Shown: positions 1-64,000 of the stretch, one piece after another | Layout of the letters: each line of letters begins with the position of its first letter | How positions within the stretch are numbered: position 1 is the first letter of the stretch | NCBI GenBank assembly: GCA_951406725.2 | Contig: OX597824.1 | Location: 61,256,001-61,320,000 of the forward strand | Source: Octopus vulgaris | Taxonomy: Eukaryota | Direction: 5' to 3' | DNA: 64,000 bases | Program-made: the position numbers and the translations under genes | The notes under the pieces: generated by a model | What the model was told of the DNA's origin: nothing | Seen by the model: only the letters and a program-made list of their open reading frames with translations | The model's database searches: none

Positions 1-819
1 TGCGTTAACTGAGTTTTTGCAGCTCGGCAAACTTTCTGCGGTACCAGTGAATGTGGTATTCACCGCTTCTTATATGTCAAAGCACGAATTTCGTCTTAGC
101 AAGTGACGAGAGCTCAGCATCGACAAGCTCCAATTAGGGTGAAACGCGTCTGTAGCTCTCGTAAGTCACAGCTGCAACGGTGTTCGCCTCACTGCAATAT
201 AACTTGTGTTTTTAATATATGTCTATGAAGAGCTCTTCTCTCTGACAAAAACTGCAGCAACATGCCTCTCAACGGTTTTTATATATTTAGTATGATACAC
301 AGATTGCGATTTTAATTTAATGCTGTTTCAATTGCGTCCACAGATACGTGTGTGTGTGCGCGCGTGCGTGTATGTGTGGATTTATATATATGCATGTGTG
401 TGTGCACGTGCACGCGCGTGTGCATTGATTAACTAGCAGAAAACCATCTGTTGGGAGTTGTATCCTTATTTGTTATTTTTAATGTTGGTTCTGTTCAATA
501 ACCAGGTGTCTCTAAAGGAAGAATTTACTAATTGAATGGAACGGTTATTTCTCTTTGTAGAATCGATCAGCTTCAAAAATTGAAGAGAATCCAGCTATAT
601 GATTGGCCGAAGAATTGGGACTTTCTCCTTGATAAATACAAGTCTGTAAGTCATATCACTTTTACTTAACAGATAATTACTTTACAGTCAATCCCTTCCC
701 TATACGGTAGAGTTAATCCACCTCGGTTTAACATTCCGAACAAAATCTTGGGTGTCTTTTCTAGAGTCCTCCCTGCTGTAAACATCAGGACCAGGTTTTC
801 AATCTGAATATATCAAGAT

Positions 820-848
820 ACATACATACATACATGTGTATATATATG

Positions 849-894
<46 letters not shown>

Positions 895-1155
895 CATGTA
901 TATATACATATACATATATATATACATATATATATATATACCAGCACGGACTTTGTCAGTGAACAGGTCGCGGATTTTAGCGACGAAAATATTTTGACAA
1001 ATTAAACTTAAATGTTGGAGTGAATCGAACGGCTTTTGTGTGTTTCTTAAATGGCTTATAAACACCTCCCACGCTGCAATTGTTTTCGTTTCAGCACACG
1101 ATCTCAGATCAAATTACTTGCTATGCGAGTACATCTCCGTAATATATATATATAC

Positions 1156-1210
<55 letters not shown>

Positions 1211-1309
1211 CATGTATATATACATATACATATATATATACATATATATATATATATACATATACATGTATATATACATATACATATATATATACATATA
1301 TATATATAC

Positions 1310-1370
<61 letters not shown>

Positions 1371-1400
1371 CATACATACATATAAATATAAATATATACA
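820..1400. repeat. compound (TA)n/(TACA)n microsatellites interrupted by a ~200 bp unique insert (941-1141)
   Basis: Direct dinucleotide and tetranucleotide runs; source of the YI/YM ORFs. Confidence 0.95.
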
Positions 1401-1882
1401 ATCATAACATCGGTCAATGCAGCGAAAAATTGGCATCTTATCTTTATTATTCTTTTTTATTTTACATATGTTATTTTTATTTTCATTTTTATTTTTGATT
1501 TTACTTTACTCTCATTCATTCTTTCCACACCTACCTCATTCTTTACTTGTCTCTCTTTATCCTCTCTCTTCTATCCATTCATTCTCGTTCTATATACCCA
1601 TGTGGACCATTTACATACTAGCTAACCACTTAATCCATTGCTTCATCATGAACACTTCATTCAAAATACTGCCAAAATACTTCCTGGTTTTACATGGTGT
1701 TATACCCAAGGGCCTCTACTTTCATGGAAGTAAGGACTAACCTCCATACCTTCCGGAAAAAGATGACTTGTGAACTTTATTTTCTTGTCTGTATTCTTTT
1801 ATCTACTTTTACTCTTTATTCTTCTAGTTTATTTCTTATAAACTGTGAATTTCCCTGACTAGAACTTTCATACATACTCACC

Positions 1883-1960
1883 TTATCTCTGATGAAGGAA
1901 TACTCAGTGCACAGATATGCTAGCCTATCACTTGGGATATCCAAGAAACAGGTGTAAGAC
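1883..1960 (+). ncRNA. minimal type I hammerhead ribozyme motif (Penelope-like pLTR associated)
   Basis: tct-CTGATGA(1889-95), imperfect stem II (ggaatactcagtg/cacttgggatatcc), GAAAC-aggt-GTA-aga. Confidence 0.6.
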
Positions 1961-2190
1961 TTTAAATTCACTAAATTATTCTAAGTGACTTGAGATACTC
2001 GTCCTGCCTTGGTGCTTGGTGTCTGTTGTCCTTTTCCCACTAATATAATACACACTTGCTAATAATGAAGCCTAATACGGATCCCTAGCTCCAGCCCCAG
2101 CTGTGAACCTAGAACCTAACGGATGACCAATTATAGTACTTACTCAGTGCACCTATTTGTTTATATCACCAGTGAACTAAACCCCACATA

Positions 2191-2284
<94 letters not shown>

Positions 2285-2319
2285 CAAAGTGGAGTTGTGG
2301 GGTACCGCACGAGTGGAAT

Positions 2320-2658
2320 TATATACGAAAGAAGGTTTGAAAATGCAATTTAAAAGATGTTTATTTACTTTACCGGTTTCACTCTTTGGAAAAAGATTGT
2401 CAAAAGTAACATGTGGAAGTTTGGTTGCGTTAATTATTGGTTGTTGCAAATTGCTACATTACATATATATATACAGTCTTTGGTAACATGTCCCTGTTAC
2501 CAAAGACTGTATATATATATGTAATGTAGCAATTTGCAACAACCAATAATTAACGCAACCAAACGACTCCACATGTTACTTTTGACAATCTTTTCCCAAA
2601 GAGTGAAACCGGTAAAGTAAATAAACATCTTTTAAATTGCATTTTCAAATCTTCTTTC

Positions 2659-2665
<7 letters not shown>
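2320..2665. repeat. near-perfect inverted duplication (~170 bp arms, 6 bp spacer)
   Basis: 2320-2488 is the reverse complement of 2495-2665 with few mismatches. Confidence 0.95.
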
Positions 2666-2705
<40 letters not shown>

Positions 2706-4399
2706 TTCAGCAAAACAATTTAGATCAAATGAATATGGTACTTAATTTAGATGCACCAGAATTTTTTTTATGGTATTACCCATAAAATTATGTGGGGTGA
2801 TTATAACCAAAAAATAAGCAACAAGAATGGATCCGGTAATTTAGTACAATTGTTTCATACTATAACAATTTATTAAAGCTGCAAATATTGCAGCAAATAT
2901 AATATGTCAAGTAATCTTCAGCTAATTTCATATAGGTTTTCCAATAATGTAAACTTCTCAAATCAATTAGTAACATCTTAGAGAGTGTAAATATACCAAT
3001 AAAGTTGTAGATGTGAGTTTCAGGAACTTGAAGCAAGATGCCGTCTTTCTTGATTAATAATTCCCATGAGCTTAATCTTCGTCGTTCGTCATATAACAAC
3101 TTCTAGCTGAATTTCTTGCATTAATTGCATTCCGAGTTAATGCTTCTCATTGTTCCTTATTCTCCTTTCTTTATTCTCAATTCTTATTTTTTTCTCTCTG
3201 CCACTTTCCTCATCATTCTCTGTATCTTCTCTGCCTCTTTCGATTTCAGTCTTTCTTTCGAGCTCTATAGTCATTGTATACCGTAACGCATCGACCTCCG
3301 TTTCGATTATAAAATAATTTAAGAAGCACTTGATATTACATAGTTGGTAACACCTATATCTGTGATATACCATTGCATATATTTTACGAAGAAAGTTAGG
3401 AACACGGTTATTGATATACAGATAATTGGGGAGCTCCGTCAATACATGCACACACACACACGTGCACACACACACACACAGACACACACACACACACAAA
3501 AGCTAATGGCAGGATCCATATATGCACACCCCACTCTCTCAAACACACATATACACTCCGCAATTGTTGTCTCACTGAGTGTGTTTTTATGCATGCCAGT
3601 AGCATTCATGTGTGTGTAAGCGTGAGTGCATGCCAGTAGCGTTCGTTTGGACCTCTCTCACCTATTTTTACCTTCTTCTTTCCACCATGTGGCATATTTT
3701 ACACCACAGGAATCTGTCGTTAGCATTTTAATAAACAATGCAGGCAACGAAAGTCGGTTAGGCGACTGCGTCTCTGAGTGTAAAATATCTGTAACACATT
3801 CACAGCACGTAGCTAGTTGCTTCACTTGAACCTTCTGTTCTTCAGCAGGTATTTCGACAATATATCGATTCTTCCATCAGCAGGTCTCATAATTATTCAG
3901 TATATTCTCTTTCAAGTACTGTGAAGAGAAACTTCAGTGAGATTTTCGTGTTAACATGCTCATTGGTTTGAATAAAACTATGTTAAAGAGGAAGAGAAAC
4001 GTAGTTAGCGGAATAATTAGGTTTGAGATAAGTAATTAGTAAAGCAATTAGTAAAACCATATTTATTTAACTGCGCAGTTAGCAAGTCATTCTGTATTCT
4101 TCGACCTTTGTTTACCTGTTGCCCAAATAAAGGTACATCATCTTCATCATCAACGTCGTCGTCGTCGCAGTCGTCTTCATTGTCATGATCATCATCATCA
4201 TCGTAGTCATCATCGACGCCACCGTCCTTGTCATCTTCACCATCATTATCACGATCATCACCATGCATAGTAATGTGACGATAGACATTTCCAGATTGGA
4301 TGATCAGAAATCCCAGAGTTCTGTTCATTCATATCTAATTAAGAAATAATGATCTGATCATCGTCGCCGTCGTCGAGATGTAACAAAGTGGATATCATT

Positions 4400-5500
4400 A
4401 TCAACAAAAGATCGGTAGCAGGGTGGTAGTAGTGGTGGAGTTTCCTTCGTTGCACACTGACTGGAAGAAATCAAACTGTATTGCTGTACTTGAAGGAATG
4501 GTATCTGTATCAAAAGCGATGCGACTGGGAATTTGAAAGTATGGCTCATAGGCAATAATATTTGTATTGATTGAAGATGGTCGACTGAGCAGGTTTTTTT
4601 CCTTGTGTGCAATGTTTGGCCATCAGTGCTGAAGCGGGGTGATCTGGAGGACGGTGGAGCATAGATAATACTCAGTGCAACGTAGATTCACTTTAGGACC
4701 CGTTTGTTCGCACAACTGAATCTCATCTACCATTGTGCTGTGTTAGGAGTCTTGCATTGATGAAAGATCTGATTGAAGACTACCGTCTTAACTTATAATG
4801 ACGGATCAATCTGATGTGATCAGAAACATCTAGTCTTTTCAGCATGTAAATCATGGCTCTCCGTCGTCATTCTCGTCGAACCAGTCATTGTGACATCGAA
4901 TGGCTGGTCCGACGTGTTCAAGGTCACTCCTGTAGGCTGTTAATGAAAGACGCCCACTGTTTCTCAATGCCTGTTTTGTCTTGATTCGTTTTGAACCCTT
5001 CTGCAGTTCGGGTCTAGGTTAGGTGAAAGTGTCTGCTCTTTGAGATAAGAAACGTCAAACTTTTTCCCCAGGGAGAATAATGTGCAAGAGCGCAGGGAAA
5101 TTAAACTTCACCACAAAATTGATGGTTTGCGAGACAACTCAATAATTTCCACATGAAGTGTCTCCGTACTTCCCGCGTATTCGTTTGCAGGACAAAGTTC
5201 CTCTTTGAGGAGGCTCTGCAAATTTTTGATTATGACACCTTCCTCCCTCCAATGTTTTTGAAACTTTTAAGTTACTATTAGAAGTGTTGAGGGATACCAC
5301 ACTCGAATTGGCACACATGAGAGACATTTCTGCATGTACAGATAATGTCAATGTCAAGATGTCTAGAATTTCGAAAATTGAGGTGGTCAACGCTAAGAAA
5401 AAACGGGTGCACTTGTGGATAATATTCGGAGAGGCAAGTCCATGCAGGTTAGCATACGTAGGATAGGTTCAATCGGAGGCATCGAGTAAGTAGTTCTACG
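4400..5500 (-). mobile_element. highly decayed APE-type LINE remnant (CR1/L2-like)
   Basis: Minus strand gives an LDIDIIC-MQ-like APE motif near 5330-5370 and a QIPF..QYS.FFP-like RT C-terminus near 4440-4520; many frameshifts. Confidence 0.4.
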
Positions 5501-5699
5501 CCATCGTATTGTGATGATAGGAGTGAAATAAAGACTGCACGAAAATGAGAAAATGAAAGAAAGAAGATGTAATGGACCATAGCTATTTTCTTTCCTAACC
5601 TCTCCTAACGGAGTGTAAGATCTTGAGCATGGCCTAATGAAACTGATAAATTACATCCCAAATTAGAACACTATAATAAGGGACACTTCACGGCTTGGC

Positions 5700-5790
5700 T
5701 AATGCCAGGAATGTGCATGAGGAATTTAGGAAGTTCCAGTCGCAGAGAATGCTTGGAGAAGAAGATGAGCGGAGCACTGAGGTATTCTGA
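5700..5790 (-). mobile_element. LINE RT C-terminal fragment
   Basis: Minus strand reads approximately RSS-FF-PSIL-DWNFL, resembling the SFFPRTIRDWNSLP end of CR1/L2 ORF2. Confidence 0.35.
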
Positions 5791-6109
5791 CCCTACTTAA
5801 GCGTTAGCTACTCATCTTTTTGTGGGGATAATGGAAATGTTGCCTGTATGTGTATATTAAATCTTTATCCTTTTTTAGGGTGTATTACATTTTTTTTGTT
5901 AAGGACAATCGTTTATCATACACAAGCATATATACACATACGAGTGTACACACACACACACACACATGCACACATATATTTATAAATAATTTGTAACTGA
6001 TTTGAACTCTGCATTCTGCAAATTATTTCCGTGAAACCATGGTAGTTGAAAACAATACAGATATTTAATGCTCAATTTTATTTCTAATTGTCTGAAATGA
6101 GAATGGAAG

Positions 6110-6680
6110 AGTGTTCAAAACAGAATCGAGGGCTCCAACTACCTATTGGTATCAAAACATTTCTCCCCTATAATATTCCGACAAAAGCTATCAATCTTCT
6201 ACAATTCCTTATGAGCAATATCATTGCTCTTTTAATCTATATAAGCTATTATAACACATTCATTAGTTTTCACTTCGAAAATCAAAGTATGAAAGGTTCT
6301 AAAGTCTTTCAGCCATGCCTCTTTCCAGATGTTTTTCAACTACTTAATACTCCCACAGATATTTACTGCTGCTTCCTATCGAGGTTCAAGCATAATCTTT
6401 TATGGCAATATCAATGATATGTTTTGGGTTCGCATGTTTTTCCGATCATTGGCTATTTATAATAGACTCTTTGTTTTCTCGTCACAAAATTTTCGTTAAT
6501 GTCTCTCAACCGATAAATATATTCATACACAGAGATGGTGTTGGATGCTTGATATTGCGGTGCTAAAAGCCTGCTCTTTGCTTTCAATTTTTAAATCGCT
6601 TTTGCTGAACCAATTCCTGGATTTATCTGACATTTTTTCGAACTATTCCAGGATTTATCTTAGTTATTTTGCGTCTTTCG
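6110..6680 (-). mobile_element. decayed R4/Dong-like RLE LINE 3' part
   Basis: Minus-strand peptides DKSRNWFSKSDLKIESKEQA and IPI-VVGALDSV resemble the C-terminal region of the 24.9-27.8 kb element. Confidence 0.55.
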
Positions 6681-6964
6681 TTACTAGTTCATGAAATGTT
6701 ATATATGTTTATCTCAAATCTTTCCTTCTCTAACCACATTCTGCTACCTTTTTTCAATAAAACTTCTATCCAATGCTAGTTACAAAAAGTAAAATACACT
6801 TTCCCCGTACGTTAGATATAAACCTAAGCTCATTTCACTCTCAATGTATTGTTCGACTGGCAGTCGTGGTAAAAGAGATTTGCCCAGTAAACAGCACAGT
6901 AGGATCAACACTGGATATACGTAGATGAGAAACAATATTCAGAAATACGTCGGCATCCATAGGT

Positions 6965-7160
6965 GAATTCTTTTACTTGTTTCAGTTATTTGTCTGTTGC
7001 TATGCTGGAGCAACGTCTTAAAGGGTGTCGGTCGAAGAAATCGACCCCAGGACTTATTTGTAAACCTAGTACTTATTCTATTAGTCTCTTTTGCCGAACC
7101 ACTAATTTACAGTACACCAGCATTGATTATCAATCAATGACGGGGGTACAAACACAGACG
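6965..7160 (-). mobile_element. tRNA-derived SINE family A, 3' part
   Basis: Reverse complement of the 42470-42600 tail (gctccagcat..gaaacaagtaaaaga). Confidence 0.8.
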
Positions 7161-7214
7161 TACACACATAAATATATGCATGCATGCATATATCTGTATA
7201 TATATATATATATC

Positions 7215-7551
7215 ATCACCATCATCATTTAACGTTCGTTGTCCATGCTGGCATGGGTTGGACGGTTTGACCAGGGCTGGCAAGGCTGCACCAGACTCCA
7301 GTCTGATTTGGCATGGTTTCTACAGCTGGATGCACTTCCTAATGCCACACACATATACACATACACGCACACACAGACACACACACATACGACATGCTTC
7401 TTTCAGTTTCCATCTACCAAATATACTCAAAAGGCTTTGGTCGGCACGAAGCTATAGTAGAAAACACCTGCCCCAGGTGCCACGCAGTGTGACTGAACCT
7501 GGAGCAATGTAGTTGGGAAGCAAGCTTCTTACCACACCTTCCACACCTGCA

Positions 7552-7552
<1 letters not shown>
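7215..7552 (-). mobile_element. tRNA-derived SINE with family A head and a different tail
   Basis: Head GTGTGGTAAGAAGCTTGCTTCCCAAC..GGTTCAGTC on minus strand, matches 44640-44720. Confidence 0.85.
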
Positions 7553-7594
<42 letters not shown>

Positions 7595-7604
7595 CTATAT
7601 ATAT

Positions 7605-7770
7605 GAGGGCTTCTACATAGTTTCTGTCTACCAATTCACTCACAAGACAATGGTCATCCCAAAGCTATAGAAGACACTTGTCCAAGGTGGTGTAAAGTGG
7701 GACTGAAACCAAAGTCATGTGGCTGTGACATCTGCTTCTTAACCACACTGCCACGTCTGCCTGCACCTAT
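7605..7770 (-). mobile_element. SINE family A head fragment
   Basis: Minus strand GTGTGGTTAAGAAG..TTTCAGTCCCAC..CTTGGACAAGTGTCTTCTATAGC. Confidence 0.75.
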
Positions 7771-8021
7771 ACAGCTATGCTTGTACCTATGGGAAAATAA
7801 ATTTACGCATTATGTTTGAAATGTTTATTTGTTCAAAATTAGGACCTGTTGCTGAAATTTTACATATATGTTCTTTATACCGTATTATAACAGATTCCCT
7901 CATTCTTCTTGTTAAAAGAGATTAATTTTTATAGCTAATGAAAGACAAAAATCTATCTTGGACGGTAGCTTAGTTTATCACAGATCACATTGCCAGGCCT
8001 GGGTACCACCTGTCAGATACT

Positions 8022-8275
8022 ACCTGTTTCTCAACCATTTTTTTTTTACCTGTGGTCCCCTTTGATCCCTATGTTACGAAGATGGATCCTCATAGCCATT
8101 TGGTGCCTAAAAAAATTTTTATCATATTTTTATAATAAAATATTATTAAGAATTGTATAAAATATTGTTAAAGTATTTTGTATATCCTAGAAGTATAACC
8201 AATTTATTGCACATAAATTTTAACAGCAAAATATTATTTGGATCCCCAAGGGTCATATGGACCCTAACCACTGTG
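8022..8275. mobile_element. hAT-type MITE (decayed)
   Basis: Starts ctgtttctcaaccatttt; related to the element at 44330-44542. Confidence 0.5.
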
Positions 8276-8904
8276 TCAGGTGAACTGGATTCCTGATGAA
8301 TTCAAGTTGCAGATCCAGGAATTGATGTCCCAGTTTCTGACCTTGTTACCATTCAATTTTTAGTTTCAGACAAAATCTGTACCAAAACTACCTTCATTAT
8401 CGGCTAAATGTCAAGATTTTTAATACTAAGAAAAAAAATTGTCTGAGGAAAGTAGAAGAGTCTGTAAAGATTGTCTTTATTTTTATGTATAATCCAGTCA
8501 GAAGAAACAGAGCAAGCCAACTTTTACAGAGCCCCGAAGATTGGAGGAAGGAGGAAAAAAATCACCATGAGTTGCTGTAATAGGGAGTAATGCACCTCTA
8601 AACATCAAAGTTATTCTCTGTCTGAAAATTCGGTTTGTTAGAGTGTGGACTAAAAGCCGAAAGCCTCCGTTGGCCATGTGAGAGTGGCGGCCAAGTTGGA
8701 TCATCAACTGAACAACATAAGGATGAGGAATACTATGTCAATTTCGACGAACACCATCCATGTGTACAGTCAACTACCTGTTCATGAATGCATGAGAGTA
8801 GTTCACCGTTATGTGTACCCTTGGTATAATTCTTGCGCCAAAATTTCTTGTAACAAAATTTTTGACAAAGCTGGGATCTTTCAGTAATCGGTTACTGTCC
8901 ACCT

Positions 8905-9050
8905 GATGCGTTCCCACATAGTTTCCACTCACTCAATTTCACTGACAAGGTTCTAGTTGATACGAGGTTATGGCAAATGACATTGGATCCAAGATACCTG
9001 TAGTGGGATTGAATCTGAAACGCAAAATTCTTGAACTCTCGGCCATATAA
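8905..9050 (-). mobile_element. decayed SINE family A fragment
   Basis: Similarity to head and body of family A on minus strand. Confidence 0.5.
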
Positions 9051-10611
9051 GAAGAATAAGAATAAGAAGAATAAGAATAAGAAGAAGAAGAAGAAGAAAT
9101 AAAAACTGCAGAAAAAACAATAGATTTATAGGTTACAAGGAGGTGGGATTCTTAGGTGAGATAATGTTAGCCAAAGCATCTGGGAGAGATAAGAAGAGGT
9201 TGTATACACGCATGCATATGTACATAAACTCACGCATGGACACACGTGAATACGTATGTATTCCACTGTATTTAGGCAGAAACACAGATCGAACATTTTT
9301 TATTAATTATAAATTATAAAAGTTTCAATTTAAGTCTTAAAATATTTTTTTCAAATTTTCTATAGATTCTATGTTAAGGATGAAAAAATTATAGAAAGAT
9401 GAATTCTATTTTTTCGTCTCTCTCAACTTCCTCACCATCTCAAATGTAATTGACTTGAAATGGTAGTGAAACGTCTATAAAGTGTGGTAGTTATTATCTT
9501 CCATTTCAAGTGATGTAATTTTTTGAAAAAACAGTTAGATCTTCGATGTTGAATACTACACTTCACTTCAATACGATGAATTATGAAAAGATATGTTTAT
9601 ATGTCACAGCTGGAAGTTTCGAAACACACAAAGCGGTTTACCTTTGGCTAAATGTTTTCTATGTTAAAATTCAATAGTTTTCTGAGAAAAAAATCAAAAA
9701 TTCCAGTTTAATACATTTTAAGAAAGTATTTTTTTATTGTTAGTTTTGGATACAATCTTTGCTTAATACCCTCGTCATAAGACTTCATTCACTGTGGACA
9801 CCTCTTCTCCTACCTCCTGCCTTCAAATTTTGATTAATTTCTTTGTCACTTCACAACACCAGTCTAACTTTCACTGTCGCGACATTATTGTTTTATGATT
9901 ATAAAGAAATGAAAAAATTAATGGTAAGTAAATTATTTTAAACGTTGGAACTCAAAGGACATAAAGCTATAATAATAGCGTGTAGAGCATTGGTTAAAAA
10001 AAGAGAAAAGGCTGCCAGTGAATTCGAACTCACATCGTAGGTAAACATGACATCTGCGCTAACTGTTATACCAAAACAGCCATTTGAAGTTACTCCATCT
10101 ATTTTAGAAACTATCATGTATTAGTACAGGTGAGAACTGTAAGACGTTAATTTTATATGGATTTAGAAAGAAATGAAGTAAATTATTTTTAACGGTAAAT
10201 ATATTTCATTTCACATCGCTTGAAGTTTCAAAATTCATATAATGTAAACAGATATTGTTCACATATACGAAGGGGAACACACTGAAGACTTCGCACTCAC
10301 AATTTCATAACTTTCATTTTTTAATAAATGTTTAAAAGCTATTACATTTTAAAACTTTATTTTATAATTTTTTTATCTGAATTTTGATCTTAAATGTTTA
10401 AAGGATATTTTACTATTTTTCGTTTTCTTGTCATGTTTCCCTATTTTATAATTTTCGATCTTTAAGACTGTTATTTAAAATTAAGAAGAAGCCTTTCACA
10501 CACACATACACACACACACGCACGCACACACACACACACACACACTGTATATATACATATACATACATATGTATATACATATATGCACACACAGATATGT
10601 ACACACACATA

Positions 10612-10668
<57 letters not shown>

Positions 10669-10789
10669 GTTCGTGTACTGATGCGTATTTGAGTCTTTTT
10701 ACTATATATCTGTTGTGATGTAGGTACCATTTCTAAATACAATCATATACAGAAATTGTATTTTTGCATTATTTATCACCTTTGTGAGC

Positions 10790-11570
10790 TTCGAAGCTGA
10801 ATGTGAATTGTTCGAAGAGGGACACTGAATTCTTCAAAATATCTGTAAATGCTGTTCAAATCAGGAAACAATCGTCAGAGTATTTTTGCACTTGCCGTCT
10901 GTATAGCTTCTAATGTCAATGCCATAGTTTCCCTCTTCACTTTGATCAATTTTTGTTCCATGTATTTCATTTCTGAGTTTGCATAAAGCAGAGCAAACTT
11001 GGATTTCATCGACGTACCTCTGATTTGAGAATAAGTTTTCTCACTGTAAAATGTGTTATTCTCAAGAACAGGACTGACAGCGTCTAATATAAAGTCTATG
11101 GTGAAACTACTGGGGATCGCTTATTTATGTTTTTCAACCCAATATTTATTTGCCGTTATTTCTAAATCTTGTGGAATATTTCTGCAGCGGCTTGATACAT
11201 CAAAACTAACCAACAACGAATTCGGTTCTGCTGTGTTTGGTAAATGGGATAAGAAGATGACAATGTTATCCCAAATGAAACTCGGTATGTGAGCACACAG
11301 TGGTTTCGAAAGGATCTTAGCAAAATTACTTAAGCAATGGGTAAGACCTGCTGGACCATCTATGATAAGTATAAGTTTTAGAGCTTTTGGTTATAATGCT
11401 TTATGCATTCACTGACCTTGTTCCTTTATTGCATTTTGTAAGAGCGGTGCTATTGTGATAATGCACGCCAAATATTATCAGGATTTCGCTGAAATACATA
11501 CAAATACAGAATATTGCATTCTGAAGCAGCTCAGTAATCTGGTTTCAAACCATCATAACTCATTTCCTAC
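10790..11570 (-). mobile_element. Penelope-like element RT remnant
   Basis: Minus-strand FTIDFILDAVSPVLENNTFYSEKTYSQIRGTSMKSKFALLYANS matches the PLE RT motif LENNxF..YxQxxGTAMGxxFAPxYANL. Confidence 0.8.
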
Positions 11571-11826
11571 CAAGCTTGTTTGAACCTCAAACCTTTAACG
11601 CTTATGGTTTACCAAAAATATTTAAGCGAAAGGAGATACAAAGTAAGGCGATGGATAAATAAAATTGTACACACACACACACACACACACACACAAATAT
11701 ATGCATGTGTGTGTATGTATATGTGTGTGTATGTGTGTGCGTGTGTGTGTGCGCCCGTGTATGCGTGTATTTGAGTGAAGTTAATCAGGTAAAGATGCTA
11801 CGGCTCAGATACATAACGTAGTTTGC

Positions 11827-12035
11827 TCAAACTATTTGCACTTCCTGAATATTTTCGATCTGGTATCCAAAAAAGAAATCATAGTTATGTAGATTTTTGA
11901 AGATGAAGTATTTCATCACAGTGCAAAGATCACATCTTTTATCTTCATAAGACTTTGATCTTTCAATAATCTTCCATTTGATGTTGTAATTGGAAATATT
12001 TTTTCTAGCAGTGAAAGGAAAAAAAGCTTCCACTT
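11827..12035 (-). mobile_element. Penelope-like GIY-YIG endonuclease C-terminal fragment
   Basis: YNIKWKIIERSKSYEDKRCDLCTVMKYFI is typical of the PLE endonuclease tail. Confidence 0.7.
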
Positions 12036-12289
12036 ACAACATCAAATATGATTATTGAAACATTAAAGTCTTGCAAAAATAGAAACAAAACTCTTGATAT
12101 TTGCAGAACAGGGAAACGCCTCATTCTCAAAAATTTACATAAACAAAAACTCTATCTGAATAACAGCTCGAAAGTTTTGTAAAAATCTTTCACAGATTGT
12201 CTTTACCGTTTTACTCTTTGTGTATACACAACAGACTCTATATAGCGAACATTATACAGAGCAATTACAAGCAGCAGTCTGTAGTGTGC

Positions 12290-13400
12290 GAGTACTTTCA
12301 TCTCCTCATAAGTTCAAGATTCACTCCAGAAGTTTTGAGACTTTTTTCAAGAGAGACATTATTAATTTCGAAGAAGTGCAAAACTCTAATCTTCTTGAAA
12401 TTAAGATCCTCTGACTCAAGCCCCACCCAAAGGTGTCCAGAACCCTTGTCACAGCCTCCTTCATCTCAATGTCTTCAAAACGATTACTCCTGAAGTTGTC
12501 CTTTGGTTTGGAGAGCAACAAAAAGTCACAGGGAAGAAGATATGGACTGTGGGAGGGTAAAGAACAGTTTTGATGCTCATCCTTGACGAGCAGTTGGTTA
12601 GTAGGATTGAACTGTGGACAGGGGCATTGTCTTGGTGCAAATTCCACTGACTCGAGTGGAAGAGCTCTGGTCATTTTTGAGGAAATCTCTTCCTGAACTC
12701 CCTCAAAACCTTCACAAAGTACTCTTTGTTGGTCGTCTGGCCCGAGATAACCAAGCAGATATAGATGATGTCCTTGCTGTAGAAAAAAAAGGTCATGAGT
12801 TTCCCAGTGGACTTGCTTTGCCTTACCTTATTGAGTCTGGAGGAAACAGAATACTTCCACTGGGCACTTTGCCATTTGGTATTTGGATCATAACAGTAGA
12901 TCCAGCTTTCGTTTCAGGGCAGCAGAGACTCAAATACTCTTAGATTGGTGGTAATGAACTCAACCATCTCCCTACTGTCAGCATCGCATTTTTCCTTCTG
13001 TCCGTCATTTACTAGTGTGGTAACAAACTTTGCAAAAATTTTGTGCATATCCAGATCTTCATGAATAATTCTGTGTACAATTGCCAAACCAACTCCAAAT
13101 TGTATGCCTACTGTCTTTACAGACATACGACGGTCTTCATCCGGAAAATTGCGAATTTTCTCATTCAGCTCTGTTGTTCTCACGTCCATCTCCCTTCTAC
13201 AGCTCTCATCGTCTCTCACGTCCTCTCCAACGTCCTCGAGCCACTTGTGTCAGTGATAACTAGATGCATAATACATGCTAGTTAATGCATAAGCAGATTA
13301 GTGTATTTCATAAACTTCTGTAGAGGTTTTCCCCACTTTTACAGAAAAACTTTATTGTATAGCGAGCTTCCAAGCTGCCTTCACGTCCCGACAGCACTCT
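12290..13400 (-). mobile_element. mariner (DD34D) transposase pseudogene
   Basis: RYTIKF N-terminus, DEDRRMSV..VHRIIHEDLDMHKIFAKFV, ESWIYCYDP, HSPYLLPCDF motifs; frameshifted. Confidence 0.9.
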
Positions 13401-14084
13401 GCAAACTTGTCAGCTGTGACGAGCAGTGTTTAGTTGGATGTATTCAACATGCTGTCTGAGCCGTCTCTTTCGATCTTCTGGTGAAAAACATTTAATATAT
13501 TGAAGAAACATTTCAACATATTTCATGTATTGAAATGTTTTCATGAACGTCTAGTGACAAGAAAAAGGCTCCATTCATGACAGAGTTTATTACATGGGTA
13601 ACATGTGTATTTGCATTTCATAATTAATAAGTATCAAGAACACAGATTTACTGAGGCATTCGAACTTTTAGGTCTTTTGTTAAATCTTAATGTAAATGTC
13701 ATTAGTCCTCCAATATGATAAGCTCTGATTAAATGAACGATCTATAAACTCTCTAACCTGCATACGATATAACGTTTGTCTTTCTCAGATAATATATCCA
13801 AAATAAAAATGCATGCAATATAAGTTTTATCCTTCGCTTGTAACATACCCAAAACAACCCTTTAATTATTAGGCGCAGGTAAGTGCATTGATACTCATAA
13901 CTTAAGTCTGCTGATATAAAGGAAGAAAATAAGAAAAATAACGTCTGTTGTTGATTTGAACTGAAGCATTATGAGCTCACTTCCCCCTTCCATATACATA
14001 CGGCGCTTACCCTTCCGCATTCCTTCTTTGCTACTTTATGATAATTTGTTTTTTCTCTATCAAAGTTTCTCATTATTTCATAAA

Positions 14085-14520
14085 TCACAAAGCTGGCAAG
14101 CCGGCAGAATCGTTAAAGCGTCGGAAAAAGAAAACACGCATTATGAAATTTATTGAAAACTCACTAACGTCAAATTTGCTTTCGTCTTTTTGGGGTCAAT
14201 AAAGAAACAGTGCTGTACTGTGGGTTGATGGTATTGAATAACCCACCCCTTTAAAAACTTTTGGTCTTTTGACAAAACGAGAATCCATTATTTTATAAGT
14301 CATTTAGAGTAGTGGAATGAAAGAATTATTAGCGTGTCGGATGAAGTGCTTTGCAGTGTATACTCTGGCTCCTTTCATTGTAAGTTCAAATACTACGAAG
14401 GACAACCTTACCTTTCCTTCTCCTGGGATCAATGGATGAAGTACTAGTCTAGTTCCTGAGTTGATTTAATTCGACTAATGTCTTCCTCCAAATTTCTGCC
14501 CGTGTGCCTTCATTAGAAAT
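14085..14520 (+). mobile_element. two decayed SINE family B copies
   Basis: ccggcagaatcgttaaagcgtcgg and gttcaaat..cctttccttctcctgggatcaat; match 55895-56125. Confidence 0.65.
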
Positions 14521-16595
14521 AGTTTTTCCTTTATCATCTCACTAAACTTAAACAAGTTTTAGCACAATTTTCAGAACATTTCTGACAGGAATGCTTGCGT
14601 GCTTGCGTTATTCACTTTGCTGCTAGAATCTTGGTACATATCATGATATCTGTCGGCACAAATACAATGGACTTTCGTTTATATTTTTTTTACTGCTCAA
14701 CTTGTAACCTGTATCCTTGTGAGGGTGGGTGAAGGACGATGGTCGGGTGATTAGTGACAGGAGTAGAACAACTAGCGGATGTCATTAAAGTACATTATCA
14801 GAACTGATTATGTTTCGGTCCACGGACCAAAATTCAAGATCGATAACTCAATCTTAACACGTCAATGCATTTTACTAATTATTCAAGCCTGCAATAAATG
14901 CAGAAAACTGATTTAAAATTGAAAATCAAAAAAATCAACAGAGGAACACAAATTTCTTAATATTATTAATAATAAATAGTATAAAAATTAAATACGCGCA
15001 CACACACACATACACATTCCACGCACATAGATACACGTATGTGATTCGATTTACAAAAATGTACGATTGGACTTTGCGTTCTTCCCTGAAAATATAATAA
15101 ATATCAATAAAAATGCACAATACGAAGATAAAATAAATAATAATAATGTACTAATTCAAATTTTATTTTAAAATAAAATCTTGCAGTTCATATTGATTTT
15201 GAAACATAAGGCCATTAAGTTGCTGGACTAAAACGACATAAAAAAAATAGAAAGGAGAGAAAGAAAAAAAATAATTAGAAAAGAAAAATAATTTCGAGGA
15301 AAATATTAAAAAGAAAATGACATAAAGATTAAAAAAGAAAGTGAATGAGAATAGAAGGAAAGAAATAAGAGAATGAAGTAAAAGAAATCCATATTCAACC
15401 GATATTATCGTGCATTTATGTCAGTTTTATGAAGCTGCAATCTTATAATGAAAATTATTATATCCCAAGTGTCGTCTAGGGGTAACAATGTCAGGCTAAT
15501 GTTTGGCAGAGAATTCGATTCTTGGCATCGATAATAATTGTTGATTGTCTTCATATTGCATTTATTTTATTCTTGAAACGCAAACCATTTTTAGACGTGA
15601 AATCAAAATCTAGTTTACAGGATGTTGTGAGCTGGATGCTCACATTTTTACATACTTACACTCACACACAAGCACAAGAACACGGATACACTCATACAAA
15701 CATATATATATATGTACATTCATAGATAAGCGAACGTATAAGCTGACAAGCGACAATTATTATTAATAATAAAAGGCTCGGAATCAAGGGAGAGCAGACT
15801 GTTGCAGCTCATGATGTCTCGTCAGCCGTGCATAGCTTTAGACTTAGTTATAAAAAATGTTACAGTAGGCAAGCCGATCTTTAAGAGCATTTGCTTCTAA
15901 TTTATGGAGAAGTATTATTGGAAACAACAAAAACTTTTAGCGTTACTGATAAAAGATGGGCTCCAGAATGTCCTTCGACTTAATGGATATAACAAGTTAA
16001 AAACAAAACAATAAAAAAAACAAGAACACAAAACTAACTGTGGGTTTTTTTTGAAAGTGAAAGTAACACGAATAAATCCTGCCTTACAGAGGAAAGATAA
16101 CTCGGTAATGGCGTTGTTGGCGGTAGTGGCTGGGAATATAATGTTTACCCTGTAATTACACACATATACATGCATAAACTCTCATTATTACACTCAGATA
16201 TACTCACACACTTACATACACTCTCATACTTGCACACACGGATACTTACAGATCCAAAAGGCACTGCATACGAACGAACAAAATTTTATACAGAGAAAAA
16301 GGCCAATCTGCACACATATATGCATACTAAGGCATACATGCACCGCATAGACACACATACACAAGCACAGTTATGCATACATACACACACATTTATACAT
16401 AGACATACATACACAATTATATACACTTATACATTCATACCCAAATACACACACACACACGCGCGCATATATATATATATACATATATATATTCATACAT
16501 ACACGCACACATACGTACATACATAAATACATGCATAGATACATATGTACATACATTCATACATACATACATACATACATACATACATGCATACA

Positions 16596-16637
<42 letters not shown>

Positions 16638-17094
16638 CATACATACATACATATCTAAATTAACAGCACTTTAGAAGCGATTTTTTTTCTAAATGTATTT
16701 CTATCCAGAATATTCAATTAACTGGCCGCAGATATCGCCAAAAAATGCCTCAGCCGTACACAAATGTGGCTAATGAAGGCGTCTATTTGGACCATCCAAG
16801 TTTGCCTTCACCGAAACAAATAGAAAGAAATGAAGAAAAAGGAATGTCTAAATCAGTATCTTTGGTTGGAATTGATTAATCACTTCTCTTAGAGATAACT
16901 CCTACCCGAAACTTGTTTTGGTAAAACATAATCGTGAGCACTATTTCTATCTACATGTATACGTTTGTGTTTGATTATATATATATGGTGCGTGGTTGCG
17001 TGCGTACGTGAGCGTGTGTACACACACACACACACGCGCACGCACATACATATATATATAAACGTATATGTTTATGTATATTTGGATGTATATA

Positions 17095-18050
17095 TTGGGT
17101 TGTATATATTACATTTTTAATCAACCAAATATGAACCATTTTGTTGCACAATGCGTCTCTATCTTTTCTTTAACTTGAAAATACTCTCTTCCCAGAATTG
17201 GGGTGGTTTCATGTTAAAGAATTCATCAAGGTATCTTTTTACGTCATCTAAGGAAATGAAATTTTTACTATTAAGACTATTCTGCAGAGACCTGAATAAG
17301 TGGAAATCCGAAGGAGCAATATCTGTTGAATATGGAGGGTGGGGTAATATATCCCAGCCGAGCAACAGCAATTTTTGTTTTTCCAAAGAAACGTGCGGTC
17401 TTGCATTATCATGTTGGAAAACAACACCCTTCCTGTTGGCCAATTCTGGACGTTTCTCTTGAATTGCTGCTTTTAACTCGTCCAGTTGTAAGCAGTATTT
17501 CTCAGAATTAATTGCCTGGTTATTTGGGAGAAGCTCATAATACAGAATTCCTTTCCAATTCCACCAGACACACCCCGCTTTTGGGGTGGCTAAGGGTAGC
17601 TCATGTCACTTACTCCAGGATCGCTTTCTCTGAACATTTCGGTAGATAATCCATTTCTCATCACCTGTCAAAATTTATTTAAAAAAAAGGCACGTTTTCA
17701 TTCCGTTTATAAAGCGAATCACATATGGAAATGTGATTCAAAAGGTTCTTCTCACTCAACTCATGTGGTACCCAAACATTATAGCGATTTGTGTATCCAA
17801 GCTTTACCAGGTGCTCATGAACGATGGATTTTGATAGATTGAAGTTTTCTGCTAATTCGCGGGTGGTGCAATGTGGGTTATTCTCAATTAATGACTTGAT
17901 TTGGTCATCATCTGTAGTGGATGGTCTGCCTGATCGCTCTTTATCAATAAGGCTACAATCTCCAGCTCGGTACCTTGCGAACCACTTCCGTACAGTTCTT
18001 TCGGATAAAGAAACATCACCGTAAACTGCGCATATTTCTTTGGTTGCTTA
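17095..18050 (-). mobile_element. mariner transposase pseudogene, 5' end lost
   Basis: QHDNARPH, HPPYSTDIAPSDFHLF, QATKEICAVYG..WFARYRAGD..RSGRP; TA-TTGGGTTG TIR remnant at 17093. Confidence 0.92.
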
Positions 18051-18904
18051 TCTGTGTTAGAGAAAAGGTCTGTTCTCAGCCTTTTTTTCCCAGACATTTT
18101 ATACAATTTTGGAAAATAACCGCTTGAAATATTCATCACATAGCTAGATGGTCGCCTCAGGAAGATCATGAAGAGGTGGGAAGACAGATCTGGTGCCCCT
18201 CATTCATGCTGTTTGTGCCACAGTACTGGTATTTGTAATTTCTTATAAGTTTTGTGACTGGAGAAATAACTTCGTGGCTTTGGTGCCGAAAACACGGCGA
18301 TATTGCTTGCATCTGCTCTGGCCATTCTCGGAGTTACATCTGTTTGCTCTGGAAGCAACACCAGCATCAGGGAGTCTTCATTTCTGCAGCTTGTTGTATC
18401 TGCTGCCCCTACTACCATTCATTGTACTATTTTTCTACTTTTACTCCACATCTTTGTAGAAGACCCCCAAATAATATAATAACTGAATCTTCGTCCTTGC
18501 ATCACTTGTCCAGTTGATCTCTTCTTCTCACCCTCAATGAATTACAGCTCCGCAATGGTCTTGTTGTCTTCGAGGTATTGAAATTTGGACGTCCATCGAG
18601 ACACCACTCAGATGCAAGGTGTTGCAAGTATCACATATACTCATCACATGTTTGTGCAAAGGTAACAACCAAGAGTCGACGTCTGTGACATCTCTTGCTT
18701 TGATTCCACTGATTCTGCAATCCATGTACTGTGGCACAAACAGCATGAATGAGGTGCATCAGATCTGTCTTCCCACCTCTTCATGCTCTTCCTGAGACGG
18801 CCATCTAGCTATGTGCATGAATATTTCTAGCGGTTATTTTCCAGAATTGTGTAAAAAGTCTTAAAAAAAAAAAGGCTGAGAACAGACCTTTTCTCTACCA
18901 CAGA
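18051..18904. mobile_element. non-autonomous DNA transposon with ~180 bp TIRs flanked by TA
   Basis: 18051-~18228 is the imperfect reverse complement of ~18726-18904; TA at 18049-50 and 18905-06. Confidence 0.88.
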
Positions 18905-19099
18905 TAACAGGGAAGATGCTCAAATGTTCTGAAGAACCAAATAAACATTTTACGAGCAGCCGTACAAAACGTAACTGCTTATATCAAACAACAACAACAA
19001 TAACAACAGCAACAACAACAACAACAGCAGCAGCAACAACAACAACAGCAACATTCTTTTCCTCGTCCTCATCACCATTATCTGCAACACCAACAACAT

Positions 19100-19232
19100 A
19101 TTCTTTTAATTTAGGTACAAGGTCAGAAATTTTGAAAGGATAGTCAGTATCATTGATTCTAGTACTTCAAAGGCACTTTATTTTATCGATTTCGGATGGA
19201 TGAAAAAGTAATCTTAGCGGGATTGGAACTGT
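19100..19232 (-). mobile_element. SINE family B fragment
   Basis: ttttatcgatttcggatggatgaaaaag is the reverse of the family B core. Confidence 0.55.
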
Positions 19233-19427
19233 ATTAGCTTTAAAAGATAAAGATGGTGTGCCCTAAGGGCTATTGTTTGGAGTTATCCTGTTAAATATAG
19301 CCTTCATGCCAGTGTTTTTGGGAACGGGTCAAACCATTAGCGAGTTTTTCGACCCCAGATTTGTTTGTTTTTGTGTGTTCCTTTTTTACTCGGGCGTCGT
19401 CAATCCGATATATATTTTCCTTAATAA

Positions 19428-19766
19428 GCATTGGCTCAGTGGTTAGAGTGTCGGACTCACAATCATGAGATAGTGAATTCAATTCCCAGACCTGGGTGTC
19501 TATTTTGTTTTTGAGCAAGACACTTTATTTCACGTTACTCCAGTTCACTCAACTGTAGAAATGAGTTGCGACGTCACTAGCTCCAAGCTGTATCGGCCTT
19601 TGCCTTTCCCTTGGATAATATCGGTGGCATTGAGAGGGGATGCTGGTGTGCATAAGGGACAGCTAGTCTCCCATAAACTACCTTGCCCGGACTTCTGCCT
19701 CGGAGGGTAACTTTCTAGGTGCAATCCCATGGTCGTTTATGACCGAAGGGGGTCTTTACCCTTTTA
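19428..19766 (+). mobile_element. tRNA-derived CORE-like SINE (family C)
   Basis: A box TGGCTCAGTGGTTAGAG, B-box-like AATTCAATTCC, then TTGAGCAAGACACTT..CCAGTTCACTCAACTGTAGAAATGAG resembling the CORE domain. Confidence 0.8.
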
Positions 19767-19796
19767 CTCTATATCTCATCACCAAAGTAGTGCTTT

Positions 19797-20132
19797 GGAT
19801 CTTTTCTAAAAGATGGACAGAATTTCTACTTAACTAAATGATTTGAAACTTCGTATACTGGTAGAATGTGTCAAAAGAAAACATTAATTTCTTTTGAGAA
19901 AACACGTGTGCGTGTGTGTGTGTGTCTGCTGTTTACTTAGACGCAGCAACTGAATTTAGCTCAAATGCTGGGATTTCATTGGTTAAAATTCGAAGAATTA
20001 AACTACGTAAAAGTTACAAAATACAATTTTCTCAAAAGAAATTAATGTTTTCTTTTGACACATTCTACCAGTATACGAAGTTTCAAATTATTTAGTTAAG
20101 TAGAAATTCTGTCCATCTTTTGGAAAAGATCC
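19797..20132. mobile_element. MITE with ~105 bp TIRs and exact 8-bp TSD
   Basis: GGATCTTTTC...GAAAAGATCC; AGTGCTTT at 19789-96 and 20133-40. Confidence 0.92.
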
Positions 20133-20598
20133 AGTGCTTTTATAACGGTTCCTGCATGTGAGGTCCCAGGGAGACCAGAAACCATGTCCTACTTTCGTTT
20201 TCACCCCAGAGGACTATCATTATCTTTTTCTAAATGATATTTCATGGCATTGTATGGGTTTCTAGCATTTTATTACGACTCAGCTTTGTGTGGCTCAGTT
20301 GTATGAAGTGTTTTACCGTTTGATTTTTGTGATGCCATATGAACCATATTTTTGTTTATTTATGTAGATGTGGATGAGGCTATTCGGTGTTGGTCTTGTG
20401 TTAAAAAAATTTCTACGTTCATTAGTATCAATTACTAGGAACAGGGTTTAGGAGAGTCATAAGTAATGAAAGAAGATGGAATAAAGGAAGGGAAGGTGAC
20501 ACAGATATACAGATAGATAGAGGAGTGGAATAAGATAACATCAATAATCTATAAATAGACTCAGAGGAAGTTCACTGGAAAAGTAAAGAGATAATAAA

Positions 20599-20635
<37 letters not shown>

Positions 20636-21204
20636 TGAGAGAGTGTGTGTATGTGTGAGAGAGAGGGAGAGGAGTAAAAATTACTATATGCTATTGATGT
20701 TGCTTGCTCTTTGATAGAACTAGTATTAGTCGAGCTGGTTAGCAAGGTCAACATAGAGTCAAAATATGTAACAGAAGCAGCGGGAGTTATTGATGTTTAC
20801 TACTTTCAATCTATGGAAGTAAAATGGTCGTAGATTTTGTAGTAGAAGCGAGCCAAGAAGAAAAAAAACTGGCAAGCTTGTTTCACTTGATGGCTTTATT
20901 CGTGAGGGAGATAAAATAAATACATGCATCATTGCACCATCGGTGTGTAATAGGTTTATTTTGCAATGGTAAAGATGCTGTTGGTGTTTAAGAATTTTAC
21001 AGCAAACCATGAAAAGAAATCGCTAACTCGCTTTATTTCAATTACTATGTGAATTTGCTATCACTAAGAAATAAATATATACACTACTGCTTGTAAACAC
21101 AGTATTGGATGGAGTTTTGAAGTAGTATAAATTCTTTTAGTGATATTTATGAGTTTGCTTTATTAAAGTATCAGCTGCGCTTTACGGCTATAAGAATGCT
21201 ATTA

Positions 21205-21205
21205 A

Positions 21206-21270
<65 letters not shown>

Positions 21271-21307
21271 TTCTTCTTCTTCTTCTTCTTATTATTATTA
21301 TTATTAT

Positions 21308-21342
<35 letters not shown>

Positions 21343-21351
21343 ATAATAATA

Positions 21352-21437
<86 letters not shown>
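21205..21437. repeat. compound trinucleotide microsatellite (TTA/TTC/TAG/TGA/TAA)
   Basis: Direct sequence. Confidence 0.95.
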
Positions 21438-21616
21438 TGAAACTTCAAGACTTCTTAGGCAGCTGGAAATCCCATGCAAGATTGATGTTTTACAAAAAGC
21501 AGCGTTATTGGACACAGCGCACATCTTAAGGAAAGTATTATCTGTCTGAGGTCTTTGTGATTTGACAGATGACTAAAGACTCCGCTGCATTTTTACCTAC
21601 ACTGTGTTACGAAGGA
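21438..21616 (+). mobile_element. R4/Dong-like LINE extreme 3' fragment between TAA arrays
   Basis: LRQLEIPCKIDVLQKAALLDTAHILRKVLSV* parallels IQKIVLMGTAHILRKILSM* of the 24.9 kb element; (TAA)n on both sides. Confidence 0.85.
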
Positions 21617-21634
21617 ATAATAATAATAATAATA

Positions 21635-21666
<32 letters not shown>

Positions 21667-21879
21667 AATGATGATGATGAGGATGATGACAGTGATGATT
21701 TTTCTTTGCTCTAACTTATACAATCTGCACTCAAGTTTTAACCATAGACTTCTAAAAATGTAAACAGGTGAGATGCCATACAGTTGGAAAACTGTTGCCT
21801 GTATATAAAAATAAAACAAAATACTCTCCTTATATTATTTATAATACTTGAATTAGTAAGATTGCGCTTACATGGAGAT

Positions 21880-22735
21880 AAATTTATATAAAATAGGTAA
21901 AGAAACCATAAGTATGATCTTCATCAATTCACTAATTTTGGAGCTACAAGGAATTTGGTCTTCATCTTTGTTCCTTTTGATAACATTACAAATATTCCAG
22001 TAATAATAAGTAATGTTGCTTTGAGATGCCACATTCTTCTGATTTCTAGCACCATATCTTAATATTTGTTCGATTTCTCAAACGTTTTAAGAGATGTGTT
22101 TTTGTCAGCTGAGGCCGCACTAGCAATCAAAAGATATGTATTTTCAACATGATTGTTCGCATTAATATCTGGTCGGCTGGCCTGAATTTCCCGATCAGTC
22201 TCAACACAGAAATTACAAAAGATGGTAACTTCAGTATTCTAGACAACTTCTGGTGGCTTATTTTCCCACCAATTCTCTTTGTGAAGGAGGCTGTATGCGC
22301 GGCAGATTGACCTGTGTAAGTACTTAGCTACCCACTTATGTTTTTGTAAGGTCCCTGTTGGTGCTAAAGTATTATTGTTTGCTGTCTTGATTTCGTGTTC
22401 TCCATATTTTGCAAGAGTTTGCGGTGTGTCTCGCTTGAGTTGGCCCTTTTAATGCATAGTAATAAGCGTATATTATTTCTTTGTACTTTTCCAGAGTCCA
22501 TTTCGTCCGTTAACTTTTTACTTTATGTGGTGGCTGTGGTGGGGAACTTGGAGGACTTAAGTTGGGACAATTCCCGTTCACGTGTTTGTATTCGGAGATG
22601 ATTTTGTGCCAGTGCATGACTTTTCGACCCCAGGTAGGTCACCCGTGAGGGACGCAGTTTCAAATTAACAATAGGACAAGCGATTTGGTGTACTCTTTTA
22701 ATTTTCTTTTTGGTTTCATTAAACATTTTCGTGCT
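21880..22735 (-). mobile_element. internally deleted R4/Dong-like element (N-terminal region fused to RLE domain)
   Basis: KWTLEKY-EIIYAYY N-terminal motif (~22460-22510) joined to LAPT..KYLHRSIC..WWENKPPEVV..TDREIQASRPDI..EIRRMWHLK. Confidence 0.75.
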
Positions 22736-23059
22736 ACATTAATATTATTATTATTGAGCCCCGTGTGGCTAATAAAGAAACAATTATTATTATCTCTACC
22801 ATTATTATAACCACCATTATTATCCCCCGCTCCACCATTATTGCCGTTACAATAACCACCACTATGCCATTACAGCAGCCATAGCCATCGGTGATCACAA
22901 CTACCACTGTCACTGTTTCTATCCTTGCAGCAACCCTTTGTAGCCATTGTAACAGTGTAGCCGTTATCAACATTATTATTGTTGTTGCTTCATGAGCTGC
23001 TACTGATGTGGCTGCTGCCGGAGATCGGCAAAGTTATGTTGCTGTTGCTGCTGCTGTTG

Positions 23060-23133
<74 letters not shown>

Positions 23134-23136
23134 ATT

Positions 23137-23661
23137 GAATGTGAGAGCAGTGGGGTAAAATATACGAAGCCCAGTATACCCATCACGACTACCCGCCTGA
23201 TAAGGGTACACCAGGCACATGCATCAGAACCATATGTGCGCGACACGGTGATCTCATATCAGGATTAACAGCGCATGACCTTGCAGGTTGGGCCCAGTTA
23301 GAATTTTCTTTTGGTCGAATAGCCCATCCCACTTAAAAAGGTCCCTGAATAAGGATTGTTTAAGGATGTTGAACAAACCACCCATGTTTCCAAAGGTGAA
23401 TTATCCAAACCTCTAAGAATTCCTTTCAACACATGGCTATGATGCTCCCCCACTACTTCTGCTCGTGATCAGAGATGCACATATCGTCAGCCACTAAGGA
23501 ACATGGTCAACTGGTTAAGGTCAAACAACTGACAAGTAAATCTGTGGTATTGAGCAGAATATTTGCTGTAGTCCATCTTTTATACCAAGACAAAACAATG
23601 TACATGATAACACTTGCAATCAGTTAAGATCAGAAGCCATGAGAGCCACTATCTGGTACTG

Positions 23662-23663
<2 letters not shown>
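23137..23663 (-). mobile_element. non-coding TAA-embedded repeat, copy 1
   Basis: Highly similar to copies 2 and 3, with a ~20 bp deletion near the left end; (TTA)n both sides. Confidence 0.85.
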
Positions 23664-23722
<59 letters not shown>

Positions 23723-24278
23723 GAGTGAGAGAGCAGTTCATGCCATCAAAGTGACATTGGGGTAAAATATACGAAGCCCAATATACCCATCATGACTACC
23801 CGTCTGATAAAGGTACACCAGGCACATGCATCACAACCATATGTGCGCGACATGGTGATCTCATATCAAGATAAACAGCACATGACCTTGCAGGTGGGGC
23901 CCAGTTAGAATTTTCTTCAGGTTGAGTAGCCCATCCCGCTCAAACGGTCTCTGAATAAGGTTTATTTAAGGATGTTGAAAGAACCACCCATGTTTCCAGA
24001 GGTGAACTATTCAACGCCAAAGAATCCCTCTCAACACATGGCTATGATGCTCCCCCACTACTTCTGCTCGTGATCAGAGATGCACATATCGTCAGCCACT
24101 AAGGGACATGCTCAACTGGTTAAGGTCAAACAACTGACAAGCAAATCTGTGGTATTGAGCAGAATATTTGCTGTAGCCCATCTTTTATACCAAGACAAAA
24201 CAATGTACATGATAACACTTGCAATCAGTTAAGAAAAAAGCCATGAGAGCCATTGCCTGGTACTGCATCAGGGCATTT

Positions 24279-24280
<2 letters not shown>
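23723..24280 (-). mobile_element. non-coding TAA-embedded repeat, copy 2 (longest)
   Basis: gagtgagagagcag...gcatcagggcattttc flanked by (TTA)n. Confidence 0.88.
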
Positions 24281-24344
<64 letters not shown>

Positions 24345-24848
24345 GTGAGTGAGAGAGCAGTTCATGCCATCAAAGTGACGCTGGGGTGAAATATACGAAG
24401 CCCAATATACCCATCATGACTACCCGTCTGATAAGGGTACACCAGGCACATGCATCACAACCATATGTGCGCGACATGGTAATCTCATATCAAGATAAAC
24501 AGCACATGACCTTGCAGGTGGGGCCCAGTTAGAATTTTCTTCAGGTTGAGTAGCCTATCCCGCTCAAACGGTCCCTGAATAAGGGTTGTTTAAGGATGTT
24601 GAACAAAACACCCATATTTCCAGAGGTGAACTATTCAAACCCCCAAAAATCCCTCTCAACACATGGCTATGATGCTCCCCCACTACTTCTGCTCGTGATC
24701 AGAGATGCACATATCGTCAGCCACTAAGGGGCATGCTCAACTGGTTAAGGTCAAACAACTGACAAGCAAATCTGTGGTATTGAGTAGAATATTTGCTGTA
24801 GCCCATCTTTTATACCAAGACAAAACAATGTACATGATAACACTTCAA
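24345..24848 (-). mobile_element. non-coding TAA-embedded repeat, copy 3 (truncated at right end)
   Basis: Same left end, stops at gataacacttc; flanked by (TTA)n. Confidence 0.88.
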
Positions 24849-24849
24849 A

Positions 24850-24925
<76 letters not shown>

Positions 24926-24926
<1 letters not shown>

Positions 24927-27805
24927 TATGACCGAAAATTATATTTGTTTTAAACCTTGAAATTACATAGAAAGTATTTTGCGTAGGATATGAGCAGTTC
25001 CCATGAGCACTATCTTTTGAATTTCTGCCATTTTTGGGTTTCCTGGTATTTGAGTTAGGTAGCAATCAGCCCCTTTTGCTATCATTCCCAGGGCACCTAT
25101 GACAACAAGTATTGTTTTAGTCTTCAGCTTCCACATTTTGCTGATTTCTATTTCAAGATCTTTATATTTGCTCAGTTTTTGGTAGGTCTTGACAGATACG
25201 TTTATATCGATTGGGACAGTTATATCAATGAGGAGGCATGTTCTTTGTCTGACGTCTTTCAATATGATGTTTGGCCTATTTGCATCTATCTTTCTGTCAG
25301 TTTGAATGGTGAAGTTCCAGAGGAGTGAGATGTGGTCATTTTCAAGCACTGGAGATGGTTTGTGTTCCCACCAGTTTTTTCATGGGGCAAATTCAGGTTT
25401 TTGCAAATTACCCAGTGAATATATTGTGCAGCTCTATCATGCCTGTTGAGATACTCTGTAGGCGCTAGAAGACTGCACTTGGAGACAACATGATCAATTG
25501 TTTCATTTTGTTGTTGACATACACGACATGTTGGGCTACTGCCGTTCTTTAATATGTTGGCCTGGTAGTTTCTTGTTGGTAGGCATTGATCTTGAGCTGC
25601 TATGATAAACCCTTGTGTTTCAGATTTTAAGCCAGAGGCCATTAGCCATTGATGGGCCAGGGCTTTGTCAACATCTGCATTATTCGCTCTCTTTGGGTAT
25701 TTGCCATAGAGAGATTTTTCTTGCCATTTATCATTCAGAATATCTAAGGCTGCAATTTTAGCACGGGTTTTCATGCGCTTAGCTTTTTCTGTGCTTGTTT
25801 CTTGTATGTCTAATTCCGAAATTTGTTGTATTCAGAATTCACTTAGATATTCCTTTGCCTGTTTTGTTACTGAGTATGATGCTTTCTTGTTTTCATGTTT
25901 TGAGACAAGTTTTAACATCCAGTCCTCAGAGTTTTTCAGGTAGGTGTCTAGGCCAATTGTAGCAATCTTCATTGTTATTGCCAGTTGTAAAAGTCCACGG
26001 CCTCCCTCTTTTCTTGGCAGATAAAGTCGTTCTGTATCTGCCTTAGTTTTCGTATTTTTCTGTCAAGATTACACATTTCAGTAATTGACCAGTTAACGAT
26101 ATTGAAATTGTAAGTCACGACTGGTATGGCTAAAGCATTGATCGCTTCGATCCTGTTTCTCCCATTCAGCTCTGTCTTGTGTATTGCTCTTACTCTGCGA
26201 TAACATTCTCTCCTGATCCTTTCCTTCACTGAATGCCTTATTCCGTCCCCTTCAATTACCCCTAGGTACTTGTAGCTCTCCGCTGGGTCTAATTCTTTTA
26301 TGACATTCTGCTGGTCAAGGTTAACGTTAGATGTTTCTGTTATTTTTCCTTTGATAAAGGTAGCTTTTGCACATTTATCGAGGCCAAATTGCATTCTGAT
26401 GTCATCACTGAATTGTTTAACAATCGCTAGTAAGCCCTTGAGTTGTTGGTCATTTTTTGCAAAGAGCTTTAAATCATCCATGTAAATGAGATGATTTATA
26501 TTTTTATCAAACATTTTATATCAGTACTTCGCGTCATTGAGCAATTTTGAGAGAGGTATCAAGGCTAAACAAAAGAAGAGTGGTGATAGTGAGTCACCCT
26601 GGAAAATGCCACTTAAAATTTTTACATCACCAGCATTTAAAGATTCATTGTCACTGTTCAAGGTTAGTGTGGTTCTCCATGATCTCATACTTACAGACAA
26701 GAAGTTTCGCAGAGTAGGCGCTATTTTATACATTTCCAGGCATTTCTTTATCCAGCTATATGGTAGGCTATCAAAAGCCTTTTTATAGTCTATCCAGGCT
26801 ATTGATAAGTTTTTGTGTAGTTTGTGACAATCTTCTAAGATCATCTTATTGATGAGTAGTTGATCTTTACAACCATAGGATCCACGTTTACATCCTTTCT
26901 GTTCATTAGGGAATATGCTGCTGTCTATTAAAAAACTATAGGTATATTCCGTCAGGACAGATGTTAGCGTTTTATACATAGTTGTTAAGCAGGTTATGGG
27001 TCTATAGTTTTTGGTTTATTTGTTTCTTCACTTTTTGGAAGCAGGAATGTTAACCCATTAACTAGCCAAGGAGGCATCCTACTAGGGTGTTGCAAAACAT
27101 CATTGTAAAGTTCTGTTAGCAGTTCATGGCTCTCTGGGAAGGCATTCAACCAGAAGTTAGGAATTTTATCCTTTCCTGGAGACTTCCATTTGCTTGACCT
27201 CCTGAGAGCAGATCTTATATCTTCTACCTTGACACCCTCCCACTTTTGCTCTTCTAAGGAGTCCAGTTCTGTAGATATTCTATCAATCCAGGGGGCCTTT
27301 TCGTTGTGTGTTTATTCTTCTGCCCAAATTTTATTCCAAAGTCCCTGCACTTCTTTTGATGGTACAGACTTTACAGTAACTGTTGTTTTTCCTATCTTCC
27401 TGTAAATATTTTTGGGGTTATTTTTGAACATGTTGTTGTCCTTGAAGAATCTAACACGCTTTTCATACCTCGCTATGCGGGCAGCTTTAGCAGATACCTT
27501 TTGCTTGATGGTTTCTATGGTGGCATCAATATCAAGTATAGTTTTCATATTATTATTATATTTTTTCATAAATTTTTTGGGTTTTTGTAGGTTTGGTAGT
27601 CTTGTCAACCTTAAGGTTTTTCAAATATTCAATGTCAGATCTAAATAGTTTAATTTGTTGGATACGCTCTTGCCAAGAAGGCTTTTTGTGGGAATGTTGT
27701 CGTTTTCTAATCTTTTCACCACATAGGATCGTTGAGATTTTCGCGGATGCATAGTATAGGTGGTTGAGATCTGTGATATCAACATCATTAGCTGAAATTA
27801 TATCC
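24926..27805 (-). mobile_element. R4/Dong-clade non-LTR retrotransposon (RT + CCHC + restriction-like endonuclease), 5'-truncated, frameshifted
   Basis: WIDYKKAFDS, GIFQGDSLSP, YMDDLKL, CRVC..ETIDHVVSKC, RPNII..LLIDITVP..KYKDLEIE; TAA arrays at both ends on the sense strand. Confidence 0.95.
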
Positions 27806-28480
27806 TTATTATTATTATTATTATAAATGCGTTTATTTAGACATTTCATGGCTTCAAAATATGGGGCTGTTTAGCCCTATATTGGATCTTATAAAGCAGT
27901 AGGCCGATGAGCACAGACTTCAACCGTGATCATTCCGTGCCCTTTAGATTCGGAAGATGGTAGGATGTAATTTGCTCTCTTCTTTCCGACATCTGTCGGC
28001 GTTACGATCTGACGTTCCTCTTCTCCTAACAGATTTATTCAATCAAGATGTGAAACTGAAAATGAAAGGATAATTCTAAAAGTCACTGTTGTTAAAGTGA
28101 TTATAATTTTCGGACTATTAACCTCACCTGTAGGTATCTTTGATCTTATAAACTTACGTCACTGTCATGACATTGTCAGTAATACGATGACACAATTTTA
28201 TTCTCTCTCTTTTTCACTTTCTCCCAAAATTCCTATTAACCTTTAAACAAAAATAATTTCCGTCTTTATCTCTCCATCGGAATTTCAAATTGGTGAAGAA
28301 GGAGACGAAGAAGACAATGATGATAATGATGATAATGATGATAATGATGATGATAACAACAACAACAACAATAATAATATTAATAATAATGGTTTCAAAT
28401 TTTAGCGCTAGACCAGCAATTTCTGCGGAGGAGTAAGTCGATGATATCGACCCCAGAGCTCGACAGGCCCTTATCTGATG

Positions 28481-28545
<65 letters not shown>

Positions 28546-28800
28546 TGAGAAACATCTTGACACCTGAAAATGTTGCAGAACATAAAAGCGACAATTGTTC
28601 CTGTGGTAGTTGGTACATTTGGCACAACACGCAAATCGTTACCTAACAGTTTGAAGGATACTGAAATCGAAATACTCATTGTCGACCTGCAGAAAAGAGC
28701 ACCGTCTTGTATTCTGCAAGAAGCCTAAGAAACATTTTCAAGATTTGAAGAAACTTGCTGTCACCATACCTCGGAATAATATGCCTGCTAATTAAATCAG
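28546..28800 (+). mobile_element. R4/Dong-like LINE 3' fragment following (TAA)n
   Basis: NIKATIVPVVVGTFGTTRKSLPNSLKDTEIEILIVDLQK. Confidence 0.8.
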
Positions 28801-28818
28801 CTTGTAACAGCTTTTCAT

Positions 28819-28892
<74 letters not shown>

Positions 28893-29011
28893 TCTAACGT
28901 TAAATTATGGAAGAAATGCTACTGAGCATTTTGCCCATCGTGTTAACGATTTTGTCAGTTCATGGTCTTAACACCACCGCCACCACCACCACCACCACCA
29001 CCACCATCACC

Positions 29012-29042
<31 letters not shown>

Positions 29043-29067
29043 TCAGCAACAACAACAACAACAACGA

Positions 29068-29270
29068 TTATTCTTTCTACTGTAGGTACAAAACCTGCTA
29101 ATTGTTGCCAGAGCAGAGGCTAGTCTATTACAACGATCCCATTGCCCAACTGGTACTTATTCATCGACCTCGAAAGATGAAAAGCAAAGAATTTGAACCC
29201 AGAGCATAAAGACGGATGAAATGTCGCCATTTTGTCCCGCGTGCTAAAGATTCTGTCAGTTCACTGCTAA
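29068..29270 (-). mobile_element. SINE family B copy
   Basis: actggtacttattcatcgacctcgaaagatgaaaagcaaag...gctaaagattctgtcagttcactgc. Confidence 0.75.
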
Positions 29271-29819
29271 ACAACGACAACAACAAAAAAATTGATGACG
29301 ACGTTGATGATGATGATGATGATGATGATTATAATTTCTGTTTGATAAATATTTTAAACAAACCTTTAAGAAAGATTTAGCTACCTGGGGATAATTTGTA
29401 AGTTAAATAGCAGATTGTACTAGATGATTTGTATTTTCTTTTGTATTTTTGCTTTTGAGTTGTTATTGGTTTTAATGCAGCGTATTTAATAATCCTTTGT
29501 TTATTGATGCCAATTACAATATTAAACATGCCGTAAAAGATGATTATAAAGCGTATAGAAGTACATACAAAACATGTATAATAAAAGGGGGGCGGAGCAA
29601 AACCGTTATATAATATACTTAGACAAGTTAAAAAATTTGGACGTAGAATAAATACAAAGGGAGGCAACACACTCATATTAGGAGTGAGAAAGGGCCACCT
29701 AATTCATCTCTATGAATTTGGCCAATTTCTGCCTAGCTTTGTACATGAGTTTCAGGAAGCAATGAAACCTCCCTCAATCTGTGATAACAGTTAGTTTGCT
29801 CGTATATCATCACCACCAC

Positions 29820-29859
<40 letters not shown>

Positions 29860-30134
29860 TTAAGAAAATTAATTTCTCAACAGACTTTTATCGATGCTGA
29901 TAATCAACTCAAGTGATTACTGTGTACCAGTAATTTCATTTCGAATGAGAAGAAGGAACCGGTTGATGTTTCAGATGGCACTCTAAGACTGGGTTCCTGC
30001 AACATCAACTTTTTCTATTCCAAACGCCAACTGACAGACACCCAAAGATTTATTACTCCAAGATTTATTACTCCCACCATCATCGCAGACGTAGGCCTGT
30101 TGTACTTATCAGATTTTTATCATTGCAATTGACA

Positions 30135-30330
30135 AAGGTGAGAAAAGTCATGAATTGGTCGAGTATTTAGAGTGTTGGGCAGAATGTCTCCCACTTGCTA
30201 CGCTCTGAGTTCAAATCCCACCGAAGTCTTTTATCTTTTCGTGATCGATTAAATCATGGAAATCCAGAGCTTTGGATTGGCGGAACCGTTAGAATGTCAG
30301 GTAAGCGGAATTGCGGTGTTTGTTCTAGAT
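30135..30330 (+). mobile_element. decayed SINE family B fragments
   Basis: ctgagttcaaatcccaccgaagtc and ttggcggaaccgttag. Confidence 0.55.
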
Positions 30331-31670
30331 TTTTGTTGTTTTAACAGCAACATCTGCATTGGCACTGGTTCCAAGCAGTATTGACCTTAAAGCGACAGCC
30401 TTTTGTTTGGAAAATATCGGTGAAGTGGAGAGGAGAAACTGCCAGTCTTACTAAAAAAAAAAATTATGCAGATTTATGGTTAATTCTGATCGACGAGGTC
30501 CTTTAGAAGCAGAAAGAAAGGAAGCAAAATGATTCAATTTATTGTTGAACATAATCGTAAACTAATCTCACTATGGAGCTACAGTATGTTACTTTCAGTT
30601 TATTACTCCATAAGGATTTTAGTTGCATTCATAAATTTGTTTTCCTTACATCTTCCATCTATTTTGATTTTGTTTTTGTTTTTAAGCATAATCATGCTTT
30701 CAGAAGGTATTTCAAAGGAAAAAAAAGTATTTATTCCGATTCTCACGTATTTAGCGATTTATTCTTTGCATTGTTTATAAATTTTAGTCTATTAATACAC
30801 AGATAAGACTTAGTGCAAAATTCCATGACAGTTATTTAGTCATAGAATTTGGAAACGTTATTTGGTTTCATTCCTTGAAGGAGTATCGTGTTAATACGAA
30901 ATCCGACGACATTGAAATTTGATCATCATGTTTTTAATTGGCTTCGTTATTTAAGTATAAAACATTTCCTTTAGGTATGAAGTAATGTGCAACACATTTT
31001 TGACGAAATTTTTCATTTATTCATCAGATTTTATTTTTTATTTGTTACTATTGTTGTTGTTGTTGTTGTCTTCATCGTCATCGTCGTTGAACATGTCAAT
31101 CATGGTTCCATGAATTTTGGAAAAGAAATATTTACTTGTCATGGATCCAAGTGGCTTTTAATCTTTTTTTTTCTATTTTATTCCAGGTAGAAGAGAAAAT
31201 AATTTTCGTAGAATATTGACCTCAAGGGAAGAATGTCTGAATTGTATTCTTGTTTACTGATAAGATAAACGACCTTTATAAAAAATATAGCAGGTTAGTG
31301 GAATTCGTTGCAGACGCAGAATGCTAAATGAATGGTTAACAAGTTCTCTCCTCAAGGTCTATAGTTCGATCCCAATGTGTGTTATATTGGGACAGTGTTT
31401 TTCAATATAGCCTCATATCGATCACTTCCATGTAAAAGAAATTGGGTTGACGGAGACTGTGGAAGCGGTCGGATTAATCGTACCTTGTTGAAAAATTTCA
31501 TCGTATTGATTCTGCCTAGAATTTCGTTAAGACTATGGAATACTCAACTACTTATATGTGACTTCAATGAGCAAGTAATTCAGATGATCGAACAACTGAA
31601 ACTCATATTCGGAAACGCTGACAGAGATTAATCGTTTTAATAGTAGTAGCTGCAGTGGTAGTTATAGTGA

Positions 31671-31721
<51 letters not shown>

Positions 31722-32541
31722 CAGCAGTAGTGGTTTTTGTTGTTGTTTACTGTAATGAGAGAAGTATTACTGTCGTCACGTAGAAGAGGGTAATGACAAT
31801 ATAAATCATACTAAACCAGAGCAACTTGAGTAAACAAACAGAACAAGAAGAGCAAACAAAGAAATTATTACCACATTAGGGAAAAATGGGAAAAAAAGAA
31901 ACAATAAAAACAAGCAAAAATATTATAAAAGTACAACAACGAGTCAATGACAGGGCTACTAACTGATCGTTTGACCTACTGGAAACAGCTGCTGAAGTAC
32001 TCTAAAATAACACTTAATTAAAAAAAACACATTGGATACTATAACACTGTACACTGTGTTTATACAAAAGTTCGGATGGTTACAAGATTTTTTTAAGGAC
32101 TTAGAAGAGGAAGCTCAGCGTCCCTGATACACTTTTTTGGGGTAATGTACGTTGGCTCGAATTCAAGGTGAACCTATCTAAAGGCATCCAAGAACTATGT
32201 TGTGATTTTAAACTGAGTGACAGGTTAAATCTATTAAAAAACGTTAAAAAAAAAAGAAAAAAAGAATTAAAACAAGGGTGGTTTTTCTCTGACTGGCTTC
32301 CAGCAACCAATCAAACTGGAAATCATGCGGTTGCAAACCAAACTTTTTAACAAAGCAGCCACATTTCTCAAAAGCTGGAATGTTCTATTGCTCAAATGTC
32401 TTTAGCCATAAGCCTCCCTGATCATCATAGAGCTTGAGGGAAGGGTTCAAGCAGCAATCGAGGTTTGAATGCAGGGCTGGTCCTCAGTTGAAGCCGTCAC
32501 ATTTCAAGTACACTCGTATTATACGTTCATATTATGGATTG

Positions 32542-32840
32542 CAGCGGGAGATCCTCAGCCACCGGGCCATGGACTAGTACCCGGCCGTGGACGAGAACCC
32601 AACTGTGGGCTAGCAGCAGGCTGCACAGAAAGAATAAATTTTAAAATTCTATTTCTATTTTATTGACTACAGTAGTCTGCAGCATGCTTTTGCATTATAT
32701 ATGTATCGTATATAATTAAGCTATATATTATGCATTTAATTGCGTTTTGTTATGTGATTGACCCCAGCTCTCACCACCGGGCCGTAGAATAATTGTTTTG
32801 TATGAAACCGGTCAATGGTGCAGAAAAGGTTGGGGACAAG
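32542..32840. mobile_element. hAT-Charlie type MITE with MER1-like termini
   Basis: cagcggga..ccaccgggccatggactagtacccggccgtgg ... gaaaccggtcaatggtgcagaaaaggttggggac. Confidence 0.7.
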
Positions 32841-32914
32841 TTAATTATAGGACATGCATGAATGTCACTATATCTAAAATTCTCTCTTTATAATATATAT
32901 ATATATATATGTAT

Positions 32915-33110
32915 ATATCAGAACATGAAAAAGCAAGAAAAAGTCATGAAAAAACAACAACGTGAGGACGTGGAATAAGTACAGTGTTATTACACGCTCA
33001 GGAAAGGAATGAAAAGAAAGAGGATTTTAAGTTTCGAGTGGAGCTCTTCATCAGAAATATAGAAAAAGTCCAAAGAAGAGAAGACGGAGAAAGAAAATCG
33101 CCAACGATAT
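32915..33110 (-). mobile_element. short Penelope-pLTR-like element with hammerhead motif
   Basis: Minus strand CTGATGAagagctccactcGAAAC; shares ttcctgagcgt..ttgttgttt with 59880-60105; TA microsatellite flanks. Confidence 0.6.
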
Positions 33111-33124
33111 GTGTGTGTATATAT

Positions 33125-33545
<421 letters not shown>

Positions 33546-33946
33546 CAAGACTGAAACAAGCAAAAAATAAAATAATAAAATAAATATATATTATTATATA
33601 TATGGAAACCAGTAATTGCAGTATGGCTGAAAGATTAAGAAGGTCACTTAGCAACCATGATGTCCTATATTCGATATAACTGCGTAACATTTTCAACAAA
33701 TGTAACTATCTATAGTCTCGAGCCAACACATTCCTAATCAGTGAAACTGGGTCTACAGAAGCTGTGTACAAAATTGTAGGGTGGAGTGTATCTCCAACTT
33801 TATCATGCAGTGTCACAATGACTCTACTTGAAAATGATGTCAACGGCACACATGTTTAGGGAACTATCAGTCACTTGTTAATTCAAGAGCAGATAATTCA
33901 GCTTATCAAACGATTTAATCAGAAATATCAAACGATGGAAAGTAAG

Positions 33947-34006
<60 letters not shown>

Positions 34007-34015
34007 ATATATGTG

Positions 34016-34127
<112 letters not shown>

Positions 34128-34609
34128 ATATTTTATAATTAATTACATAATTGTAAGAATGGCTTGGCTTGCGCCTCACCACGCACTGAAAAATAGACGT
34201 CAAAGGACACTATTACAGCCATAAATTCTCCGAGAATAAACACACCACATAATAAGCTAGCAAAAGAAAGAAAATGAATTAGAGCTTTTGGTTAAGGGCA
34301 TACAAGATCCTGTTTCTAGCTTAAAGTAAAAAAATATATTACTTATTGCCTTCATCAGCGCAGGTATTACGTAGAATAAATTCACAAGTGTCCATGAATA
34401 TGTGAACGAGCTGCGACTTCGCTCAACCAATATCCATCCACACTCGCAGAAATATACTGGAAAGTAGAATGCACATCTTTCTTTTATACCCACATGTAGT
34501 GTGTCAAGATCAAGCCTGCAGTTAATTCAGTTTGATCAAGGAGTAAATTTTCCAAAAATTAATTATAATAATAAAGGGTAAAAATCATTAATGATTCTAA
34601 CCCTCTATT

Positions 34610-34650
<41 letters not shown>

Positions 34651-34859
34651 TAATAATAATAATAATAGATATATATATATATATATTTAAAATTTATAAG
34701 TTTAAATTATTTAAATAATTTTTTAAATTTTAACTTTAATTTAAATATTTTAATTTGGAATTTTATATTTTTTATATTTTATATTTTATATTTTTTAAAA
34801 TTAATTTTATTTCTATGTATTGGCTTATGATTTTCACTGTTTGATTTGCCTAATAGTGG

Positions 34860-35070
34860 TTTTGGCACGCCGGGCAAAATGCTTAGTGGTATTTCTTCTG
34901 TCGTTACATTCTGAGTTCAAATTCCGCTGAGGTCGACTTTGCCTTTCATCCTTTCGGGGTCGATAAATAAAGTACCAGTTTCGCACTGGGGTCGATGTAA
35001 TCGACTTAACCCTTTTGTCTGTCCTTGTTAGTCCCCTCTATGTTTAGCCCCTTGTGGATAGTAAAGAAAT
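34860..35070 (+). mobile_element. SINE family B copy
   Basis: gcacgccgggcaaaatgcttag..gagttcaaattcc..gcctttcatcctttcggggtcgataaataaagtaccag. Confidence 0.88.
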
Positions 35071-36229
35071 ATATATAAATTGGACATGGGCGATCGTTGT
35101 ATTCTTGTATTCTTTCTTTCTTGTCTTGAGGTTCACAGCCAAACGGCTGGGTGGATTCACGTGAAAATTGGCACACAAATGGAGACGAATCCATAGATTA
35201 TGCTGCCATTTGTATTTTCCCCCTAGCCCCCATAGCTACCGAGAACATTGATTAAAACTTTTCTAATGGAATTCCCCATTCAAAGGTGATTGCGTCTGCC
35301 ATTCAGCCGTGTTTTGGGCGATTTTGATCATACCAATTTTGTCAAATAGAACAATTTTTTCTACATATAGTGGGGAGGGTTCGCTTTTCAAAGATTTCAG
35401 TACAAAGGGTAGAAAAAAATCAGGATTCAATTTCTTTTGACTATTTTGCGCAAAGCTGAGCGTAAAATTGCAGAAGGATTTATCGATTCACATACAGCGA
35501 GAAGTTAGCAATGTACGCAAGCTGCTTCATGTCAAAAGGTGTCAATCGATTTCTGTCTCAAGGTTACATGTATGTTTGGATACTTATTAAGTCACAGCCC
35601 GCACAAGTTGAAATTGCTTGATCTGAGGTTCGAATACCAGCAAGCTCATATGCATTTTTGAGCTTATAGGAATTGTAGACTAAAATCAATGTGGGAAAAA
35701 TAAAAAAAATATTTATGCAACTACTTATGTTCTGCATTGACTAAAATCATATGATAAAAAGGTTTTTAGAGCCATTTTTGAGTTACATTCACACATTTTC
35801 ACTACACTAGGGCAGATCTCATCAACTACATTAGCTGGAAAAACCGAGTGAAACCGATCGTTTCACCAAGGATTCTCACAATGCTGTTTAAAAAGTAACT
35901 GTTTCTTTGTCGCTTTTTGGGCAAAAATGGTATTTTTCGGGTAGCTGCGTTGACTTTACTTATTTATACGTATATCGACGACACAAGCTAGCGATTGTTT
36001 GACGTACATGGAAAAAAACCTGACTTTTATTAAGTTGCAGAAGTTTGGTAGTACAGTTAAAAATCATTTCTGCTTTACTTCTTAGGTATAAATTCTTACA
36101 GCTCCAGTTTTTGGTAATCATTGAAATGTCAAAACATTTTCTAACTGTTAAAGCAATTCTTTACGTCAGCTTTTTAATGCGTCTCTATTAAAACCATCAT
36201 AGCTTATGTCTAACTGAAAACGATAGACG

Positions 36230-39200
36230 ATCTCTGTGCTGAAGGAGATAACCCAAACAATATCATCACAGCGCTGAAGAGCAATGACTACTCAAGATCT
36301 TTAGCACTGATTGCCCCTACCACCATCATAGCGAAAAACCGTGGAGGTGTAAGAACCAAGAAAGAACAACCAAAAGGAGCAAAAACAAGAGATGAAACAG
36401 CCAAAGAAAGAAGCAAACCTGACCGCTCAGACAACAAAATGGATAAAAAGACAACACACACGAATGTACAAATTCTACTTGAAAGGTGTCTACTGGTATG
36501 GGGAGGGAGGTGCAAGCTGTCGTTTTGCACACCAAAGACCTCGCCACACCAGCATGGAACAGTGTAGGAACCACCTGCCAAAAGGAAAAGACTACGAACT
36601 ACCTGCCCCAAAACGAAGATACGCAGATGTAGTGCGTGCTACAAACCAGTCCTATCAACATGTTGTTGAAAGGGCAGCTGCTGAATAACAATCATTTTTG
36701 CGCATGGCACAAAAGATGGAGCAGCAACTGACCTGGCTACATCAATTCCACAGATGGGACTATCCCCAATATACAAGACCACCACAGCAAATAGATCCAA
36801 ATTGGACACCACTGGCAACATCACATCGGTGCTCTTACTGAACAGGCTGATAACACTTAGTAACAGGACAAAAATTCCTTTCCTGAGAGACCTTGTTGCA
36901 TGCAATCAAGCTTTATGCATAGAACTTACGGAAACACACCTGAAACCAGATATAGCAAATGTAGAAATACACATAGCACAGTATGTTGTATTACGGAACA
37001 ACAGAAAAGAAAGGAGTCACGGTGGAGTTGCTATGTACATCAACGAATACCTCACACCTCAGGTCCTTTTGTCACACTCAAATTCAATATGTGACACACT
37101 AATTATACATATACGACAACTCGATGTAGTTATATGTGCTACATATCGCCCTCCAGATGCTCCGAATCATGCAGGCAAGTGTGAAGACTGCCTTACAAAA
37201 ATAGACGTTCTAGTCACATTAGATCAACACATAGGTGTACTTCTTATGGGAGACTTCAATCTGCCCAATGTCGGATGGCCTGAAGGCTTTTCTGTCCCAG
37301 GAATGGCGCGATGCAAACAAGGACTGGTGAAGTCCCTCCTGAACCTTATCAGCACTTTGTATATGGAACAAATAGTACTCCAACCAACCAGGGCTGGTAA
37401 CATACTGGATCTCTGCTTCACAAATAATACGGACCTCATCCATAATGTGAAAGTGACACCGACACTACTCTCTGGTAGAGTTGACCATGTATGGACCAAA
37501 GGGAACCATGGACGTGCAGCCTACAAGAAACTCTCAAAATCTTTCTAGCTTGAACTTCCATTAGGCAAACTGGAAACAAATTGAGAAAGAGATACTCAAA
37601 CAAAACTGGCCTAAATGTCTCTCCTCACCGGACATCAACATGGAACTTCAACAATTCATGCCTGTAATGCAAGTCATATGCTATAAAGAGAAAGGCCACT
37701 GTACACAAGAACGAATTCCCCAGGAAGAGGAAAATTCTTATGAGACGGCGTACAAAAATTTCAAATCACCTAAACAAACAAATTGAAAGCAGTGAAAAAT
37801 CCCGCCTGAAAATATAACTGCTGGAGATTGAAAAAAATTTGCAACTCTCCCATGAAAAAGAAAGAGCAGACAAAGAAGCCTGGGCCATAGGCAATATAAA
37901 ATTTAACCTCAGAGCCTTCTTCAAGTTTGGCAAAGAAACAGCCTCAGTGCACTGCGGGATAGGGCCACTCCTCGAAAAAGATGGTTAAATCACAAGAAAC
38001 CAAGTGAGGATAAGTGAAATACTAAATGAGCAATTCAAAAGTATTTTCACTCCACCCCTAAGACACTTGCAAGTCAGCAGACTTTTTCCCGCAGCAGATA
38101 TAAAAACAGAGACAGTTATGATTGATCACATCAATATAAAAGAAGACGATGTAATAAGGGCTATAGATGAAATGAACCAAAACTCAGCTACTGGCTCTGA
38201 TGGATTCTCAGCAATTCTTCTAAAAGTATGTAAGCGAGTCCTAGCAAGACCATTGCAGTTCCTCTTTCAGAGCTTCCTTGCAACTGGCAAACTTCCAAGC
38301 AAACTGAAAGAGGGTGAAATATTCCCCATCCACAAAGGAGTAGCAGAGGCCAAACACTACAGACCTATCTTTCTGACTTCGCACATCAGCAAAGTCATAG
38401 AACGAATAGTCAGAAGAAAACTAATCACCATCTTTGAGGAAAATGACTTTCTGACTGACACCCAACATGGTTTCCGACCAGGAAGAAGCTGCCTGACTCA
38501 GCTCTAACAACACTATGACTAGGTGCTGAAACAGCTGCCCAACCACTCAAATATGGAAGTGATATATCTCGGCTTTGCAAAGGCCTTTGATAAAGTCGAT
38601 CATGGAATGATATGTCACAAACTGCGTGATCTTGGCATAGTCGGAAAACTGGGAGAATGGTTGCATGACTTTCTGAAGGATAGCAGTCAGGTGGTAGTAG
38701 TCAATGGGGCCACCTCCAATGACATGCAAATAGTGAGCGGTGTTCCGCAAGGCACTGTTTTGGGACCACTACTGTTCATAATGGCCCTCTCAGACATGCC
38801 CTCAGCCACACAGAGAGCCACGATCACAAGTTATGCAGATGATACAAAAGTCTCACAGGTAATACAGAACCCTGAAGACACTATGCACTTGCAATGTGAG
38901 CTGGACAAAATATACAAGTGGGCTGAAAAGAATAGCATGCAGTTTAATGTTGAAAAGTTAGAAGCCATGTGCTATCAGCATGAAAAATTTAATACAATAC
39001 CAATTAAATACGCTGGACCTGGAAGGATCGTAATCCCAGAGACACAGTGCGAGACCTGGACATTTACATGAATAATAATGCATTCTTCCATGTGCATGTT
39101 GCTATGTTGGCAATGAAATGCAGGCGGCTGACCGGATGGATTCTTAGAACTTTTAGAACAAGAGATCGGAAAACTATGATGGTCCTCTGGAGGACACTTG

Positions 39201-39797
39201 TCCTAGGCCACTTTGACTATTGCTCTCAGCTAAGGTCACCAACCAGTGTCAAATTAATTGCAGAATTTTAGGAAATCCAACGAAGCTACATCAAAATAGT
39301 CTCTATGCAGCAAATAAGCTACTGGGAAACACTGAAAAGATTAAGACTCTATTCCTTAGAGCGTAGGCGGGAAAGATATACCATAATATACATCTGGAAA
39401 ATCATGGAGGGACTTGTCCATAATTTGGCATCGATAGTTACACAAATGCTAGAACAGGGGGCCACTGCATAGTGCCAAGGACTCCAAATTTGCCATCAAG
39501 ATATCAGACAAGGTACTCCAACAGCCTGGGCTTCAGAGGACCACAGATCTGCATGGAGTGGATGTAGGTGTCTTCAAAATGAAACTGGACCTCTTACTGT
39601 CAAGTGTCCCAGATGAACCAGCTTCACAGCAGGAGGTGCAGATGAGGGCAGACGCATCAAGCTCCCTCATGCACCAAATGTCAATTTCTAAAAAGAATTA
39701 GTGAAATAATATCATGTAACAACACCAAATTGCGGTGCCCCAGCATGGCTACAGCTTATGAGCTAAAACTAGATCGAATCAAATCAAATCAAATCAA

Positions 39798-39800
<3 letters not shown>
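36230..39800 (+). mobile_element. CR1/L2-group LINE, near full length, decayed (ORF1 remnant + APE + RT)
   Basis: ELTETHL, HGGVAMY, YRPPD, GDFNLP, PTRAGNILDL; YRPIFLTS, QHGFRPGRSC, AKAFDKVDH, SGVPQGTVLGP, YADDTK; (AAATC)n tail. Confidence 0.95.
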
Positions 39801-39851
<51 letters not shown>

Positions 39852-39852
<1 letters not shown>

Positions 39853-40967
39853 TACTGCTGCTACTACATAGTTACCTATGTATCAGTGCATATAGAGACT
39901 TTCGCTTGACATCCAGTAATCAGAACGGGCTACATTAAGCCACAGTAATGGACATGTACATGGTTTATCGAGACAGAAAGGATGGAAAGTAGAAGCGACT
40001 TTTCTTTGTGTCATTTTTTCTTGCTTTCCAATTGAATAAATTGTTACTGCTCCCTTCCTGTGAGTAAACAACATAGAGTTGGCTGTGGAAGAAGCATGTA
40101 GTAGTGAGATGAAGTCCAACCACCTTGAAGATTTGTTAACTGAAATACCAAAACTTAAATTCAAATGGAACATCTTTAGGTATGAGATGAAATTTTGGTA
40201 TAAAGACATTTTATTCAATCTGACTACCTGTTTTGATTGTTGCCTGTAGGACACGGGGCTTCATAGAAGTAACAATTAAGCAAATTCTATCACACAGGTG
40301 AGGTGGGTCAAGATTCCTAAGCAACATAATGGGAGCATCTAGTTTTTGTGTCAAGTTATGCAGTGACATCCCAGTGGGTTTAAGTGTGTTCAGAAATCCA
40401 ACAGGGTAGTGAACAACCGGATTTTGATTGACTGTTATGGGAATTGATGGAAAAGTCATTTTTGATGTACCTGTTAACTGCTCAAGTTCATGATTGAGTT
40501 ATCAACCATTTCATTTGTTGGAACCAGAGTAACTCTTTCACATAGCCAGTTTACATCAGCGTAATTGACAATCACACATACACTCACACACGCTCACAGG
40601 TACATATACACTCATATACGCTCATATACAAAATGTGTGGTGGTGGTATAAAGTATCCTTTACTATCTGGTACGTAACGAACGCGCAAGCAAACACACAC
40701 TGACAGACACACATTCATATACAAAATGTGTCGTCCTTTTCTATGTCGTACATAACGAACGCGCAAACACGCACATATTCACTGACACACACACACACAC
40801 ATATACAAAATGTGACATCGTCGTCGTCGTTGTGGTACAAAATGTCCTGTACTATAGTTCAGTATAGAAAGATTATTTTCGAGAAAATGTTATATTCTTT
40901 TAATCCATATGAAAATAAAAATTACATAGGGAACAGACAGACAGACAATGAATTTTGTATATATAGG
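39852..40967 (-). mobile_element. internally deleted Helitron with PIF1-helicase fragments
   Basis: WLCERVTLVPTN, YPVGFLNTLKPTGMSLHNL..APIMLLRNLDPPHLC, VFIPKFHLIPKDVPFEFK; 3' hairpin tacatag-gtaa-ctatgta then GTAG|T; 5' ctatatatacaaaa..gtctgtctgt. Confidence 0.85.
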
Positions 40968-41603
40968 CTAAAAACAAACTCTCAAATACGCCGTCTGGAA
41001 AACTATGATTTTATTAAGCTTAGGTTTTCATCGGGATATAATAGTGAAACCGAATTGCGATCTAGACAATGTGAGAGCGAAACTATATCTCTAAATACGG
41101 AAAAGATTCGCCATTCTGCATCGTTATTTAATCGTATTGAATAAAATCAATAAGACAGACAAAATCTACTAATTTCTAACTCAGGTCTAACAGTGAAATT
41201 GGTCGGAAAGGCCGGAAGTCTTTTTAGAAAATTTCTTTCACTGCTTTATTTTGTCTTGTAAGAAAAGAATATTTTTAGAAAAAAAGGTATCTTTATACAT
41301 CTTTTAATTCCTTTCTCACCTTAGTGATGCAGTAATTTACGATGGAAACTTGGAAACAAATATCCGCACCAGTCTGTATTACAACATTCCGTTTTCCCGT
41401 TTTCTTTTTTTGTCGGTACATATGTGCTTCTTTGTCTGCTTGTCTGTCTTTTCCAACCCCTCTCTCTCCCCCTCTCCCTCACACACACACAAACACACGC
41501 ACACACACACAAATACATGTATACGGACGCACAAATATGTATACCTGTATGCTTTTATAGGAATAAAAATGTTTTTCTTGTATTTATATATGCACGTAAG
41601 CAT

Positions 41604-41655
<52 letters not shown>

Positions 41656-41658
<3 letters not shown>

Positions 41659-42066
41659 GTCATCGTCGACTTACGACCACAGTTGGTTCCAACTAATTGA
41701 TCGTAAGTCAGCCTATAGGCCTACATAGCTTTGTTTTATCTTTTTATATTCTTCAGGTACATTCTCAGGTAAAAGTCACACACAGTAATCTGTATTATAC
41801 TATTATACTAGCATTAGTAAAAAAATTCGGAGTCTCAAGCAGTCGTCTTATAAACAAATACAAGGTTGCTTCGATGTCTCCATGACAGGATGGTCATAGA
41901 ACACAGTGGCGATCGATAACCAAACCTAGTGGAAAAGTTTGTTAGTTGATATCATCCGTTTCTAAGAAATTAAATCCATTAGATTTCAACTAGATTATTT
42001 ATTATTGCTGCCGGGAGCTGTTGTGCCGGTCGTCGTAAGTCGATCGGTCGTAAGTTGGCTAGCTCG
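41656..42066. mobile_element. pogo/Tigger-like MITE
   Basis: TA-CAGGTCATCGTCGACTTACGACC ... GGTCGTAAGTTGGCTAGCTCG-TA. Confidence 0.65.
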
Positions 42067-42070
42067 TACA

Positions 42071-42193
<123 letters not shown>

Positions 42194-42195
42194 AT

Positions 42196-42612
42196 AGGCG
42201 TAAGAGTTGCAGTGAGGTAAGTAGCCTGCTTACCAACCACATGGTTTCGGGTTCAGTCCTACTACATGACATCTTGGGCAAGCGTCTTTTAGTATAGCCT
42301 CGGGCCGACCAGATCCTTGTGAGCGGATTTGGTAGGCAGAAACTGAAAGAAGCCCGTCGTATATATGTATATATATATATGTGTGTGTCTGTGTATGTTT
42401 GTGTGTCTGTGTTTGTCCCCCTAGCATTGCTTGACAATCGATGCTGGTGTGTTTATGTCCCCGTCAATTAGCGGTTTGACAAAAGGGATCGATAGAATAA
42501 GTACTAGGCTTACAAAGAATATGCCCTGAGGTCGATTTTCTCGACTAAAGGCGGTGCTCCAGCATGGCCACAGTCAAATGACAGAAACAAGTAAAAGAGT
42601 AAAAAGTAAAGA
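42196..42612 (+). mobile_element. SINE family A full-length copy
   Basis: tRNA-like head, GGGTTCAGTCC B box, internal TA/TG run, tail GGCGGTGCTCCAGCATGGCC..GAAACAAGTAAAAG. Confidence 0.9.
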
Positions 42613-42671
42613 GTATATGTGTATGTGTGCGAGTGTATGTCTGTGTGTGCGTATATGTGTTTATATATATA

Positions 42672-42738
<67 letters not shown>

Positions 42739-42879
42739 AAATAGGGTAATAATAAATTAATAAATTAATAAAAGTCTTAATAAATTAGAATGATTCCATT
42801 TTGCAGTGTAAAGCTTGAAGTCGATGGGCAAATGAGTAAATTAACAAATAATCTCTTCTTTTATTTTATGTATTTGTAT

Positions 42880-42997
42880 TCACTCTGATGAAGCTACATG
42901 TGCTAGATCGGATGTGCTATAAAAATGACGAATATTATTCCCATAATTATCTTTGGAGGCATCGACTGACATTGGTAGCTGAAACGGCTGTAAGCAA
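42880..42997 (+). ncRNA. hammerhead ribozyme motif in Penelope-like pLTR (~42735-43130)
   Basis: CTGATGA(42885)-AGCTAC...GTAGCT-GAAAC-ggct-GTA; perfect 6-bp stem II base with long insert. Confidence 0.6.
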
Positions 42998-43149
42998 TAT
43001 TAAAGTTTTTTATAAAAAAATTATTGACCGATGGTGGTCAATTTGTTGATGAAAAGTTTTCTCCATTTTCTGCTTATTTTAAATTTGTTTCCTCAAAAAC
43101 TCTTCATTATTGAGTTATTACCTGTACCGTATGATCATAATATGTATGT

Positions 43150-43335
43150 ATGACTATAAAGGATATAAAATGTTCAGGCGCAGGTGTGGCTGTGTGGTAA
43201 GAAGTTTGCTTCCCAACCACATGGTTCCGGGCTCAGTCCCACAGCGTGGCACCTTGGGCAAGTGTAAAAGGCGGTGCTCCAGCATGGCCGCAGTCAAATG
43301 ACTGAAACAAGTAAATGATAAATGATAAATGATAA
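43150..43335 (+). mobile_element. chimeric SINE A (head fused directly to tail)
   Basis: 43150-43265 identical to 44610-44725, then aaaaggcggtgctccagc tail. Confidence 0.85.
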
Positions 43336-43439
43336 TGTGCATGCATGCCCATGCCCAGGGTTAACATAGGTAATTTATACCGGGAGTGATAACGGATATT
43401 CTTAGACGGTAATTCCAACCGCTAACCCTACTTACCTTA

Positions 43440-43640
43440 TGTATGTATGTATGTATGTATGTATGTATGTATGTATGTATGTATGTATGTATGTATGTAT
43501 GTATGTATGCATGCATGCATGCATGCATGCATGCATGTATGTATGTATGTATGTATGTATGTATGTATGTATGTATGTACGTACGTACGTACGTACGTAT
43601 GTATGTATGTATGTATGTATGTATGTATGTATGTATGTAT
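43440..43640. repeat. (TATG)n with CATG/TACG variant blocks
   Basis: Direct sequence. Confidence 0.95.
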
Positions 43641-44022
43641 GTGTGTATGTATATGTGTGTGTATAAATATAATTTAGAAGATTAATACGGAAGACGTAGT
43701 GTAACAAGAAGCATTTATTATCACAACAATCGATTGCTGTGCTAATAAATGCTTCTTGATACGTTCCGTCTCATTTGAACGTCTCATTTAAAATACATCC
43801 TTCGTTCCCCTTGGAACTCCGGAGGCAGATCCAAAGACAAACGCAGAGTATTGCTGATGACGCCTGGTGGTGAACGTGGTCTGCAGACACATTACCTGGG
43901 ACTTTCCCTGAAACAAGGTTTGGATACTGCATTTAATGCCTTTCTAGACCTTAATTCTTTAATTTTAGATTCGACTTATTATATATTCATACACACACAC
44001 ACCCATATATATATATACACAC

Positions 44023-44124
<102 letters not shown>

Positions 44125-44329
44125 GCATTATGAAGATATACAAGACTTGAAACTAATATCAGTGACATATAAATTTCATAAAGGAGCCATTTTAATTCCA
44201 TCCTTTTAAACAGAATATACAAGCATTTTGTAAGTTTAAACTAATAGAGTTCTATTTTATTTCATATCACAGGATAATAATTTTGCAATCCCTTGACGAC
44301 CTTTAGGAAAGCTATTGTGTTATTGTCTA

Positions 44330-44542
44330 CAATGGTTCTCAGCCGAGCTCTTGGGGTTCCATATAAAATCAGGTTGAAATTTATCTGCAATAGACAGGTC
44401 TGCACTTCTACAAATAAAAATATTTTAACCATTCTTTTATGCATTTCCTGATAATATTAAAAAAGCGACTTGTTTGGGGTGTTCATCCGAGTAAAATAGG
44501 AATCAAAGAGTCCCTTGGGTATAAAATGGTTGAGAAACACTG
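44330..44542. mobile_element. hAT-type MITE
   Basis: Imperfect TIRs CAATGGTTCTCAGCC / GGTTGAGAAACACTG; TSD not preserved. Confidence 0.65.
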
Positions 44543-44635
44543 CTCTGATATAAACATGTATCACACTAAAATTCGATGTTTATGATGATTGTTAATGTAA
44601 CGATAGGACATGACTATAAAGGATATAAAATGTTC

Positions 44636-45145
44636 AGGCGCAGGTGTGGCTGTGTGGTAAGAAGTTTGCTTCCCAACCACATGGTTCCGGGCTCAGTCCC
44701 ACAGCGTGGCACCTTGGGCAAGTGTCTTCTACTATAGTCTTCGGGTCAACCAAAGCCTTGTGAGCGGATTTGGTAGACGGAAACTGAAAGAAGCCCGTCG
44801 TATACATATACATATGCTAGATGTGTCGAAATAATTGTCATGATTAATAAAAATTCTCGTATCTTCCATCTTCCGTCTTTCATTTACCATATACTACACA
44901 CACACATGCTCGTGCGCACGCGTGTGTGTATTTTTGTCTGTGTTTGTCCTCTTCATCATCGCTTAACAACGGATGTTGGTGTGTTAACGTCCCCATAACT
45001 TAGCCATTCGGCAAAAGTAACCGATAAAATAAGGCTTACAAAGAATAAATCTTGGGGGTCGATTTCTTCGACTAAAAGTCGATGCTCCAGCACGGCCGCA
45101 GTCAAATGACTGAAACAGGTAAAAGAATAAAAAGAATAAAAGAAT
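44636..45145 (+). mobile_element. SINE family A full-length copy
   Basis: Head, body and tail as 42196-42612. Confidence 0.9.
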
Positions 45146-46550
45146 TATTCTAGGACATGTTTTAAATGATGATATAACACACTTACAAGCACCCATTGCT
45201 TGTCGACCACGTTACTGATTACACCCAAAACACCAAAACCATATTTTTATGAATGGTTATGCTTTTCCAAGGACAACCTCATCATAAACATAGAACTAAG
45301 TCTAATATTTGAGTGGTGTCAGTGAAAGTACAAAACAGCTCTTGTGATACTTCTTCGATTGTCAATAAATTATTTTTATAGAAATATAGTGGTGATGTTA
45401 CTGTTATTGTTTACAGTTCCGTATTATCTCCCCGTAGAGTATCACACCGCATTGAATGCTTTGGCCATGAAGACATCTCTGTGCAAGTGATAGAAATCAA
45501 ACTTTCCTATCTTGTGACCAGATCCTTTCAGTCGTTGTTTTTGCATTGTTTATATATATATTTTTCTCTATTTTAAAGAATTTTTGTGTCGTTTCAGAAT
45601 TCCATTTGTCTTCGATGTATCTCTGTAGAGTTTAAAATTAAAATTTAATTTAAATTAAGAAAATGTTGTTCTTAAAGGAAATAGATAGAGAGGGAGAGAG
45701 AAAGAAAGAGAGAGAGAGAGTATGGGTGTGAGAAAGGGAGAGAGTGTAAGAGTGAGCGAGCGGGTGAAAGATGAAGAGAAATGTATGCTGTTATTTAAAT
45801 TTATGCGTGTTTACATAAACAAACGTATACACATATATCCCATATTCATATTCTTTCATACACACATATATACACACGCACGTACACACGCACGCACCGA
45901 TGCACATATATTCATATGTGCACGTGTGTACGTGTATGTGAAAGAAGACACGTCAAATAGCGAATTGTTAAATTGTTATGGATGTATACGCAAAACTACT
46001 TGAATTGTATCGATCAGTAGAATGGACTTTTGTAGCTGTATAAATGTTAGCGTTCGGCTGTATTTGAGTATGCGCTCATCTGTTAAATCTCTGTATATGT
46101 ACACACGGTTGTTGATCTATTGATGGCAGCTCCGTATCATGCCAGACATTGCCATATCAAGTAGAAAAACTACATAAATTTACTTGGCTTTGTTCACATA
46201 ATTCACTGGGGAAACTCTTAGCGTCAGTAAATTTTATCTCAGTTAAATTTATCGCATGCTTCTGTTACATGTCTCTCCATTTTTTCCCGTAGGCGTCCGA
46301 AGCAGAAGTTTACTCTTATTGTGAAAACGCAATCCGTGTAGTTTGAGGAAAAAGAAAAATTGTTGCTCCTGTCTGGTCATCTGAATGGAAACACTTGCAT
46401 TCATAGACTTTTTCATTTCTTTCGTTCTCTCTTCGATCTTGTATTACATAATTTTCAGCAAAGCAAATAAATATTTTCATATTCTATTATTTATTAGATT
46501 CAGGTTTTAGCCATACTGGAGCAAAATCGATATAATATTTATTGGTTACA

Positions 46551-46678
46551 TTCTTCTTCTTCTTCTTCTTCTTCTTCTTCTTCTTCTTCTTCTTCTTCTT
46601 CTTCTTCTTCTTCTTCTTCTTCTTCTTCTTCTTCTTCTTCTTCTTCTTCTTCTTCTTCTTCTTCTTCTTCTTCTTCTT
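46551..46678. repeat. (TTC)n microsatellite
   Basis: Pure run. Confidence 0.97.
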
Positions 46679-47113
46679 GAGTGTCTTCCCGACACGTAGG
46701 ACAAAGAAATTCACTGTTTACATTGATATGCCATTAAACTATACACACCAGATTGTTCATTTTCAAAATGAAATGAAGTTATGTGAAAAAAAACCCAAAA
46801 CCTGGTTGGTAATTGCTGTCACATCTACAATGCCCTTATCAATACGTGTGGTGTACCATTTAAAACAATATTTTGCACTTCTTGCATGGATGATAAGCCA
46901 GGGATCATTCTCAAATAATTTTCAGTTCCTTTCTTGATCGGTCAAGGTGCTCCTACAATCACAGGTATTGTAACCGATTGAGATGCCACATTTCTTTCAA
47001 TTTCAATGACCAAATCTTTATATTTTCTGAGCTTGTCAAATTCTTTTGCCGAGATATTTCTGAGCTTGTCAAGAAATACTCATGTCGATCAATACATAAA
47101 CGTTACAGCTTTG

Positions 47114-47114
<1 letters not shown>

Positions 47115-47177
<63 letters not shown>

Positions 47178-47209
47178 CATTATTATTATTATTATCATCA
47201 TCATCATCA

Positions 47210-47288
<79 letters not shown>

Positions 47289-47296
47289 CATCATCA

Positions 47297-47367
<71 letters not shown>

Positions 47368-47377
47368 GCTATTGTTG

Positions 47378-47433
<56 letters not shown>

Positions 47434-47440
47434 GCTATTG
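47115..47440. repeat. (TTA)n/(TCA)n microsatellite
   Basis: Direct sequence. Confidence 0.97.
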
Positions 47441-47444
47441 TTGT

Positions 47445-47814
47445 CGGGCTGGACAAAATGCTTAGCGCCATTTCATCCATCTTTACATTCTGATTTCAAG
47501 TTCCGTTGAACTCGACTTTGCCCTTCATTCTAAAGCACCAGTTAAGTATTTGGTTCGTTGATGCAGAACAACACCTTCTCAAACTACCTGGCTTTGTGCT
47601 CATATCAAAAGCAATTATCATATGAGCAGTGGATTGGTAGACTCGATAGAATGTCGGAGAAAATGTCTTGCAGTATTTCTTCCGGCGTTTTACCTTTTGA
47701 GTTTAAGCCTCGATCGAGGTCTCAACTTGACTTTTCATCCTTTCGGCATGGAGGAAATAGAATTCCGATCAAGTATCGACTTAAACCGTCACGTCGAAAG
47801 TGATGGGTTTATGT

Positions 47815-47815
<1 letters not shown>
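47445..47815 (+). mobile_element. two decayed SINE family B copies
   Basis: ggacaaaatgcttagcgccatttc and ttgacttttcatcctttcgg. Confidence 0.65.
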
Positions 47816-47997
<182 letters not shown>

Positions 47998-48529
47998 ATT
48001 AGTATTATTATTATTATTATTAGAAAAGTAAAGGCGAAATGCTTGAGAAGTCAACGAACATTTTCCTACGCGTAATACTATAATCATCATTACCACCGCT
48101 ACCATATTACAAAAAGTAACAATAGAAAAAAATCACCACGACCACCACTACTAAAAGTCGTAACAATAACAACACAAATGCTAACAACTAAACCCGCAAA
48201 CACAACAACAGCCACAGTTACTAATTACTACAATCAGGGCATAAACAACAAAGACCAACTTATTTATTAAGTTTTCAACTACGCCATTCTATGAGTTAAT
48301 GGAAACCGTAAAATTCAACGAAGACATACGTCTCAGAAGGAACAACATCGTGGACCACCTCTCTCAAATCGCACGAACTTGATTTCTGTTGAGGATTACA
48401 TTAGAACTGATTCCCAGAGGATGAGCTGGACTCCCGCAAAAGACAGCCAATGCAATACTACAGAAACCTTTAGAGAAATCCCGATGACCTATTTGCTCGG
48501 TGTTTTTCTCCATACAAAATAACCTTACA

Positions 48530-49130
48530 GAGAACTGATTGCATAAATTTATGCTACTTGAGACTAGATTGCAAACAAAGTAATTTGCTTAACAACCTTA
48601 AATCACTGGATGTTGGCGTGATAGCCATCAGGTATCATATCTATGTCTTGTGGGCTGAAACCGATATTCCCGGAACGCGCAAAATTGCACCCATCTTTGA
48701 CGTTTGCGACGTGTATGCAATTTATTGATGACCTGGATCGAGCAGGATAGAAATTATTTTGAGGCAAGGGCAATCTACCTAGACCCCTGGATGGAAAATC
48801 AGTGGTACTAAATGTGAATAGCAAGGGGAGTGGTGTCAGATTAGTGGCTCTTTAAACATCGAGTAGGTCCGGACGGTTGTTGCATTTCTTCAGGTATCTC
48901 GAAGCATTCTTGGGAACATTCACCTATTAATGTTGGTGGACGACTAGAATATGTTAGATGTATATACAAGGCGTACATTCGTATTTTGGAATTACATGAG
49001 AGTAGCCAATAGAAGAGTGAGTTGTAAAATCTCCGCAAGTTTTTGAGACAATTCCAGTTGTCTGACAGGTAACGACTATCTGGAATCTACTAAGGTAAAC
49101 TTGGACAAACAATATTTTATCTCACAAATC
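48530..49130 (+). mobile_element. Tx1/L1-like LINE APE endonuclease remnant
   Basis: INLCYLR..KQSNLLNNLKSLDVGVIAI, RGVV, VGPDG, LMLVDD*N (GDWN-like). Confidence 0.5.
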
Positions 49131-49976
49131 GCAATTCATAGAATATTTGTTAGTTACCGTAATTATTCTGCTGCGGTCGTTTATCCATTCAGAGCAAGTG
49201 GATGATTCTAGTCTCGCTTAAGTTGTAACCATTCACTATAATATTTAGGGTTGCGCTTAATGTGGAATGAAAGTGTCAGAACAAGGATGGGAAAAGTAAA
49301 TCTTGGAATATTAGTACTTTAATATTAATACATTTGTATAAATTGCATCAAATTGTGGGACACATCTTCTTACAGTAGATTTCTATTTTAGCATGTTACT
49401 TCCATAAATCATAATAATTTGTAGATTTATCTAGAAACGAATACGATACATTGTCTATTCAGGTAGTATGTATATTCCTCTGTTTCCACCAACTATTTTC
49501 TAATATTGTTTTATTTATCAGTTGTTTTTATAGCCATAAAAGCCTATCTCTTGGTTTCGCTCATCTCATATCAATGCAAGAATATGATAAAAAGCTTCCT
49601 CAAGGATGTCTTGACAATCTAGATGGTATAAGTTATTTAAATTGTCAAGGAATTCGTCAGTATGACTTCTGACAAAATGAGCATTTATAATTAAGCTGCA
49701 TCATAGACGATGAAAATTATTAAGCCAATTTTTCAACGAAGTTTTTGTAATATTCACCTTTTAAAATCCCAGTTGCCACCAAAAGATTGTTTTACGTTCT
49801 TTGGAAACAGATAATTTTAATAAATCAAGAATTCATGCTTAATGATATTTAATATATCTTTATTTATCTTTGTTGATCAAATACATACCACTCACCACAT
49901 CGAATTATTTCTCTTAGCTCATTTTTGTGTAAATTTTTGTATAAATCATTTAAATCCCTTTTTCTCTCACTCTCTT

Positions 49977-50390
<414 letters not shown>

Positions 50391-50834
50391 TGCATATTAC
50401 GTATACAGGAAATAATGTACACATGACTAGTGATGCAATTTAAAGAATTATAGCTAATTTAAATCTCTTAAGATTGCCGATCCCAGAAGCCACAAAATCG
50501 GTAGCAGGAAAATATTTCACGATTTCCATTAGAATATTTATTATTTTTTTCCCCTTTTAACCCAAAGCGCACTTTTTTTTAAACTTCTTCAACGAAAGCA
50601 TGCTACGCTAAAACGATAATTCAGAAATTGCTAAAAGCATGCCAAAAAGAATACAGTTCATAGTGAGATTCAGTGTTTCAGATTTTAATATCACTTCACG
50701 AAATATTGGAGATAATCCTTTAAAGGGCCAAAGTTGATTAAAGGGTAAATGTACTTTCGTGGGTACTCCACCTACTTGAAATAGCAACCAAATCTTTCTC
50801 AAATTACTCTCTACGCGCTAGAAAAAAAAAGGAC

Positions 50835-50928
50835 AGGGGCAGACATGGCTATCTAGTAAGAAACTTGCTTCCCAACCTCATCGTACCGAATTCAGTCCCA
50901 CTGCGTGGCAACTTGGGCAAGTGTTTAT
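50835..50928 (+). mobile_element. SINE family A head fragment
   Basis: gtaagaaacttgcttcccaac..ttcagtcccactgcgtggcaacttgggcaagtgt. Confidence 0.8.
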
Positions 50929-50974
50929 GTATGTGTGTCTATAATATACACACATACATGCACACACACCCACA

Positions 50975-51015
<41 letters not shown>

Positions 51016-51062
51016 GTGTGTATATATATGTATATATATGAATATATATGTATGTATGCATA

Positions 51063-51129
<67 letters not shown>

Positions 51130-51130
<1 letters not shown>

Positions 51131-51650
51131 TATTTAATGTAGGATAAAACTTTCGAAAAAAATTTTATCAATGGCCAGCATATTAAAAATAAAGGTTAAA
51201 TTTATAAACAACTTATAAATAAAATTTTTTTCGAAAAAATTTTATCCTACATTAAATAGAAATTTAATAGTGTTCACTTCCGGACTCTCTCACTTTGTGA
51301 GAGCCTCAGTTCAAATCGCACGTGTCTTGAATGGGCCGGAGAATTTCTATTTTGGATGTATTTGGGGTACTTAATTGTGCTCATGACTTAGTGTTTGCTT
51401 CTTCCATGGGTATGAGTAAGTTTCTCATTTATTTCTTTACCACATTTATCACTGACGAAGGGATGGTTCTTATGAACTAACCCTGAAATCGGTCCGATAT
51501 GGTAATAATGGAATTTTTTAGAAATTTCTGTCGACTTTTTTCAAGTAGCGTGCGTATTGTGAAAAATATATGGTTATGGACAATGTCTAATTTCGGCATA
51601 TTTGGCATTAGACATTTTTTCGTTTGCCCTTATTTATAAGTTGTTTATAT
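51130..51650 (+). mobile_element. Penelope-like pLTR with inverted terminal segments and hammerhead motif
   Basis: 51131-51160 inverted versus 51228-51257; tataaacaacttataaat inverted at ~51631-51648; CTGACGA-stem-GAAAtcgGTC at 51452-51494. Confidence 0.7.
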
Positions 51651-51651
51651 A

Positions 51652-51687
<36 letters not shown>

Positions 51688-52243
51688 GACAGATACAGGC
51701 AATACAGACAGATACAGGTAGGTGAACACATAGAAAGGTGTGCTGGGAACATTAATCCTAATTTCCTAATTTTTCCCTTCTATCAATGTTCACAGAACAC
51801 CTCAGTACAACAAAGAATGAATAAAGAGGCAACTTTCATAAATAAATATCTACTACAATTCAATATGAACACATAACTTAATACAGAACACTATTAACCT
51901 TTCAATTAATACCACCCATACATCCCATACACCATTCACATTATATCTACCCTAATTGCACCAAATCCAGAACTACTTACATCCCTTACACATAATCTTT
52001 TTACTCAGGGACTAGTAGACCCGACACCGTTCGGTAATCGGTGCACATTCAAAGCAGTGGTCAGTAATTTTACGAAACCAGTATGCTTTTGAATCTCTCT
52101 AACAATTCACAATAATGACTTGTATTACTTTTATTCCTACATCAGTTCATCTAATTGTAAATATGTATCGTTACTCTTCATAAAACCCTTTACTTGTTTG
52201 ATTTTCAATGTGTTTTGTCGCTTAGTTTTCCTGTTGCTTTCCT

Positions 52244-52316
<73 letters not shown>

Positions 52317-52373
52317 TATCACATACCTCCTGAATTTCTTTATATTCTCCCTCTCTCTCCCCCTATATATATA

Positions 52374-52427
<54 letters not shown>

Positions 52428-55310
52428 AAGATATATATACGTACGTATATGTATGTATATACACACATATACGCAGACATATATATGTATGTATGTATAC
52501 ACACACACATAAAAGAGTAAAACATTGCACGGAAAGACGACAAACAAGAAAAAACACACAAAAGACGTGGATGCTTATCAGCTTTCGGTCAAAAATCCTC
52601 ACAATATTGCATCATTACACAAACACGCGCGCACGCACACATCTTATCTAAAGGCAATGTTCTTACATTTATCTATTACTCTATTACTTAGAGTGTTAAC
52701 TAAAATCTATACATTTATTCTATAGCATAGACTCACATTGAAGTAATTTATAAATTTATGCATTATCCATTTAAAGTAGGTGTAGATCTAAAAACAGATC
52801 CCTCCAAATATAATTAACTTTATAATTTATGGGGTGTAAAGAAAACTACATATATTTTCCCTAAAATAATTCGAGCAATCTGGATAAAGGCCACCCACAA
52901 GGAGCCAGATAGTAGGGAAGTTGGATTCAGTGAGTAGAGAAGCGGGAGATAAAAAGTAGAAGAGTGAAAAGGCGTAAAGATTCGAAAGTTAGAGAGAAGA
53001 GAGGCAGGACACAGCATTTTGTAAAACGCATCATTAAAACGCAGATGGTTATATGAGAATTTTAAAAGGAGACCTTATACGTTATATAGTCTCTTTACTG
53101 CTGAACTGAAGTTAGTAGCTGTACCAGGATTAATGTAACATAGTATCAAGAGCGAATTACTTCTATATACTGTTTATAGCTCAATCAGTATTTAGTTGTT
53201 GCTAATGTTGTTAGTTGCTATTCATACTTCATTAAACATTCGTTTATCAAAAGTATTTCGGCTGTGGTGATCCCATCTTATATTCAGGTATGATATATCA
53301 AGAAGTACGCCATCTAATGTTTTCCTTCTTTTTTTCTTTCTTAAGAAGGTAGAGTTTGAAAGAGATTTGGCTGCTATTGCTAGCAAGTCGATTAAACATG
53401 CAAAAGCTACCTCTTTAGTGCATACTAAATTTATAGATACATGTGTTCAATGAAAACAATAGAGGTACACTCTACTATTTTGAATTAATGTTGCTAATAT
53501 TGCAAATAATATTATCCTTTGCAGGATAATATTTTCCCAAACTGAAACACCATAGTTTCGGCTTCGACAAAACACAACTGCATAGGCCAAACAGTTAACT
53601 TGTCTCCTTCTAGTAAAATACGTTCACGCACAGACATCCCAACCTACATAATTATATACGTCAATATACACCACACACTCACACACACATCAGATACACA
53701 GAGGCATGCTAATCATACACGAACGACATGCACAATACACTCACAGTTTTATGTACACTACACCTAAAAGCAAACACATATCACAACGTGCATGCATACA
53801 CCACTAACAGCTATCCACACACAAACACCTACATATATGCCATAAGCTTACATACCTAGCACATTACACAAACATGCATGCACACATCTTACACATGTAT
53901 ACACATACCGATCCAATCTTTCTATGCACACACATTCACCTATACACACAGATAAATAACGAACACATTCTAGATGGCATACCTACACTTACCAGCACAT
54001 AAATACGCTTCTTACTGTTAAAGAACTATTCACTCACCTATTGTCTCTTTGATTCTCTCTTCCACCCTTTTTCGTTTGTCATTCACTTCACACCACGCAA
54101 CATTAAATCAAACCTACTTTTTTCTTTCTCTCGTCTCTGTTCTGTTTTCTTTTCTCCTTTTCTTTGAACAACGATCATTGATCGAAAAGTAGAACTCATT
54201 TTATTTCTTAATCTTCTCTTCAGTGTTAAACTAATATCATAAACTCCTTTATTTTGTGTTCTCCCTGAAGCTTATTTGTCTTAAAAAGTCCCAAGCGAGA
54301 AGCACCTGATATCATTTTCATTTTCGCCTATCCTTTCTGTTTTCATTGCAGACAGTTCATGATTATCATACATTGGTTTGTGAATAGAAAGTCACTTCCA
54401 AACACTTTCTGGAACTTAACGAAATTTTCTGTGAAATCCACTTACTCATTTTCTTACATTGTTATTTTCTTACCTTCTTTCTTTCTCAGGAATTTAAAGT
54501 TTCGGAGTGCAAATAACACTTTGTGGTTAACCTAAGACATCACCAATTAACATGATTGAATTGTGTCGTTCGTTACGTAGTTTTGTACATTATAATTTAT
54601 TGAGATTGATTTTCCTTTTGTTTGAATCTAAGAATTACCTTCATAGAGGATAGAGAATGCTTAAACAGTTCTCCGGATAATTCTTGAATGCACTTCTCTT
54701 AACTGTCCCGTTGACACGTATAATTTTACAATCTCGACTATTTATACTTATTTTAACAAGACATTTAACTTACCTCCCGTAAAAAAAATTATAATTCTCA
54801 AACAGAACGTCTATATGTCAGTATGTTTTCTTTCGCAGTCATACCAATAATAAACTTGACATGATTCAATGAAAGCTTATCTATAGTGTTCTATAACATG
54901 AAGAGAAAACCAAGAACAGCTTAAGTACATGGATCTATTTAAATGATGTATGTACGTACGTATGTATGTATGTATGTATGTATGTATGTATGTATGTATG
55001 TATGTATGTATGTATGTATGTATGTATGTATGTATGTATGTATGTATGACTGTCTATCTCTCCATATATTAATGCTTGTGTTTATGTTCAGTTATAATAA
55101 AAGCAATTTTCCATTAATATGATGGGTTACTCTATACTTTTGTAGAGAACAAATTTATTATTCTTATACAAGAATGTTGTTGACAGTAACTTCGAAGCTT
55201 CGGCCGGCTAATTCCGACGGTAGTTTAGTTGGCCGAAACTTTGACATCACTGTCAACAACACTTTTCTATCAGAATATCTCTATAAAGATCTATAATGCC
55301 TAAGCGAAAT

Positions 55311-55381
<71 letters not shown>

Positions 55382-55894
55382 TGTGTCTGTGTGTGATGGC
55401 TGCGACTCAATTTCAGGAAATGCTATCACTTGGGTGTTAGCTTAGACGTTCACTGTTCTGGCTAGGAACGTAAACACTTGTGCATAGATGTGACAGCGAT
55501 AACTACGCCTTGCTGTTATTGTTAGAATATTGTCTTAGTGAACCTCTGTATGACGTTTCAGTTTGCCTCCTGACACACTTTCTTTTCCTTGCTCGTTGTC
55601 AAGTTAACAACTTTCTAAAGTGTGTGGCTTCTCTAAAGATGTCTAATGCCTGCCTTAAGTAAACAAACACGATTACACACGTTATCTTGTATATTAAACT
55701 GGGTATTGCGCCAACGTAATCAGGCAAATTAACGGCAAGACACCAGAATAAACTAGATGCCAGGTGCAACCACTATAAGCATGCAACAGCCATTTTGTTT
55801 TACTTTTTACCGAGGACTTGATTTTTATTCTCAGCATTAGATTTTCACTCACATACCTCTACCATATCTATGCTGAAATATTTTTCTGCTTCCA

Positions 55895-56125
55895 AGGAGG
55901 CGAGCTTGCAGACACGATAGCACACCGGGCGAAATGCCTAGCAGTATTTCGTCTGCCGTTACGTTCTGAGTCCAAATTCCGCCGAGGTCGACTTTGCCTT
56001 TCATCCTTTCGGGGTCGATTAAATAAGTACCAGTTACGCACTGGGGTCGACATAATCGACTTAATCCGTTTATCTGTCCTTGTTTGTCCTCTCCGTGTTT
56101 AGCCCCTTGTGGGTAGTAAAGAAAA
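55895..56125 (+). mobile_element. SINE family B full-length copy
   Basis: aaggaggcgagcttgcaga..gagtccaaattcc..GCCTTTCATCCTTTCGGGGTCGATTAAATAAGTACCAG (resembles, from memory, the Meta/MESC SINE central domain). Confidence 0.88.
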
Positions 56126-56205
56126 TTATCTACCATCTCTATATTTCAAAACCTCTTTTTTCCTATGCCCAGTCCATATTGCCTCACCAAAGTACCTTCT
56201 TTTAG

Positions 56206-56236
<31 letters not shown>

Positions 56237-56300
56237 CATACATACATACATACATACATACATACATACATACATACATGCATGCATGCATACATACATA

Positions 56301-57191
56301 CGAACGGGTACCCAAAAGAAACCGGAATTTTGCAATATTATTTTATTCACTTAGTTTTAAATGTTTACACTTTTATCTCTTCGTCTGAAACAATGCATCG
56401 GTCAAGGCGTGTTTTCCATTATTCGAAGCAGTGCTGGAACTCTTGCGAAGTGATACATTTTAACGTCGCCATCGTTTTTATCTTCACCTCTTCCACATCT
56501 ACAAATTCCGTACCACCAGCTTTCATCACCACTGATTATCTTCGAAAAGGGGTTCGGATCAAATTCCAACTGTTCTTTCACTTCACGACACGCATTCAGT
56601 TGTAACTGCTTTTGATCTTCGCTGAGCAAGCAAGGCATTAATTTTGCTGCAACTCTTTTCATTTGCAATTCCACGCTCAAAATTCGTTGGCAGGAGCTCC
56701 AGGACACACCAGTCATATCAACAAGTTTGTCAATTGTTCGGTGACCGTCCTCTAAGATCAGTTCATGAATTTTTATTATGCTTTCATTCATTTGGGAGAT
56801 CGACGATCGTTCTGAACGAGGTTGGTCTTCAAGCAAAGAGTGACCATTCCTAAAGTGTGGAAACCACAAGTAAACTTGTGTTTTGCTCATGGCAGCATCC
56901 TTGTAAGCTGTTTGAAGAGTGATAGCTGTTTCGGCCGCCGTTTTGCCCGACAGAAAACAATTTCACAGAAGCATGCTGTTCCTTCGTTTCAGCCATCGCA
57001 AAAATCGATGAACGGGAGAGAAGCTCTGCAAAACAAAGACAAACCACGTGCATGTACGACATAACATGACGATGCCGGTCGGCAGACTGATGCCCGAGGG
57101 TCACATCAAGTGGTTTCTTGCGGGGAAAGCCTGAACTACCACGGGTTTGTCCCACAGACAACGTTTTCGACTACTTTTTAATTCTCCCTCG
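56301..57191 (-). mobile_element. mariner element with both TIRs, internally deleted
   Basis: TA-CGAACGGG.. / ..CCCTCG-TA; MSKTQVYLWF..LEDQPRSER..KRVAAKLMP..ISGDESW then jumps to C-terminus. Confidence 0.9.
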
Positions 57192-57544
57192 TACATACAT
57201 ACATCATATAAATAGATTCATGTATGTAAACTGTTGGTTTTCTCTTCGTATGTCATTTTAGAATACCATAGACAATCAACGAGAACTGTTTGATCAGACA
57301 ATGTCATAAAGTCAGGACGATGTATCATGATTTGTAAATATAACCACATTGTTTAAATCAGCTGCATCTTCCACCATTACAAAAATCTGGGTGTCGTTTT
57401 TTTATTTTCGTTTATGCACCCGTCTTACTCTCTTTGTGGAAAATAGTTGCAAATCCTTGCGCTGATATTGCCTTATTGTTGCATACATACATACATACAT
57501 ACATACATACATACATACATACATACACATACACATATAATGCA

Positions 57545-57802
57545 TGGTGTCATTGTGAAGGGTAGGAGAGTCCAGTTTGCTGGACATTGTTGTAGAGCTG
57601 AAAAAGAAGTAATTTCTACTCTTCTCCTCTGGAAGCCATCTACTCGCAACACCAGAGGGCGCACACTCTCCTACCCTGATGTAATCTCCAGGGATACAGG
57701 CATCCAGCAACAGGACCTCCGTAATGCTATGATGGACCGTGAAGTCTGGCGCAACATGGTAAATTCCATTGTCTCGACCACGGTCGAACAATGATGATGA
57801 TG
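57545..57802 (+). mobile_element. RTE-clade LINE 3' fragment
   Basis: RRVQFAGHCCRA..LLLWKP..RGRTLSYPDVISRDTG..AMMDREVWR; (TGA)n tail. Confidence 0.85.
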
Positions 57803-57857
57803 GTGTCATTTGTAACGTGACAACACGAAATCAGTCCTCCCCTCGTGATAACACACA

Positions 57858-57932
<75 letters not shown>

Positions 57933-59489
57933 CCATACATTAAAATACGACTGCGTTCCAGTCTTATCTTTTCAAAGTTATTTTCCTTGTTTCCTACGGG
58001 TTCCTTGTAGATTGTTTTAAACGTTTCAAGGCATTTGCAGTCTCACCTTATGGATGAAATGACTTGTGTAGGTGTTTGTTGGTGTAATCAGATTGCGTTT
58101 GACATCCCATCAGTGAGATTTGAATTTTTGATCATTTTCGTTGGACTTCATCGGTCACAAAGTGTTCGCTGCACTTGTAATCTCTTTTTTTTATAACTTG
58201 AATTGTATATATTTACTGTTGAAAATTCATAATCTATGTCTGGCACAGTAAACCATTTTACTGAGCCTAACATTATATAGACATTAAAATGACCTTTGGA
58301 GAAGATTTGGCCGCGATTTCTATCAAGACAAGCAAATGCGTAGACCAAAAGTTCTTAATCTAGAAGTCGAGCATATCTTGGGGAGCGAGATACCATAAAA
58401 AAGTTGAAGCAAAAAGGAAAAGTACTCACTCTACTAAAATTGGTTTTCAGAATAGCATTATTAACTAACTATTATAAACAATTTAGTACACCAAGAAGTC
58501 TATTTATCCATTCTACTGCGAGTGGTTCAATAAAAAGTAAAAATGAATTAGTTATTCGGAAAATGATCTTTTCATCTTCAAAAGCGATGTCACATTTGTA
58601 GAAGGTGCGAAAATTAATCAAATATTTCCTAGGATTATGGATTATAAAAACTGCTGTGAATTACTGGTATAAAGTCTCCTGTATTGGCTCATTGTAAAAC
58701 GTTAACATTAAACCTAGGAACATGGAATGTGTCTCGATCCCATCATCTCAACTTAATACTCGAACAAACCAAACATTCTAACACTCTAATGCTAAACCAG
58801 CTCTACAAGCAAGTACGTGTCTGGCTTGATTGCATCAACACAACTTACAAGAGAAAACACTTTAACAATGATAATTCCGCCAGTCTGCAAGCAGTGCTAC
58901 CAAGGTATAATTTATATGTTACATATAACGCAATCATGGTGCCGTCCATAATTTCATTATCTAAACACACTAGACAATGAAATGAAAAATTGAATCTAAC
59001 CAAAATATAACTGAATAATGGTTTCTCCGATGTAACACTAGCTGTCGTAGCAGTCGTAGAGAAATGTTAACTTATTTGAATGCAGTTAAATAGATGAGAT
59101 GGACTCTATTGAATAATCAAAAATCGTTAAATGAAATTGTAAGTACTTTATTTAATACTAGCTAATTTCCAGCCACTAAGCTGAACAGCATACTCCCACT
59201 ATTTTTTAGGCACGCCCGCGCACAAATATGTTGGTATATGTATGTATGCATGCCTATTTATTATCTTTCTAATATGAATTGTCTCTTTGAAGAGAGGCGG
59301 ATCTATTTGCGATAGTCAATAGTAATATATGCATACATACATACATACACACACGTACATACACACATACATACATACGTACATGAAAACATACATGCGC
59401 ACATACAAACTTATTTAAATACATACATTCATACGTACATACATGCATAAATACATACATACATGCATAAATACATACATGCATACATA

Positions 59490-59800
59490 TAGTGAAACTT
59501 AAGAATTGAAACAGCCACCAAGTTAAATCAAAACTGGCCAGATATTGTGTGCGACATCAAAGGGAAAAATATATTCTAACCACCAACGTGGTTAGAAAAA
59601 TAAAAGAAAAATGGAACATCTATGGAACATTGCTAAGTAGTTTGCAAATCCAGTACCGAAGATATACTTTCAGCTTCATACCTATTATCATTGAAGCAAC
59701 AGAATACATATTAACACATCTGAACGTGGGATCTTGGGGTGAGAATGAAAATCTCTAATTCATACGCTACAAATGAATACATCTGGGACTATAAAAATGT
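59490..59800 (+). mobile_element. RLE LINE 3' remnant (R4-like)
   Basis: RIETATKLNQNWPDIV..KIKEKWNIYGTLL..YTFSFIPIIIEATEYI. Confidence 0.6.
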
Positions 59801-59879
59801 GTGTGCGTGTGCATGCGCTTGAGTGCGCATACAAAAATCCTGTATTTTTTAAACGATATTTATCTCTCACTGGATGGAA

Positions 59880-60104
59880 TATTCTTTTCGTTGATACTAC
59901 CAATAACTGAAACCGTCAATCTCTACACATTTTTTCTCTTCCCTTTGTTTTTTCGTTCTCTTTCTATTTTTTACCCTCTTAAACCTTTCTGCCGAAGACT
60001 GTAGGCTAGAGACATCAAAAATTTTTCCATTCTTCCTGAGCGTCAAACTAATACACCTGCTTGTTGTTTCCCTTAACTGTCTTCATCTTTTGTTTTCTGT
60101 AAAC

Positions 60105-60105
<1 letters not shown>
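59880..60105 (+). mobile_element. short pLTR-like element, same family as 32915-33110, hammerhead core decayed
   Basis: ctgccgaagactgtaggctagagac..ttcctgagcgtcaaactaatacacctgcttgttgttt. Confidence 0.5.
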
Positions 60106-60168
<63 letters not shown>

Positions 60169-60191
60169 CATCTATTATATATCTATCATAA

Positions 60192-60255
<64 letters not shown>

Positions 60256-60779
60256 AGTGCAAAATAGTTGAAAGTCCATGCCATATGTCAACGGATCAAA
60301 AAATCTAAGCTATGCGAGCTGAAAGATCACAGATCCTTTTCAGATTTAAGGACTCCACCATACTGCTTAATTCCAGAGCTGAAAGTTTTAGCGGATGTAA
60401 ATATATGGATAAGTTCCTGTTGGCGAATTGTAAAGTCCTACCCTCTCCCGATGGAGCAATTGTACTGATGACTCTAGGTCCCTATCCACTATTCTTTATC
60501 ATGACTTTACGGTCAAAGGGATCTAATTCTAATTTTCACTTAATCCTTTTCTTTTTCCTTTTTCTTTAGTTTTATGTATATATATATATATATACATACG
60601 TATAAGTATGAACAGTAATTTATACCTAAAAATTGTATTTGGCATACATGTATAACTTTTTTGTGTACGTTGAAATTCCATAATTGAATAAAATAAATCA
60701 GTCACTTAGAAAATGAACGACAAAGCAATTGCCAAGATATGAATACTTTCTTCATAAGAGTCATGTCGGACCTCTCATG

Positions 60780-62262
60780 ACTCAGGTTTGAATACGAATG
60801 GGTGTCTAGGAGTCAAGTAATTAAGTGACAATTAGTAATACAATTAAAATGAATTGGTGTTTTATTCCTTCATAGTTCAGGTCTGTATTTTTGGAGGAAA
60901 TATGTCTCTTTATTGAGTCGGGTTTGTGTATAAGTTCATTCAGCAAATTTGTATAGAGGGAAAATAGTGAATTTAGGTTGTATTTGTTTCGTACATACGT
61001 CGAAATATTCACTGAGATAAATTTGGCGGTATCGTGGTGAGGCTATCTCTTGAAGATGCGCCGCACAACGTTGAGAGATAGAATTCTCTGTGCTACCGAT
61101 ATAGTCTTTCTGGCAACCCGAGCATCTAATTACGTAGATCAGATTTTCTGATGCACAAGTGAAATTTGATTTAATTTTAAAGTGTTGCCCTTGTTCAAAA
61201 TAGTATTCTGACCCTTCCAAAAGGTTGGGGCATGTACCACAGTTGGGGCGATTACATTTTTTTTTACTTTGGGTCTTGTTGTAGAGGGGAATAATTTTGC
61301 ATTAGTTAGTAGTTTCTTTAATGACTTAGTTTGTTTGTTGTTTTTGACATTTTAATGTCATGTAAAATTCTTTTTAGTTTTGGGTCCTTGTGTAGTATTG
61401 GTAGGTTTTGTATGATTGTGCTGAATGCTTCTTTGTTTCAGGGGTTGTATGTAGAAATGTAGGGTAGTGTTTCAAAGGAGAGGTTTGTTAATGTCTTTGG
61501 TTTTTCTTAATGTGTCGGTGTTGATAGATTTGGCACGTTTTATTCCTTCATTAATGAGTTGGATTGGGTAGTGTCTATCCAGGAGGATATTTTTCAGTTC
61601 TAGTAGACTCAAATATCTAGTATCTTTTCTCTGAGACAATAGTGCAGATTCTTTTTGCAAGGTTGAAGGGGATGTTTGTTTTTGTGTGTCTAGGATGGCA
61701 AGAGCTGAAGAGAAGGTTTTGTTTTGCATCTGTTGTTTTATAAAATATGTCTGTTTCGATTTTGTTGTTTGTTTTCTTAAATAGAATGTCTAGAAATGGA
61801 AGTGCTTCCTAGTTGTATTCCATTGTGAATTGAATGCTTGTGTGGATGTTGTTCAGAAGTGTTTTAAATTCTAGGATTTTGTGAAGTTGTTATTCCAGAG
61901 CATGAAACAGTCATCCAGGTATCTCTTCCAATTCTCTTTAATGTATTGGCCGAGAGGGTCTCCAAATTTTCGCAATGAATTCTGATATATTTTTTTCTTT
62001 AAGAATCCCATTGTTAGGTTGGCAATGTTAGGTGCTGGTCTCGTGCCCATCGCAATTCCCGATATTTGGCGGTAGCAGTTGGTGTCAAAAATGAAATGAT
62101 TATTCTGGAGAATGAATTTAATTGATTCAATGATGAAGGTTTTGTTTATTCGTTATGGATGTAGTTCTAGCCAGAATCGAATCGCTTCCATTCCATAATC
62201 ATGTGGAATGGAATGTTGGAGTATAGGTTTATAACATCGAAGGAGACCATGAGGGATTGTTC
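60780..62262 (-). mobile_element. Penelope-like element (Neptune-type), RT + Zn-linker + GIY-YIG, decayed
   Basis: GIAMGTRPAPNIANL, YLDDCFML, LPFLDIL, CNRPNCGTC linker, FTCASENLIYVIRCSGCQKDYIGST. Confidence 0.92.
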
Positions 62263-62269
62263 TCTTCAC

Positions 62270-62479
62270 TATATATATATATACATACATACATACATAT
62301 ATACATACATACATACAAACATACATACATACATATATACATACATACATACATACATACATACATGTATATGTATGTATATATATGTATCCAGCATGGC
62401 CGCATTCAGATGACTGAAACAAGTGCAAGAATAAAAGAATCTATCTATCTATCTATCTCTCTATCTATCTATCTATCTC

Positions 62480-62560
<81 letters not shown>

Positions 62561-62615
62561 ATCTATCTATCTATCTATCTATCTATCTAGATACGTATAT
62601 ATATATGTATGCATA

Positions 62616-62666
<51 letters not shown>

Positions 62667-62700
62667 ATGTGTGTGTGTATATGTGTGTTTGTGTGCGTGT
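62270..62700. repeat. (TACA)n, (TCTA)n and (TA)n arrays with a SINE A tail fragment at 62388-62440
   Basis: Direct sequence; tccagcatggccgcattcagatgactgaaacaag. Confidence 0.9.
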
Positions 62701-64000
62701 ATAATTTTAAATATAAGAGCCCTTAATAGCCCTACGTATAAACATACTTAAAATCTATGCATGTACTACACATATGCTTGCGCGCGTGTACGTTCATGTA
62801 AGTATCGGAATTACATGATGGTTTCTTCGCGATTTTACCTCTCGATATTTGTGAAGCCCTATGTATTGTCACTGTGGTTTTTCGGTGAAAGAAAATTGGT
62901 AAAATAATTCAGATAATCTTTGATGAAAGCTAAAAGGCGACGGAGACTGTTTTCCTCTTTTTGTATCCTGGTGTGACGAAATATTTTGTTTTAGTATCTG
63001 GTACCATTAATAGCCTAAAAATTTTTTATGGAAACAAGACTGCTGTGTTGGCAGTTTGCGTTGATCTGCTGTGCGATATTCTTGGATAAATCAAGATCAA
63101 AAGACATATTTTCTCCGGCGATTAATTATTTCTGTTTCTACGTGGTATCGAGTTAGCTTCTTTAACATAAACTGGGAGAGAGCAAACCATGTTACGTTTT
63201 AACCTAATATCAAGGAGTGATCAATAATATCCTCATGGCTTGTTAAAAAAACAGCAAAAACGGTATCACCATGAATTAAGAAAAATGTAACCAGAGATAC
63301 AATTCAGTGATCAGAACTGTGCTATGCTTTTAATAAAAAGGGAGAATAAATTAATATTTGAAGGTCTGAAAATATTTTTGCTTGTATAAAAATAGTATAA
63401 TCACCAAAGAGAAGAGGAAAAATATGAATTTTTATAAATGTGGATGGGGACGGGAAGGAGAATATAAAAGTGTCCTTAAGGATTTCGAGAAGCAAAGTAT
63501 AGCGAAACATATATTATCAAATTAATGGCTAAATACTCGGGCCATACTAATGTCAAAACACACTACAGAATTTTACCGTCATGGAAGAAAGATTAACTAA
63601 CACATTAGAAAACTACTAAGAAATCACTGAGCCAATTAGGGGAGCATCAGCGTGATCGTTCGAAATGGCAGAAGTAATATACATGTTTCCTTGAAACGAC
63701 TAGCGTTTTTAAATAGGATTCGTTGTTTTAAATGCACTATGCCTGAAATAAAGAAATTGATGGTTTGTATCGAGGATGTCCATTGACTATGCCTGAAATA
63801 AAAATCGTGATGGTACACCTGGAATGTTTCGAAGCTGTCATTGAACTAAACAGAACAAGAACAAGAACAACAACAAGAACAACAATGACAACAACAAGGA
63901 CAACGACGACGACGACAACAACAACAACAACAACGACGACGACGACGACAACAAGAACAACAACTAACAATTCAAAACAGATTGAAGTAGGATAGAGGGA

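What the first reader, a model, noticed from the sequence alone, without database searches (positions are those of the whole stretch)
23137..24848. Triplet of ~0.55 kb non-coding elements stacked in a TAA array: candidate non-autonomous microsatellite-targeting retroelement
Seen: three similar but individually diverged copies separated only by (TTA)n. Left ends are constant and right ends are ragged (about 527, 558 and 504 bp). There is no meaningful ORF, no tRNA A/B box and no TIR. Inference: they are minus-strand retrocopies with 5' truncation, inserted independently in the same target and polarity as the adjacent R4/Dong LINE, yet not sharing its short 3' end. Either a SINE-like parasite of Dong/R4 machinery or the long 3' UTR of another Dong family. 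Best candidate here for an undescribed system.
Basis: partly seen in the sequence, partly recalled or inferred. Interest (0 to 1): 0.7.

Follow-up and report, generated by a model that had tools for sequence, protein, structure and literature searches.

The report
Non-coding hitchhiker of TAA-seeking retrotransposons
These are three separate insertions of a 558-base non-coding repeat that has tens of thousands of copies, nearly all sitting in runs of TAA, in what is likely an octopus genome; it likely borrows the copying enzyme of neighbouring Dong retrotransposons, although we found no sequence shared with them and none of the usual promoter signals.

Summary
The triplet is real. Each unit is a minus-strand copy of a discrete 558-bp non-coding element covering about 1% of a random 400-kb sample; its exact 3'-end word occurs 17,323 times, 82% followed by AATAAT. 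It has a fixed 5' end, so it is not the 3' UTR of a longer LINE. The three copies are independent insertions, each closer to copies elsewhere than to its neighbours. It inserts into pre-existing (AAT)n in Dong polarity, shows 5' truncations, and carries the same 5'-junction stutter as Dong copies (9 of 119 versus 7 of 88). Dong/R4 enzymes therefore likely mobilise it (inferred). I found no small-RNA head, polymerase III boxes, known ribozyme, or similarity to three long Dong references and 13 LINE 3' UTRs. The neighbour's 'short 3' end' is a deletion in that one copy. A 169-bp piece is shared with an older MITE. Closest kinds: EhSINE1, R2 SIDEs, SINEU, Sadhu. Repbase and Dfam could not be checked; an abundant family like this is probably already in automated libraries, unnamed. 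This scan noted what appears to be the same element earlier on other DNA.

The parts
23063..23136 (-). (AAT)n target array, 3' of copy 1
23137..23664 (-). Copy 1: family positions 11-558 with a 21-bp deletion near the 3' end; older type, about 93% to consensus
23663..23722 (-). (AAT)20 array between copies 2 and 1
23723..24278 (-). Copy 2: full-length element, young type, 98% to consensus
24008..24175 (-). Segment of copy 2 (family positions 105-273) also carried inside an older MITE elsewhere in the genome; window coordinates approximate
24281..24344 (-). (AAT)21 array between copies 3 and 2
24345..24850 (-). Copy 3: 5'-truncated, family positions 55-558, about 97% to consensus
24850..24925 (-). 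(AAT)25 array between the Dong copy and copy 3
24926..27808 (-). 5'-truncated, frame-broken Dong/R4 LINE copy (family 'A' here): RT, CCHC and restriction-like endonuclease region; about 170 bp deleted from its 3' UTR

Best explanation
The unit is a discrete, non-coding 558-bp repeat family found almost always inside (AAT)n arrays, and it is likely a non-autonomous retroposon copied by the reverse transcriptase/endonuclease of the genome's TAA-targeting Dong/R4 LINEs. Shown: fixed ends, 5'-biased truncation, insertion into pre-existing AAT arrays in Dong polarity, independent origin of the three copies, and a 5'-junction stutter shared with Dong. Inferred: Dong protein nicks an AAT array and primes reverse transcription at the element's 3' end. 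Each insertion leaves target repeats on both sides, so later copies stack head-to-tail, which gives the triplet. Inferred and weakest: the RNA starts at or within about 3 nt of the fixed 5' end, most likely from a polymerase II start, and is recognised through RNA structure plus AAU repeats, not through a LINE-derived tail.
For: Discrete family: 40 best hits are 97-100% identical and near full length. Asymmetry: of 30 loci found with the 3' 100 nt, all 30 end at position 558 followed by AAT and 10 start beyond position 20; of 30 found with the 5' 100 nt, 28 reach the 3' end. Genome-wide: 14,203 of 17,323 exact 3' words are followed by AATAAT, control 0; 5,651 matches of AATAAT+0-4 nt+head, a few double-counted, against 8,167 heads. 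Copies taken in genome order: 43 of 43 have an AAT-like 3' array, 31 of 43 a 5' one, 21 of 23 among young copies (one mismatch per triplet allowed). Polarity: AAT 137, ATT 3, other 38 of 178 5' flanks; 36 of 38 adjacent pairs co-oriented. Pre-existing target: one host repeat with an internal AAT array is empty in 4 copies, holds this element in 6 and Dong C in 1. Junction stutter: 9 of 119 element junctions, 7 of 88 Dong junctions (A 1/17, C 5/44, D 1/27, the last doubtful). Stutter units mostly restart at positions 1-3 without AAT between them. Independence: window neighbours rank 57th-127th of 155 by identity. Dong targets (TAA)n in molluscs (PMC7998251, passages).
Against: No direct link to a Dong protein was shown. 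No similarity to Dong A (881+4039 nt), C (3966 nt) or D (4763 nt, 5' end incomplete), nor to 13 LINE 3' UTRs (best shuffle p 0.04 of 13 tests); stringent LINEs normally need a shared tail. The stutter was not measured in non-Dong retroelements, so its specificity is untested. Dong A, C and D heads share a GGACGT word that the element lacks. Folding is not exceptional: whole-length z -1.57, no 80- or 130-nt window below -2. 10 of 20 older copies lack a 5' AAT array. Two loci share about 280 nt of upstream sequence with different outer flanks, so the 5' end is not absolute.
Confidence: 0.75

Rival explanations
1. It is a short internally deleted derivative (SIDE) or tail-sharing partner of a Dong family that I did not sample or that is now extinct; the mobiliser is still Dong, but recognition is by an ordinary shared end.
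For: Known for R2 (PMC3414825, abstract) and, as a 70-bp shared tail, for EhSINE1 (PMC2996970, passages). An octopus annotation lists 51 Dong-R4 families (PMC13282606 supplement); I compared three long references and 13 UTRs.
Against: A profile search of 1.35 Mb of fetched DNA with element copies masked found only the element's own head stutters and nothing else below E 1.7. The young Dong families tested (C and D copies about 99% alike) are the likely current partners and share nothing. No HDV-like fold with the conserved loop was found.
Confidence: 0.14
2. It is a conventional polymerase III SINE with an unrecognised head, or it is mobilised by another LINE clade whose tail happens to be AAT.
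For: Size, abundance and subfamily structure are SINE-like. RTE elements of octopus end in microsatellites (PMC9115989, passages).
Against: No A/B box pair in the head; TTTT runs at positions 80 and 514; no Rfam hit. AAT lies on both sides and pre-exists at empty paralogous sites, so it is a target, not only a tail.
Confidence: 0.07
3. It is the long 3' UTR of a LINE, seen as 5'-truncated copies.
For: 5' truncations are common; 2 of 40 non-AAT 5' flanks are same-strand Dong coding sequence joined directly to a truncated copy (L006, L166).
Against: Those two joins differ in element position (290, 243) and in Dong region. A third or more of copies start at positions 1-20 right after AAT (19 of 43). 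Only 279 of 8,167 heads have G/C at two tested upstream positions, and most of the 100 listed are the element's own head repeated.
Confidence: 0.03
4. The triplet arose by local tandem duplication, or the unit is a DNA transposon.
For: Head-to-tail arrangement; a 169-bp piece is shared with a MITE.
Against: Copies belong to different haplotype groups and have closer relatives elsewhere. No terminal inverted repeats; truncation is one-sided.
Confidence: 0.01

Closest known systems
EhSINE1 / EhLINE1 of Entamoeba histolytica
   Same: 500-600 bp, non-coding, no identified small-RNA precursor, only imperfect polymerase III boxes, depends on a partner LINE (PMC2996970, passages; that EhLINE1 is an R4-type RLE element is recalled).
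   Different: EhSINE1 shares about 70 bp of 3' end with its LINE and inserts without a fixed target; this element shows no shared tail with the Dong families tested and is tied to (AAT)n.
R2 SIDEs and other bipartite non-autonomous LINEs (RIME, NARTc, Bov-A)
   Same: Non-autonomous, use an RLE or other LINE enzyme, inherit its target and 5'-junction pattern (PMC3414825 abstract; PMC5786205 passages).
   Different: They consist of LINE 5' and 3' ends, often with an HDV-like ribozyme; neither was found here. PMC5786205 (2018) lists only RTE, Ingi, Vingi and R2 as sources, not R4/Dong.
SINEU and Sadhu
   Same: Short retroposons without a recognisable polymerase III promoter; SINEU's partner was inferred from shared target preference (PMC4494074, passages).
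   Different: SINEU has a U1/U2 snRNA head and a Tx1 partner; Sadhu is a plant element. No snRNA head here.
Dong (R4 clade) LINEs
   Same: Same (TAA)n target, polarity, stacking and 5' stutter.
   Different: Dong encodes RT and endonuclease; Bombyx Dong has a 5' HDV-like ribozyme (PMC3774820, passages). This element encodes nothing.

Membership tests
Non-autonomous non-LTR retroposon (broad) | Dispersed multi-copy family with constant 3' end and variable 5' truncation | tested here: met
Non-autonomous non-LTR retroposon (broad) | No coding capacity, no LTR or TIR | tested here: met
Non-autonomous non-LTR retroposon (broad) | Target-site duplication | tested here: inconclusive
   Invisible inside AAT arrays; empty and filled paralogues both carry AAT
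Classical SINE (tRNA/5S/7SL head, polymerase III) | Small-RNA-derived head with A and B boxes | tested here: not met
Classical SINE (tRNA/5S/7SL head, polymerase III) | No internal T4+ terminators | tested here: not met
   TTTT at positions 80 and 514
Classical SINE (tRNA/5S/7SL head, polymerase III) | Polymerase III transcription | not testable with these tools
   Only assembled contigs were available
SIDE / bipartite non-autonomous LINE | 5' and 3' parts homologous to a partner LINE | tested here: not met
   Against Dong A, C, D references and 13 3' UTRs only; other families not sampled
SIDE / bipartite non-autonomous LINE | 5' HDV-like ribozyme (R2/R4 type) | tested here: not met
   Own descriptor scans and Rfam; a divergent fold could be missed, and the scan had no positive control
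Dong/R4-mobilised element | Inserts into (TAA)n in Dong polarity | tested here: met
Dong/R4-mobilised element | Same 5'-junction signature as Dong | tested here: met
   9/119 versus 7/88; specificity against other LINE clades not tested
Dong/R4-mobilised element | Trans-mobilisation by Dong protein | not testable with these tools
   Needs a biochemical or cell assay
Retrozyme / hammerhead-bearing repeat | Hammerhead core with stems | tested here: not met
   Two CUGAnGA words, no Rfam hammerhead hit
Dong/R4 LINE (adjacent element) | RT plus CCHC plus restriction-like endonuclease, (TAA)n target | tested here: met
   Pfam RVT_1 and zf-RVT; PD...D endonuclease motif read by eye from recalled knowledge; relatives end in AAT arrays. 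No clade tree was built.
Catalogued repeat in Repbase, Dfam or SINEBase | Sequence match to a named entry | not testable with these tools
   Libraries not held; six 15-18-mers absent from searched full texts

The most novel reading that the evidence does not exclude
Octopus Dong enzymes mobilise, in trans, a retroposon that has neither a small-RNA head nor a LINE-derived end: a microsatellite counterpart of the L1/Alu pair, in which AAU repeats and RNA shape replace poly(A). It would be a partner class not yet described for the R4/Dong clade, occupying about 1% of the genome, and its 5' stutter would seed new minisatellites.
Probability: 0.4. Interest if true: 0.68.

Novelty: new variant of a known kind. 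Interest (0 to 1): 0.5.

Why it matters
Target-specific RLE retrotransposons are thought to recognise their own 3' ends strictly, and their known passengers carry those ends. A 558-nt RNA that reached tens of thousands of copies with no visible shared end would be a compact natural substrate for asking what Dong-type enzymes really recognise, which bears on programmable insertion tools of the R2 type. It also explains part of the 'unclassified SINE' mass and the AAT-array clutter of octopus genomes, and warns that TAA microsatellite markers there sit on insertion hotspots. If a partner tail turns up in an unsampled Dong family, it is an ordinary new LINE-SINE pair.

Tried and rejected
Rfam at relaxed E-values: only low-complexity miRNA-type matches, none on the element. 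Polymerase III boxes, hammerhead and HDV-like descriptors: nothing convincing; the HDV scan also found nothing in Dong A or C heads. Folding: z -1.57 on the element strand, +0.61 on the other; predicted long helices and a few G-U/Watson-Crick-neutral subfamily changes are too few to show a conserved structure. A 40-residue frame across the MITE/element segment has no Pfam match and is treated as chance. Expression: no RNA holder listed; contigs of runs only guessed to be RNA carry the element at a much higher depth relative to Dong A than a probable DNA run, but the tool's depth is no measure of expression, so it is not used. PDB search with one Dong fragment: no hit. Literature: nine full-text searches found no description of this element; 8 supplementary files of PMC9115989 held no match and 4 large ones were not searched; the supplement of PMC13282606 has no sequences; the 2015 octopus genome paper was not held. 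Age polarity in stacks (upstream copy younger in 19, downstream in 9 of 36 pairs) is biased by locus selection and not relied on.

Full report
OBSERVATION. The window holds three similar minus-strand units at 23137-23664, 23723-24278 and 24345-24850, separated only by (TTA)n arrays, followed by a 5'-truncated LINE at 24926-27808. The genome is 2.8 Gb in 227 contigs. From size, repeat make-up and Dong abundance I infer an octopus; this is an inference.

A DISCRETE FAMILY. A search with copy 2 gave 4,051 first-look candidates; the 40 best places are 97-100% identical and near full length. A 558-bp consensus has no long reading frame. Its exact last 14 bases occur 17,323 times (reversed control 189), and 14,203 of these are followed by AATAAT (control 0). 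An exact 18-base head word occurs 8,167 times; 5,651 matches place AATAAT within 0-4 bases upstream, a few counted twice. Forty 10-kb stretches taken at round coordinates held 11 pieces, 3,986 bp, or 1.0%, which implies tens of thousands of copies. Contigs from runs of three other coded organisms (B, D, F) lay on it in thousands (4,540; 60,671; 36,705), a fourth (C) with one contig.

RETROTRANSPOSITION MARKS. Of 30 loci found with the 3' 100 nt, all end at 558 plus AAT; 16 start at 1-5, 4 at 11-14 and 10 later. Of 30 found with the 5' 100 nt, 28 reach the 3' end. These sets favour young copies. Among 43 copies taken in genome order from the 3'-word list, 14 start at 1-5, 5 at 6-20 and 24 later (three or so of these are alignments split by internal indels); 43 have an AAT-like 3' array and 31 a 5' one, 21 of 23 among copies at least 95% identical, only 10 of 20 among older ones (one mismatch per triplet allowed). 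5' flanks are AAT in 137, ATT in 3 and other in 38 of 178. One host repeat with an internal AAT array is empty in 4 copies, filled by this element in 6 and by Dong C in 1 (loci not randomly chosen), so AAT is a pre-existing target shared with Dong.

THE TRIPLET. The three copies carry different diagnostic haplotypes. By identity their window neighbours rank 57th to 127th of 155 other copies. They are independent insertions. Stacking is common: 36 of 38 adjacent pairs are co-oriented.

NOT A LINE 3' UTR. The 5' end is fixed and follows AAT. Requiring G/C at two upstream positions leaves 279 heads; most of the 100 listed are tandem repeats of the element's own first 18-24 or more bases. Among 40 non-AAT 5' flanks, two are same-strand Dong coding sequence at different positions and only one pair shares a foreign flank. 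The neighbouring Dong's 40-nt UTR is a deletion; 11 relatives have 209-247 nt.

LINK TO DONG. Many Dong-like families end in AAT arrays here. Families C and D are young, with copies about 99% alike. Short reiterations of the first inserted bases at the 5' junction occur in 9 of 119 element junctions and 7 of 88 Dong junctions (A 1/17, C 5/44, D 1/27, the D case doubtful); loci chosen for odd flanks were left out of the element count, and only matches of at least 93% were scored. Same target, polarity and junction habit point to Dong enzymes; this step is inferred, and other LINE clades were not scored for the stutter. Against it: no nucleotide similarity to Dong A, C or D references, to 13 LINE 3' UTRs (best p 0.04 of 13), or to anything else in 1.35 Mb by profile search.

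TRANSCRIPTION. No A/B box pair lies in the head, TTTT runs sit at 80 and 514, and no hammerhead or HDV-like fold or Rfam family was found. Full-length Dong A, C and D heads share a GGACGT word, which resembles a polymerase II downstream element (recalled); the element lacks it. Because stutter units mostly restart at positions 1-3 without AAT between them, the RNA template likely ends there, by a start site or by processing. I favour a polymerase II start; this is the weakest step. Two loci share about 280 nt upstream with different outer flanks, which shows that a longer unit can be copied at least once. Folding is unremarkable (z -1.57).

ORIGIN CLUE. An older inverted-repeat element of about 495 bp (arms about 124 bp, TWA-like flanks read by eye, copies 79-91% to their consensus, 98 exact hits of one 30-mer) carries positions 105-273 at 96% identity. 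Some of its diagnostic bases are enriched in the oldest element copies. Capture of an old copy by the MITE is the simpler reading; direction is not shown.

COMPARISON. It works like EhSINE1, R2 SIDEs and SINEU, but fails the defining tests for classical SINEs and, against the families sampled, for SIDEs. Papers seen: PMC13282606 (first third of the text, passages, supplement), PMC8967140, PMC5786205, PMC2996970, PMC3774820, PMC3747384, PMC9115989, PMC4494074, PMC7998251, PMC11371274 (passages), PMC3414825 (abstract). PMC13282606 reports 51 Dong-R4 families and 1,279 unclassified SINE families in Octopus vulgaris, so the sequence is probably in such a library without a mechanism. Nine searches found no description; subscription journals, Repbase, Dfam and four large supplements were not seen.

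After my own analysis, a word search returned a note from another window describing a 558-base non-coding element stacked with Dong in TAA repeats; a sequence look-up had returned nothing. It agrees but is not independent support.

VERDICT. Real, abundant, best read as a Dong-mobilised non-autonomous retroposon (0.75). New variant of a known kind; interest 0.5, rising to about 0.68 if the lack of any shared end survives a full library comparison and trans-mobilisation is shown.

Noticed in passing
L148-L162: An older MITE-like element with about 124-bp imperfect arms and TWA-like flanks carries 169 bp of the element between its arms.
   Followed up: partly
L103, L104, L106, L107 (Dong A 5' ends); L237, L211 (Dong C, D): Dong heads share a GGACGT word. 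Dong A has a long 5' UTR; L107 lacks about 750 nt of it that begin with a GT donor-like site, suggesting a spliced retrocopy.
   Followed up: partly
L223-L232, L164, L032, L041: 5'-junction stutter builds minisatellites of 18-24-nt units, up to a dozen or more repeats, from both the element and Dong copies.
   Followed up: partly
L012, L020, L060, L112, L116: A host repeat made of a tRNA-like head, an internal AAT array and a downstream part with a hammerhead-like core (read by eye; Rfam gave no hammerhead hit on L012) serves as a landing pad.
   Followed up: partly
L205 and L211: Two distant loci share about 280 nt of upstream composite sequence plus the element, with different outer flanks: possible 5' transduction.
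   Followed up: partly
L175, L203, L024: 5' inversion and head-to-tail partial duplications without AAT, as expected from snap-back or template jumps.
   Followed up: no
window 36685-39071 (+): Broken LINE of another type, with an AP-endonuclease-like domain and RT.
   Followed up: no
window 2320-2665 and 19796-20133: Palindromic segments of about 350 bp (96% and 78% self-complementary).
   Followed up: no
window 21972-22367 and 46822-47058 (-): 3' fragments of two other Dong-like families beside microsatellite arrays.
   Followed up: no
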